DNA of 64,000 bases from Macrostomum lignano (lineage: Eukaryota): positions 1 to 64,000 of the forward strand of contig NIVC01003828.1 in NCBI GenBank assembly GCA_002269645.1, written 5' to 3'. The notes under the pieces are model-generated. The model did no database searches, was not told the origin of the DNA, and saw only the letters and a list, made by a program, of their open reading frames with translations. Position 1 is the first letter of the stretch. Every line of letters starts with the position of its first letter. Positions 1 to 64,000 of this stretch are shown here, piece by piece. A program made the position numbers and the translations under genes.

Positions 1-1788
1 GTAACATATATATCTTTAATTTAACACAACGCGAACCGTAAAAACTGCATAAAAGGTACAGTTTTGTTTAAACTGTTTCACTTTCAGTCGTTTAATTGGA
101 ATGTATTAATATTATACTTTCAGATTTTCATTTGACACACTATACTCGCAATGCCTTGTCGGATACTGTGTAGCTTGTACTTATTATTTATTCATTATGG
201 CCTTTTGAGTCTTTAACAGACCGGAGTAATCTCAACTCAGGCTTTGCGATGCAAAATATGGATTCAATCAATCTAATGCTAAATGCCAATATACGCTCCT
301 ATATAAAAAAAGCAAAAGCAGCCTCTCGTGAGTCAGGCTATATTTGTGCAAGTCAAAAACAAAGATTAAACTAATCTCGATTCAATTTTTCAGTATGCAC
401 TATAAACATTGCGTATGCGTTTTCATCTACACTACATAAGATAAATACTTGCTTACATATATGTATGGAGATCTGAACTACATGTACAATGTTGGAATTA
501 ATTCATTTTAACCCTTCAAACTTTGTCCAACATCATTGGATCTACACGATACACAAAACAAAAGAATTCTACATGTCAAATCATTTCACATGTAGATGTT
601 TAGATGTCCTTGGACCTTGCGACATGTTACATAGGTGTTAGCTGGAAGATTAGAAATAGTCTTTAAATACGAAATTTGTTTGCGCAGTTTTAAATACGAA
701 AATTAAACTTAATTTTAAGTTACGCAAAAGTAACCATAAAAAATTATACAATAAACTGCGTATTTTGATAACTTTGTTTAGCTAGGTATTAACAAAAACG
801 GCTTATTTATACAGTTCCTAAATGAATTTGTTAATCTTGTGCTTTTTTCTATTTTTAAACTGAGTGGAAACTGCAGAAGGCGGGCCACATCTGCAAGTTA
901 AAAAAGCTAGTTGAACTGAGCTGATACTGTAATTATAACTGACGTCATTTGTTTTAGTTAGGCTGTATATAATACGAATAAATTAAGTGCTAGAAAAAAG
1001 TTTAAAGAACAGCATTTTTATTTTGTAACCTAAAACCAAGTCCGAAGGTAGTTTTTCAGCATTTATAAAAAAATTGAGGCTTATTCCGCAACATGGAAGA
1101 GTATACAAGAGATCCTTGTAAGTTAGATGACAAAGTCGGCGATGTCTAATGAAATGAATTCATTCCCTATGTGCTTTTTTCTTTAGTATAGGCCTAGCCG
1201 CCTAGAAAGCAATTACCAATGACAATGTTTAGTTTTGCTGTACTTTTAGGGCCCCTTAAGTTTTAATACTTGAAAAATTGTTGCTATAGCTTAGCCTAGT
1301 CAAGCAGTTCATCTGTTCATGACTGAAAATAATTAGGCCCTAGTAGGATGCAAGTTAAAAGTGCTAATTTCAGTGCTATGGTAGAACTCACTTTAGCCTA
1401 GGCCTATTCCTACCCATAGTCAGGATCATGCTGTGTGCACCAGAAGCCACCCCAAAAATTTTTTTGGTGTGCGCCAGGTATGCCAGGCAAAATGCACAAG
1501 TGCGCCAGTTGCGCCAGTCCTAAATCCTAATCATAATGTAAAAAAAATGTGCAATATACACAAAATCACAATATATTATAAGTTGTACATAATGTTTTGT
1601 GTAATTGCAAGCAAAGATTAGGCCCTATCAATTGAAGATTTGAAAATTTATGTTTTTAATTTCAGAAATAAAGAAAAAAGGAATAAAACACAACTTAGAG
1701 AATATTTTAAATGAAGAAATGGTTGTCAATTGTTACAATAAATTTGCAAAATCATGGTTAAACTTTGTGCAAAATTTGATGCCTTATA

Positions 1789-2564
1789 TACGAGGGGTGT
1801 CCCAAAAGTTCCCGGAATGTCCAACGTAGCTCTTCAACAGAGCCATGAAATTTCATGCCCATGGTGTCAAATGAAAGGAAATTTTGTCACAAAGAATACA
1901 AAGTTAAAATCATGTTGATATCTTTTTTTATTCAAGAGCTACAGCAAGAAACTTGCGCAAAGGTCAGGGGTAGTGTTACACAACCTCAACAATCTATGGC
2001 AATAATTTTTTCATCTCCATTTTTGGAGTTTTTCACTTTGAATTCATTCACAGCAGACTGGCCATCTCTAAAGTGTTCAATCCATCTATAAATTGCAGTT
2101 TTTTTCAGGCTGTTCTCACCGTGGATGGAAAATAAGTGGTCAGAAATCTTGGCTCCACTCCATCCTACTGACCAAAAGGCAAAAACTTGACTTTGCTGAC
2201 TTTCAAGGCTCTGAAGAGAACTCATTTTTGCAAAGAAATTTTAAGTTGAAAGCAAGCGCTTGGTACGAATTATCTGCACTCGCGCAAAAGCTCAGATTAG
2301 CTTTATGAGCATTTCTGCTTTTTTCCATAGACACTACCACGTCTTTCTGACATGTCAGTAGCACGAATTCAAAATGAAAAACTCCAAAAATGGAGATGAA
2401 AAAATTATTGCCATAGATTGTTGAGGTTGTGTAACACTACCCCTGACCTTTGCGCAAGTTTCTTGCTGTAGCTCTTGAATAAAAAAAGATATCAACATGA
2501 TTTTAACTTTGTATTCTTTGTGACAAAATTTCCTTTAATTTGACACCATGGGCGTGAAATTTCA
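1789..2564 (-). mobile_element. Internally deleted mariner-type DNA transposon with long (~200 bp) inverted repeats
   Basis: TA+CGAGGGGTGTCCCAAAAGTTCCCGGAAT (1789-) is a mariner-like end. 1846-2045 and 2365-2564 are near-perfect reverse complements. The spacer encodes, on the - strand, SGAKISDHLFSIHGENSLKKTAIYRWIEHFRDGQSAVNE, resembling the Mos1-type N-terminal HTH. Confidence 0.8.
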
Positions 2565-3998
2565 CTAGACAAGCTATCAGTTAGGCTTAATCAAATTAGT
2601 TTTATCAATTATCATAGCTATGGATATAGCTATTGCAAGAAGGGATTATATTATATCCATTTTCGTTACTAGGGCCTAGCAAAAATCTAGGATAGAATTT
2701 TTGTACAAAATGATAGATACATTCTGTGTGCACTAATAAAAATTTTGTAGTTGTGCAATTTTTTGTAAAAATCTTATCTTATGTAATAAGAAAACTAGAA
2801 TTTGAAGTTAGCATAAAATGTTTCAAAAAGTTTATATTTTACTTGTAACATATAAGAAAGTTTTTAGATAAAAGAGGCAATTGTCTTCCTAAAAGGTCAT
2901 TGTTGGTTTTCTTAGAAATGATTTCCAGTCCTTTAATTATTTTAAGTATCAGCTTTTTAGTTCATGTCAATAGACATTTTTACTCTTTCATTATATTTTG
3001 TGGCTCTTTTCGTACAATAGGAGTACAAGCTATGCTCACAAAGTAAATGTCCGTAGACATTTGCAGCTCAGCAGCCATGAATGGCTTGTAAATAAAGAAC
3101 ATTTGTTAACTAAATAAAAGTTTATTTATTAATGACTATACTCTATTACTAAATAGTCTTTAATTTTAACCATAATTATTATAAAGTAATGAAGGAAATT
3201 AAAGTAGCCTACAATATGAGCTTAGGCTTATTGTTCTTTATAACTATAAATATATAAAACATAAATTTCTTTTATGATTATAAGAAATTTAGCTTAGTTT
3301 TGTAGTTTTGTCTTATTTGAATTAAATAGGCCTATCTAAATCATTATATTCTAGTAATAAATTTTCAAAATTGACAATGCAATGGAAAGTATATAAGATC
3401 CCTGGACCTTTATAGGCTATAGAAAAGTCTGTCTTGTTCCCATTCCCAATAAATCATTTGTTCCCATGACACCCAAATGTTTGTGCTTGAGCCATTATGC
3501 TTAGTTAGTACTATAAAGGTCATAGAATAACTAGACTGGCTACTTAGCACATTTACATGTAAACTATTTTCAGTTCAGTAGTAAGTTAAACTAAAGCATT
3601 TTAATGTATTTTATAAGATAAGGCTCATTTATTGGCCTTTACCCCTCAGCTTAAACCTTCCAACCATACCTTTTCACACTATCCCTTCCCCAATTTTTAT
3701 TGCCTTTCTTGGAATTCCAGCCTAAAGCTGCCATGTACATTTCAGTGGACTGGCTAATGTACACTATGCCTGAACCAATTAGCAAGTTGTTTAGGCCTGA
3801 AAGCTTGGGCTTCTAAACTTATCAAAGTCATTTCAGCTGCCTTTATTTTTATAAAATAGCTTTTATATTCTTCTTTGCTACTGAACTGAAAGTAGGAAGC
3901 TGTTTTACTAAGTATATATGCCTGAGTGGCCCATCTAGCTATTTTAGAATCTGTGTTCCACATAAGCTTATGTAATACCACAATAAGATATTTGGAAA

Positions 3999-4493
3999 AT
4001 GATTGCATATAAGCCTGTGGAAGTCATTGTGCCTCCCCCCAACCATTATTGTCAAACCAGCCCGTGGCGCATTGTATCTGATCTTGGCGGCGCCTACACA
4101 ATGGGCGCTATCGGCGGCACTCTGGTGTACTTTTACAAAGGCTACCGTACTGCTCCATCCAGCCAGCACATGCGCCTGATCTCGGCTCTGTCCAACGTGC
4201 GCCAACGAGCCCCGGCTTTGGGTGGCGCTTTCGCAATGTGGGGCGGCACTTTTGCAACCACCGAGTGCTCGTTGATCTACCTGCGACAGAAAGAGGACCC
4301 GTACAATAGCATCATGTCTGGCGCCGCGACCGGAGCTCTGCTGGCTGTGCGGCAGGGACCGGCCGCGATGGTTGCTCAAGCTCTGATTGGCGCAGTGCTG
4401 CTGGGCCTGATTGAAGGCATGGGCATCGTGTTCACCAGGATTATGCCCAGCATTCTGGCTGTCGAGGCTGAGGCTGCGGGTGGGGCTGGGTAA
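3999..4493 (+). CDS. TIMM17: Mitochondrial import inner membrane translocase subunit Tim17 (single exon, 164 aa)
   Basis: [63 protein letters not shown] and LLGLIEGMG match the Tim17 signature segments. Uninterrupted ATG-TAA ORF. Confidence 0.93.
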
Positions 4494-4550
4494 GCAGCTG
4501 GCTAGGCTGAGCAGTTCTTGATGCACTGGAGCCTAGATGCGCAGTCCAGT

Positions 4551-5600
4551 CATCATATCCCCCAGCCATCGTATCCTCCATCTCCCCTAGCCATCATATC
4601 CCCCAGCCATCGTATCCTCCATCTCCCCTAGCCATCATATCCCCCAGCCATCGTATCCTCCATCTCCCCTAGCCATCATATCCCCCAGCCATCGTATCCT
4701 CCATCTCCCCTAGCCATCATATCCCCAGCCATCGTATCCTCCATCTCCCCTAGCCATCATATCCCCCAGCCATCGTATCCTCCATCTCCCCTAGCCATCA
4801 TATCCCCCGGCCATCATATCCTCCATCTCCCCTAGCCATCATATCCCCCAGCCATCATATCCTCCAGCCATCGTATCCTCCATCTCCCCTAGCCATCATA
4901 TCCCCCAGCCATCGTATCCTCCATCTCCCCTAGCCATCATATCCCCCAGCCATCGTATCCTCCATCTCCCCTAGCCATCATATCCCCCGGCCATCATATC
5001 CTCCATCTCCCCTAGCCATCATATCCCCCAGCCATCATATCCTCCAGCCATCGTATCCTCCATCTCCCCTAGCCATCATATCCCCCAGCCATCGTATCCT
5101 CCATCTCCCCTAGCCATCATATCCCCCGGCCATCATATCCCCCAGCCATCGTATCCTCCATCTCCCCTAGCCATCATATCCCCCAGCCATCATATCCCCC
5201 AGCCATCGTATCCTCCATCTCCCCTAGCCATCATATCCCCCGGCCATCATATCCCCCAGCCATCGTATCCTCCATCTCCCCCAGCCATCATATCCCCCGG
5301 CCATCATATCCCCCAGCCATCGTATCCTCCATCTCCCCTAGCCATCATATCCCCCGGTCATCATATCCCCCAGCCATCTTATCCTCCATCTCCCCTAGCC
5401 ATCATATCCCCCGGCCATCATATTCCCCAGCCATCATATCCCAGCCATCATATCCCCAATCTCCCCAATATCCCTCATCCTCATCTTCCAAGTATCCCCA
5501 TCTCCCTAATATCCCCATATCCCCATCTCCCCAATATCCTTATCTCCCCATCTCTCCAACATCCCTAACCATCATATCGCCCATCCATCATTACCTCCAT
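4551..5600. repeat. Minisatellite, 41-bp unit CCATCATATCCCCCAGCCATCGTATCCTCCATCTCCCCTAG, degenerating distally
   Basis: Direct tandem copies visible, built from 16-bp and 25-bp related subunits. Begins ~60 bp after the Tim17 stop. Confidence 0.95.
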
Positions 5601-6290
5601 CTAGATCTGTAGTTTTATAGAACACCTAAAAGCAGCCGGGGACAGCTATAAAGGTTTCTAAAAGTTTCTAAATTGCGTTTTAAAAGCCTCTGGCCTTGGT
5701 GACAGTTTTTTTAAACATAATTAGATATCAAAGTAGATACCCATCTACGCGTGTATTACTGCCCGTCTTGTTTTGTAACTGTTAGTTTCATGAAATTTCT
5801 TCTTAAACTTAAAGCGGCTAAATTAGTTAGCTGATTCTGTTTATTCAGCGGCGATAAAGTTTGCTAGTTAACACAAATCAGAATCTTGTCATGTTTGTCT
5901 GAAGCCATCATTTTTTAGTTGAAGTCTAGTGCAAAAGGAAGCGCAGTCTACTCGATCAATAAGTAAGCGGCACTAACGACAGACTGCAGTGCATTGGTTT
6001 CCTTGCTAAGTTCGATTTACGAGCGTATATGCAGCTATTTTCTTTAATAATAAAAAATTATTACTATTATAATAATTATTGTATCGCAAAGGAAGATCTT
6101 TTTGGTACAAAACTGCGAAACAAATCTATAAATTTGCATATTATAAATATAAATAAAAAGCTAGCTTGAATTTGTTTATCTCTGTCTCTTGTCCGTTTCT
6201 GTGGCAAGCTTTGTAGATTGGTCTTGCTCATTTTTTACTGTTTGCATTGTGTTTAGGAGGCTCTAGTTGTTGGTATTGCGACAGAAGAGA

Positions 6291-6478
6291 TCATTGTTCC
6301 CCATTTGGGAACTACAGAGGGGGTCATTGTCCTATTTAAGAGCTACAAAGGGGTCATTGTCCTTTTTAAGAGCTACAGGGGGGTCATTGTCCTATTAAGA
6401 GCTACAGAGGTCATTGTCCTATTTAAGAGCTACAGAGGGGTCATTGCCATATTTAAGAGCTACAGAGAGTTCATTGTC
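6291..6478. repeat. Minisatellite, ~30-bp unit AGAGCTACAGAGGGGTCATTGTCCTATTTA
   Basis: About 6 tandem copies just upstream of the Rab9 acceptor. Confidence 0.9.
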
Positions 6479-6498
6479 ACTGTAAATTTTATTTACAG

Positions 6499-7945
6499 CC
6501 GCGCTCCCAGCTTCTAAAGGTCATCTTACTTGGCGACGGTGGCGTCGGCAAGTCGTCTATAATGACGCGCTACGTGCACCAGCGCTTCGATCAGCGACCG
6601 CAGCACACTATCGGTGTTGAGTTCTTAGTTAAAGAGCTTACTATTGATGGTATGCATTTTACTCTGCAGATTTGGGACACTGCGGGACAGGAGAGGTATC
6701 GATCTTTGCGGACTCCATTTTACAGGTGATTATGATTAGCTGTCTTAAAAGCTGGGCTTCACAGAGCAGAGAGTGGGGTGGGTGTCGAACAGGGCGGAGA
6801 CTGGGGTGGGTGTTAAACAGGGCAGAGAGTGGGGTGAGTGTCGGACAGGGCAGAGAGTGGGGTGGGTGTCGGACAGGGCAGAGACTGGGGTGGGTGTTAA
6901 ACAGGGCAGAGAGTGGGGTGAGTGTCGGACAGGGCAGAGAGTGGGGTGGGTGTCGGACAGGGCAGAGAGTGGGGTGGGTGTCGGACAGGGCAGAGTGGGG
7001 TGGGTGTCGGACAGGGCAGAGAGTGGGGTGAGTGTCGGACAGGGCAGAGAGTGGGGTGGGTGTCGGACAGGGCAGAGAGTGGGGTGGGTGTCGGACAGGG
7101 CAGAGTGGGGTGGGTGTCGGACAGGGCAGAGAGTGGGGTGAGTGTCGGACAGGGCAGAGAGTGGGGTGGGTGTCGGACAGGGCAGAGTGGGGTGGGTGTC
7201 GGACAGGGCAGAGAGTGGGGTGAGTGTCGGACAGGGCAGAGAGTGGGGTGGGTGTCGGACAGGGCAGAGAGTGGGGTGGGTGTCGGACAGGGCAGAGAGT
7301 GGGATGTGTCGAACAGGGCAGAGAATCGGGTGGGTGTTGTACGGCGGAGAATGGGGTGGGTGTCGAACGGGGCAGAGAATGGGGTGGGTGTTGCACAGGG
7401 CGGAGAATGAGGTGGGTGTCGTACAGGGCAGAAGGTGGGGTTGGTGTTGCTCCTAAATCTAGCGAACCCCGCAAACCACCCGCCGCAGAGGCGCAGATGC
7501 GTGCATCCTAGTGTATGCCCTAGACGATCGCCGCTCCTTCACCAACGTGGACATGTGGCGCCAGGAGTTCTTTCACTACTCCGACGTACTGGAAAGTGAC
7601 GGGCAGAAGTTCCCGTTCCTGCTAGTTGGCAATAAAAGCGACGTAGAATTGGCCGAAGTGTCAGTGGAAGATGCCGACGCGTGGGCCAACCAGTACGGCA
7701 TGCGGCATCTGACTGCCTCGGCTAAAAGTTCTGACAATGTTGACGCCGCTTTCAGTCACGTTGCGGCCGCGTGGTTGGCCCGGGCCAAAGCTGAAGCGGC
7801 CACGGCGGAGGCTGCAGCCGCAACTTCGTCAACTGCGGCGACTTCCACAGGGAGGATTCGAGTGCGAGCTGGTGGCGACGGCGGGAGCTCCTCCGGTCAG
7901 CTTGGTGGCAGCGGCGGCAAGAGGAGCGGCTTTGGCTGCTGCTGA
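6499..7945 (+). CDS. RAB9: Rab9-like small GTPase; exons 6499-6725 and 7489-7945; initiating exon not located
   Basis: LLKVILLGDGGVGKSSIMTRYV..HTIGVEFLVKEL..LQIWDTAGQERYRSLRTPFY, then phase-2 GT-AG intron (AG|A = Arg), then RGADACILVY..FPFLLVGNKSD..SAK..GFGCC-stop. RSLRTPFYRG is Rab9-typical; C-terminal CC is a prenylation motif. Confidence 0.9.
6765..7440. repeat. G-rich minisatellite, 28-bp unit GTCGGACAGGGCAGAGAGTGGGGTGGGT, in the Rab9 intron
   Basis: Tandem copies fill most of intron 6726-7488. Confidence 0.95.
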
Positions 7946-8087
7946 CCGTGCCTGATCCGGACTGTTCCTAACGAATACCTTTTTGGGCCTCTGGCTCTGT
8001 GGGCCTGTCTGTCTGCTCTACTCGTTAGTAGTAGTTTTGGGGTCTTTACTTCAGAGTAGTTTGCCTTCACAGCAAACTGCAAAGTCT

Positions 8088-8298
8088 CTCAGTTGCTGGG
8101 CCAGCCTCCCAGATGCTCAGTTGCTTGGCCAGCCTCCCAGATCCCCAGTTGCTGGGCCAGCATTCTCCCAAATCCTCAGTTACTTGGCCAGCCTCCCAGA
8201 TCCTCAGTTGCTGGGCCAGCCTCCCAGATCCTCGGTTGCTGGGCCAGCCTCCCAGATCCTCGGTTGCTGGGCCAGCCTCCTAGAGTGACAATTGCTGG
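8088..8298. repeat. Minisatellite, 28-bp unit CTCAGTTGCTGGGCCAGCCTCCCAGATC (same family as 15861-16390)
   Basis: About 7 tandem copies ~140 bp after the Rab9 stop. Confidence 0.93.
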
Positions 8299-9915
8299 GT
8301 CTCCGCCAGCCTTCCTTCTTAACTCTAAAAACTTTTTTTGTGCTTTTTTAAGTTTAAAACGATATTTTAACGATCGCAACGACATGCTTGTAATTATTCT
8401 TGTGTAGACGCAATTATTTTCTATTATTTTCAGACATTTTCGTATGCCAATGTATTGCTAAACAAGCTAAATATTTACTGCCTAGATTTTGGTGTCTGAA
8501 ACTTTGTAATAAAGCCTTGATTTCCTTCGATTCAGATAATGCCTTTCGTGTATGCATGCGCGTCATTTGCTACTTGTGTAATGAATATAGTGGACCTCAC
8601 AGCAGTAGTCAGTTGGTACCGGACTGCTTGTTTTCATTATCCCAATCCAATATGCGTATGTCTGATTATTCTGATGCTTTTTCGGTAAATTTTTATCTAT
8701 AATTTTATTGTATGATGAACTTTTTTGAATCTCCTATACTAATTCAGTTTGTGTGAGGTTAATTAAAGATTACTTAATACTAACTAATCTGAATCATGAT
8801 ACTTGAAGTATTTGTGGTAAATCTGTAGATTTGCTGTGAAAAGAAATCGTTTTATTTTTGTTCGATACTTACAGTAGTTTTGGTTAGCCTGTGCTGTTTT
8901 TAATTGATTAATTCTCTGGTGGCTGGTATTTTCACTGTCTGGAATAACTATGTTTGTGTTTTTCATCTTGGAGACTTAAACACTTTCTTACATGCATGTA
9001 AACGTGTCTGTGATTCATTTCCACCCCCTTCACTGTCATTTAAAAATAATAATTTGGAGACATGAAGTAAAATTGCAGATTTGTTGCTCAAGGGACGCGT
9101 GCTACAAAATACTGATTGCAATTTCTCTGTACAGTGGTAATCTGGAATACACTAACTGTATTTTCATTTTATTTCTGTTACACACTTACTATATATTTTC
9201 AGAGTTGTATATTTATTTTGCCATCGCTTAAACAGTATATTAATTTTCATTCTATTATTTATTGTGCAAATCTTTTTGGCGATGCAAATTTATTACAGAA
9301 TGTCTATACCTATACTATATGCTAACTTTAAGTATTTATTGCTGACATGGGTAGTTGACCAGTAGCATGTATAGTACAGATATACGCATGCCTTTTAAAA
9401 TTTATATTCAAGCTTATACACATGTCTTTATTCCATTCTGTGTTAAATATAATGAAAGAATTTATTTTCACAGAATTTATTTTCCATTTTTCAACAAAAG
9501 AAATAAATAAACCTTAATTAAAAAACGAAAAGTTGTGCAATTCAAAAAAGCTATTTCATTTGGTTTTGTGCAAGTTTCGCCTGTACCTATAGTGGTAAAA
9601 CGACTTTGCAGATTAAACTACAATTGTTGTAGGCTAAAAACTAAAATCGAAACGAATCATTAAAAATTATCCGCTAATAGTCTAATACAGCGTTTTGCAG
9701 TTACGCGCGTTGAATTTAATACAATACAAGATACGTTTGCCAATGGAATGGAGCTTTTGTCTATGGTAGCAAGGCTGGCCAACTTTTTATTTTTAACATT
9801 TCTTTGGTCCAAGTATTCAATAGTCTAAACGCTCGTACGTTTGACGGGCTGATGGATGCTGTAAAAATCAGCTGAGTGCTTTAAGCTGAGGAGCTAATGA
9901 ATTATTGAACTGAGA

Positions 9916-10346
9916 CATAGGCGTAGGAACGGGGGGCCAGTGGGGTAATGGTATCTGGCCCCTCCACATTTTAAAAGTAAAATGTAGACTTCTTGCTTAT
10001 TTTTTGGTTTTTGCTGCTTTGCACGAATGCATTTTGCTGCAGGGCGACAAAACAGCGCCTGCGGCGCCAAAATGAGTGCCACGGCGCTAATGAGTGCTTG
10101 CGGTGCTAAAATGATTGCCTGCGGCGCCAAAATGAGTGCCAGCGGCGCTAAAATGAGTGCCTGCGGCGCTTTATAAAATGAGTGCTGACAAGACGGATTC
10201 TGAAAAGAATCGGTACATGATAATGTCCATTTTCCATATAAAAAAATCTAACTCGAAGGGGGCGTGCGCCCTGCGCCCCCCCTTAAATCCGCCACTGAAC
10301 CTGGCCTGCCCCCCCCCCTACTTTTTAAAACGTTCTTACGCCTATG
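9916..10346. mobile_element. Non-autonomous DNA transposon with short TIRs and a 6-bp TSD
   Basis: Ends CATAGGCGTAGGAACG and CGTTCTTACGCCTATG (15/16 inverted match). CTGAGA flanks both sides (9910-9915, 10347-10352). Internal GCGGCGC(C/T)AAAATGAGTGC repeats. Confidence 0.85.
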
Positions 10347-11026
10347 CTGAGATAAAAAATTGTTTATGGTAAAGAATGTAAGGGTTTCGCTGCATCCTCA
10401 ATATTTTTGCAACCTAAATTCTCTATGTCTGGGGCAGATTACGCTGCCTTAATTCAGTCTTTGTTCTTAGAAATTCATAAGCTGAATATAGCATAACTAA
10501 TAAAATCAAAGTGTGAAATGCCACTATACACCGTTTTTTTTAATTAAAAAAATGGTAAGCTTACGTGTGTGTTTGTTTAAATGCACAGTAATGTTCAAAA
10601 TTGTGAATCGGTGGCAATTTCTAGAAAAATAATAGTGCCGTGCCTTACCACTACAGTCTACATTGTCGTATTCGCAGTTGCTAGTCATAGTCAGCCATCG
10701 AAAAGCATCTACATGTAAATAATTTTAAATCTGCTTAACTTTAGCTTTTCAGTATATTCCCTGGTTTTGATAAAATAAACATACGCTGAAAATCCAAAGA
10801 CCTGGCTAAAGGGGAGGTGGAGAGGTGCTCTGTTCCGACTGTTCTTTTTTGATGTAATTGCGCTGAGCTTGGTCCCCACTTTAATTTTTTTAGGTCTCCA
10901 TCGAAAGGGTTGCGTCGCAGATCGACGGAGGGGACCACGCACCTTGGCTGCGCCAAACAGAATTTTTTGAGATAAATAATTAGGGACTAGGCCTAGGCCC
11001 TAGGCCTATGCATTTTTTGGCAAAGG

Positions 11027-11264
11027 CTAGAGTTCCAGCACTGGAACCCATTTTCTCAGGGCTTTGGATCCGGCAGTGGTATTCCAGTAGTGCAGTTTAT
11101 AAGTATACAGTATATATATGAGGCCTAAGATCAAAACAAAATGATGAGATTCAAAATTAGATACTTGAAACTAATGTTCAAAGATGTCATTAGTAGATAA
11201 CTGCCTGCAGAAGACTGCTGGATCCATAGCTATTAGAAAATGGGTTCCAGTGCCAGAACTCTAG
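11027..11264. mobile_element. MITE-like element with 30-bp TIRs
   Basis: CTAGAGTTCCAGCACTGGAACCCATTTTCT (11027-11056) vs AGAAAATGGGTTCCAGTGCCAGAACTCTAG (11235-11264): 28/30 inverted match. Possible TA TSD within the terminal CTAG. Confidence 0.65.
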
Positions 11265-14193
11265 TCATTGTCACATTTTTTAGTGCATACATAGAACAAA
11301 ATTGGTTGGGCTTAGCCATTTTTCCCATAGGCCTCATCTATCACATTGGCCTAGGCCTACTTAATCATAGGCATTGGCCTAGATACAACTAGAACTTTAT
11401 TTAGACAACTCATTTTTAATTTTAAGTATATAATATTTTTTTGTTTTAATTTTTTTCCCAATTTCCTAGATTTCTTAATCAAAATCCCAATTTCTTTAAT
11501 AGGGCCTATTCACAGACAGGAATAGGCATATATATATATTTATAATGTTTGCAATATATTTTGTTCTAGGAATCTCAGCCTTACTGCCTTAGCCTATATT
11601 AGGCTGTCCAGTGAGATTTTAAAAGTTATTTTTATTTTAATAGTAGGGGCCTATACTTGAAAAATATAATAGAAGGCATTAATAGTATTTCAAAAGGGCG
11701 GCAATGGCCTCATTTATATAGGCCCCCTAAAACTAATTGAATAATAAAAAAGTTATAAAGATTTGAGTGATAAGTTTTTGTATATTTTCAATGGAAAAAT
11801 ACATGCATATATAAAAATGCATTTTTTGCAAAACTTAAAATTTCTATATTCAAATGCATTAAGCCTAGGCTGTACTAAATGATTTTTTAAATAAATGTAT
11901 TGACTAGGCCTATTGGTTTTAATGTTATTTGAAAGATTTTTTTCTATGTAATGAAATTAGAATCAAATTAATCAATCTAATATTAGCAAGTTTTGTCAAT
12001 TTATATATAGTTTAATCACTTTTTGCCTTATCCTTTCCTTCTGATAGTTGGTTTTATTGCTTCCTAGTTGCATTTGATGATTTCTTAGACTAGTAGTTCA
12101 AATATGATCTTTATTGTAATTGTAGCAGTATTGATTGAGTCTTACATATCTTCTCTTATGATAAGTCTAACTATAATGATTAACTAAATGGCTAGAAAAT
12201 TGCCACAGAGAATATTTTTATATGGTATCTCAAAACAAAAAATGTAAAAAATGGCATAGTAAAATAAAATAATGTCTTCTGAGCCCTTAAATTATATCCT
12301 AAAGTTATGCATAAGGTAAGATTTCATACCTTGTCTCTAGTAAAAATAGGCCTACTTGCCTAATGGTGACTATAGTGATAGATTTTAGAGATTTTAGAGC
12401 ACCTAATTTAATTTACTATAATAATATTAATTGTATACTAAATCACAAAACCTTACCAGCCATTCTATGCTTATCTAAAAGGTTGTTATAGAAAAGATTT
12501 TTGGTTAAATAAATAGACAAACATAGTATAGCAAATATTCATTTAATAATATTATTGATAGAGATATCATTTATATTTGCAACAATTATGTCATTTTGTA
12601 ATATTGCTACAAAAAATTCTAGAATAATGAATATAAAGATTTGACTATCTAAAAAAACAAACTGTGTCTATAAAGATAGCATGGTAAAATTCAATATAGC
12701 TATGGCTAGAGATGTTGATTAAAAATAATTCTTGTATGCTATAATTTTTTATTATTCTTATATTAAAAATCAATTTAATACTTTAAGTCTAGTCTTACTT
12801 GAATTGGCTTTGTAAAAAGCCTAGCAAAAGAAACAATACAATAATGATTTGGTATCTAGCATTTAGCAATAAGACAATTCTTATAAAGTTCAAAATTTCA
12901 AAAAATCCTATAACTTGAACTTAAAGTATATAAAATACTTCCAATTTTCTAATTATTTCAATACTTTTCAATACTTATGCAGTTTTCAACCTTGTAATTT
13001 AGGCTAAAAGTACTAGTTTATTATAAATATTCTTTAGGAATTTAATTGGTTTGATTTTGGTAAGTTGCTGCTACCAGGTTTCCTAATATTTCTTAATCCT
13101 AATATTTAGCAGATAAAGAAGTAAGACAAGACACCAATATAGATTTTAATTTGTTAAAGCAAAATATAATTAAATGTCAATATAAAAAAGTGCTCTATAT
13201 TTAATTGTCTTAGTTGTTTTTATTTCTACTATGCATTGGGCAAGATTCCCAGTTTAGTCAAGGCAAGACTCTTATGCAATATTAGCTATTTGTCTATATT
13301 GGTCACTTATTTTCCTTACCTTGATACTTTTTGGTTGAACTTTCCTAAGACAAAAAGATAGCAAATGGATGTTTTCTTAAGAGCTCAGCTGCTTTTTATT
13401 TTTAAATAATCCTGTATAACCCCAACTATTTACTAATATTTATGCAACTGAAAACTACTGTCGGTAGTGTAAAAGCAAATATTATCCCTTCCTAAATTAT
13501 GCCCTACTATATTTTCAATAAGCCAATTAATATTAAGAAGACAATGCCTTCCCAAAAGTATTCAATTGCCCTCCTTGCTTCTCTCATAGCTTTGCTCTAG
13601 CCATACCTGCCTAGGTCTATTATTGAATTCTCTTTGAGATTTAGACCCACAAAATTGTTTGTTGCAGCATTGTACTAGGCTAGGATAGAAGAGAACAAGC
13701 ATATGCAAGTGTGCAGATACAAATGCTAACATGTATTCATATACTTATTCATGTGTTTATGTTGCATGTAAGTAATTTTTAGTCGCTATTCTAGGTATAA
13801 TTCTATTTTACTATTTTTTCTTAAAAATTGGCCTCTAAAGATGACACAATCTTTGAGTTTTTTATGTTCTATTATACTAGTACTAATATCCACAATATTC
13901 TAGCTTATTTTGTTATTATTGTACAATCGAGGCAGCTTACATTATTACTTGTAATAATTAATGAAAGGCTTAGGGAAAAAAGATTATTATACACCTTAAA
14001 GATTCCAGAATATCAAACGACTCATCCAATTGAGTTTCTTGTATGCAATCCAGGTGTCTTATTTAACGTTTCCTTCTAAATCTTTTAAAAAATTTACTGA
14101 CCAGCCTACTTACGCTAGAGAAGTAGTCATTAAGAAAAATAGCAATTATTGATACTTTTGAAACCCTATTTCTAAACTGTCTTTGTTCATTGC

Positions 14194-17100
14194 ATGTCTT
14201 CTTTTTGCGCCAGCGAAGAAGATGACAGTAGCGGCGCCGCCGCCGCCGTCGACACTGAAGCCACTCCAGCCGTTGCCATAGCAACCTCAGTATTGAGTCC
14301 CAATAGTACCGGGGCCTCATTTCACACGGCTACGTCTCCTGATGGCGGCGGCATGGCGGGCATCGGCGAGGAGCAGCTGGTGTACTCCGATGACGACGTG
14401 GCAGGCGAAGATCAGGACAGAGGCAGCAGCGCCGCCGACAATCTCGACATTCACGCCGACATGTCGGACGACGAGCTGAACAGTTCCAAGGGTCGGGCCG
14501 CTGCTAAGGAGGCGGTGGGTATTGTGGTCGAGTTTTGATTTGGAATCCCAGTTTCCATTGCTTCATTTTCTTCCGAGTCGGTTAGCTCCAATCCCCAGGG
14601 GGCACAGTTAAAAGTCAAGGTCCGCTGTGCACCCTGTGTGAGCGTGTGGAATGTGCGTGGCTGCTGGCTTGATCAATGATTTGTGACAGCGCTAAATGCC
14701 TCTCTTCAAACTTTATAATTCATACCATAGCAATTATAATCCCAAGCCATGGCAACAAGTATCCCCCGTCCCATAGCGACAAGACATCCCATGGCAACAA
14801 GGATCCCATTCCATAGCAACAAGACACCCAGTCCCATAGCAACAAGGATCCCATCCCATAGCAACAAGGATCCCCATGCCATAGCAACAGGGTATCCAAT
14901 TCCATGGCAACAAGGATCCCATTCCATAGCAACAAGACACCCAGTCCCATAGCAACAAGGTATCCAATTCCATGGCAACGATTATCCCAATCTTTAACAA
15001 CAAAAAATCCTATCCCATGAAAAATGTTTCCCAATGTCAAATGATTAATTTTACGTTCGGTTTCTATAGTGCATCTGTCATCCAGTATCTTTATAACCTA
15101 CTATGTTTGAAGCTTCCTAGTACATGTTTAATCCTGCCTCAGTCAATTAATAAAATTAATTAATTCCAGGGACATCAGAGCAGAGGCGAGAAGCGCTCAT
15201 CAGCTGCAGCTAAATCAGTATCCACAACCGCATGTTCAAAGTCTGACAGTCCTACTAGGAATAAGATCGCTTCTCAAAAAGGGGAGGGCGAAGACGGTGA
15301 ACCTCCTGCTAAGAAAACCGAAATCGATGTAGCTGGTGAGAAATATTTTATACTATTTTATTTCAATGTACGCAGAGCCCCCCCCACTCCCGGCAATGTA
15401 CGTACAGCCCCACCTCACTTCCCGCAATGTACACACAGCCCCACCTCACTTACCGCAATGTACACACAGCCCCACCTCACTTACCGCAATTTACACACAG
15501 CCCCACCTCACTTCCCGCAGTGTACACACAGCCCCACCTCACTTCCCGCAATTTACACAGCCCCACCTCACTTCCCGCAATGTACGCACGGCCCCACCCC
15601 GTCCCGCCCACTCTGCCGTCGATAGAAGTCCGACAACGTAAACCGCGACAGCGTCGAGGCGCATGGGGCTTGAAGAAGCAGTCGCAGCAGCAGACACAGC
15701 AGAGCAATGGTAGCGCAGCGTCGGCCACCGCTGCAAATGCCGCAACTCCTCTGCCTCTGATCACATCGAAAGTTTTGGACGTGAGTTTGAATTGTTGCAT
15801 AGTTACTACTAATGCCTTCCCGCCTTTCGTTAGTTTAGCCTGAACTATTCGTTTTAGACACTCAGTTGCTGGGCCAGCCTCCCAGATCCTCAGTTGCTGG
15901 GCCAGCCTCCCAGATCCTCAGTTGCTGGGCCAGCCTCCCAGATCCTCAGTTGCTGAGCCAGCCTCCCAGCTCCTCAGTTGCTGGGCCAGCCTCTCAGAGT
16001 GTCAGTTACTGCGCCAGCCTCCTAGATCCTCAGTTACTGGGCCAGCCTCCCAGCTCCTCAGTTACTGCGCCAGCCTTCCAGCTCCTCAGTTACTGCGCCA
16101 ACCTCCCAGCTCCTCAGTTGCTGGGAGAGCCTCCCAGAGTGTCAGTTACTGCGCCAGCCTCCCAGCTCCTCAGTTGCTGGGAAAGCCTCCCCGATCCTCA
16201 GTTACTGCGCCAGCCATCCAGCTCCTCAGTTACTGCGCCAGCCTCCCAGATCTTCAGTCCTCAGTTACTGCGCCAGCCTCCCAGATCTTCAGTCCTCAGT
16301 TGCTATACCAGCCTCCCAGCTCCTCAGTTACTGGTCCAGTCTCCCAGAGTGTCATTTGCTAGGCCAGCCTCCCAGATCCTCAGCTGCTTACTGCATCCCA
16401 TACTACAGAAGCTGCTCCCAGACTGCAGAGCTGAGCTCAAAGCCCGGCTTCGGAACGGTCGACCAGCCAGCGTCGACGGTGCCGGCTCCGACACCCTGGC
16501 GGCGACGGCCACCAACGGCGAGAGTCATGACCTCGGCAATGGAGATCTGGAGGAAGGCGAAGTGTACGACGCCAACCAGCAGCTGCTGAGCCTGCGTCGG
16601 CGTCAACGCGATGCTTCGAGATCGCCGTCTCAGAAACGTCAGGTGATTCGTCGAACTAAAGTGGTGGACTATCAGGTTGACGAGCCGATTCGAGTGGGTC
16701 CGACTCGAGATTCGGAGAATAAGGAGACCGAGGTGAGGATGCGTGTCGATTGTTTGAACTTTGACCTTTACAGTTCATTAAACAGTTAAAATAGAGAATT
16801 TTTAGACTAAACAGCCGAAAAAAAGCAATTTATTTATGTGTACTACTTACTAAGTAGCTTAAAAAGGCCTTTATTTACTGTGTTCTTTCTGCAGAATAGT
16901 TTTTTTTTAAAATTGTTCAGGCAATTTCACAGAAGAATCATTGATTGGAGGCAATTTTCCCAAAGGAATCGTTAATGGGGAGGGAAGATTTTTTCAGAAG
17001 AATCATTGATTGATTTGGGGCGATTTTTCCAGAGGAATTATTTATGGGGAGTTGGCGATTTTCTCAGGAAATCATTGATAGAGGGTGATTTTCCCAGAGG

Positions 17101-20022
17101 AATCGTTGATGTGGGAGGGGCGATTTTCACAGAGGAATCATTGATTTGGGGTGATTTTTCCAAAGGAATCATAAATTGGACGATTTTATAATTTTTTTTC
17201 TACCTACTTAAGGCAGAGATTTTCGCTCTGAAATCGTTGGTGAGAGAGGCAGTTTTTCCTAGAGAAATCCATCAGAGGCAATTTTCTTCAATTGCATCGC
17301 TGCCCCCTCCCTCATTTCAGGTGCTGAAGGTGACCGGCCTAGTCAGGCCATTCACGCCCCAGCAGCTGCGTGAACTGCTGACTCGCTATGGCCAGCTCAA
17401 ATCTCCAGACCCGCCGTCTGCAGCGGCGACAACGTCTGAGACGGCATCGGCTGATGCTGCAAACCCCTCTGATGCAGACGATGACAAAACTGCAGCTGCC
17501 AATAACAGTACGGATAAGCCTGTCCAGCCTGATCCTGTCTGGCTAGACCGAATCAAAACTCGCTGCTACGCTCATTTCAATTCTATTGAAGAGGCTAAAA
17601 AAGTACGCGAAGCCCTAGACAATTGTCGTTGGCCTAAGGGTAATTCGCGCGCTTTGAAAGTCGATTTCGCTTGCCAGTCTGAGATGGACTGGGCGAGGCA
17701 GCACGGCGACACGGCGCAGTCGGTGCCAAGGCGGCTGTTGAAGGCGTCCAGACTTGGTGAGGATGCGCTCAAAGCTGATGAGGCTGATCAGGTTGGCGCT
17801 GCTAATGATCGCGACGTTAGCGATGATGAGGTGGTCGAGATTGAGGACAGCAGCAGCGAGGACGCCAGAGAGCCTCGGCGGAGGCGGAAATCTTCAACTA
17901 ATTCGGCTAGCGACAAGAAGGCTGAAAGTGAGTGCTGTCATAACCCTCCCTGACCTCAGTTTGGTGTCATAACCCCTCCCTGACCTCAGTTTGGTGTCAT
18001 AACCCCTCCCTGACCTCAGTTTGGTGTCATAACCCCTCCCTGACCTCAGTTTGGTGTCAACCCCTCCCTGACCTCAGTTTGGTGTCATAACCCCTCCCTG
18101 ACCTCAGTTTGGTGTCAACCCCTCCCTAACCTCAGTTTGGTGTCATAACCCCTCCCTGACCTCAGTTTGGTGTCATAACCCCTCCCTGACCTCAGTTTAG
18201 TGTCATAACCCCTCCCTGACCTCAGTTTGGTGTCATAACCCCTCCCTGACCTCAGTTTGGTGTCAACCCCTCCCTGACCTCAGTTGGGTGTCATAACCCC
18301 TCCCTGACCTCAGTTTGGTGTCATAACCCCTCCCTGACCTCAGTTTGGTGTCATAACCCCTCCCTGACCTCAGTTTGGTGTCATAACCCCTCCCTGACCT
18401 CAGTTTAGTGTCAACCCCTCCCTGACCTCAGTTTGGTGTCATAACCCCTCCCTGACCTCAGTTTGGTGTCAACCCCTCCCTGACCTCAGTTTAGTGTCAT
18501 AACCCCTCCCTGACCTCAGTTTGGTGTCATAACCCCTCCCTGACCTCAGTTTGGTGTCATAACCCCTCCCTGACCTCAGTTTAGTGTCAACCCCTCTCTG
18601 ACCTTTTTCTATTACTTCTACGTCAAGCAGGTTCCCTAGCCCCATTCTTAGAGCCGAGCCTAGTATAAGCTGTATCACGTGACTAATTACCTCTCACCAT
18701 GCCTGTTTATCAACAGAAGACGCTGAGCCGGGCACGCTTCTCGATCAGCTGTTTCGTAAAACCTGCACCACTCCGTTCATTTACTGGATGCCGCTGAACG
18801 ACGAACAGGTGAGAGTGAACAGTTTTTATTTGTGTTCTTGCTTGTCATCCTTCTGCTGCCTATAAATAACAATTCCTACTCCCATTAGAAATCTTTAAGC
18901 CTCATTAGAATCCTTAATTTCCATTTAAATCCTTAATCGGATTAGAAATCCCTAATCACTATAAGATATCCTTAATCCCCCTTAAAAATCCTTAATCTCC
19001 ATTAGAAATCATAAATCCTCATTAGAGATCCCTAATCGCAATTAGAAATCCTTAATCCTCATTAGAGATACCTAATCCCCATTAAGAAATCATAAATCCT
19101 CATTAGAGATCCCTAATCGCAATTAAAAATCCTTAATCCTCATTAGAGATACCTAATCCCCATTAGAAATCATAAATCCTCATTAGAGATCCCTAATCGC
19201 AATTAGAAATCCTTAATCCTCATTAGAGATACCTAATCCCCATTAGAAATCATAAATCCTCATTAGAGATCCCTAATCGCAATTAGAAATCCTTAATCCT
19301 CATTAGAGATCCCTAATCCCCGTTAGAAAATTTAAATCCTCATTGAGATCTCTAATCCCCATTAGAAATTATCCTCATTAGAGATCTCTAATCCCCATTA
19401 GAAATTCTTAATCCTCATTACCGGTCCCTAATCCCCTTTAGAAATCATAAATCCTCATTAGAAGTCCCTAATCCTCAATAGAAATCCCTAATCCCCGTTA
19501 GAGATCCCTAATCCTGATTTGAAACTTCATAATCCTCATTCGAATTCCTTAATTTCCTTATTCCCTTGTAGAAAATCTTCTTTCCCATTAGCAAACCTCA
19601 TGTTACTTTGTTCAGCGCTTTTTAAGCTTTAATAATTCTTATTAGATAAAATCATTTCCAAGCGGTAGAATATTAGGCATTATCTGGAACTAGAAAAAAA
19701 TTTTCTGTCATTTTACCCCTAGAAGCAAAACTTGCCACGTGCCCAACAGATTTTTAAGAGTGCCTCTGGTCCTAGCAAACAAAAGCAACTCCTAGCAACT
19801 CCGAATTGTGCATGTTCTATATTTAGCTTCTGAAAAGAGAAAATACCAAGGGCTATGTTATAACGCCAACTTTTGGGGTACAATTCTTGGACCCTGGATG
19901 GACCCCTTTGAGGACAGCTGGGGACAGTCACCTGATTGTCACTATTTATTTCGCCGGTATCATGGTTTCGTTGAACATGCGTATAGTTGGTGTTAATCAC
20001 GTGATTGTGCTTAATACTGCCC

Positions 20023-20053
<31 letters not shown>

Positions 20054-22376
20054 GGTCCAGGGTCGGCTAAGATGCGGCTGCCTTAAGCATCATCGGTTTT
20101 TTTTAATTTCATGTTATTATTTCGTCAGTGTCTAAAAATATCTTTTTTTCAGAAATGAATTACGAAAATGCCAATATATAAAATCTAATCAAATCAGATC
20201 AGAAGCTTTGTCTATGGTAGCGAGGTGCTTTTGTCATGCTGAAAATCCTCCATACGCTGCCTGCGTAGTCTATGGGCCTTAGTCTAAGTTGTCTATGGCT
20301 TTTTATCGCTTTGCCTGGCTTTTGCAGTCTATGGCCCATAGACTATTCTCAGTTAGGCTTTCAAAAGCTAAAGTACAGTCCTTAATTAAAAGCTCCACAG
20401 AACCCCCCTTTTTGGGCCATAGACACTAAAAAGCAAGCCTTCAAATAGCTTAATTTCTGCCCCGCTTAAATTAAAGTTTTTTTACCCTGGATTCTTCTAG
20501 CGTGTCTATAAAAAGAAATTATATTTTTGTTTTAACACGACTGCAGCTCGTGTGATTTCTTCTGTATCTAAACTGGGTGTAGTACAGCTGGCTGAGTAAA
20601 TTATGCTTTCCCTTTAAGTCTGCTTGCACTGGGCACTAAATGAGTCATAATACTTCATTGTTGCCGTCTATGAAGGACGTGCTTGTTTGCTTCAGATGCT
20701 TTTCAATTTTATTTTACGCAAAGTCGTAAGACTGAAGTGTGGCGTCAGTTCCTAAAATATATCAGCTTCTTTTTGTTGCAGAAATTCCTCTTTTAAATTA
20801 CAAGAAGAAATTATACTGCTTATAAAATGCGATATTCTCTACTCCGTTACTCCTGATTCTTAAATCTTAGCCCTTCCCATTCCCAAATCGGAAATCCCCA
20901 GATTCCCCATTCAGAAATCCCCAAATTCCCCATTCAGAAATACCCAAATTCCCCTTTCAGAAACACCCAAATTCCCCATTCAAAAATACCAAAATTTCCT
21001 ATTTAGAAATACCCAAATTTCCTATTTAGAAATACCCAAATTCCCCATTCAGAAATACCCAAATTCCCCATTCAGAAATACCCAAATTCCCCATTCAGAA
21101 ATCCCCAAATTTCCTATTTAGAAATACCCAAATTCCCCATTCAGAAATCCCCAAATTTCCTATTTAGAAATACCCAAATTCCCAATTCAGAAATACCCAA
21201 ATTCCCCATTCAGAAATACCCAAATTCCCCATTCAGAAATACCCAAATTCCCCATTCAGAAATACCCAAATTCCCCATTCAGAAATACCCAAATTCCCCA
21301 TTCAGAAATCCCCAAATTTCCTATTTAGAAATACCCAAATTCCCCATTCAGAAATCCCCAAATTTCCTATTTAGAAATACCCAAATTCCCAATTCAGAAA
21401 TACCCAAATTCCCCATTCAGAAATACCCAAATTCCCCATTCAGAAATACCCAAATTCCCAATTCAGAAATACCCAAATTCCCCATTCAGAAATACCCAAA
21501 TTCCCCATTCAGAAATCCCCAAATTTCCTATTTAGAAATACCCAAATTCCCCATTCAGAAATCCCCAAATTTCCCATTCAGAAATCCCAAAATTCCCTAT
21601 TTAGAAATACCCAAATTCCCCATTCAGAAATACCAAAATTCCCCATTCAGAAATCCCCAAATTTCCCATTCAGAAATCCCCAAATTTCCCATTCAGAAAT
21701 CCCAAAATTCCCTATTTAGAAATACCCAAATTCCCCATTCAGAAATCCCCAAATTTCCCATTTAGAAATACCCAAATTCCCCATTCAGAAATCCCCAAAT
21801 TTCCCATTCAGAAATCCCAAAATTCCCTATTTAGAAATACCCAAATTCCCCATTCAGAAACACCCAAATTCCCCATTCAGAAATACCCAAATTCCCCATT
21901 CAAAAATACCCAAATTTCCCATTCAGAAATCCCAAAATTCCCCATTTAGAAATACCCAAATTCCCCATTCAGAAATACCCTAATTTCCCATTCAGAAATA
22001 CCCAAATTCCCCATTCAAAAATACCCAAATTTCCCATTCAGAAATCCCAAAATTCCCTAATCAAAAATCCCAAAATTCCCAATTTAGAAATAACAAAATT
22101 CCTAATTCAGAAATCCCCAAATCTTTCAATCGAAAATGCCTAAATTCACTTTTCAAATCCCAATCGAATCTCCAGGTGAAGAATCGCCAACGCCAATCGA
22201 AAGAAGCCGACAACGCTGCCGGATCTGCGGCGGCGGCGCCAACTGGCCAGCGGCGCTATACCCGGCTTAACTTGGGCGCCGGCGCCGGCGGCAACGCCGC
22301 GGGCAGACGCGGCCGCACCAGCCGAAGCCGCAGTCGAGGAGGCGATCGAGACCGCGACAGGCGGAACCGTCGCTAA
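14194..22376 (+). CDS. ACIN1: Acinus (ACIN1, ASAP/EJC-associated RRM + RSB protein). Exons 14194-14514, 15170-15335, 15626-15780, 16409-16732, 17321-17927, 18717-18808, 22176-22376 (1866 nt, 621 aa). 5' end uncertain: an acceptor at 14213 is also plausible
   Basis: All six introns are GT-AG with matching phases (0,1,0,0,1,0). Motifs: RKPRQRRGAWG; ITSKVLD|KLLP; RRM VLKVTGLVRPFTPQQLRELL..WLDRIKTRCY..WPKGNSRALKVDF; RSB motif LLDQLFRKTCTTPFIYWMPLNDEQ; RS/RD-rich tail. Confidence 0.9.
14740..14990. repeat. ~22-23-bp minisatellite containing CCAT(A/G)GCAAC (RFX half-site-like), Acinus intron 1
   Basis: About 11 units such as CCATAGCAACAAGGATCCCATC. Confidence 0.85.
15366..15592. repeat. 31-bp minisatellite CACACAGCCCCACCTCACTTCCCGCAATGTA, Acinus intron 2
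   Basis: About 7 tandem copies. Confidence 0.92.
15861..16390. repeat. 28-bp minisatellite CTCAGTTGCTGGGCCAGCCTCCCAGATC family, Acinus intron 3
   Basis: First units are identical to the array at 8088; later units diverge. Confidence 0.93.
16900..17275. repeat. Degenerate ~33-bp minisatellite (TTTTC(C/A)CAGAGGAATC(A/G)TTGAT..GG), Acinus intron 4
   Basis: Recurrent GAATCATTGAT/GAATCGTTGAT cores. Confidence 0.8.
17935..18603. repeat. 30-bp minisatellite GTGTCATAACCCCTCCCTGACCTCAGTTTG, Acinus intron 5
   Basis: About 22 near-identical copies starting a few nt after the donor. Confidence 0.96.
18885..19560. repeat. 20-bp minisatellite with ~80-bp higher-order structure (CCTAATCCCCATTAGAAATC variants)
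   Basis: Four variant 20-mers recur in fixed order over ~19010-19320. Confidence 0.85.
20870..22140. repeat. 23-bp minisatellite TTCCCCATTCAGAAATACCCAAA, Acinus intron 6
   Basis: About 55 copies, ending just upstream of the last acceptor. Confidence 0.96.
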
Positions 22377-23189
22377 AAAAGATGGGATATGAGTCATAAA
22401 TAATGCTTTAGTAATAAAATATGCAGTCTCGTTGGGTAGTAGTAATTTTTATAAATAGAATCTTGGCCTAGTTGTTGTTTTATTACTTTGAACCCAACTA
22501 AATGTACTTTTGGTATCAGTTTAAGGCACAATGATTTTTGTTTGGGGAATTTTTTGTCCCTATAGTAGCCCTTTCGTATGCCCTACCATGTTATCCTATG
22601 ACCTTAAATATCCTCAACTTATCCCATTAATTCTCAATTCATCCCATTAATACCCATTTTATCCCTATGATCCTCAACTTATCCCTATGATCCTGAATTT
22701 ATCCCAATAATTCTCTATTCCTTTATATCCTTTAGCCTCTCTTAAGCTGCGTTTACTAAGATTTGATTGATACTTACAGAGGCTTAAGTAAGTTGTGCGT
22801 TCATTTTTGTACTTTTAATTAAATCCGTAGTTGCTGGGCTTGGGTGTCTTTTTCCTAAATGTATAGGTATGGTAACTAATAACTAATCTAAGCATTCTTA
22901 TTCTACTACACTGCTATGCAAGTTTCAAAATTTAGTTTTTTTGCATTCATCTTTGCCTGCTGTTGTATTTTTATAATACGTAACTGCTATTCCTGAAAAT
23001 AATTAAAAATATCGTTTCTATCTGTATAAATTAATGTTCTAATCCGTTATTTATTAATATCAATTAACTTGGCGTCTTAGTTATTAGTTTGCATCTTGAA
23101 TAAAAATATCGCTTTTTAATGGCTAGGTAGATTAGTAAGTTAAGCCGTTATAAATCCCAAAACTAAAATATTCCAACTCTCGATTGTGC

Positions 23190-23490
23190 TCCTTTATCCC
23201 TAATCCCAGCATTATATAATATCCCTAATCCCTACACTGTAATATCTATAATCCCAACTTTATGTTCTCCCTAATCCCAACACTGTAATATCCCTAATCC
23301 CAACACTGTAATATCCCTAATCCCAACACTGTAATATCCCTAATCCCAACACTATTATATCCCTAATCCCAACACTGTAATATCAATAATCCCAACACTG
23401 TAATATCCCTAATCCCAACACTATTATATCCCTAATCCCAACACTGTAATATCCCTAATCCCAAATTTATGTTCTCCCTAATCCCAACAC
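23190..23490. repeat. 23-bp minisatellite CACTGTAATATCCCTAATCCCAA
   Basis: About 12 tandem copies. Confidence 0.9.
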
Positions 23491-24678
23491 TCAAGATCAT
23501 CGCTTATCAGAAGTGCATTAATTACGTTTTCATTTGCTCTCATTTTTTATTCTTCAAAATGTAATACTTTGGTCGGGAAATCGTTGAACTTGCGTAAGTC
23601 CTAAATCTGCTTGCAACTTCAAAATTTATTTAAAAACTATTTGTAGCAGACAGTCATCTTTTGTATGTATTGTTTGTTTGAAATACTAGCATATGTATGC
23701 TTGTGTAGCCCGCTGAGCTTACACTAATCCGATCGTTTATATAGTTGTGGTAAAACAGCCCTGCAAAGCAGCAACCATTGTATTTGCATTCGTGTACCAA
23801 TTAATATTTGTTGAAAAAACCTACTAAATTTGAAACATAAGAAACAGTCGCCGCTGCCGTATATAATTATATACGATTCACGTGAATTGTAGACCCTGTG
23901 ACGTAATGAATCAGTATGACTTCTGTTTGCCTTAATTATTTTCACTTGACTAGTAGTACTAATGTAGTATAATTATTAGAAATTATTTGTGTCAATATAT
24001 AACAAAAATGGCTAAGTTTTGTATTATCATTATCAGGTCATAGAATCAGTAAATGAAATATATTGAAAACCTGTTTTAGTTTTCTGTTTACATATAACGT
24101 ACGCACGTTGCCTAGGTGTAGATAGATAACTTAACCATTGGAATGCCTTTGTACAGTTAGTTCAGTTAGTGTTGAGTTGCGGCCAAGGAATCTCTGCCCT
24201 GGAACACATTTCCCCACCCATTAGTTAAACAAATAGAGCGGCCCAAACCAGGAGGCTTTCGTTGGAGGGGTGTAGGTTTTATGGGCCTCGCGTATGGGGG
24301 GAGAGAAATAAAACAAGTTCAATGTACATTTGCGGGTGTGTACATTCCCGATACCTCTTCACTCTTCTGTCCTAATTTTTCCGGAAAACCCACGGGAAAT
24401 CCAATTTCTGACTGGCAGTGAAGAGATTATATTATAAAACGCATGAAACTGCAGAGAAAAGCACAGCACTGTAATAAAACATTTGAAACCTTGATTAGAA
24501 AATCCTTCCTACATCGTTCCCGTCTAATTGGTAATAATTTCAGCCGCCGATAAGCCGCTGTAACAAATCAACCAGAAAGAAATCTATTAAAGACCGGTTC
24601 AACGTTTCCGCTTTTAGACTGCAGTCTCTAAGGAGACTGTCTAAAATAATTTTGACGCGACTTTCGAATCCAAGCGAG

Positions 24679-29494
<4,816 letters not shown>

Positions 29495-29556
29495 GGGGAC
29501 CGGCTGTTCCTTTGCTGATGCTTTTACTGTAGGAGTCATTTTCAGGGGACTTGGTC

Positions 29557-31085
29557 GGTCCTGAACTACCCATGAGAATCCGTCCTGAATCACCCATGAG
29601 AATCGGTCCTGAATCACCCATGAGAATCGGTCCTGAATCACCCATGAGAATCGGTCCTGAATCACCCATGAGAATCGGTCCTGAACTACCCATGAGAATC
29701 CGTCCTGAATCACCCATGAGAATCGGTCCTGAATCACCCATGAGAATCGGTCCTGAATCACCCATGAGAATCGGTCCTGAATTACACATGAGAATTGGTC
29801 CTGAATTACACATGAGAATCGGTCCTGAACTACCCATGAGAATCGGTCCTGAATCACCCATGAGAATCGGTCCTGAATCACCCATGAGAATCGGTCCTGA
29901 ATCACCCATGAGAATCGGTCCTGAACTACCCATGAGAATCGGTCCTGAATCACCCATGAGAATCGGTCCTGAATCACCCATGAGAATCGGTCCTGAATCA
30001 CCCATGAGAATCGGTCCTGAATCACCCATGAGAATCGGTCCTGAATCACCCATGAGAATCGGTCCTGAATCACCCATGAGAATCGATCCTGAATCACCCA
30101 TGAGAATCGGTCCTGAATCACCCATGAGAATCGGTCCTGAATCACCCATGAGAATCGGTCCTGAATCACCCATGAGAATCGGTCCTGAATCACCCATGAG
30201 AATCGGTCCTGAACTACCCATGAGAATCGGTCCTGAATCACCCATGAGAATCGGTCCTGAATCACCCATGAGAATCGGTCCTGAATCACCCATGAGAATC
30301 GGTCCTGAATCACCCATGAGAATCGGTCCTGAATCACCCATGAGAATCGGTCCTGAATCACCCATGAGAATCGGTCCTGAATCACCCATGAGAATCGGTC
30401 CTGAATCACCCATGAGAATCGGTCCTGAATCACCCATGAGAATCGGTCCTGAATCACCCATGAGAATCGGTCCTGAATCACCCATGAGAATCGGTCCTGA
30501 ATCACCCATGAGAATCGGTCCTGAATCACCCATGAGAATCGGTCCTGAATCACCCATGAGAATCGATCCTGAATCACCCATGAGAATCGGTCCTGAATCA
30601 CCCATGAGAATCGGTCCTGAATCACCCATGAGAATCGGTCCTGAATCACCCATGAGAATCGGTCCTGAATCACCCATGAGAATCGGTCCTGAACTACCCA
30701 TGAGAATCGGTCCTGAATCACCCATGAGAATCGGTCCTGAATCACCCATGAGAATCGCCCTGCACTACTCATGAGAATCGGTCCTGAATTACACATGAGA
30801 ATTGGTCCTGAATTACACATGAGAATCGGTCCTGAATCACCCATGAGAATCGGTCCTGAATCACCCATGAGAATCGGTCCTGAACTACCCATGAGAATCG
30901 GTCCTGAATCACCCATGAGAATCGGTCCTGAATCACCCATGAGAATCGGTCCTGAATCACCCATGAGAATCGGTCCTGAACACCCATGAGAATCGCCATG
31001 AATCACCCATGAGAATTGCCCTGAACTACCCATGAGAATCGCCCTGAACTACCCATGAGAATCGCCATGAATCACCCCTGAGAAT
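29557..31085. repeat. Highly homogeneous 24-bp minisatellite GGTCCTGAATCACCCATGAGAATC
   Basis: About 63 copies starting ~60 nt after the GADD45 stop; explains the 400-520 aa ORFs in the track. Confidence 0.97.
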
Positions 31086-31904
31086 CGCCTCCGGCTCAGC
31101 TTGAGCAGAACGGCTTCCTGTGCCATAAGATTAGGTCAATTGTTTTGCCTATATTATAAATGTGCCCTTCTTGATTTTACTGTTTTTTGTAAATCGTTTG
31201 CTACCTGTCTGCTTGTGTTTTACACTGTACATACCTGCGCTTGATAGCGGCTGAAAGCGCTTGCGTATTTTATAATTATCCTAATAATTAAAAAAAATTA
31301 AATTCATTGCGAACCGCGTGCCTTCCCAGTTCGGAAATCTGTTTTTTATCTAATTATGCAACAGGCAGGGTCTCAATAAAAGCATGTGGACAAATGGACG
31401 AATCTAAATATGAAATATGAATTTGAACGTTTAATTTATCTTGCGTTGCTAATTTCGGAATTTTCTTCTTTATATTTCTACTGCCCTCAGTAGCCTGATG
31501 CGCATATGCCCAGCTAAAAGCGGAGCGCCAATTGCTGGTGGCAGCTTACTAAAAATAGCAACAGACTCTCTCGTTCGGAAAACGATGCCCGAATTCTATT
31601 GCTTCGGTTTAGGCAGGCGGCATGCAAAATAGAATTGGACTGTTTTTAAGGATTCGCAATGCTGCAACAATGTCTTTATTATCTTTGATTTTGTTGTTTA
31701 TGGATTAATTTTTCTTTGTTAGTTCTTTATCTGTGCGTGACATGAAAATATTGTGTTTTCTAGATCTCCAGAAGCTCAACCAATCAGCGCCTAGCTAGAA
31801 TTCAATCGATTGAAGGGGGTTCAAAGAAGGTAGAAAGTCTTATCAATTAATGTACATCTAATTGTGTATGGTATACTTTCTCGCCCTAATTAATAAATGT
31901 CTCA

Positions 31905-32625
31905 CTGTATGTACGTGCTTTCCCCTCGCACACCGACCCCTCTGCATGTACATCTGTACGTACAGTGCTTTCCCCTCTCGCCCCAACCCCTAGCTACATG
32001 TACATCTGTACGTACAGTGCTTTCCCCTCTCGCCCCAACCCCTAGCTACATGTACATCTGTATGTACAGTGCTTTCCCCTCTCGCCCCAACCCCTCTGCA
32101 TGTACATCTGTACGTACAGTGCTTTCCCCTCTCGCCCCAACCCCTCTGCATGTACATCTGTATGTACAGTGCTTTCCCCTCTCGCCCCAACCCCTAGCTA
32201 CATGTAAATCTGTATGTACAGTGCTTTCCCCTCTCGCCCCAACCCCTCTGCATGTACATCTGTATGTACAGTGCTTTCCCCTCTCGCCCCAACCCCTAGC
32301 TACATGTAAATCTGTATGTACAGTGCTTTCCCCTCTCGCCCCAACCCCTAGCTACATGTAAATCTGTACGTACAGTGCTTTCCCCTCTCGCCCCAACCCC
32401 TAGCTACATGTACATCTGTACGTACAGTGCTTTCCCCTCTCGCCCCAACCCCTAGCTACATGTACATCTGTATGTACAGTGCTTTCCCCTCTCGCCCCAA
32501 CCCCTCTGCATGTACATCTGTATGTACAGTGCTTTCCCCTCTCGCCCCAACCCCTCTGCATGTACATCTGTATGTACAGTGCTTTCCTCTGCACTCCACC
32601 CCAACTGCATGTACATCTGTATGCA
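31905..32625. repeat. 52-bp minisatellite TGTACATCTGTACGTACAGTGCTTTCCCCTCTCGCCCCAACCCCTAGCTACA
   Basis: About 13-14 copies. Confidence 0.95.
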
Positions 32626-32962
32626 CAATTCTTTCCGCATGCTAAATTTAAATTCATGCTTTCCCGATGCTTAATAAAAACAACAGCTGCTCGATAAGAA
32701 GACAGATGGTAGGCTTTGAGCAACCGTCAGGTCAGCCATTCGACGCGACAGAGTTGGACGCTTAGTCACGCAATGATAAACAAAAACTGTTGGCAAATGT
32801 CTGATTTCCCATTTGTGATCCGACAGATGGTGACAGACGAATACGGGGGGGGGGCTACGCGGTGATGAAAGGCAAAAAAATTATCTGCTGCTTTTTCACG
32901 AATTGCTTTGTGCGTGGAAAATCGTCACAAAGGGTTTGTTGTGTTGCTTTTGTGCTTCTTCT

Positions 32963-33157
32963 TTAGCCTTTATATCGTTTGCCGGATGGTAGGTGATGGA
33001 TTTTTTTACATCTAATGGCTTCTTTTGATATAAGCTCGTAGATGCATTTATATGGATGTCCGACATGTGCTGAGATCATGCCCTCTTTCATACTGATATT
33101 TTGAGTGCACTGTACTGACCATAGACTATTTTGACTGGCGTGTGGCTGCGCCTTCAC
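32963..33157 (-). mobile_element. Possible MULE-type transposase C-terminal remnant
   Basis: MKEGMISAHVGHPYKCIYELISKEA loosely resembles the NxxEGxH...HPxIxxxIxxLxxE motif. Short and weak. Confidence 0.25.
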
Positions 33158-33656
33158 TCTATGAAGGTCCGATCAAGGACTTGGGCAACGCTTACGGAAA
33201 ATCAATAGAAACAAATCCCAGTTCAAAACATTCTGCCACCGAAGCAAGGTTTAGCCATAGACAAAATTTTCCCCAGTCTGAAATGAATTTCCGCTAGTTT
33301 TTTTAGAACTGGACTTTGATCAACATTGAACGTGAAAAGGTGTATTAAATTCCAGCACAAGGACCACTAAAGTCACTTCGTCACTTCGAATGACTTAAGT
33401 TGTCCTTGTTCCAGCAGCCAATGAAATTCATGGGGGGGGGGGAATATCCCAATTTTTAGGAAGCCTTGGCCATAGACTCTTTCAGGTGAGCCATCCTTTC
33501 TATTCCTTCATCCATGTGTAAACTCCCTGCAGTTCTTGAAGGTGGCTCTTTTTCTGTTAAATTTTGGGTGGCTGGATGAGAAATGTCTATGGGGGAAATC
33601 CAACATACATTGCTCAGAAAGTGAAATAAAGAAGGCGGTAGGCCTTCCTTTTCTAC

Positions 33657-33957
33657 ATGGGAATCCTACGGAAGCCTGAAATTCAAAATTACTGGGCTCG
33701 CCTTGCCAATTCCCATCGCCTCGCCAAGTTCCTCCTTGAACACAGCACTCTACTGCCGGCCGGGACCATTCGTTGCAACCGAGGCGTCCATGCAGATGCC
33801 GACGCCGGCACCATCGCATTGCTACAACTGTCAAAGTGTCAGACAGGAAGGCAAGCGGTTTGAAAACGCTAGTTCATGTACCTTGATTGACACATTCGGT
33901 ACCACGATGCAGAGATGCAATCGAAATGGCAGGAGCAAACGCACCATAAACATCTAG
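33657..33957 (+). mobile_element. Possible Merlin/IS1595-like transposase N-terminal remnant (frameshifted)
   Basis: AKFLLEHSTLL..IRC pattern loosely resembles AxxFLxExGLLxxxxxC. GC-rich patch with no splice context. Weak. Confidence 0.2.
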
Positions 33958-34234
33958 ATTAGAAAGTCAGAGCGCCTGTGGGGGCTCAGTAGTCAGCAGA
34001 ATCACCCAGTCTGTCTGACATTTTTTGAACTCGGGTCAGCCGGATTAACAGTTTTTTTTCGAAACTTCTAGAGACCTTTGAAGTCTGAAATCAGTGCCTG
34101 CCTTGCTACATGCAGTCAGTTAACAGCTTTTCGCTAAGTTCAGCACTTGCTTGGGTGTTGATGAGGAGGCCTGATACCTGAGCAGCATCCACTGTCGCAC
34201 TTTTCCCGATGATTTATTGATTCGCATCTCAAAA

Positions 34235-34710
34235 TCTCGCCTCCAATCCTCTCCCATCTCAAAATCTCTCAACTCCCATCCTTATCTCCCATCTCCATCT
34301 CCTGTCTCTCATCTCCCATTTTCACCTCCCATCTCTCATCTCCCATTTCTCAATTCTCATCCTCAGATCCATTCTGTCATCTCCCATCTTCATCTTCTAT
34401 CTTTCATCATCAATCTCTAATCTCCCATCCCTTAACTCTCATACTCAGATCCAATCTGTCATATCCTATCTGTCATCTCCCATCTCTCAACTCTCATCCT
34501 CATCTCCAATCTCTTATCTCCCATCTCTCATCTGACATCTCTCAACTTTCATCCCCAGTTCCAATATTTCATCTCTTATCTCTTAACTCCCATCGCTCAT
34601 TGTCAATATCCCATAGCTTACATCTCCGAAATCTAACTTTCTGTCTCTGATCTTCCATCTCTAATGTCTCGCATCCAGTCTTTCATCTCTTATCTCCAAT
34701 CTCACCCTAT
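34235..34710. repeat. Degenerate pyrimidine-rich low-complexity repeat (ATCTCCCATCTC-like)
   Basis: Recurrent ATCTC motifs. Confidence 0.8.
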
Positions 34711-35154
34711 TCCCCACCGGGCTGGCAATTAACAAAGGCGCAGTTGTCAAGTACTCAAGCCTTCAGTTTTATTTGCATTAATAAATTCTAGAAACGCGCG
34801 GATCGAATGAATAACAGTAAATGGACATTCGCCTGTCAGAAAATATTGCAGCCCTGGTTATTCGAGCAGTTCAAAGCGATTCCCAGGTTGCAATCGCTAA
34901 AGCAAGCAAAAGAAGCCAATAAAGAACGAAAAAGAAAAATCGGAACAAAAACAGAAGAACAGATTCGCATAGAGTCTTATTGTCAAAGTATTCTTGTCCT
35001 CGGAGTAGACTTGACAATTAAAATAGCTGTTTATGTGTACACGGCATTGTGGGGGTGAAAATAGTCTGACTTTATTGCGAACTCCAATTGAAAAAAAACG
35101 TTATTACACAGGTTAAAACAGAGTTTTCTTTAACTACGAGTTTGTCAAGCCAGT

Positions 35155-35700
35155 GTTGCTATAGCAACGTTCTTTGTTATTTTTAATGCGTAGGTTTATC
35201 ACCTTAGCAAAGGAGGCTGTTTGTTAAGGTACATGTAAGTAACAGGGCCTACAAACTGTTTTTACCTACTGAGATTTACCCTAGCAACGCGGGACTTTTT
35301 ATTTAGCTACGATGGTTACCATAGCAACCGGGGACTTTCTATTTAGCTACGATGGTTACCATAGCAACGCGGGACCTTTTATTTAGCTACGATGGTTACC
35401 ATAGCAACGCGGGACCTTATTTAGCTACGATGGTTACCATAGCAACCGGGGACTTTTTATTTAGCTACGATGGTTACCATAGCAACCGGGGACTTTTCAT
35501 TTAGCTACGATGGTTACCATAGCAACGCGGGACTTTATTTAGCTACGATGGTTACCATAGCAACGCGGGACTTTATTTAGCTACGATGGTTACCATAGCA
35601 ACGCGGGACTTTATTTAGCTACGATGGTTACCATAGCAACGGGGGAATTTTTATTTAGCTACAATTGTTACCTTAGCAACCGGGGACATTCTGTTTAGCT
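35155..35700. promoter_or_regulatory. 38-40-bp tandem array with nine perfect RFX X-box sequences (GTTACCATAGCAAC), plus a palindromic X-box at 35155
   Basis: X-boxes start at 35315, 35355, 35395, 35433, 35473, 35513, 35551, 35589 and 35627; variant at 35667; GTTGCTATAGCAAC at 35155-35168. They match the RFX consensus GTNRCC-N(0-3)-RGYAAC. Function not shown. Confidence 0.6.
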
Positions 35701-36149
35701 ACGGAGGTTACCTAGGAATCGTATTTCCTTACCAAGAGCGCTTTTGCCATTTAAGCCTGTAACAGCCAACTCAAGCCAATAAAATTTCACACGAAAGAGA
35801 ATTGCCTCCGTTGTAAGTTATAAACTTGTGCTGTAAAAAATCGTTGCTGCTGACAACAAAAAACATGGCGTGAACTGTACAGAGAAATAGGCGCAGCTTC
35901 AGTGAATGCAGATGATGTCTGTCCAATGACGCTCAATGACAAAATTGCGAGGCAAATTTACAAGAAGTATTTTAGTAAACACAGTCAACATGCGTATGAG
36001 GTTGCGTTTCAAGCTGGCGTGCTGTCAGCATGGTCTGATTCTCTATGGCTCCCCTAGAGTCAGTATTCATTTTGGTGTGGGATTCCCTATTTAATTTGGA
36101 ACTTCCCATTTATTTACTCCGACATTTATCCCTTCAATTTAGGATTCTC

Positions 36150-36420
36150 CTTGATTCAGGGTTCTAATTTAGGTTTTCCCCTTTGGGTTTGGGATTCTAA
36201 TTTTGGTTCTAATTTTGGTCTGGGACTCCCCTTTTTTGCTTGGGATTCTAATTTTGGTTTGGGATTCCCCTTTTGTTTAGGATTCTCTTTTGGTATGGGA
36301 TTCCCCTTTGGTTTGGGGTTCTCTTTTGGTTTGGGATTCCCCTTTGGTTTAGGATTCTCTTTTGGTTTAGGATTCTCTTTTGGCTTTGGATTCCCCTTTG
36401 GTTTGGAGTCTCTTTGGTTT
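36150..36420. repeat. 18-bp minisatellite (TTTGGTTTGGGATTCCCC-like)
   Basis: Tandem GGATTC(C/T)C cores. Confidence 0.85.
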
Positions 36421-36919
36421 TTAATTTTCCTTTATGGGGCGCTTTCCAACTCTCAATGTCATACAATGAGTTGATGTCACCAGGGCACAGACTTGGAGCA
36501 TTAACGCTCCTCAAGCTCCCAGACTAAGCTGGGTGATCTACTTTAGGGAGCTAGCTTGCCCAGATACTTTGCAAATGGCATTTTTGACGTTAATACGCGG
36601 AGGCTTGTCAGAGAGAAATGATAGATCACATACGCATGGCGACCTCTCAGACCTGGGGAGGTCAGGCAGGTGCACCTGTCCTAGCAGAGCATTGATGCGT
36701 GCGCAAAACCAAACAGGATTGAATTCTAACTAGCAGGTAGCAGGTAGCAGGTAGCAGGTGTGCTGGAATTTTAGCAAACAAACCGGCGAATTGGGAAAAA
36801 AAGAAAAAATTAAAAGCTATCAATTTAAAAAATATCTTCCTTTGCTAAACAGATCCCCATTTGCAATCCAGAAGTGGGATGGTTTACCTGTCTGGACAAC
36901 AAACGACTAAAAACGGGAT

Positions 36920-37620
36920 TTGCTGAATTAATCGAAACGGATTTCCCCCTACTAATCAAATGGATTTCCTTGTCTTATGAAATGGGATTTTCCCTTCTAA
37001 GCAAATAGGGAATTTTCCGTCTTAATCAGTGGGGATTCCCCGTCTTAATAAGTGGGGATTCCCCGTCTGAAACAGTGGGAATTCCCCGTCTAAAAGAGTG
37101 GGAATTCTCTTTCTAAGAAAGAGGGATTTTCCTGTCCAAGCAAATGGGATTTACCCTTCTAAAACAGTGAGGATTCCCCGTCTAAAAGAGTGGGAATTCC
37201 CTGTTTAACCCAGTGGGAATTCCCCGTTTAACCCAGTGGGAATTCCCCGTTTAACCCAGTGGGAATTCCCCGTTTAACCCCGTGGGAATTCCCTGTTTAA
37301 CCCAGTGGGAATTCCCCGTTTAACCCAGTGGGAATTCCCCGTTTAACCCAGTGGGAATTCCCCGTTTAACCCAGTGGGAATTCCCCGTTTAAACCAGTGG
37401 GAATTCCCCGTTTAACCCAGTGGGAATTCCCCGTTTAACCCAGTGGGAATTTCACGTCTAGAGCAGTGCAATTTTCCCTTCTAAGCAAGTGGAATTTTCC
37501 CTGCTAATCCTATGGGAATTTCCCTGTCTAAGCACCGGATTCCCAATTTTAATCCAGTGTATCTTCTCTGTTCAAGACAATCGGATTTTCTTGTTAGATA
37601 AAATGGGATTTGACCTTTCT
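36920..37620. repeat. 23-bp minisatellite GGGAATTCCCCGTTTAACCCAGT (homogeneous core 37190-37450)
   Basis: Tandem copies ending ~300 bp from the KLF stop. Confidence 0.92.
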
Positions 37621-37919
37621 AGGCCAATAGGAATTTCCTTTCTAAACTAAAATGGGACTAACCTCTCTACACTACAAGGAGCAATAGGGATAACCATATC
37701 AATCCAAACAGCTACATGTAAATACGGTGTCTACAAAAACAATTCGGAGCTACGAGCTATTTCCAGACAATCTGGTCACAACAATTAACCGATAGGTAAA
37801 ACATAGAATATTAAATAGCTACAAGTGAATAATATTTCATACTTCAAAACATTAGCCATTCAGGCAAAGGATGTTCAAGAATATTGAAAATCTCACGTAA
37901 AAAGAAATCACCAACGCCT

Positions 37920-40900
37920 TCACTGGTGCTTCTTCATGTGCAGCGACAGGTGGTCGGAGCGGCTGAACGCTCGCTTGCACACGTCGCACTGGAAAGGCCG
38001 GTCGCCCGTGTGCTTGCGGAAGTGCCGCGTCAGCTCGTCCGACCTGGCGAATCGCCAGCCGCAGCCGTGCCAGCCGCAGTTGTACGGCTTTTCACCCGTG
38101 TGCGTCCGCATGTGCGCCTTCAGGTGCGAGCTCTTGCTGTAGGCCTTGCTGCACCCGAGCTCCGGGCAGGAGTGCACTCCGCTGCGCTTGCCTGCGCCTG
38201 AGGCAAGTTTATTGCCGCGGTGCTTGACCTGCTTCTGCTGCTGCTGCTGCTGATTCCGCCGATGCTTCGCTCTGGGAGTGGGCGATTTGTCAGACATTGA
38301 AGCAGATTCTGCAACAAAAATTGTTGTTGTCGGCGGCGGCGGCGGCGGTGGCGGTGGCGCTTTGGGCGAGTTCAAGTATTCGAGCAGACTGTTGGGATCC
38401 TCAGGCCCTGCAGGCTGCTGGTAGCTGATGTATCCGGCTGCAGGTTGCCGCTGCTGGCACGGCGTCGCAGGCGGACTCATGCTGTCCAGCTGGAACAGGG
38501 TGCTCACGCTGGGCAGAGGCTCCGACTTCACCAGCTGCTGATACTGCGGGTTCGCCACGCTGCTGTACACAACCGGGACTTGGTGGCTCGCGAACCCGCT
38601 GGCTAGCACTACCTCGGAATCAGCTGGTTGTGCCAGCATCCCGCTGTGTTGATGAAGCTGAGGCTGCAGGTCTGAATGATCGATGATGAAGTCCAGATCC
38701 AGGAGGCCTTCGTCCTGGTTGCAGTTGCTGCTGTTTAGAAGCATCTGCTGCGAATGCTGATTGTGATGGTTGAGAGAGGCCTGCTGCTGCTGCTGCTGGC
38801 AGCACAGGCTGGTGGATTCGTAGTACAGCTGACTAGCCAGGTCGCTGACTGGGTCAAGGCAGGTGACCTGCGGGTGCTGCTGGTAGTGATGCTGGCTCTG
38901 GTGCACCAGGTTGAAGCTGCTGCGCACTGCGGAGGAGGCGCTGGAGGAGCCGCAGTGGCCGCGAATGGCGACAGCGCTGGGAGAGTCCGGGGAGCAGGAG
39001 GTGCTGCCGGAGTGGGCCGAGAGCGGGGACAGCTGCGGCGTGGGGAGCTGCGGGTGGGCGGGTAAGGCTGCTGTGTCTGCTGCTGTGTCTGCTGCTGTGT
39101 CTGCTGCTGTGTCTGCTGCTGTGTCTATCTGCTGCTGTGTCTGCTGTTGTGTCTGCTGCTGTGTCTGTCTGTCTGCTGTTAAGTCTGCTGCTGTATCTGT
39201 GTCTGTATGTCTGCTGCTGTTGTCTGTGTCTGCTGTGTCTGTGTCTGTCTGTCTGTCTGCTGTTAAGTCTGCTGCTGTGTCTGTGTCTGTCTGTCTGCTG
39301 CTGTGTCTGTCTGTCTGCTGTTAAGTCTGCTGCTGTGTCTGTGTCTGTCTGTCTGCTGCTGTGTCTGTCTGTCTGCTGCTAAGTCTGCTGCTGTGTCTGC
39401 TGCTGTGTCTGCTGTTGTGTCTGCTGCTGTGTCTGCTGTTGTGTCTGCTGCTGTGTCTGCTGCTGTGTCTGCTGTTGTGTCTGCTGCTGTGTCTGCTGCT
39501 GTGTCTGCTGCTGTGTCTGCTGCTGTGTCTGCTGCTGTGTCTGCTGCTGTATCTGTGTCTGTATGTCTGCTGCTGTTGTCTGTGTCTGCTGTGTCTGTGT
39601 CTGTCTGTCTGTCTGCTGTTAAGTCTGCTGCTGTGTCTGTGTCTGTCTGTCTGCTGCTAAGTCTGCTGCTGTGTCTGTGTCTGTCTGCTGCTGTGTCTGT
39701 CTGTCTGCTGCTGTGTCTGTGTCTGCCTGTCTGCTGCTGTGTCTGTGTCTGTCTGCTGCTGTGTCTGTCTGTCTGCTGCTGTGTCTGTGTCTGTCTGCTG
39801 CTGTGTCTGTCTGTCTGCTGCTGTTGTCTGCTGTCCCCTGAATTTTCTGTTGTGTCTGTCTGTCTGTCTGCTGCAATGTACTGTGATTATGGAACTTTAA
39901 AACACACCCTATTCTGGGGGAATAAAGCAAGGCATTGATCGGCAAATGCTCAACGGCCACGTGCAGCACACAACCGTGCATAGCGACTGCTCAACTGAAA
40001 TATGCAATGCAACTAATGATTACAATATTAATAATAGCTACAGTGGTCACTGTCCATGGATCGCATGGCTGCCGATTTAGGTATAACTGCAACTTAGTGA
40101 AAGCAAATAACAAAACCTCAGTGCCCTCCCGGCTGCACCTTCATCTTGTCGATGCAGTTAATCGATTGCGTGGGATCAGAAACTGCGCATATGGACACTG
40201 GGATATAGGGAACAGACTTGGGAAATGTGTGGGAAAACCTGACGAAGATGGGGCAACAATTTTGACGCTTCCATCCCTTCTGAAGCTTCTATTTCCCTCT
40301 CCTGAAGGTTCTCTTTCCCCTCTACTGAAGGTTCTCTTTCCCCTCTCCTGAAGCTTCTTTTTCCCTCTCCTGAAGCTTCTATTTTTCCTCTCCTGAAGCT
40401 TCTATTTCCCCTCTACTGAAGTTTCTATTTCCCCTCTACTGAAGCTTCTATTTCCCCTCTCCTGAAGCTTCTATTTCCCCTCTACTGAAGACTCTATTTC
40501 CCTTCTCCTGAGGCTCTTTTACCTTCTCCTGAAGGTTTTCTTTCCCCTCTCCTTAAGCTTCTATTTCCCCTCTACTGAAGTTTCTATTTCCCCTCTACTG
40601 AAGCTTCTATTTTCCCTCTACTGAAGCTTCTATTTCCATTCTCCTGAAGCTTCTATTTCCCCTCTACTGAAGCTTCTATTTCTCCTCTCCTGAAGCTTCT
40701 ATTTCCCCTCCCCTGAAGCTTCTATTTCCCCTCTCATGAAGCTTCTATTTCCCCTCTACTGAAGGTTCTCTTTCCCCTCTCCTGAAGGTTCTATTTCCCC
40801 TCTACTGAAGGTTCTATTTCCCTCTCCTGAAGGTTCTCTTTCCCCTCTACTGAAGGTTCTCTTTCCCCTCTCCTGAAGCTTCTTTTTCCCTCTCCTGAAG

Positions 40901-41850
40901 CTTCTATTTTTCCTCTCCTGAAGCTTCTATTTCCCCTCTCCTGAAGCTTCTATTTCCCCTCTACTGAAGGTTCTCTTTCCCCTCTCCTGAAGCTTCTATT
41001 TCCCCTCTACTGAGGCTCTTTTACCTTCTCCTGAAGGTTCTCTTTCCCCTCTCCTGAAGCTTCTATTTCCCCTCTCCTGAAGCTTCTATTTCCATTCTCC
41101 TGAAGCTTCTATTCCCATTCTCCTGAAGCTTCTATTTCCCCTCTCCTGAAGCTTCTATTTCCCCTCTCCTGAAGCTTCTATTTCCCCTCTCCTGAAGCTT
41201 CTTTTTCCCTCTCCTGAAGCTTCTATTTCCCCTCTCCTGAAGCTTCTTTTTCCCCTCTACTAAAGGTTGTCTTTCCCCTCTCCTGAAGCTTCTATTTTCC
41301 CTCTACTGAGGCTCTTTTACCTTCTCCGGAATGTTCTCTTTCCCTTCTCCTGAAGGTTCTATTCTCCCTCTACTGAGGCTCTTTTACCTTCTCCTGAAGC
41401 TTCTATTTCCCCTCTCCTGAAGCTTCTTCCCCTCTTCTGAAGCTTCTGTTTCTCCTCTACTGAAGCTTCTATTTCCCCTCTCCTGAAGCTTCTATTTCCC
41501 CTCTCCTGAAGCTTCTATTTCCATTCTCCTGAAGCTTCTATTTCCCCTCTCCTGAAGCTTTCGCTCCTGTGGTCCTGAAGTCCTCCATTCCGGCCCTGAG
41601 GACCCCGGACGCGCCGCCCTCCCCAGCTCACTCACCGGGATCATAGCGGAGAACTCCTCGTGCCGCGGGCTGCCGACCTGACCCCCAAACAGGTCGCAGT
41701 CGAACGAGGCTCCGCCGCAGACGGCTGAGTAGCACGAGCCGCTGCTTGAGGCCGCCACAGAGGACCCGGCGCAGAGGTAGGGACCGCCGCCTCCGACCTC
41801 TTCGCCGCAAATTCGAAACGGGGACTCCAGGGCTGCCTTGCTCCGAGTAT
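37920..41850 (-). CDS. KLF4: Kruppel-like factor, KLF1/2/4 subfamily. Exons 39047-37920 and (about 41850)-41636; 5' end uncertain
   Basis: Three C-terminal C2H2 fingers: [84 protein letters not shown]-terminal LLDLDFII motif as in KLF2/KLF4. Phase-0 GT-AG intron 41635-39048 joins AMIP|LPTPQ. Symbol indicates subfamily, not proven orthology. Confidence 0.9.
39066..39875. repeat. (TGTC/CTG)-type compound micro/minisatellite abutting the KLF acceptor
   Basis: TGTGTCTGCTGC and TGTCTGTC units. Confidence 0.95.
40270..41560. repeat. 23-bp minisatellite AAGCTTCTATTTCCCCTCTCCTG in the KLF intron
   Basis: About 55 copies ending ~75 nt from the KLF donor. Confidence 0.96.
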
Positions 41851-42334
41851 TATTGAATAGCCGGATTCAGCAGAGAAAACAAAACTGTTGTTAAGATTTA
41901 GGCAGTGAATGAGCGACAGATGAGGAACTGACCGGGGTTGAAGGAGAGCAGGTGAGCAACTGGTTCGATTCATTTCTCTTTATCAATACCTTGCCGACAC
42001 CCCCAAATCCCCGCTCCCTCCCTCTCTTACCCCCATCATCCTTTCTTCGCATCCTGTGCTCTCCGCTTACCAACCCCCTCCCCCCCCGAACTGAGGAGAT
42101 CCCCATAATGTCGGAGTTTCTGATATCGAATCTGAAGGCCACTGGCTGGGCTGGCACACCTGCGCCACAGGTGAATTTGACACTCAAATTTTGACGCTTT
42201 GAATTTATAAGTTCTCAAGTAAAACTTGAAATTATCGTTGACTGTGATGGCATGTGATAGAAACCTTTTCATTAACTGTTTGTGATGATATCATTGATGC
42301 CGATGAGAACATGAATGACGCTAAGATAAACAAC

Positions 42335-42373
42335 TAGACAGACAGACAGACAGGACAGGACAGGACAGGACAG

Positions 42374-42425
<52 letters not shown>

Positions 42426-42624
42426 CACAGGACAGGACAGGACAGGACAGGACAGACAGACAGGACAGGACAGGACAGGACAGACAGACAGACACACACA
42501 CAGGACAGGACAGGACAGACAGACAGACACACACACAGGACAGGACAGGACAGGACAGGACAGACAGACAGGACAGGACAGGACAGGACAGACAGGCAGA
42601 CAGGCAGGACAGACAGACAGGACG

Positions 42625-42665
<41 letters not shown>

Positions 42666-43060
42666 TCAGACAGACAGACAGACACACAGGACAGGACAGG
42701 ACAGGACAGGACAGACAGACAGACACACACACAAGACAGGACAGGACAGACAGACAGACACACACACAGGACAGGACAGGACAGACAGGCAGACAGGCAG
42801 GACGGACAGGACGGACAGGACAGGACAGACAGACACACACACACAGGACAGGACAGGACAGGCAGGACAGACAGACAGGACGGACAGACAGAAAGACAGA
42901 CAGTCAGACAGACAGACAGACAGACATACAGACAGACAGACAGACACACAGGACAGGATAGGACAGACAGACAGACACACACACAGGACAGGACAGGACA
43001 GGCAGGACAGACAGACAGGACGGACAGACAGGACGGACAGACAGACACTAAGACAGGCAG
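42335..43060. repeat. (GACA)/(GGACA) compound microsatellite
   Basis: Directly visible. Confidence 0.95.
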
Positions 43061-43559
43061 AAAAACAGACTTATGAAGTTTATCCCTCATAGTCAGACGG
43101 ATGAAAGCGAAATTCAGAAACAGGCAGAGCGAAGAGGCACCCGAGCGAACGCGCAGTGGCACTCAAACGGGTCGGCAACCGGTTTTTGGCTCGTGTTGCG
43201 CTCAGCAAAGATCACGTTTCCCCACACACTCTCCCTTCTTCCCGATCCCTCACCCCGTCACTCTTACTCAAGCCAGCCAGCCGCTGTGTTTTTCATTCCC
43301 CTTCGCTTCGGCCCGATTCGAAATCCCCTCAAAACATTGTACCTGCTGCCCCACCGGAGCACACACACACACACACGCACACACACACCCGATCTCCGGT
43401 ATAGGTTTTATGAATATCGTCTCTCTGTTTTCACGGTTCAAAAGACCGAGCTAGCGCCGACAAGTTATGGTTGAGGGAGGCTTGTTGAGTCTTGCATAGA
43501 TTCAGAGTGCCTTACTAACTCTTGTGAGAACAGCTCTGAGCTTCAGGGTCAGCCGCTGT

Positions 43560-43890
43560 TGTCTTTCTGTGTCTGCATGTTGTCTTCCTGTGTCTGCATT
43601 TTGTCTCCCTGTGTCTGCATTTTGTCTCCCTGTGTCTCCCTATTGTCTCCCTAGTGTCTCCCTGTGTCTCCCTATTGTCTCCCTGTTGCTCCCTGTTTCT
43701 CCCTGTGTCTGCCTGTTGTCTCCCCGAGTCTCCCAGTGCCTCCCTGTGCCTCCCTGTTGTCTCCCTATTGTCTCCCTGTGTCTCCATATTGTCTCCCTAG
43801 TGTCTCACTGTGTCTCCCTGTTGTCTCCCTGTTCCTCCATGTGTCTGCCTGTGCCTGCCTGTTGTCTCCCCGAGTCTCCCGGTGCCTGCC
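43560..43890 (-). repeat. TGTCTCCC-type minisatellite, reverse complement of the array at 44310-45280
   Basis: CTGTGTCTGCCTGTTGTCTCCC (~43702) is the exact reverse complement of GGGAGACAACAGGCAGACACAG. Confidence 0.9.
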
Positions 43891-44148
43891 TCCGTCTTCC
43901 TGTGCCTTTGTGGGCAGCGAGACTCAGAGATTTATTGTATTTTACAACAAAAAATTCATTAATTTCAGGGTGCTGCAATCGAGCTCTTAACACGACAAGG
44001 AATTCAAATTAGGTGGCAGTCATGTCTGATGGCTTGTTATTTGCGAGTGTTACTCGATTCTTAATGGCCACTTCGAGTATGCACATTTTATCATTCAGTA
44101 GTCTACTGCAGACAGTTATTTAATGTTAATCCTGTGTCCTGTTGACAG

Positions 44149-47100
44149 GGGTCCATCCGGGTTCAGATGACAAATAATGGCGTTAACTATGTGTGTTTAC
44201 AGCGGATCACATCCTGGAGGAACGCCTCTGCAAAGGCAGCAATGACTTGCTCAGGCACTTGCCTGCACCGGACTGGGGCGGCAACTGTAAGACATGGAAT
44301 CTGGAGAGGAGGGAGACACAGAAAACAGGCAGACACAGGGAGACAACATGGAGACACAGGGAGACAGCAGGCAGACACAGGGAGACAACAGGCAGACACA
44401 GGGAGACAACAGGCAGACACAGGGGGACAACAGGGAGACACAGGGAGACAGCAGGCAGACACAGGGAGACAACAGGCAGACACAGGGGGACAACAGGGAG
44501 ACACAGGGAGACAGCAGGCAGACACAGGGAGACAACAGGCAGACACAGGGAGATAGCAGGCAGACACAGGGAGACAACAGGCAGACACAGGGAGACAACA
44601 GGGAGACAGCAGGCAGACACAGGCAGACAGCAGGCAGACACAGGGAGACAGCAGGCAGACATAGGGAGACAACAGGCAGACACAGGGAGACAACAGGGAG
44701 ACACAGGGAGACAACAGGGAGACACAGGGAGACAACAGGGAGACACAGGGAGACAACAGGCAGACACAGGGAGACAACAGGGAGACACAGGGAGACAACA
44801 GGCAGACACAGGGAGACAACATGGAGACACAGGGAGACAACAGGGAGACACAGGGAGACAACAGGGAGACACAGGGAGACAACAGGCAGACACAGGGAGA
44901 CAACAGGCAGACACAGGGAGACAACAGGCAGACATAGGGAGACAACAGGCAGACACAGGGAGACAACAGGGAGACACAGGGAGACAACAGGGAGACACAG
45001 GGAGACAACAGGCAGACACAGGGAGACAACAGGCAGACACAGGGAGACAACAGGCAGACAGCAGGCAGACACAGGGAGACAGCAGGCAGACACAGGGAGA
45101 CACAGGGAGACACAGGCAGACAACAGGGAGACACAGGGAGACACAGGGAGACAACAGGCAGACACAGGGAGATAGCAGGCAGACACAGGGAGACAACAGG
45201 GAGACACAGGGAGACAACAGGGAGACACAGGGAGACAACAGGGAGACAACAGGCAGACACAAGGAGACAGGGAGACATTAAATTAGTCAATCAACTCCAT
45301 CTCTAGCTTTCGCCCCAGTGCATTTCCAGTTTCCATTTCTGAGAGCACACTTATACACTCTCCTATTCCCTAATTGAGCAAGGATTCAGTTCTCAGAGAG
45401 ACAAGAATTTTGGTTCGAATTTCGGGCATTCATCTATCGAATTGAAATCCTGCGCCCCCCATTATTTGCTGCTTTTTATGCTTTTCCCCTCTTCGCTTCC
45501 TTATCTGTTTTATCTCAGCCGTTTCTTAAGTGCCTTTCTGCCATATTTTGCCATTAGCCTCCAATTTCGAGTCCGGAGCCGAGGTCGCGCTCCATTTCGA
45601 ATTTCATTCATCTCCTGGCTCTCAAGTATCTTTTTTTGTGGCTAATCTTCTTGTGTAACTCTACAGATATCGTTGGACAAATTGTTGCATCCTTTTGTTG
45701 TTGCCCTTTGAAAGAGCTCGAAACATTAACTCCAATGTTTACCGGCTCCAAGATTCATACATTTGAATATTCACAAACTCTTAGATTCACAAATTAGAAT
45801 TGATTCACAAACTACAAAATTCACAAACTGCAAGATTCACAAACTGCAAGATTCACAAACTGCAAGATTCACAAACTGCAAGATTCACAAACTACAAGAT
45901 TCATAAACTGCAAGATTCACGAATTGCAAGATTCACAAACTACAAGATTCACAAACTGCAAGATTCACAAACTGCAAGATTCACAAACTACAAGATTCAT
46001 AAACTGCAAGATTCACGAATTGCAAGATTCACAAACTACAAGCTTCGAAAACTACAAGATTCACAAACTACAAGATTCACAAACTACAAGATTCACAAAC
46101 TGCAAGATTCACAAACTGCAAGATTCACGAATTGCAAGATTCACAAACTACAAGCTTCGAAAACTACAAGCTTCGCAAACTACAAGATTCACAAACTGCA
46201 AGATTCACAAACTGCAAGATTCACAAACTACAAGCTTCGCAAACTACAAGATTCACAAACTGCAAGATTCACAAACTGCAAGATTCACGAATTGCAAGAT
46301 TCACAAACTACAAGCTTCGCAAACTACAAGATTCACAAACTGCAAGATTCACAAACTGCAAGATTCACGAATTGCAAGATTCACAAACTACAAGCTTCGA
46401 AAACTACAAGATTCACAAACTGCAAGATTCACAAACTGCAAGATTCACAAATTGCAAGATTCACAAACTACAAGCTCCACAAAATAAAAAAATTCACAGA
46501 CTAGAAGCTTCACAAAAAATCCAGAAACTACAAGATTCACAAACTGTAATCCAGCAGCTGCTCAAAGATTCAAAACCCTTAGCATTGAACTTCCAAACTG
46601 TCAAGAAACTCTGGCACACAGTCAGTCAGTGATCGAAATGCATGATTTTGAGCCGAATATAGTTAAGTTTAAGTGTATCTAGTGTACTAGATACACTTAA
46701 ACTCAGGTGAACCATTCGACAAGAGTAGCTACACGATTATGGTTTAAATCAGAAAAAAACTCTCAGTCCCAAACATGGCAGGCACAGGACAGAGTTCTCA
46801 ACTAGCAACCCTAGGAACTACAGCTAGGAGAAAGGGAAGCAAGGGAGAAGGCATTGAGTAGCGATGCAGTTTTAGCAAACAGCCGAGGACATAACTAAAT
46901 AGCGTTTTGGGCTTCTCAATCATTCCGTCCTCATAGCTGGTACTGTAGGATTTATTTCAACAAGAGAAGAGAGAAAAAACTCTTTACTGGGGATGAATAA
47001 AATCTCCCTGTTGCGTGAGAACTTGCTATTAAGGCTTGCTTAAGACTAAGGTAAGCGAGGGTGTATATTAGAGAGCCGTGAGTCGCGGTTTGGGTCTGTG

Positions 47101-47375
47101 ACGGCTGTAAATTGATCGCAAGTTTTATTATTATTAAATATTATTAATGCTGGTCTGATTTTGATACTGCATACATAGTGTTGTTACTAGTATTGTAAGT
47201 GCAGTTTATGAATATAAGATGCACTGACACTATGATGTGTTTGTACTTCTTGCAATGCTTTGCAATTCGTTCTGACGGGACCTGCTGTCCGATTGAGGTC
47301 CCACCTGGCTGTCACATCGCGGCGTTGTTCCAGTCGGCGGTCGAAACTATCGTGCTGTACAACGCCAAGACCTGA
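44149..47375 (+). CDS. Putative exons of a small Cys-rich (PAN/apple-like) protein: 44149-44286 and 47256-47375
   Basis: CAG|[46 protein letters not shown]|GTAAG joined in phase 0 to [39 protein letters not shown] gives a C-x3-C-x8-C..C pattern. The second acceptor reads CAA, not CAG. First exon uncertain. Confidence 0.3.
44310..45280 (+). repeat. GGGAGACA(A)CA(GGCAGACACA)-type 10-21-bp minisatellite
   Basis: Directly visible; source of the 290-367 aa repeat ORFs. Confidence 0.96.
45750..46560. repeat. 16-bp minisatellite CACAAACT(G/A)CAAGATT
   Basis: About 50 copies. Confidence 0.95.
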
Positions 47376-47489
47376 ATGCTGACGGACTCATCCGAACAGC
47401 AAGTTGACGCGGCGCATTACTAGGCTACAACCCCTCTTTGTGCAAGTTTGCAGACTGCTATTTGTAAAAAGATCATAAATGATGTAAAA

Positions 47490-48058
47490 GACCACCATGG
47501 TGCACAAAGACCACAATGGTGCTCAAAGACCACAATGGTGCACAGACCACCATGGTGCACAAAGACCACCATGGTGCACAAAGACCAACCATGGTGTACA
47601 AAGACCAACCATGGTGCACAAAGACCATGGTGCACAAAGACCACCATGGTGCACAAAGACCAACCATGGTGCACAAAGACCAACCATGGTGTACAAAGAC
47701 CAACCATGGTGCACAAAGACCATGGTGCACAAAGACCACCATGGTGCACAAAGACCACCATGGTGCACAAAGACCAACCATGGTGCACAAAGACCAATCA
47801 TGGTGTACAAAGACCAACCATGGTGCACAAAGACCATGGTGCACAAAGACCACCATGGTGCACAAAGACCAACCATGGTGCACAAAGACCATGGTGCACA
47901 AAGACCGCAATGGTGCACAAAGACCACCATGGTGTACAAAAACCACAATGGTGCACAAAGACCACCATGGTGTACAAAAACCACAATGGTGCACAAAGAC
48001 CACCATGGTGCACAAAGACCACCATGGTGCACAAAGACCACAATGGTGCACAAAGACT
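47490..48058. repeat. 18-22-bp minisatellite ACCATGGTGCACAAAGACC
   Basis: Tandem copies containing CCATGG and GTGCAC palindromes. Confidence 0.95.
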
Positions 48059-48507
48059 ACATGCACAATTCGCACGAGTACTGAGACTGCATTGCGACAT
48101 AAATAAAGGCAAACTAAATGCTTAATCAGTCAATTAAAAAAATTATAATCATCTTTCAAAAAACCATGGTTTCAAAAGTTGTTAATGCCTACAAAATATT
48201 TTTACTACAGCAAAATAAAAGATTGAATTGAATTGAAAGATTGAATTCCCTTGAGGACAAGCAACTTGTTATTAAATAGTGATATAATCTGTCCAATTAC
48301 CAGACTCAAATTTCAATCAGAAATCACTGCTAAGCCTGTCAGCTGAAGCATTTCCGCGAAAGCGAAGGAGAAGAAACTGATGAAGAAGCACAGAAGCCAA
48401 ATCTCAAGCCATCCTCCCTGTCTGTGCGCCCCCTATGTCTTTGAGCATTCTGTCGTTATTAAAATGGCTCCCATTACTGACAGCAGCTGCTCCAGTGTAT
48501 TGAGCGA

Positions 48508-48550
<43 letters not shown>

Positions 48551-49179
48551 CATGTAATGTCACAGTGGCCTTTTTCGCCCAAAGGCAGTCAGTCAGGGGG
48601 GGGGGGGTTGCTCGAGAAGCTCGAGAAGAAGCAGAATTCAATACGATTTGGATCCTGGGGGGGGGGGGAGAGAATGAAAAAGCAGGTCTTTATACCCTTT
48701 TCTTTTGCCCGATGGAAGAATCCCCGTTTGTGAAGCCGGCTGGATGCAGCGGCCCGCACGCATCGATGGGTCGAGCAAGAGAGATGAAATAAATCGATTA
48801 TTTTAACGGGGGGGGGGGCAACCGTCCTCCATTGCAGACCCGCCGAAAAGACCAGTTGCTTTTTGCGGCAGAAAAACCATCTCAGATGCAGAGCAAGATG
48901 GATTTTAAGTCAAGCGAGACAAATTTAACTAAGCTAATAGAAAATCGGTATGAGAAGGGATATGAGATGGGGGCTTAGAATTGGCTTAAGCTTATTGATT
49001 TCGCTAAGCACAATGTCCCGGTAAGTCTCTAATTTCCCCAATTATTAATAGTCGATAAGTTGTGAGGCCAGGGCAATCTAATTGAGACAAGAGAGAGCTT
49101 CGAATTAATTTGAAAACGTTCGATTCAAGATTTCAAGTTTGACGAAACTTCGATTAAAGCTTTGGTCTCGTTTTGTTTT

Positions 49180-50260
49180 GTTTCAGAATTTCAGAATAAA
49201 GTTCCGAACAATTTTAGAAAATGCAGACGTTTTTAGTACTAATCTCAGCTTAAGGAAGAGCAGCTCGGTGATAAGTGTCTGGCTCTTGCGCCATGCTGGA
49301 CCACTGGTTCCATTCGGAATTCCGTGCGCGGTCACATTCATTAGCCGGGGGATTGTCGTGTGATTCACAGCCACAATTATAGAAATTCAGGGCCGGTAGT
49401 GCGATTTTGTGCTCAGGAGTCAGCGAAATTGGGCAGAATCTCCTCAGTGGGAAGATGTTGAATCTTTCTAAAAACCACTGTAGAGAACACAACAAATGCA
49501 CTTAAGGTTTTTTCAGGTTCCAAATAATCTCTAAACTACATAAATATTGTTGAAGTCTTTTAAGGGCCATCAGTCTAGTTAAGTCGGCTGATCTGTCAAA
49601 GAAATAAGAAAGAAAACTGCTTAAAAAGATGGGCAATGATCTTTTTTTGAGTAGGATATTAAGGATGCCCGGCCGACTGTGTATTTTGATGTGAGTCAAT
49701 CACTCGACCGTGGACTGACATGAAAGCGCGCTTAAACACGGGATTAAAGCTCTCGAACCTCGACTATAGTAGCTAAGTATCTCGAATGCAACAGCGATTT
49801 CAGTTATCGCATGTAGTGAATTCCTTGCTCACAACATGCAGCCATTTTGTAATGGATTTAATGGGCTTACTTCAGACCCTATTTTTCGCTTTGATTCCTA
49901 ACACAATTTCGACTTTTAAGAGGCCAATTTTTTCACTGCTCAGCGTGATGGCCTGCGAAATTGGGAGCGCACTGTATGCAATATTTCAATCATCTTGCCA
50001 AGTCAGTCCCTTTGATCATATTTTCTCGATGCTGTGCTGCAAAATCCCCGTTCCACGCTCTACATGCGGTTGTGCCTTTGATTTTTGACTGAACCGTTTT
50101 TTGAGCCGAGTCCATGTCTGACTCTTCTGTTTAGAATGTTGAATGGCGATGTTAAGACTAGAAATCTGAAATGAATCATTCTCATAAAAAAGCACCGATC
50201 GAGATAAACAGAAGAAGACAAAGTGCATTTCTTTGGAGTTCTTAGTCACGCGAGACACAT
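49180..50260 (-). mobile_element. Heavily decayed Ty3/gypsy pol remnant (RT to RNase H)
   Basis: Minus-strand fragments GILQHSIEKI*SKGL..WQDD*, ITLSSEKIGLLKVEIVLGIK..KPIKSITKW and LQWFLERFNIFPLRRF..PEHKIAL parallel IFQRxMxxIL/YLDD, ITLNxxKC..FLG and WACEKFxxYL..TDHKPL in the correct order, with stops and frameshifts. Confidence 0.55.
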
Positions 50261-51736
50261 ATTGAGTTATTTATTTATACTTTCCAATCGAAAAATTCGA
50301 TTTTAATTGAAATTAAAAAAACAATCAATTCTCAATTGCTGTTTTTTGACAACTTTAAAAAGAATGGAAGGCACTAAGGAACAAAGAATAAAGTTTAAAT
50401 TTTACTAACGGAATATTATACGTCGAATATGTACATTGACTTGCTAAATCGATATTTCATCGCCTGATACGATCGTAAAAGTGTACATTGACAGTCCATT
50501 CCATCCACACTTCGCGTATTAGAGGCAGGAGGCTGTGTACATCGTCACACGAGACTGGCTAGAGGCATTACTGCTCATTTTGCCGACTCCTCTGACCAGA
50601 CAGTCATACCGCCCCAAATGTACAGTGATGAATTTACATTGTCCCACTCCGCCCCCTATCCACCCCATGCGGTGGCCTATTCTGTTTGTAAGATGGCGTT
50701 AGGGGGATTGAGGAGCGAGTTAGCGGAAAGATGAACAGGACCTCCGTCACTAGGCTTCATCTAAGCGGCGAAATCCCAGAGCGACAAAGCTGCTGCCAAC
50801 GGGGTACAAGGAATGGCTTGAATGGCAGATGCTATAACTCCTTGGTGAAATCAGTAAAACAAATAAATATATTGAGTCAACATAGATGCATCAGTGTTCT
50901 AATTCCTAAAGAGACGTCTGAAATTACTAAAATAGGTTAATTAAGCATTCTTAATATGCTGTAACGTCAACGGATTACCGTTTACTCACGATCGGTCGTT
51001 GACATTTTAGCGAAAGCATGTTAAAAAGTTAAGATGATTTTAACGCTTTTATCATTAACGGAAATTGCACGATTGTTAATTTACGATGCCCAACACACTG
51101 TCATCGCTATTTAAAAGCGACAAAAGAGCGCCCAACAGACGCTAATAAGACTTGTGGTTACAATACGAATCGAAGAGCGACGTGACGACTTGATGTTGTG
51201 ACAGCCAGTAGCGTAAGCCATCATTGCTCTGGTCTCTCTTGTCTTTGCTGACTTTTCCGAGTAGTTAAGAGGATTATTAAATTCCCAAGGTCGCTAATTC
51301 GCATCCCCCCGTGACTCTGGATAAATCTACATCGACTGCAGTCCACTCCATCCATCCATTTCAAGTGTGCTGTCACGACTGGCTACATCAAATTTAGCAA
51401 TGGGAAAATCGAGTGTCTCTAATATTCCATATTTCGTTTACCCTGGTACCTTTCAATTCACTGTCACGCAAGCATTGAGCCCGCATTCTTTGGCTCGAGA
51501 TCCTCCGAGGGCTACTGGTGCTAATCTGTTGTCAGATTTTTTCTCTGGCAATTCCGCATGAAAGCGATACTGCAGGCATGCAAGAATGAGGATTTTTTCC
51601 CTAATCCCCAATTATCAAGAATGCGTTGTCAAAGTCTCGAAGAGAATGGTTTTAATTGATGGAAAAATGATTTTCATGAGCTCGATTCCATCAGTATTCT
51701 AATTAAGCTCTCTGTCTGAATCTGATCTCCTTAAAT

Positions 51737-52200
51737 TGGCATCGAGCAAGGAGTCCTAGAACCTGGACTAACAGTCCCTGGTTCGATTCCGTGCGCGGCC
51801 ACGTTTATTTGAGACTTGTGCACAAAAAATAGCCCGAGGGGTTGTCGTGACATCAAGACCCAAATAGTTAAGCCCCCAGGCACAGATAGTGTACATGCCT
51901 GCCGATTAGAAAGTCAACGGACTGCTGTAAACTCTATGTGAGCGTGTGTAGCTGCAGGGTCCACCAACCGGCTGATGCAGCGTGTAGGCGGGAACTATAA
52001 CTTCCATGGAAGTGATGTCGCTCGGGGGGGACCCGTCGGTCTCGCTTGCAGTGCGGTATTGTATTCCTCACCGGCGGTATGCTCTTGGGCTTGCAACCGT
52101 CAGAAAGAACCGGGTTTGGCCCGAGGTGAGTGAGCCTGCCCCTCGTGAATACCGGGCATTGGCAGATAATTTGCTAATCTATTGTACTATTAGCAGTAAG
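51737..52200 (+). mobile_element. tRNA-derived SINE-like element
   Basis: A-box-like TGGCATCGAGCAAGG (~51737) and B-box GGTTCGATTCC (51780-51790), ending CGGCCA, followed by a GC-rich body. The body segment AAAGTCAA..GCTGT..TGTGAGCGTGTG recurs at ~14610-14650. 3' end not defined. Confidence 0.45.
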
Positions 52201-53899
52201 TAAAGTCTATGACTCTGGTGGAAAGCAGTCTTCCTTCCAAGAATACGCTCGTAAGTCTGCCGATCCAGTTAAAAGTAAAGCAAAAGCCGACAAGCAGGCA
52301 AGGATTTACGATACTGAAAAGGTGCCGCGGTATCTAAACTTCCTACTCGTTGAGACGAAGGATAACCATCTATTTCCACGGCCACTAGTAAACTCTACAA
52401 ACGGCAGTCCTGTGTTTTCAACGAAACAGAATCGCGGTGTAAACTATCTTGTTTGATTTATGCATAACTTGAGCGAGAAGGCTGGTCTATCAAAGATGTA
52501 TTCTAATCACAGCATCAAGTAATATAAATTCTATTGATCTAAAAAATCTCTGTATCTTAGACAAAGCATGCTAACCTGATCCTTGTTCATATACCAATAT
52601 GGATGGGCTGCTTAGGACAGAAATGAGCGAAACGGTCGAGGCGCGGAGCGCCGAGGCTGATTCACTTATTTCTGCCCGTAGCAACCTATCCATATTATTA
52701 TGTAAAAGATGAAGCACGCTTTTCTGGGCACTATTTTTTCGAGTTGTATAATCTGGCCCCAAAGAATGGCACCAGGGCAGACAGTGTACCCAGCAGGATC
52801 ATCTCCAACTACGACTGGAAGCCCCCATCTGTGAGAGTCAAGGATGCACCCGAAGCCAACGCGATGTTTCTTCCCGATGTTACGGTTTAGAACCTCCGGG
52901 GCTCCGGCCAGTTTTGGGTTGCCGATCCGGAGACTGCAAACGGGCTGGGATCTCCGACCGGAGACTTTAAAGGGTGTAAGATCTCCTTCGGAGACTACAA
53001 ACGGTTATGGGTCTCCGCGATAGGAGATCCGTAAAAACCGTTGTGGGATCTCTAGGGCATGGTCAGTTCTCCCCATCCGGAGATCCTAAACCAGATTCTG
53101 TTGTCCCCTCGGAGATTCTGCACCGTTTGCCATGTCGAAAATTATAATATTTAGCTTTTTATTGTATATGGGAACCTTCTCTTAACCAACATCGTCAGTA
53201 ATTTTTCCATTTCAAGGCATTTTCCAAATGAGGAAGTAGTTTTCTATGTAGCTCGCAAATTTCGCAGCCGTCATGCAGGGCCATGTCAGGGAAAAATAGC
53301 AAGCTTTGGTAAATAGGAGTAAATGTGTTGTCAGCACATTTTTTCGCAATACAATTGTAACAAAAAACTGGAAATGCTCTTTTTCCCTCATACGCCTCTT
53401 TAAATTGCTTTTCTCTCTGGCGTTCAGTTCGACAAGGACTTGTGCGTGGTCATTGTTCAGTACATGGAGAATATTTGATTACAAAGTAGCCAAATTAGAA
53501 ATTATTATTACTATTATTATTACTATTAGAAAGTAAGAAAATCACAAACTGAAAATGGCTCATCATATGCCTTCACTGCTTTTATACGAGCTACAATTTG
53601 CAATTTTTTCACTTTTCGCCCTCAATGGCTCATTCCTTCCGCCGTCAAATTACGCAATCAAATCATTCGACTTACGAGTACGAGTACAGTACAGTACATA
53701 CAAGACGACAAACAAGTCTAACCAAGCCTAAATTTAGCCTCACTTGATTGATGGGCTGTGTGACGGGGCGTATGAACTAAATAGATAAACTTATCGAAAA
53801 AGTTGCGCTAGCTAGGCTGCTCACATGCTGGGCTTTTTAAAATCAGAGAAATTTAATATAGCTTTTATTTTCTAAGATAACAATACTCCGGAGAGTCTA

Positions 53900-54435
53900 G
53901 CATGGCGGTGATCTCTAACCTTATCTTATGTCGGGGTTTCTGATATCCATGCGGGCGATTGTAAAATCGCGTAATTTTTCGTGTTGGATCTCCGGGCCGG
54001 AGATCCTTACACCGGGACTGAAGTGTTCGTGAAGCCAGCGAATGCTCGGTGCACGGAAGAGTGGCCACGCGGCCAGGTGACGGGTCCAACCGGAGGCGTA
54101 TCGGTGGAAGTCAACAGACTACTGCGCCATGTGGCTGACATCCGCCCCGTGCCTAGTACCCAGCCGCAGCCACCTGGAGTCGGCAGAGCGCAGGAGTGCG
54201 AACCTCGGAGGTCGAAGCGCAGGAGGTCGGCACCCCAGCGCTATATGCACCATCCTGACATGTGATCTTGAGATCAGGGGGAAATATTGTACTTTAACTA
54301 CTGTTGTCTTTGTTACACCGTTGCCGTTGCTTGTTGCCATAAACATCTTAGTTCTGTACTACGTTAAATTGAGCGTGCGCAGCGCAGCCTTCGCATTAAA
54401 TAAACCTTCTGCTCTGCCAGCGCTCTGTAACTACA
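53900..54435 (+). mobile_element. 3' end of a Ty3/gypsy LTR retrotransposon: integrase C-terminus, PPT and LTR (54288-54435)
   Basis: VFVKP..WPRGQV..SVEVN..RHVADIR..PRRSKRRRSAPQRY* (stop at 54265). Purine tract AGGGGGAAA precedes TGT. AATAAA lies inside the segment, which ends TGTAACTACA. Confidence 0.75.
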
Positions 54436-54628
54436 CAAACTACAAAGGGCCGAGGGCGCCAAGTAAATATTGCCCGGAAAATAGAGTGCTTTATCTCATA
54501 TTGAGCATGTTGGGAGCCTCATAGATTTTCCGAGCATCAAGTAAATAGTGCCCGGAAAAAATTGACTGCTGGGTGCAGCTTATGTCTATGGCCAAGTTCG
54601 AAGTTAACGAGTATGTACGAGTAAGCTA

Positions 54629-55657
54629 CACTTTTTTACTTCCAATTTTGAAAAACATGCTCTCAAATATTGAGATCTTGGCATTCAATTTTGACAGTCT
54701 GTGGTATCGCTTATCGAAATGTTCAACCCATTTTGACAAACTCAGATGCAATAATCACAATTTTCAATCGAAAATGACGAACTCCAAACTTTATTAAAAA
54801 TTAGCTAGCAATTTTGACAGTGTGCATTCAATTTTGACGCTGGGGTAAAAAACAGTGCCTTTGTCCTGCCGTCTATGGAACATAACTTGCGTATGTGCAT
54901 CAATTATTTGACAGAGTGCATCCAAAAGTGTCACATTGTATCAGTACAAATTGAAACATTATTTTGATGTCTTATTACATTCTGTATGGCAGGTCTGCGA
55001 GTCAACTCCAAAGTTAGCGACGACAGGAGCCGGTTTATTGCTGCCTATGAGAATGGTGACGACTTTTTTTCACTTGGCTCGTGCTTTGGGGATCAAAGGA
55101 ACCACAGCGTATGCAGTAGCAGTGTAGCAGTGGACGAGTATAAAGCTGCCAAAAGGAGGTCAGACATTCAGACGAGTTGATCAGCTTCATGATCATGGGG
55201 TTCATGAAGAACTCGATTGATCCTTCATCTAGTCTTGCTATGGATGGGACCTGGGTTCGGCGAACACTCTCCGGGGCGATTGGCCACGGCGAATTCTCGC
55301 CAGGTCAGTCAGGGCGCGTATGCCCGGCTAGGGTTCGGATTGGAGCTATAACTGTCACTTTTGAATGCAGTCTGTCAAGAAAAGATGCACATATACAAGT
55401 TTTGTTCCATAGACGACAGGACAAAGGCACTGTTTTGTACCCCAGTGTCAAAATTGAATGCACACTGTCAAAATTGCTAGCAAATTGGTAATAAAGTTTG
55501 GAGTTTGTCATTTTCGATTGAAAATCGTCATTATTGCATCAGAGTTTGTCAAAATAAGTTGAAAATTTCGATAAGCGATACCACAGACTGTCAAAATAGA
55601 ATGCACAGATGTCAACATTGAGAGCATATACTTTTCAAAATCGAAAGTAAAAAGGTG
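54629..55657 (+). mobile_element. Internally deleted IS630/Tc1-type transposon with ~305-bp TIRs and TA TSD
   Basis: TA|CACTTTTTTACTTCC..GAAAGTAAAAAGGTG|TA. Arms 54629-54935 and ~55352-55657 are imperfect reverse complements with repeated ATTTTGACAG motifs. Spacer encodes DDRSRFIAAYENGDDFF/(frameshift)HLARALGIKGTTAYAVA, an HTH. Confidence 0.8.
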
Positions 55658-55704
55658 TAGCGAGCTGAGATCATAAAAATATAGTCTGTGGGTTGCAGCT
55701 TATA

Positions 55705-56994
55705 TGTCTATGGCCAAATCCGAAGTTGACCAGTACAAGTCAGCTAGCGAGTGAGCAAGCGCGCGAGTCTAAGTAAGATACTTTTTTATCTGCTCTGCGA
55801 TGGAAGAGTCATATATAATAAATCTACTTGTTATACTATGGCGAAGACTGTTGGTGATTTTGATCCGAACTGACTGCGCCAATCTGACATCGATGCTGTC
55901 TTAGCTGTCGGTGGAGACCTTCGTAATCATCATGATATCTCAGCCGTCATGATGATTACGAAGACATGATTGCGAATTCATGATGACTACTGGCAGCTAC
56001 ATGACAACAGCTACGTCGGAGGAGTCCGGAACGTCTCAATCGAATTACTTCGGATCATCATTAACTTTCGAAGATGCCATGGCTCTTAACGACAGTAGGA
56101 AGTTATCAAAGACACTGGATAGAGACAAGTGGGCGAGTAAAGTGTTCACCGCCTGGATGGCTACCAGATTTCACCAACTTCCAGACACGGTTGGTGAACT
56201 GAGTCACGACCAGCTACGTGACTTGCTACCGCGATTCTTCCACGAAAATGGAGGAACGCTATCCCCTTGGATCAATTGTCTCCATCGCTGCTGGACTACA
56301 GCGTCAGGCCAGTGCTTGCAGTAAAAATCCACCTGCGGACTTCTTTTCGGGGTCAGGACTTCAAAGTTGTCACTGATTCGATTGATGCTGCTATGAAAAT
56401 TTCTACTTCAAGTACCAAGGAGGGCAATGGACTAAAGCGCAAGAGTGCTGAAACGAATTAATTCGAAGAAGAGGCGCAACTTTGGGAGAAACAACTTGGT
56501 GACAACCAGCATGGCGTGGTGAAAAGAACAGTAACTGTTTTTGCCGCTTGTCGAGGAGCTCCTGCATTGTGTTTGGGTGCTTGCTTTGCTAGCTGGCACA
56601 TGGTTCATCCTAATTGACCATGGTAGGATGAGCGGCTTTTGTGTTGAAAAAACAATGAAGTTTTGGCGGCCTAATGCGCACTTCTATTTATTCATGAGCT
56701 GAATTCCCTTTTTCTGTCACCTATTCTACTGTGTTTTTCTGTTCGAATACAGTTCAATTATACACAGCTCGTTCTATCTATTAATAGTCAAGACTGCTTT
56801 ATAAAAACTAATGCTTTTTGCGTTAGTTTGTGTTATCGATACAGAAATCATGATCTACGTTCGTGTTATACTATACTACGTATAAGATACAAATGTACTA
56901 ACTACTTCAAATACTATTATTCGTTTTTAATATACGCAGGTGTACACTTGGTCCTGGTCCTATAATTCTTGATCTGTGATGATTGCCATAGACA
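55705..56994 (+). mobile_element. Crypton-like (tyrosine recombinase/DUF3504) element remnant 1, bounded by TGTCTATGG...CCATAGACA
   Basis: KTLDRDKWASKVFTAW..ELSHDQLRDLLPRFFHE.NG, then frameshifted QDFKVVTDSIDAAMKIS..KEGNGLKRKSAE..EEEAQLWEKQLG, typical of Crypton YR N-terminal/core regions. Confidence 0.78.
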
Positions 56995-57172
56995 TTGCCA
57001 CCTAACCTATAGGAAAACAAGCAGCTTTCCAACGAAAACGGACGCGGCACGTTTTTGAGCCATGTCAGTCGGCAACGGGGGTATTAAATTCTGCAATCTA
57101 CGATTGCCCTAGACACTAAGATTCGGTTCCGTCAATAACTATGATTATACCCCTTTTGGCCACGCCGAATAA

Positions 57173-58369
57173 GTCTATGGTCCAATGTAAGACCGGCCAA
57201 ATAAACGATCCAAATAAAAAAAAATAAGATAAACGAATGAGCCACAAGAAAGTACTCAAAGAAATACATGTACAAGCAACAAATTATACTGTTTTAGAAA
57301 GCGAGCAGTTGTTAACCAGTTTTTTGGCTTGACAGTTAAAAGTAAGTCAATAGGTAGTAACAGATCAACTCAATCAAAGTTGACAATCACCCCGCAAACT
57401 CCACATTGACCCCCCCCCCAAATCACAGAACTCACCAGTTGTTGTGAACATAACTACCAATCACGCCTTCAGACCAGAGTTTCTTTTCGGACGTCGGCTC
57501 TCATTGAATTCCCCGTCCTTCCAGAGGCTCCATGGCTTTCCGCATTGGTTGAACAAGTAGTATTGCAGCATGCTGAAAATAATCCTTCAACGTAGAAACA
57601 CCATAGCGATCACCACGTTGATTCCGGATCTCAAAGATAAAACACTTGAGAATGTAGTTGAGATCGCGCTTGCTCAAACTCGGATAGTCGGTTGCGGTTG
57701 CCAATGGCAATTCACTTAAGACAGCTTCCACTTCAGCAAGACTAAGTGGTTTAAAGCTGACGCTATTAACATCACTCATGCAGCAAATAAATCGAAAATG
57801 TCACAGAAAAGGTTTATTAGAGACAGAGACAACTACTCACTTTTAAATACCCAACACAGTCGTTTTTGTGACGGGCATCAAACAATTTCTCTAGTTCAAA
57901 TGTACAATGTTAATACGGCCAAACGGTGTATAAATAGAAATTATTTCCGTTTATTTTAGTCTATGGTCTGAAACATAAGCTTCGGACTCGCATCCAGGCC
58001 GAGGCGAAAAACGAGGTCCTCCTCTGCTTTTGTTTCAGACCAAAGAAATAAATAAATGGAAATAACTTTCATTTAAACAACAACATCAACAGCAACACGA
58101 GGTGGTTGAAATCAACGTAGCAAGCAACAAAAACAAATTAACAAGAGTGAGTGAGAAAGGATACGAATCTGATGCAATTTTTCTATGTCTAATTATTAAT
58201 TACCACACTGCAATTGTTCAGATAGAAGTGGATTGCGATGTCACTGCTGCGTGATTGCTCATGAGCTGCACGTTGAATTTGGCAACCATCGATCACAGCG
58301 GAACATTCTTGAAGTTTCACGTCTTATTTTTCCGACCATAGACTAAAATAAACGGAAATAATTTCTATT
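57173..58369 (-). mobile_element. Crypton-like remnant 2
   Basis: Minus-strand ORF 57779-57501 contains LSKRDLNYILKCFIFEIRNQRGDRYGVSTLKDYF (LNxxLxxFxxExRxxxGxxY motif). Flanked by GTCTATGG at 57173 and CCATAGAC at 58336. Perfect 36-bp inverted repeat 57933-57968 / 58334-58369. Confidence 0.72.
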
Positions 58370-58745
58370 GTCCGTTTGTACTGGCGCACACCGACCAAGC
58401 TCTTGTGGCCAGTTGTCTCCATGATTTGTTGTTCATCGAGTTCAGCATGGTACAATCTTGTGGCACAAGTGGCTCCCAGGCTGTGATTCCGCCTATTTCC
58501 CTGGACACCCGATTCTTAACAGAGACGCTTCAACATGGTCGAAACGGTATTCTTACCAAGTGAACGCTTGTTGTACCAACATGTCTCAGTAATTAAGATT
58601 CCGCATTGCCTGCAGGTAAAAGCGACTGGTGTCTGTCGGGCGTAAGCTAAAAAACTTCATAACCGGCAGAAGACGGATGGCACGATTTCGTGCCATAAAG
58701 TAAGTATATAATCTCTCCCGTTCATTCATTTATCTGTGGCCGTCT

Positions 58746-59522
58746 GAACGACTAAGAGCTTGTTTCTCGGCCGAGGCGCAGCCGAGGCCTGAGAAACGAG
58801 TTTGAAGTCGTTCTGGCCATAGACAAATGAATAAACGGGAGAGATAGTATTTTTCCACAACTTGGCTCGGTCTTGTGGAAAAAAAGAACTATAGCTCAAC
58901 AGTCTATGGTTCTGATCGAAACGGAACAGTCCCGAGTTTGATGCGATAGCGATAGTTTGATGCTGTGTTAGCAATTTAATTACAACGCTTGCGCACGAAA
59001 TAGCTGAAGACATTAGTGACTTTGCCAGTATTGACGACGATATAGCGAGAATGGAGACACCCTCAAGCCCTCGCTTTTTGATTTTACGTCGGAAGAAGAG
59101 GTCATGGCTGTTGTCGATGGCTGTGTGCCAGAAGCTACTAAGAAGAAAGCTACTTGGATGGTCAACACGTTCATCATGCTGGAGGCGCTCCGACAACTGG
59201 GACTACGACGGTTGCCATTGTTCCTGATGCTGGAGGCGCTCCGACAACTGGGTCTACGACGGTTTCTACTGCTCCTGCGAAGAAAATGCGAATCGAAGTT
59301 TTTGGAAATGATAACACCGTCGTGCTCACTATGGAGTGAGAAAGACAAAAAGTGCTTTACTGTCATCGACTATCAGTCCATTAGCGTTAGTGTCAACCAT
59401 AGTTGCTTTTTGTGGCTTTTTTGTTGTTGTTGACAGTTCCAAATAAATCGTTTCTTCGTCCGGGAAAAATAAATAAATAGCGGGCATCGGGCAAAATTAA
59501 GGCCCATATATATCCCATAGAC
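58746..59522 (+). mobile_element. Crypton-like remnant 3 (internally deleted) with upstream hairpins
   Basis: SPRF/(frameshift)DFTSEEEVMAVVDGCVPEATKKKATWMVNTF is fused to a C-terminal-like PAKKMRIEVFGNDNTVVLTME*. GTCTATGG at 58902 and CCATAGAC at 59515. Confidence 0.65.
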
Positions 59523-59713
59523 AAATGGTTGAAAAATAAAGCCCACACTTGACTAACTGCTTGGAATAGCGGGCAATTTAAGGCTCACACCATGCTCTAT
59601 TATGGCCAGCAACTATACTGGGCACGAAATGACGTTTCGCGCCCGCTGCATCTGTCAATGACAAAAACGCCTTCACTTCTATAGATCAACTTCATTTCGC
59701 GCCCGCTGTCACT

Positions 59714-60300
59714 GTCTATGGTAAAAATTTATACGAAGGACACTATTTGTATATAGTAGCCTGTATTTCTCGATTATTTCTCCATTTTCTCTACAGTATT
59801 TTTTTCGTTTTTGTATCATGTTGCGCTACGACAGAATACGCTAAAACGAAATTGGCGGTTTGACTGGCGATGAGTTGGATTTTGTCGCTCGTTTTGTAAA
59901 CCGCGAGGATACCGTCCCAATCGGCCAATGGACAGGCCTTACTGAGAACCATGAACGCTTCAACGACGAGGAACTCCGTGATCCAACCAACGCTGACATT
60001 TCTCTGTTGCGTGAGTTGACCTCTGAAGAACAATATCTTCTGCGACAGGTAGAGGAGGATAGCAAGCGAAAGTCTACCGCCAAGCAGACGGAACATCATA
60101 TTCAAAGGTTTAAAAAGTTTCTGATGGAACAGGCAATGCCAACCGACATTGAGAGCATCTGATGCTGGTTCAAATTCTCTTTCGAACTGCATGATAGCCA
60201 TTAGAAGTCCAGTTGGCGAAGCATCCAATTCGTTTGGGAACTGCAAGTTCGAAAACTGTACCTTAACATCACCCTCAACAAGTGAGTGTCTGATCGAGCA
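59714..60300 (+). mobile_element. Crypton-like remnant 4 (internally deleted)
   Basis: EEDSKRKSTAKQTEHHIQRFKKFLMEQAMPTDIESI is followed directly, in another frame, by SNSFGNCKFENC, like the F-x-NC-x-F-x-NC tail of such proteins. GTCTATGG at 59714. Confidence 0.6.
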
Positions 60301-60493
60301 GACTGAACTTTTAGCATGTTTGAGACAATGATGCGTCCCTTACTTCACTGTATACGTAAATAAGAGCTAAATAAGAGCCCACATTTCGTTTTAATCTGTT
60401 ATTGCTGATTGACTTACAATTAATGACCGGCCTTTAATCAGAGGTCATTACTACGAAGTGACATTTTAATCAATGACCGCTGCCGTTTTTAAT

Positions 60494-60831
60494 GTCTATG
60501 GCCAAGTTGAAGGGTTGAAGGGACGCGAAGGACCACCTTCTTATTTACAAGAATATGCGACCTTGAGGCTGCCGGGCACAGCATGTCCGACATCATGTCC
60601 ATCACTGGAAAACTATCTGAAAGAACAACGCGCCGGTACCTGGCCAAGAGACGGGATCGACCATTGCAACAATCCAGTGCAGCCGTGGCGTCAGTGCTTC
60701 AGCTACGAGTGGAAGATGAGAGTGCAGTTGCTCTGCAGCCTGGTGCCGCCCAGCGAACGGTTATTGACGAGTCGGAAGTGGCGAGGGAGATCAGCGTCGG
60801 GTCGGGGCCCAAGCTTGTCGTTAAAAACTGA
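60494..60831 (+). mobile_element. Tyrosine-recombinase catalytic C-terminal remnant 5
   Basis: Frame extended upstream of the 60583 ORF reads RRTTFLFTRICDLEAAGHSMSDIMSITGKLSERTTRRY, resembling YR box II (HSxR..L..AG..IMxxTGHxS....Y). Starts with TGTCTATGGCCAAGTTGAAG, like 54583 and 55705. Confidence 0.55.
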
Positions 60832-62039
60832 ACGTTGCATGGTTGCACATTCAATTAAATAATTTTTTGAATCTGACAGAACTTATCACTGACTCACTCC
60901 ACTGATACGAGTCGTGGCTACTGCAAAATGAATCAAGCTTTCTCGTTTTCATCCGTTTTATTGGTCCTTTTATTAAAATTTATGGTTTTTTTCCGTTTTG
61001 TAGTTATAAAGAGAAGCCATCTGTGTGTGACGGTGTGAGCTTTTGTAGATCGTTTTGTGAGCCGTCGTTGTGAAGCCTTTACAGAGTACATGTAATTATT
61101 GGTATTTAAGTATTCTATTTAATTGTACATCTGCACGTATTGTTTGACACGTTAAGTAGATTAAGTTCTTTGGATTTTTAAGATCTTTTACTACAACTTA
61201 AAATTACTACTAAAACGTTTTAAATTTGGTTCGCAGATTTTCGACAGTATTTTCGACAGCTCCCTGTAATTCGCCCAGTTACTTCTTCACTACGTGTAAA
61301 TCCTGATAGACCGCTACACAACTCATCAACATTAGCAAAAGAAAAGTAGGTCTACAACTTCGTCACATGTGTAATAAATTCTGATTCAAAAGAATGGCCA
61401 CCAATTGCATGGAGGTCACTGCATCAAACTAAAATTTTGGGCAATGACTACGCACAAATCCCTGTCGACTTGAACGTTAGAGAGAAAAGCAATTTTAACA
61501 GGTGCATCAGGGTAAGAGCAAACATTTTAGCATCCACGATGTAGAATTGTATTAAATAGTGAGAAAAAAGGAGGGCAGTAAGCGCAAGAAGCAAGGTGCT
61601 GTTTACTGAGCAAGAAGTGCAAGAAAAAGTTCTCTATTAGAATTGTAACGCAGAATCCTGAACTGACAACACATTTAAACGTGTTTACCAACGCTTGCTA
61701 TTTCTGCCCTGATATGGTGCGCGAAAGCTGCGAAATATGCGAGCTACCGTGAAAACTACTTTCCCAAGTGGAAAATGTCTTCAAATGGAAAAAAATATCT
61801 GACGTTGTTGGCCAAAGCACCATAAAGAATGGCGGGGATGCCGCTGCAGCCAAGACTGCTAAGCCCAATCGCTTCGCTGCGGCCGCTGCCGTTTAAACTA
61901 TCACCTCTGATGGCATCATCATCGACGTCAAGCATCTCTTCGCCGAGGTGGCGTGTGCCAGCAGAAGCGAGAACATCCTCTTCCACCGCGGCCACCATCG
62001 CCGGTAGGTCTACATGCATGCATAAAGTACAAAATCGAC

Positions 62040-63030
62040 TTAAAACTATTGTTTTGTGAATGTGATACAGCTTTAAGTATTGCGAAATATGGGCTGCATC
62101 TGTATGGCAACTTGTCAAAGTATAAATTACTATTACCAATCACAGACAAGGCTAAGCCAGCAGACTATTCAATGGCTGTGGCTGCCTACGAGGCGACTAT
62201 TCCGGTTTCGTAGAAACCGAAGTGCACGACATCGCGGCTCCTGACACCGGGCGTACCGCTGCACCCAGCAGTGCCCCTGTCTGCCAGTGTTACCGCTACC
62301 GCTGACGCGAGTCTCCGAGCCTTCCGTGCAATGTCCATATAGATGGTATATGTGCGAAACGCTTCGCAGATGAAGATGATGCTGGATAGCGCCTTGAGAA
62401 GGGGATACGCTACTCAGCTTGCGATTGGTAAGTAAAAACTCGCTGTGCCGCTTCTTTATGGGCGATCTTGCAGCTGCAACGATAGACATCGATGATAGCT
62501 GCCTGTCTCGCAACGTCCTGCTCTACAGATGGGCCATGTCCTACCCGTTGGGCAGTGTGACCCCTCGGCCAGACGATTCACAGTTGGTCTGTGGCAACCC
62601 GCTGCTGATGCGACAGACTCGAGTATTTTTCCTCAGTACAGATAATGCACCAGATACGGGCCGAGGAGTTGGGCATTAGCCCGCTGCCGTCCACCCTGGT
62701 TCGACCGAGTTTGTGCGGTGTTCTCAAGCTGTCTCCGGTAGTGGCATCGACCGCGGCTGCTGCCGCAGCAGATACCTCGCTCAGCAACATTAGCGCGCAC
62801 CGCGTTGTGCTGGGTGGCGGCTGGGCAGTCCAGCGCGAGCTTTGCGCCTCAATGCGGCAGGCACTTGTAGCTCCGGCTATATTGTATCTCTGGGGACCAA
62901 GCGGCGTTGGGAAGTTCGCTATGGTCGCAATACACTTCGGCCGCGAGACAGTGTACACTCCCGACTTATCGGAGACTTTCCCATTCGACGGACTGAAGCT
63001 CGGCATCCACCGCTGTCTATTCTGAAGTGG
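62040..63030 (+). mobile_element. Degenerate Rep-like gene (SF3 helicase, CRESS-DNA/parvovirus type), probable endogenous viral element
   Basis: Walker A ILYLWGPSGVGK, then VYTPDLSETFPFDGL and HRCLF* where Walker B is expected (disrupted). Upstream frames contain GLHLYG (HUH motif II-like) and CLSRNVLLYRWA. Frameshifts and stops throughout. Confidence 0.55.
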
Positions 63031-64000
63031 CTCATGCACTGTCGTCAGAACGTGGACTCTTCTCCAAAGACTTAGAGCAGCGTTAATGCTGATGCACTTT
63101 ATTGTTTTCTATATTGCCTTAAGGCTCAAACATGCTTTTAGGAAACAAACAAGAGAGCGGTGCTCTAAAATATACGAATGCCTGTAGAGAGATAGGACAT
63201 AGACAAAAAGCGAAACTTGAAGGGAACGAGAGAGTCAGTAAGAGAATTAATAGTAGTACATCAATGCGCGCGTTGATAGGAGGCATTCTCTCAATGCACA
63301 ACATATTCTTCGATGAGTTTCAGCAAGTACACGCGTCGTGGGGGCGCTGCAAAAGAACCCACAGCGGCAGACAGTCTGCACGCATCGATTGATTAGTCGA
63401 AACTGGAGGGCCGGCACAGAACCGAGTGGTGGTGGAGGCGCTACAGTCTTGCTGAGCCTGTCAGCGAGCAAGCGCATCCCCGTTTTGACCTCTTCTGGCA
63501 GACTATCATAGTATGTCGACTATCACAGCAAGCTGCATGCGGCTGAAGCTGCTGCTGACGACGGAAACGATGAAAGTGTCGCCCGAACCAAACCGCGTCG
63601 GCAGCATCAGCAGCAGCGAAAGTTGTCATCTTTGGCAGCGTCTGCGGTGGTTGTGGCGGCTACGGTCAAAGCGGCGGCGGCGGTGGCGGCAGAGGTGACT
63701 GAGTTCGAAGCGGCAGCATTTAGTCAGCCTTTAAAGCAGCATCAGCAAAATGCTGCAGTAGACAAACTGGACGCCGCGGTTTACGGCAAGGTGGCGGCCA
63801 AACAGCTAGCCATTTTGAAGATATGTTCTTCGACGAGGAGACCGGTATTCGCGACCGGCAGGACGCTGGTTTCCGAAAGGAATGGCAGTTTTACAATCTG
63901 GCGATGACGGCGTTGGCCAGAATGAACCCAAGCGCCGGCTTTCGCGATGCCTCATTCTGGTTGACGGATCTAAGGCAGGCTGCCAGAGGTCCGGTCCTCG

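What the first reader, a model, noticed from the sequence alone, without database searches (positions are those of the whole stretch)
54584..60831. Cluster of five tyrosine-recombinase (Crypton-like) remnants, each opened by GTCTATGG and often closed by CCATAGAC
Seen: five distinct YR/DUF3504-like fragments in ~5 kb. In ORF orientation each is preceded by GTCTATGG (55706; 58336 on the - strand; 58902; 59714; 60494). Remnants 1-3 are also followed by the inverse (56986; 57173; 59515). A sixth copy of the same start (TGTCTATGGCCAAGTTCGAAG) at 54583 is interrupted by the Tc1 element. Known: Cryptons are YR DNA transposons usually described with short direct terminal repeats rather than TIRs; TATGG termini are recalled for oomycete CryptonS. 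Inference: this may be an undescribed animal YR transposon family with inverted octamer ends that act as recombination sites, with elements inserting at each other's ends to form a cluster.
Basis: partly seen in the sequence, partly recalled or inferred. Interest (0 to 1): 0.85.

Follow-up and report, generated by a model that had tools for sequence, protein, structure and literature searches.

The report
Nest of decayed Crypton transposons
This stretch is a pile-up of broken copies of a known kind of jumping gene (CryptonA, moved by a tyrosine recombinase), and the repeated GTCTATGG is a real signal shared by this lineage that lies near, not at, the element ends, giving a first handle on how animal Cryptons mark their ends.

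Summary
The octamer is real. There are 25 exact copies in 64 kb against 1.6 expected, and 13 lie in 54584-60501. The region is a nest of decayed CryptonA-type (QRICH1-N/DUF3504/tyrosine recombinase) transposons from several unrelated families.

Three copies have significant profile support. A fourth is borderline and two are not significant.

The same octamer flanks intact relatives of the closest lineage in other public samples: 7 copies in 4.3 kb of their non-coding flanks against 0.13 expected. A sister set carries GTCTGTGG instead. More distant CryptonA loci lack it.

The octamer is not the element tip. In the best-sampled family, homology between the window and three foreign contigs runs about 150 bp upstream of it, to a GC-rich hairpin at the centre of a palindrome.

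- The "sixth copy" at 54584 is the upstream octamer module of remnant 1, split off by a 1,037-bp inverted-repeat element.
- The octamer at 58336 lies in a 42-bp insertion inside a recombinase reading frame.

Best reading: a lineage-specific subterminal recombinase site, often in the arms of 110-145-bp palindromes at copy junctions. Resident copies then act as landing pads. This is a new variant of a known kind, of moderate interest.

The parts
54436..54583 (+). 5' leader of remnant 1: right half of the GC-rich hairpin H plus two decayed hairpins of the type GGGCnnnA-AGTAAA-TAnTGCCC
   Evidence: Aligns with the 5' leaders of L002, L043 and L004. Homology to L002 fades at the centre of H, near 54436-54440.
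54584..54591 (+).
   Evidence: Once the 54625-55661 insertion is removed, O1 and O2 are about 85 bp apart. The paired octamers of L004 and L043 are 106 bp apart and those of L002 59 bp apart.
54625..55661 (.). Each arm carries GTCTATGG (54871, 55407) and GTCTGTGG (54697, 55581).
   Evidence: Self-BLAST gives 311 bp at 89% identity, inverted. There is no Pfam hit.
55706..55713 (+). Octamer O2, 87 bp upstream of the start codon of remnant 1
   Evidence: The position matches L004 (78 bp) and L043 (65 bp).
55801..56614 (+). Remnant 1: N-terminal half of a CryptonA tyrosine recombinase, with frameshifts
   Evidence: Collinear HMM hits over positions 42-225 of 460, best E=1.6e-15. blastx to P0033 and P0018.
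56986..56993 (-). Inverted octamer downstream of remnant 1. A degenerate direct copy, CCCTAGAC, lies at 57107.
57173..57180 (+). Octamer at the 3' side of copy Y
57440..57800 (-). Copy Y: N-terminal part of a different CryptonA tyrosine recombinase (start codon at 57779)
   Evidence: HMM positions 108-214, E=3.3e-6 and 3.7e-4. Pfam QRICH1 0.0022. tblastn E=0.002.
57931..58075 (.). Palindrome (foldback) A at the tandem junction between X and Y. It carries the octamer at 57959-57966 in one arm and a degenerate partner, CCAAAGAA, at 58040-58047.
   Evidence: 54-nt arms, 81% complementary. DNA fold -36.8 kcal/mol, z=-9.6.
58192..58323 (-). Copy X: C-terminal tail of the recombinase, ending ...NCSVVINN followed by the stop
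   Evidence: Lineage HMM E=3.8e-8. Contiguous with the core in alignments to P0033, P0018, P0100 and P0052.
58324..58368 (-). Insertion inside the reading frame of X: 15 codons (45 bp) where relatives have one, a net 42 bp. It carries the octamer at 58336-58343 and is a 96% copy of one arm of palindrome A (57933-57979).
   Evidence: A 14-codon gap in all four homologues. Self-BLAST.
58369..58729 (-). Copy X: DUF3504 and catalytic core of the recombinase. It has an internal stop, and the catalytic Arg of the HxxR box is replaced (NHSLGAT).
   Evidence: Pfam Phage_integrase 3.9e-9. HMM E=2.4e-26. 56% identity to P0033.
58718..58852 (.). Palindrome (foldback) B between the divergent copies X and remnant 3. 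It carries the octamer at 58817-58824, a degenerate partner ATCTGTGG at 58732-58739, and a cGCAg loop at the centre.
   Evidence: (z=-8.3).
58902..59522 (+). Remnant 3: an internally deleted copy. Octamer at 58902, an N-terminal motif, the C-terminal tail, then the inverted octamer at 59515.
   Evidence: HMM E=0.05 to 0.28, borderline. The only blastx hit is E=0.003 to P0011.
59714..60493 (+). Remnant 4: octamer at 59714, then a possible N-terminal motif and tail. Not statistically supported.
   Evidence: HMM E=4.8 to 6.9. Only pattern-level resemblance.
60494..60831 (+). Remnant 5: octamer at 60494 with the same 5' module as O1 and O2 (GTCTATGGCCAAGTT), then a possible C-terminal motif (TGKLS...RRY). 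Not statistically supported.
   Evidence: HMM E=2.5 to 7.3.
20210..20424 (.). Mini-cluster of six octamers, including GTCTATGGcCCATAGAC at 20327-20343. No recombinase coding.
   Evidence: No HMM hit.
33119..33592 (.). Mini-cluster of four octamers with flanks resembling the palindrome arms. 33118-33133 is identical to 16 nt around the L034 octamer.

Best explanation
The region from about 54.4 to 60.9 kb is a nest of at least six degraded copies of CryptonA-type DNA transposons. Most are internally deleted and they come from several divergent families. Each element normally consists of one gene for a QRICH1-N/DUF3504 tyrosine recombinase (YR) plus short non-coding ends.

GTCTATGG is a cis-motif specific to this Crypton lineage. 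It sits in the non-coding leader, 65-270 bp before the start codon, often twice. It sits again in the trailer, about 80-230 bp after the stop. It is often found in the arms of 110-145-bp palindromes that lie at the junctions between copies.

Inferred: the octamer is the recombinase's binding site, or part of its core site. An excised circular copy therefore recombines preferentially with sites carried by resident copies, which builds nests.

Inferred: the real element boundary is more likely at or near the centre of the palindrome (hairpin H) than at the octamer.

Shown: the Crypton identity, the enrichment, the recurrence of the motif in foreign relatives, and its position relative to genes and to homology limits. 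Not shown: binding, crossover position and mobility.
For: - Enrichment is 25 against 1.6 expected.
- All significant CryptonA HMM hits in the 64-kb window fall in 55956-58729.
- The copies share no DNA similarity apart from the octamer modules and palindrome arms, so they are independent insertions.
- The octamer recurs beside intact relatives: L004 at 589 and 695 before the ATG at 773; L033 at 19 and 1539 around ORF 146-1417; L034 at 156 and 1732 around ORF 249-1601; L032 at 3539 after the stop at 3438. That is 7 copies in 4,307 bp of flanks against 0.13 expected.
- L002, L003 and L043 come from one sequencing project and represent two families 51% identical in protein. Each carries GTCTGTGG twice in the same leader positions.
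- Other, mostly more distant CryptonA loci (about 144 kb, L004 excluded) hold one copy, which is chance level.
- Leader homology extends about 150 bp upstream of the octamer to half of hairpin H.
- Palindromes sit at the X-Y junction, between the divergent pair X and remnant 3, and between the divergent pair in L032.
- Contig L039 runs from H-like sequence to H-like sequence (compared with L043).
Against: - No genome-wide copies of any one family were available, so no boundary is defined by many independent insertions.
- The relatives are short contigs from unknown organisms. Some may be transcripts or may break at palindromes for assembly reasons.
- Octamer orientation and number differ between families.
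- Not every junction in the nest has a clear palindrome.
- A transcriptional role for the motif is not excluded.
- Two of the supposed copies (remnants 4 and 5) lack statistical support.
Confidence: 0.55

Rival explanations
1. Goodwin-type model. The octamer is itself the crossover or donor sequence at the element terminus. Elements integrate into matching GTCTATGG targets and so end up flanked by direct repeats of it. The conserved sequence upstream of the octamer is then the 3' end of a neighbouring copy in an array.
For: - L033 has an intact recombinase ORF flanked by direct TTGTCTATGGC, with a 1,520-bp unit. That is within the 1.2-2.3 kb reported for CryptonA.
- The seven (+) octamers cut the nest into units of 1122, 1467, 786, 943, 812 and 780 bp, each holding one remnant.
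- An ATAGCCCGAA...CTGTCTGCTG module lies inside the L033 trailer, before the right-hand octamer.
- The active CryptonF-1_cRei ends in CACCG and targets CAYCG (PMC9977147).
- CryptonS elements share TATGG termini, and the octamer ends in TATGG.
Against: - Four independent loci (the window, L002, L043 and L004) show the same hairpin-octamer-octamer-ATG layout. Under this model all four would have to be array junctions.
- In the window that layout abuts unrelated DNA at half of hairpin H.
- The extended consensus TTGTCTATGGC is common to many sites, so the 11-bp direct repeat in L033 is weak evidence.
- The octamers in L034 are inverted relative to each other.
Confidence: 0.2
2. The inverted octamers GTCTATGG...CCATAGAC are the very ends (short terminal inverted repeats) of each element and are the recombination sites.
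For: - Remnants 1 and 3 are bracketed this way: 55706/56986 and 58902/59515.
- Palindromes A and B, and 20327-20343, show the same inverted pairing.
Against: - Homology runs past the octamer on the 5' side.
- L033, remnant 4 and Y have direct pairs, and L034 has the opposite inverted sense.
- The interval opened at 58336 is not one element, and that octamer lies inside a reading frame.
Confidence: 0.08
3. The octamer and the palindromes belong to a separate small foldback element or regulatory module, such as a promoter or terminator motif, that merely accompanies Cryptons. They have no role in recombination.
For: - A 45-bp piece of a palindrome arm lies inside the reading frame of X.
- Octamer mini-clusters exist without any recombinase coding.
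- The motif lies at a fairly fixed distance before the start codon.
Against: - The motif also occurs after the stop codon, and in both orientations.
- It co-varies with the host across different Crypton families (GTCTATGG against GTCTGTGG).
- It is absent from more distant Cryptons. This fits a recombinase-site pairing better than a general promoter element.
Confidence: 0.12

Closest known systems
CryptonA (animal Cryptons with DUF3504; Kojima and Jurka 2011, PMC3212892)
   Same: - A single gene for a tyrosine recombinase with QRICH1-type N-terminal, DUF3504 and integrase-like domains.
- Unit size about 1.5 kb.
- Short internally deleted non-autonomous derivatives.
- No reverse transcriptase or DDE transposase.
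   Different: Published CryptonA and CryptonI entries have terminal repeats listed as 'n.d.', and the text says none were found. Here a lineage shows a defined octamer, a repeated ATnCCCGGAAA-like motif and a GC-rich hairpin palindrome in its ends.
CryptonS of oomycetes and diatoms (TATGG termini)
   Same: The octamer GTCTATGG ends in TATGG, the direct terminal repeat shared by most CryptonS elements.
   Different: - The protein here is of the CryptonA type, not CryptonS.
- The motif is 8 bp or longer.
- It is not at the tip in the best-sampled family.
- It occurs in both orientations.
CryptonF-1_cRei, the active Crypton of Chlamydomonas (PMC9977147)
   Same: It uses a short specific motif (CACCG at the terminus, CAYCG at the target) and drives recombinase-mediated inversions and rearrangements between copies and target sites. 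That could explain mixed orientations and scrambled pieces in a nest.
   Different: It belongs to a different Crypton group, and nests and palindromes are not reported for it. Activity is shown there and not here.
Glomhopper, the fungal CryptonA (PMC13465315)
   Same: DUF3504 recombinase elements, many of them truncated, sitting in repeat-rich compartments.
   Different: Their terminal repeats are described as variable or poorly conserved. No octamer or palindrome architecture is described.
DIRS-type tyrosine recombinase retroelements, and hairpin sites such as integron attC (by analogy only)
   Same: Inverted or palindromic terminal structures are used by a tyrosine recombinase. An internal copy of a terminal arm (58324-58368) recalls an internal complementary region.
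   Different: No reverse transcriptase, RNase H or methyltransferase is present, and the units are 0.8-1.5 kb. Nothing here shows single-strand recombination.

Membership tests
Crypton (CryptonA group) | Encodes a tyrosine recombinase of the integrase fold with the R-H-R-Y catalytic set | tested here: met
   Pfam Phage_integrase 3.9e-9 on 58369-58656. The motifs NHSL[R]AT...TGH[KR]S...RQY align with relatives. The window copy X itself is dead: Arg is replaced by Gly and there is an internal stop. Relatives P0018, P0033 and P0105 are intact.
Crypton (CryptonA group) | DUF3504 domain and QRICH1-type N-terminal domain, placing it with CryptonA and ZMYM/QRICH1 relatives | tested here: met
   The closest relatives carry PF12012 and PF25561. 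The window fragments are collinear with a 74-sequence CryptonA HMM. The direct Pfam hits are weak: DUF3504 0.055 and QRICH1 0.0022.
Crypton (CryptonA group) | Recombinase only, with no reverse transcriptase or DDE transposase in the element | tested here: met
   No other Pfam domain appears in the longer reading frames of 54.1-60.9 kb. The L033 unit of 1,520 bp holds only the recombinase gene.
Crypton (CryptonA group) | No terminal inverted repeats or target-site duplication; short direct repeats at the termini matching the target | tested here: inconclusive
   Direct TTGTCTATGGC flanks L033. However, homology runs beyond the octamer in another family, and palindrome arms could act as inverted ends.
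Crypton (CryptonA group) | Mobile: multiple dispersed copies, with filled and empty sites | not testable with these tools
   The source genome was not available. Only the 64-kb window and short foreign contigs could be examined.
CryptonS | CryptonS-type recombinase with its conserved C-terminal region, and TATGG direct terminal repeats | tested here: not met
   The protein is DUF3504/CryptonA-like. Only the TATGG pentamer within the octamer is shared. The CryptonS C-terminal region was not compared directly.
DIRS/Ngaro/PAT tyrosine recombinase retrotransposons | Reverse transcriptase and RNase H (with or without methyltransferase) alongside the recombinase | tested here: not met
   No such domains were found. 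The units are too short to hold them.
   The 5' homology extends about 150 bp past the octamer. Octamer orientation is inconsistent.

The most novel reading that the evidence does not exclude
Animal CryptonA elements of this lineage may use a composite palindromic attachment site. This would be a GC-rich hairpin with a cGNAg loop, flanked by arms that carry the octamer. They would recombine at or near the palindrome centre, leaving each integrated copy with arm-derived inverted ends. Full palindromes would then be rebuilt wherever two copies abut. All Crypton families in one host would share the same octamer, so that resident copies serve as safe landing pads. A folded single-strand intermediate, as at integron attC sites, is conceivable.
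Probability: 0.15. Interest if true: 0.75.

Novelty: new variant of a known kind. Interest (0 to 1): 0.5.

Why it matters
Cryptons are among the least understood eukaryotic DNA transposons. For animal Cryptons the ends have been listed as 'not detected' since 2011, and they are still called poorly conserved in 2026. That makes them hard to annotate and leaves their mechanism open.

A lineage with a short exact motif, a conserved hairpin palindrome and intact recombinase genes in public data gives concrete DNA substrates for binding and recombination assays. It also gives a search key for delimiting elements.

A host-specific motif variant shared by different families, together with the nesting, would point to self-targeted insertion as a way to limit damage to the host.

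Tried and rejected
- **Chance or low complexity.** Rejected by shuffles and by recurrence of the motif in foreign relatives.
- **A structured RNA gene, tRNA or 5S-like origin for the motif.** Rfam found no family at gathering score and ARAGORN found no tRNA.
- **Literature search for the octamer itself.** It returned only primer matches. A search for the sample accessions found nothing.
- **Looking up the window's own reading frame to find sister copies.** It is not on record.
- **A general CryptonA feature.** Rejected: about 144 kb of other, mostly more distant, CryptonA loci hold one octamer.
- **A mini-intron reading of the 42-bp insertion in X.** No usable GT...AG of plausible length.
- **An inversion between the octamers at 57959 and 58336.** Undoing it would put the tail of X in the wrong orientation.
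- **A DIRS-like retroelement.** No reverse transcriptase was found.
- **The exact hairpin H motif in the window.** No match within 3 mismatches. Only diverged equivalents lie at the palindrome centres.
- **Tc1 identity of the interrupting element.** Not confirmed.
- **The source organism.** It could not be identified. Tim17-family and Ras-family exons show only that the window is eukaryotic. An animal origin rests on my reading of a KLF-like zinc-finger frame, which gave no Pfam hit.


Full report
**Observation**

GTCTATGG occurs 25 times exactly in the 64-kb window. Dinucleotide-preserving shuffles give 1.64 on average and at most 7. Additional copies lie at 57959(+) and 58817(-), and two lie in the long inverted repeats of the interrupting element (54871, 55407).

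Further groups lie at 20210-20424. That group has six copies, including GTCTATGGcCCATAGAC. Another group lies at 33119-33592, and there are singles at 2325 and 9759. Copies with one mismatch are not enriched: 29 against about 40 expected. The motif is therefore kept exact or is young.

The flanks differ from site to site, apart from an A/T-rich left side and a pyrimidine on the right. The extended consensus is roughly TTGTCTATGGC.

**Coding content**

I built a profile from 74 full-length CryptonA-like proteins found in public data, and a second profile from the 20 closest relatives. Both were run against all six frames of the window. Significant hits occur only between 55956 and 58729.

- Remnant 1 (+ strand) covers profile positions 42-225 through several frameshifts. 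Its best E-value is 1.6e-15. blastx places its start codon at about 55801.
- Copy Y (- strand, 57800-57440) covers positions 108-214, with E=3.3e-6 and 3.7e-4.
- Copy X (- strand, 58729-58192) covers positions 304-457, with E=2.4e-26 for the core and 3.8e-8 for the tail. It gives a Pfam Phage_integrase hit of 3.9e-9.
- X is dead. It has an internal stop, and the Arg of the HxxR box is Gly.
- Remnant 3 is borderline (E=0.05 to 0.28).
- Remnants 4 and 5 are not significant (E=2.5 to 7). They show only motif-level resemblance to the N-terminal box, to the TGHxS...RxY box and to the F-x-N-C-x-V-x-I tail.

No reverse transcriptase or other domain is present. The copies share no nucleotide similarity with each other, apart from the octamer modules and one palindrome arm. 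They are therefore independent insertions of different families, not a tandem duplication.

The octamer at 58336 lies inside the reading frame of X. Alignments to four homologues show 15 codons where the relatives have one, a net insertion of 42 bp. It falls exactly between RQYKRT and DV[KQ]L. The inserted DNA is a 96% copy of one arm of the palindrome 400 bp away. I could not explain it. Templated filler DNA from break repair is the simplest idea.

The 'sixth copy' at 54584 is not a separate element. When the 1,037-bp inverted-repeat element (54625-55661) is removed, the octamers at 54584 and 55706 are about 85 bp apart. The joined leader then aligns with the leaders of L043, L002 and L004. 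Each of those also has two octamer modules, 59-106 bp apart, with the second 65-78 bp before the start codon.

**Relatives**

The closest proteins are 48-56% identical to X. They are P0033 (contigs L002 and L003), P0018 (L004), P0105 (L033), P0061 (L034), P0098 (L032) and P0052 (L043), all from unrelated metagenome or read-archive assemblies.

Octamer positions in these relatives:

| Contig | Octamer position(s) | Gene landmark |
|---|---|---|
| L004 | 589 and 695 | ATG at 773 |
| L033 | 19 and 1539 | Intact 423-codon gene at 146-1417; direct repeats of TTGTCTATGGC |
| L034 | CCATAGAC at 156; GTCTATGG at 1732 | 93 bp before the ATG; 131 bp after the stop |
| L032 | CCATAGAC at 3539; TCTATGG at 3519 | 101 bp and 81 bp after the stop at 3438 |

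In 4,307 bp of non-coding flanks of seven close relatives there are 7 octamers against 0.13 expected.

L002, L003 and L043 come from one sequencing project and represent two families only 51% identical in protein. All three carry GTCTGTGG twice in the same leader positions. About 144 kb around other, mostly more distant, CryptonA genes hold one octamer, which is chance level. The motif is therefore lineage-specific and possibly host-specific, and it is shared across families within a host.

**Where the octamer sits**

In the P0033/P0018/P0052 family the leader has a fixed layout:
- a GC-rich hairpin H (CCCGAGAGCC-GNA-GGCTCGAGGG), exact in L002, L003, L032 and L034, read by eye in L043, and cut by the contig start in L041;
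- then two smaller hairpins with an AGTAAA loop;
- then one or two octamers;
- then the start codon.

The window reproduces this layout from 54436 onward. Homology to L002 fades in the middle of H, next to unrelated DNA.

H lies at the centre of longer palindromes in L043 and L032. Contigs L002, L034, L041 and L043 start at or near it. L039 runs from H-like sequence at one end to H-like sequence at the other.

In the window, two palindromes of 145 and 135 nt fold far better than shuffles (z=-9.6 and -8.3). Each carries the octamer in one arm and a decayed partner in the other. One palindrome sits at the tandem X-Y junction. The other sits between the divergent pair X and remnant 3, just as a palindrome lies between the two divergent genes of L032.

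**Mechanism**

Shown:
- This is a nest of CryptonA remnants.
- The octamer is a conserved, lineage-specific part of their non-coding ends on both sides of the gene.

Inferred:
- The octamer is the recombinase's recognition element.
- The true boundary is nearer the palindrome centre.
- Incoming circles recombine with sites on resident copies, which gives nests.

The main rival is the Goodwin model, as demonstrated for CryptonF-1_cRei (CACCG terminus, CAYCG target). In it the octamer is the crossover, and elements are flanked by direct copies. Three things favour it:
- the direct repeat in L033;
- the fact that the seven (+) octamers tile the nest into units of 780-1467 bp, each holding one remnant;
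- the TATGG shared with CryptonS termini.

The repeated leader architecture in four independent loci argues against it. Recombinase-driven inversions of the kind seen in Chlamydomonas could account for the mixed orientations.

**Comparison and novelty**

The elements are members of CryptonA by protein content. Published animal Cryptons have no detected terminal repeats. Fungal CryptonA ends are described as variable or poorly conserved. I found no description of the octamer, the ATnCCCGGAAA-like repeats or the H palindrome. That search covered only the held library.

I rate this a new variant of a known kind. It is of moderate interest because it makes the long-open question of animal Crypton ends testable.

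**Limits**

- The source genome and organism are unknown to me.
- Boundaries rest on a handful of short contigs.

Noticed in passing
window 58324-58368: An insertion carrying the octamer lies inside an otherwise collinear recombinase reading frame: 15 codons where four homologues have one, a net 42 bp. It is a 96% copy of the palindrome arm at 57933-57979. Its origin is unexplained (templated repair filler, or a recombination relic).
   Followed up: partly
L002 14-32, L003 16-34, L032 1829-1847, L034 22-40; also L041 start and L043 about 38-60: A 23-nt GC-rich hairpin, CCCGAGAGCC-GNA-GGCTCGAGGG, is invariant apart from the middle loop base (A, T or C) across elements whose recombinases are only about 50% identical. 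It sits at the centre of longer palindromes, and contigs tend to break there.
   Followed up: partly
L002 167 and 226; L003 169 and 228; L043 158 and 264: Contigs from one sequencing project carry GTCTGTGG instead of GTCTATGG, twice each, in two different Crypton families. This suggests a host-wide variant of the site.
   Followed up: partly
window 54625-55661: The interrupting element with about 310-bp inverted repeats carries GTCTATGG and GTCTGTGG in each arm. Chance alone would rarely give this. Its relation to the Crypton system, if any, is unknown, and its Tc1 identity is unverified.
   Followed up: partly
window 20210-20424 and 33119-33592: Octamer mini-clusters with 1-215 bp between copies and no recombinase coding. 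One is arranged symmetrically around GTCTATGGcCCATAGAC. They may be relics of deleted elements or preferred target arrays.
   Followed up: partly
window 52457-52519 and 52715-52736: A possible further 21-residue recombinase fragment (HMM E=0.02 to 0.05) and a leader-hairpin-like 22-mer (91% to L002) lie about 2 kb upstream of the nest. The nest may extend to about 52.4 kb.
   Followed up: no
window 53399-53455 and 61442-61498: A 57-bp inverted repeat (86%) flanks the whole nest. Its translations resemble each other, so these look like two inverted fragments of another unidentified repeat.
   Followed up: no
L004 1-460: By my own reading, and not tested with any tool, a mariner-like transposase remnant lies directly upstream of the Crypton leader. 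This recalls the published MarCry fusion but may be simple nesting.
   Followed up: no
L032 315-3438: Two different intact CryptonA genes (437 and 438 codons) lie head to head around one palindrome. This is the same arrangement as X and remnant 3 in the window.
   Followed up: partly
window 5.0-7.5, 15.3-16.4, 21.0-22.4, 28.6-31.0, 38.7-39.9, 42.3-45.3, 45.8-46.6, 47.4-48.1 kb: The window is unusually rich in long minisatellite arrays that read open in several frames. Host exons of the Tim17 family (3987-4490) and Ras family (7463-7942) lie between them.
   Followed up: no
window 59190-59280: A tandem duplication of about 45 bp (MLEALRQLGLRR twice) lies inside remnant 3.
   Followed up: no
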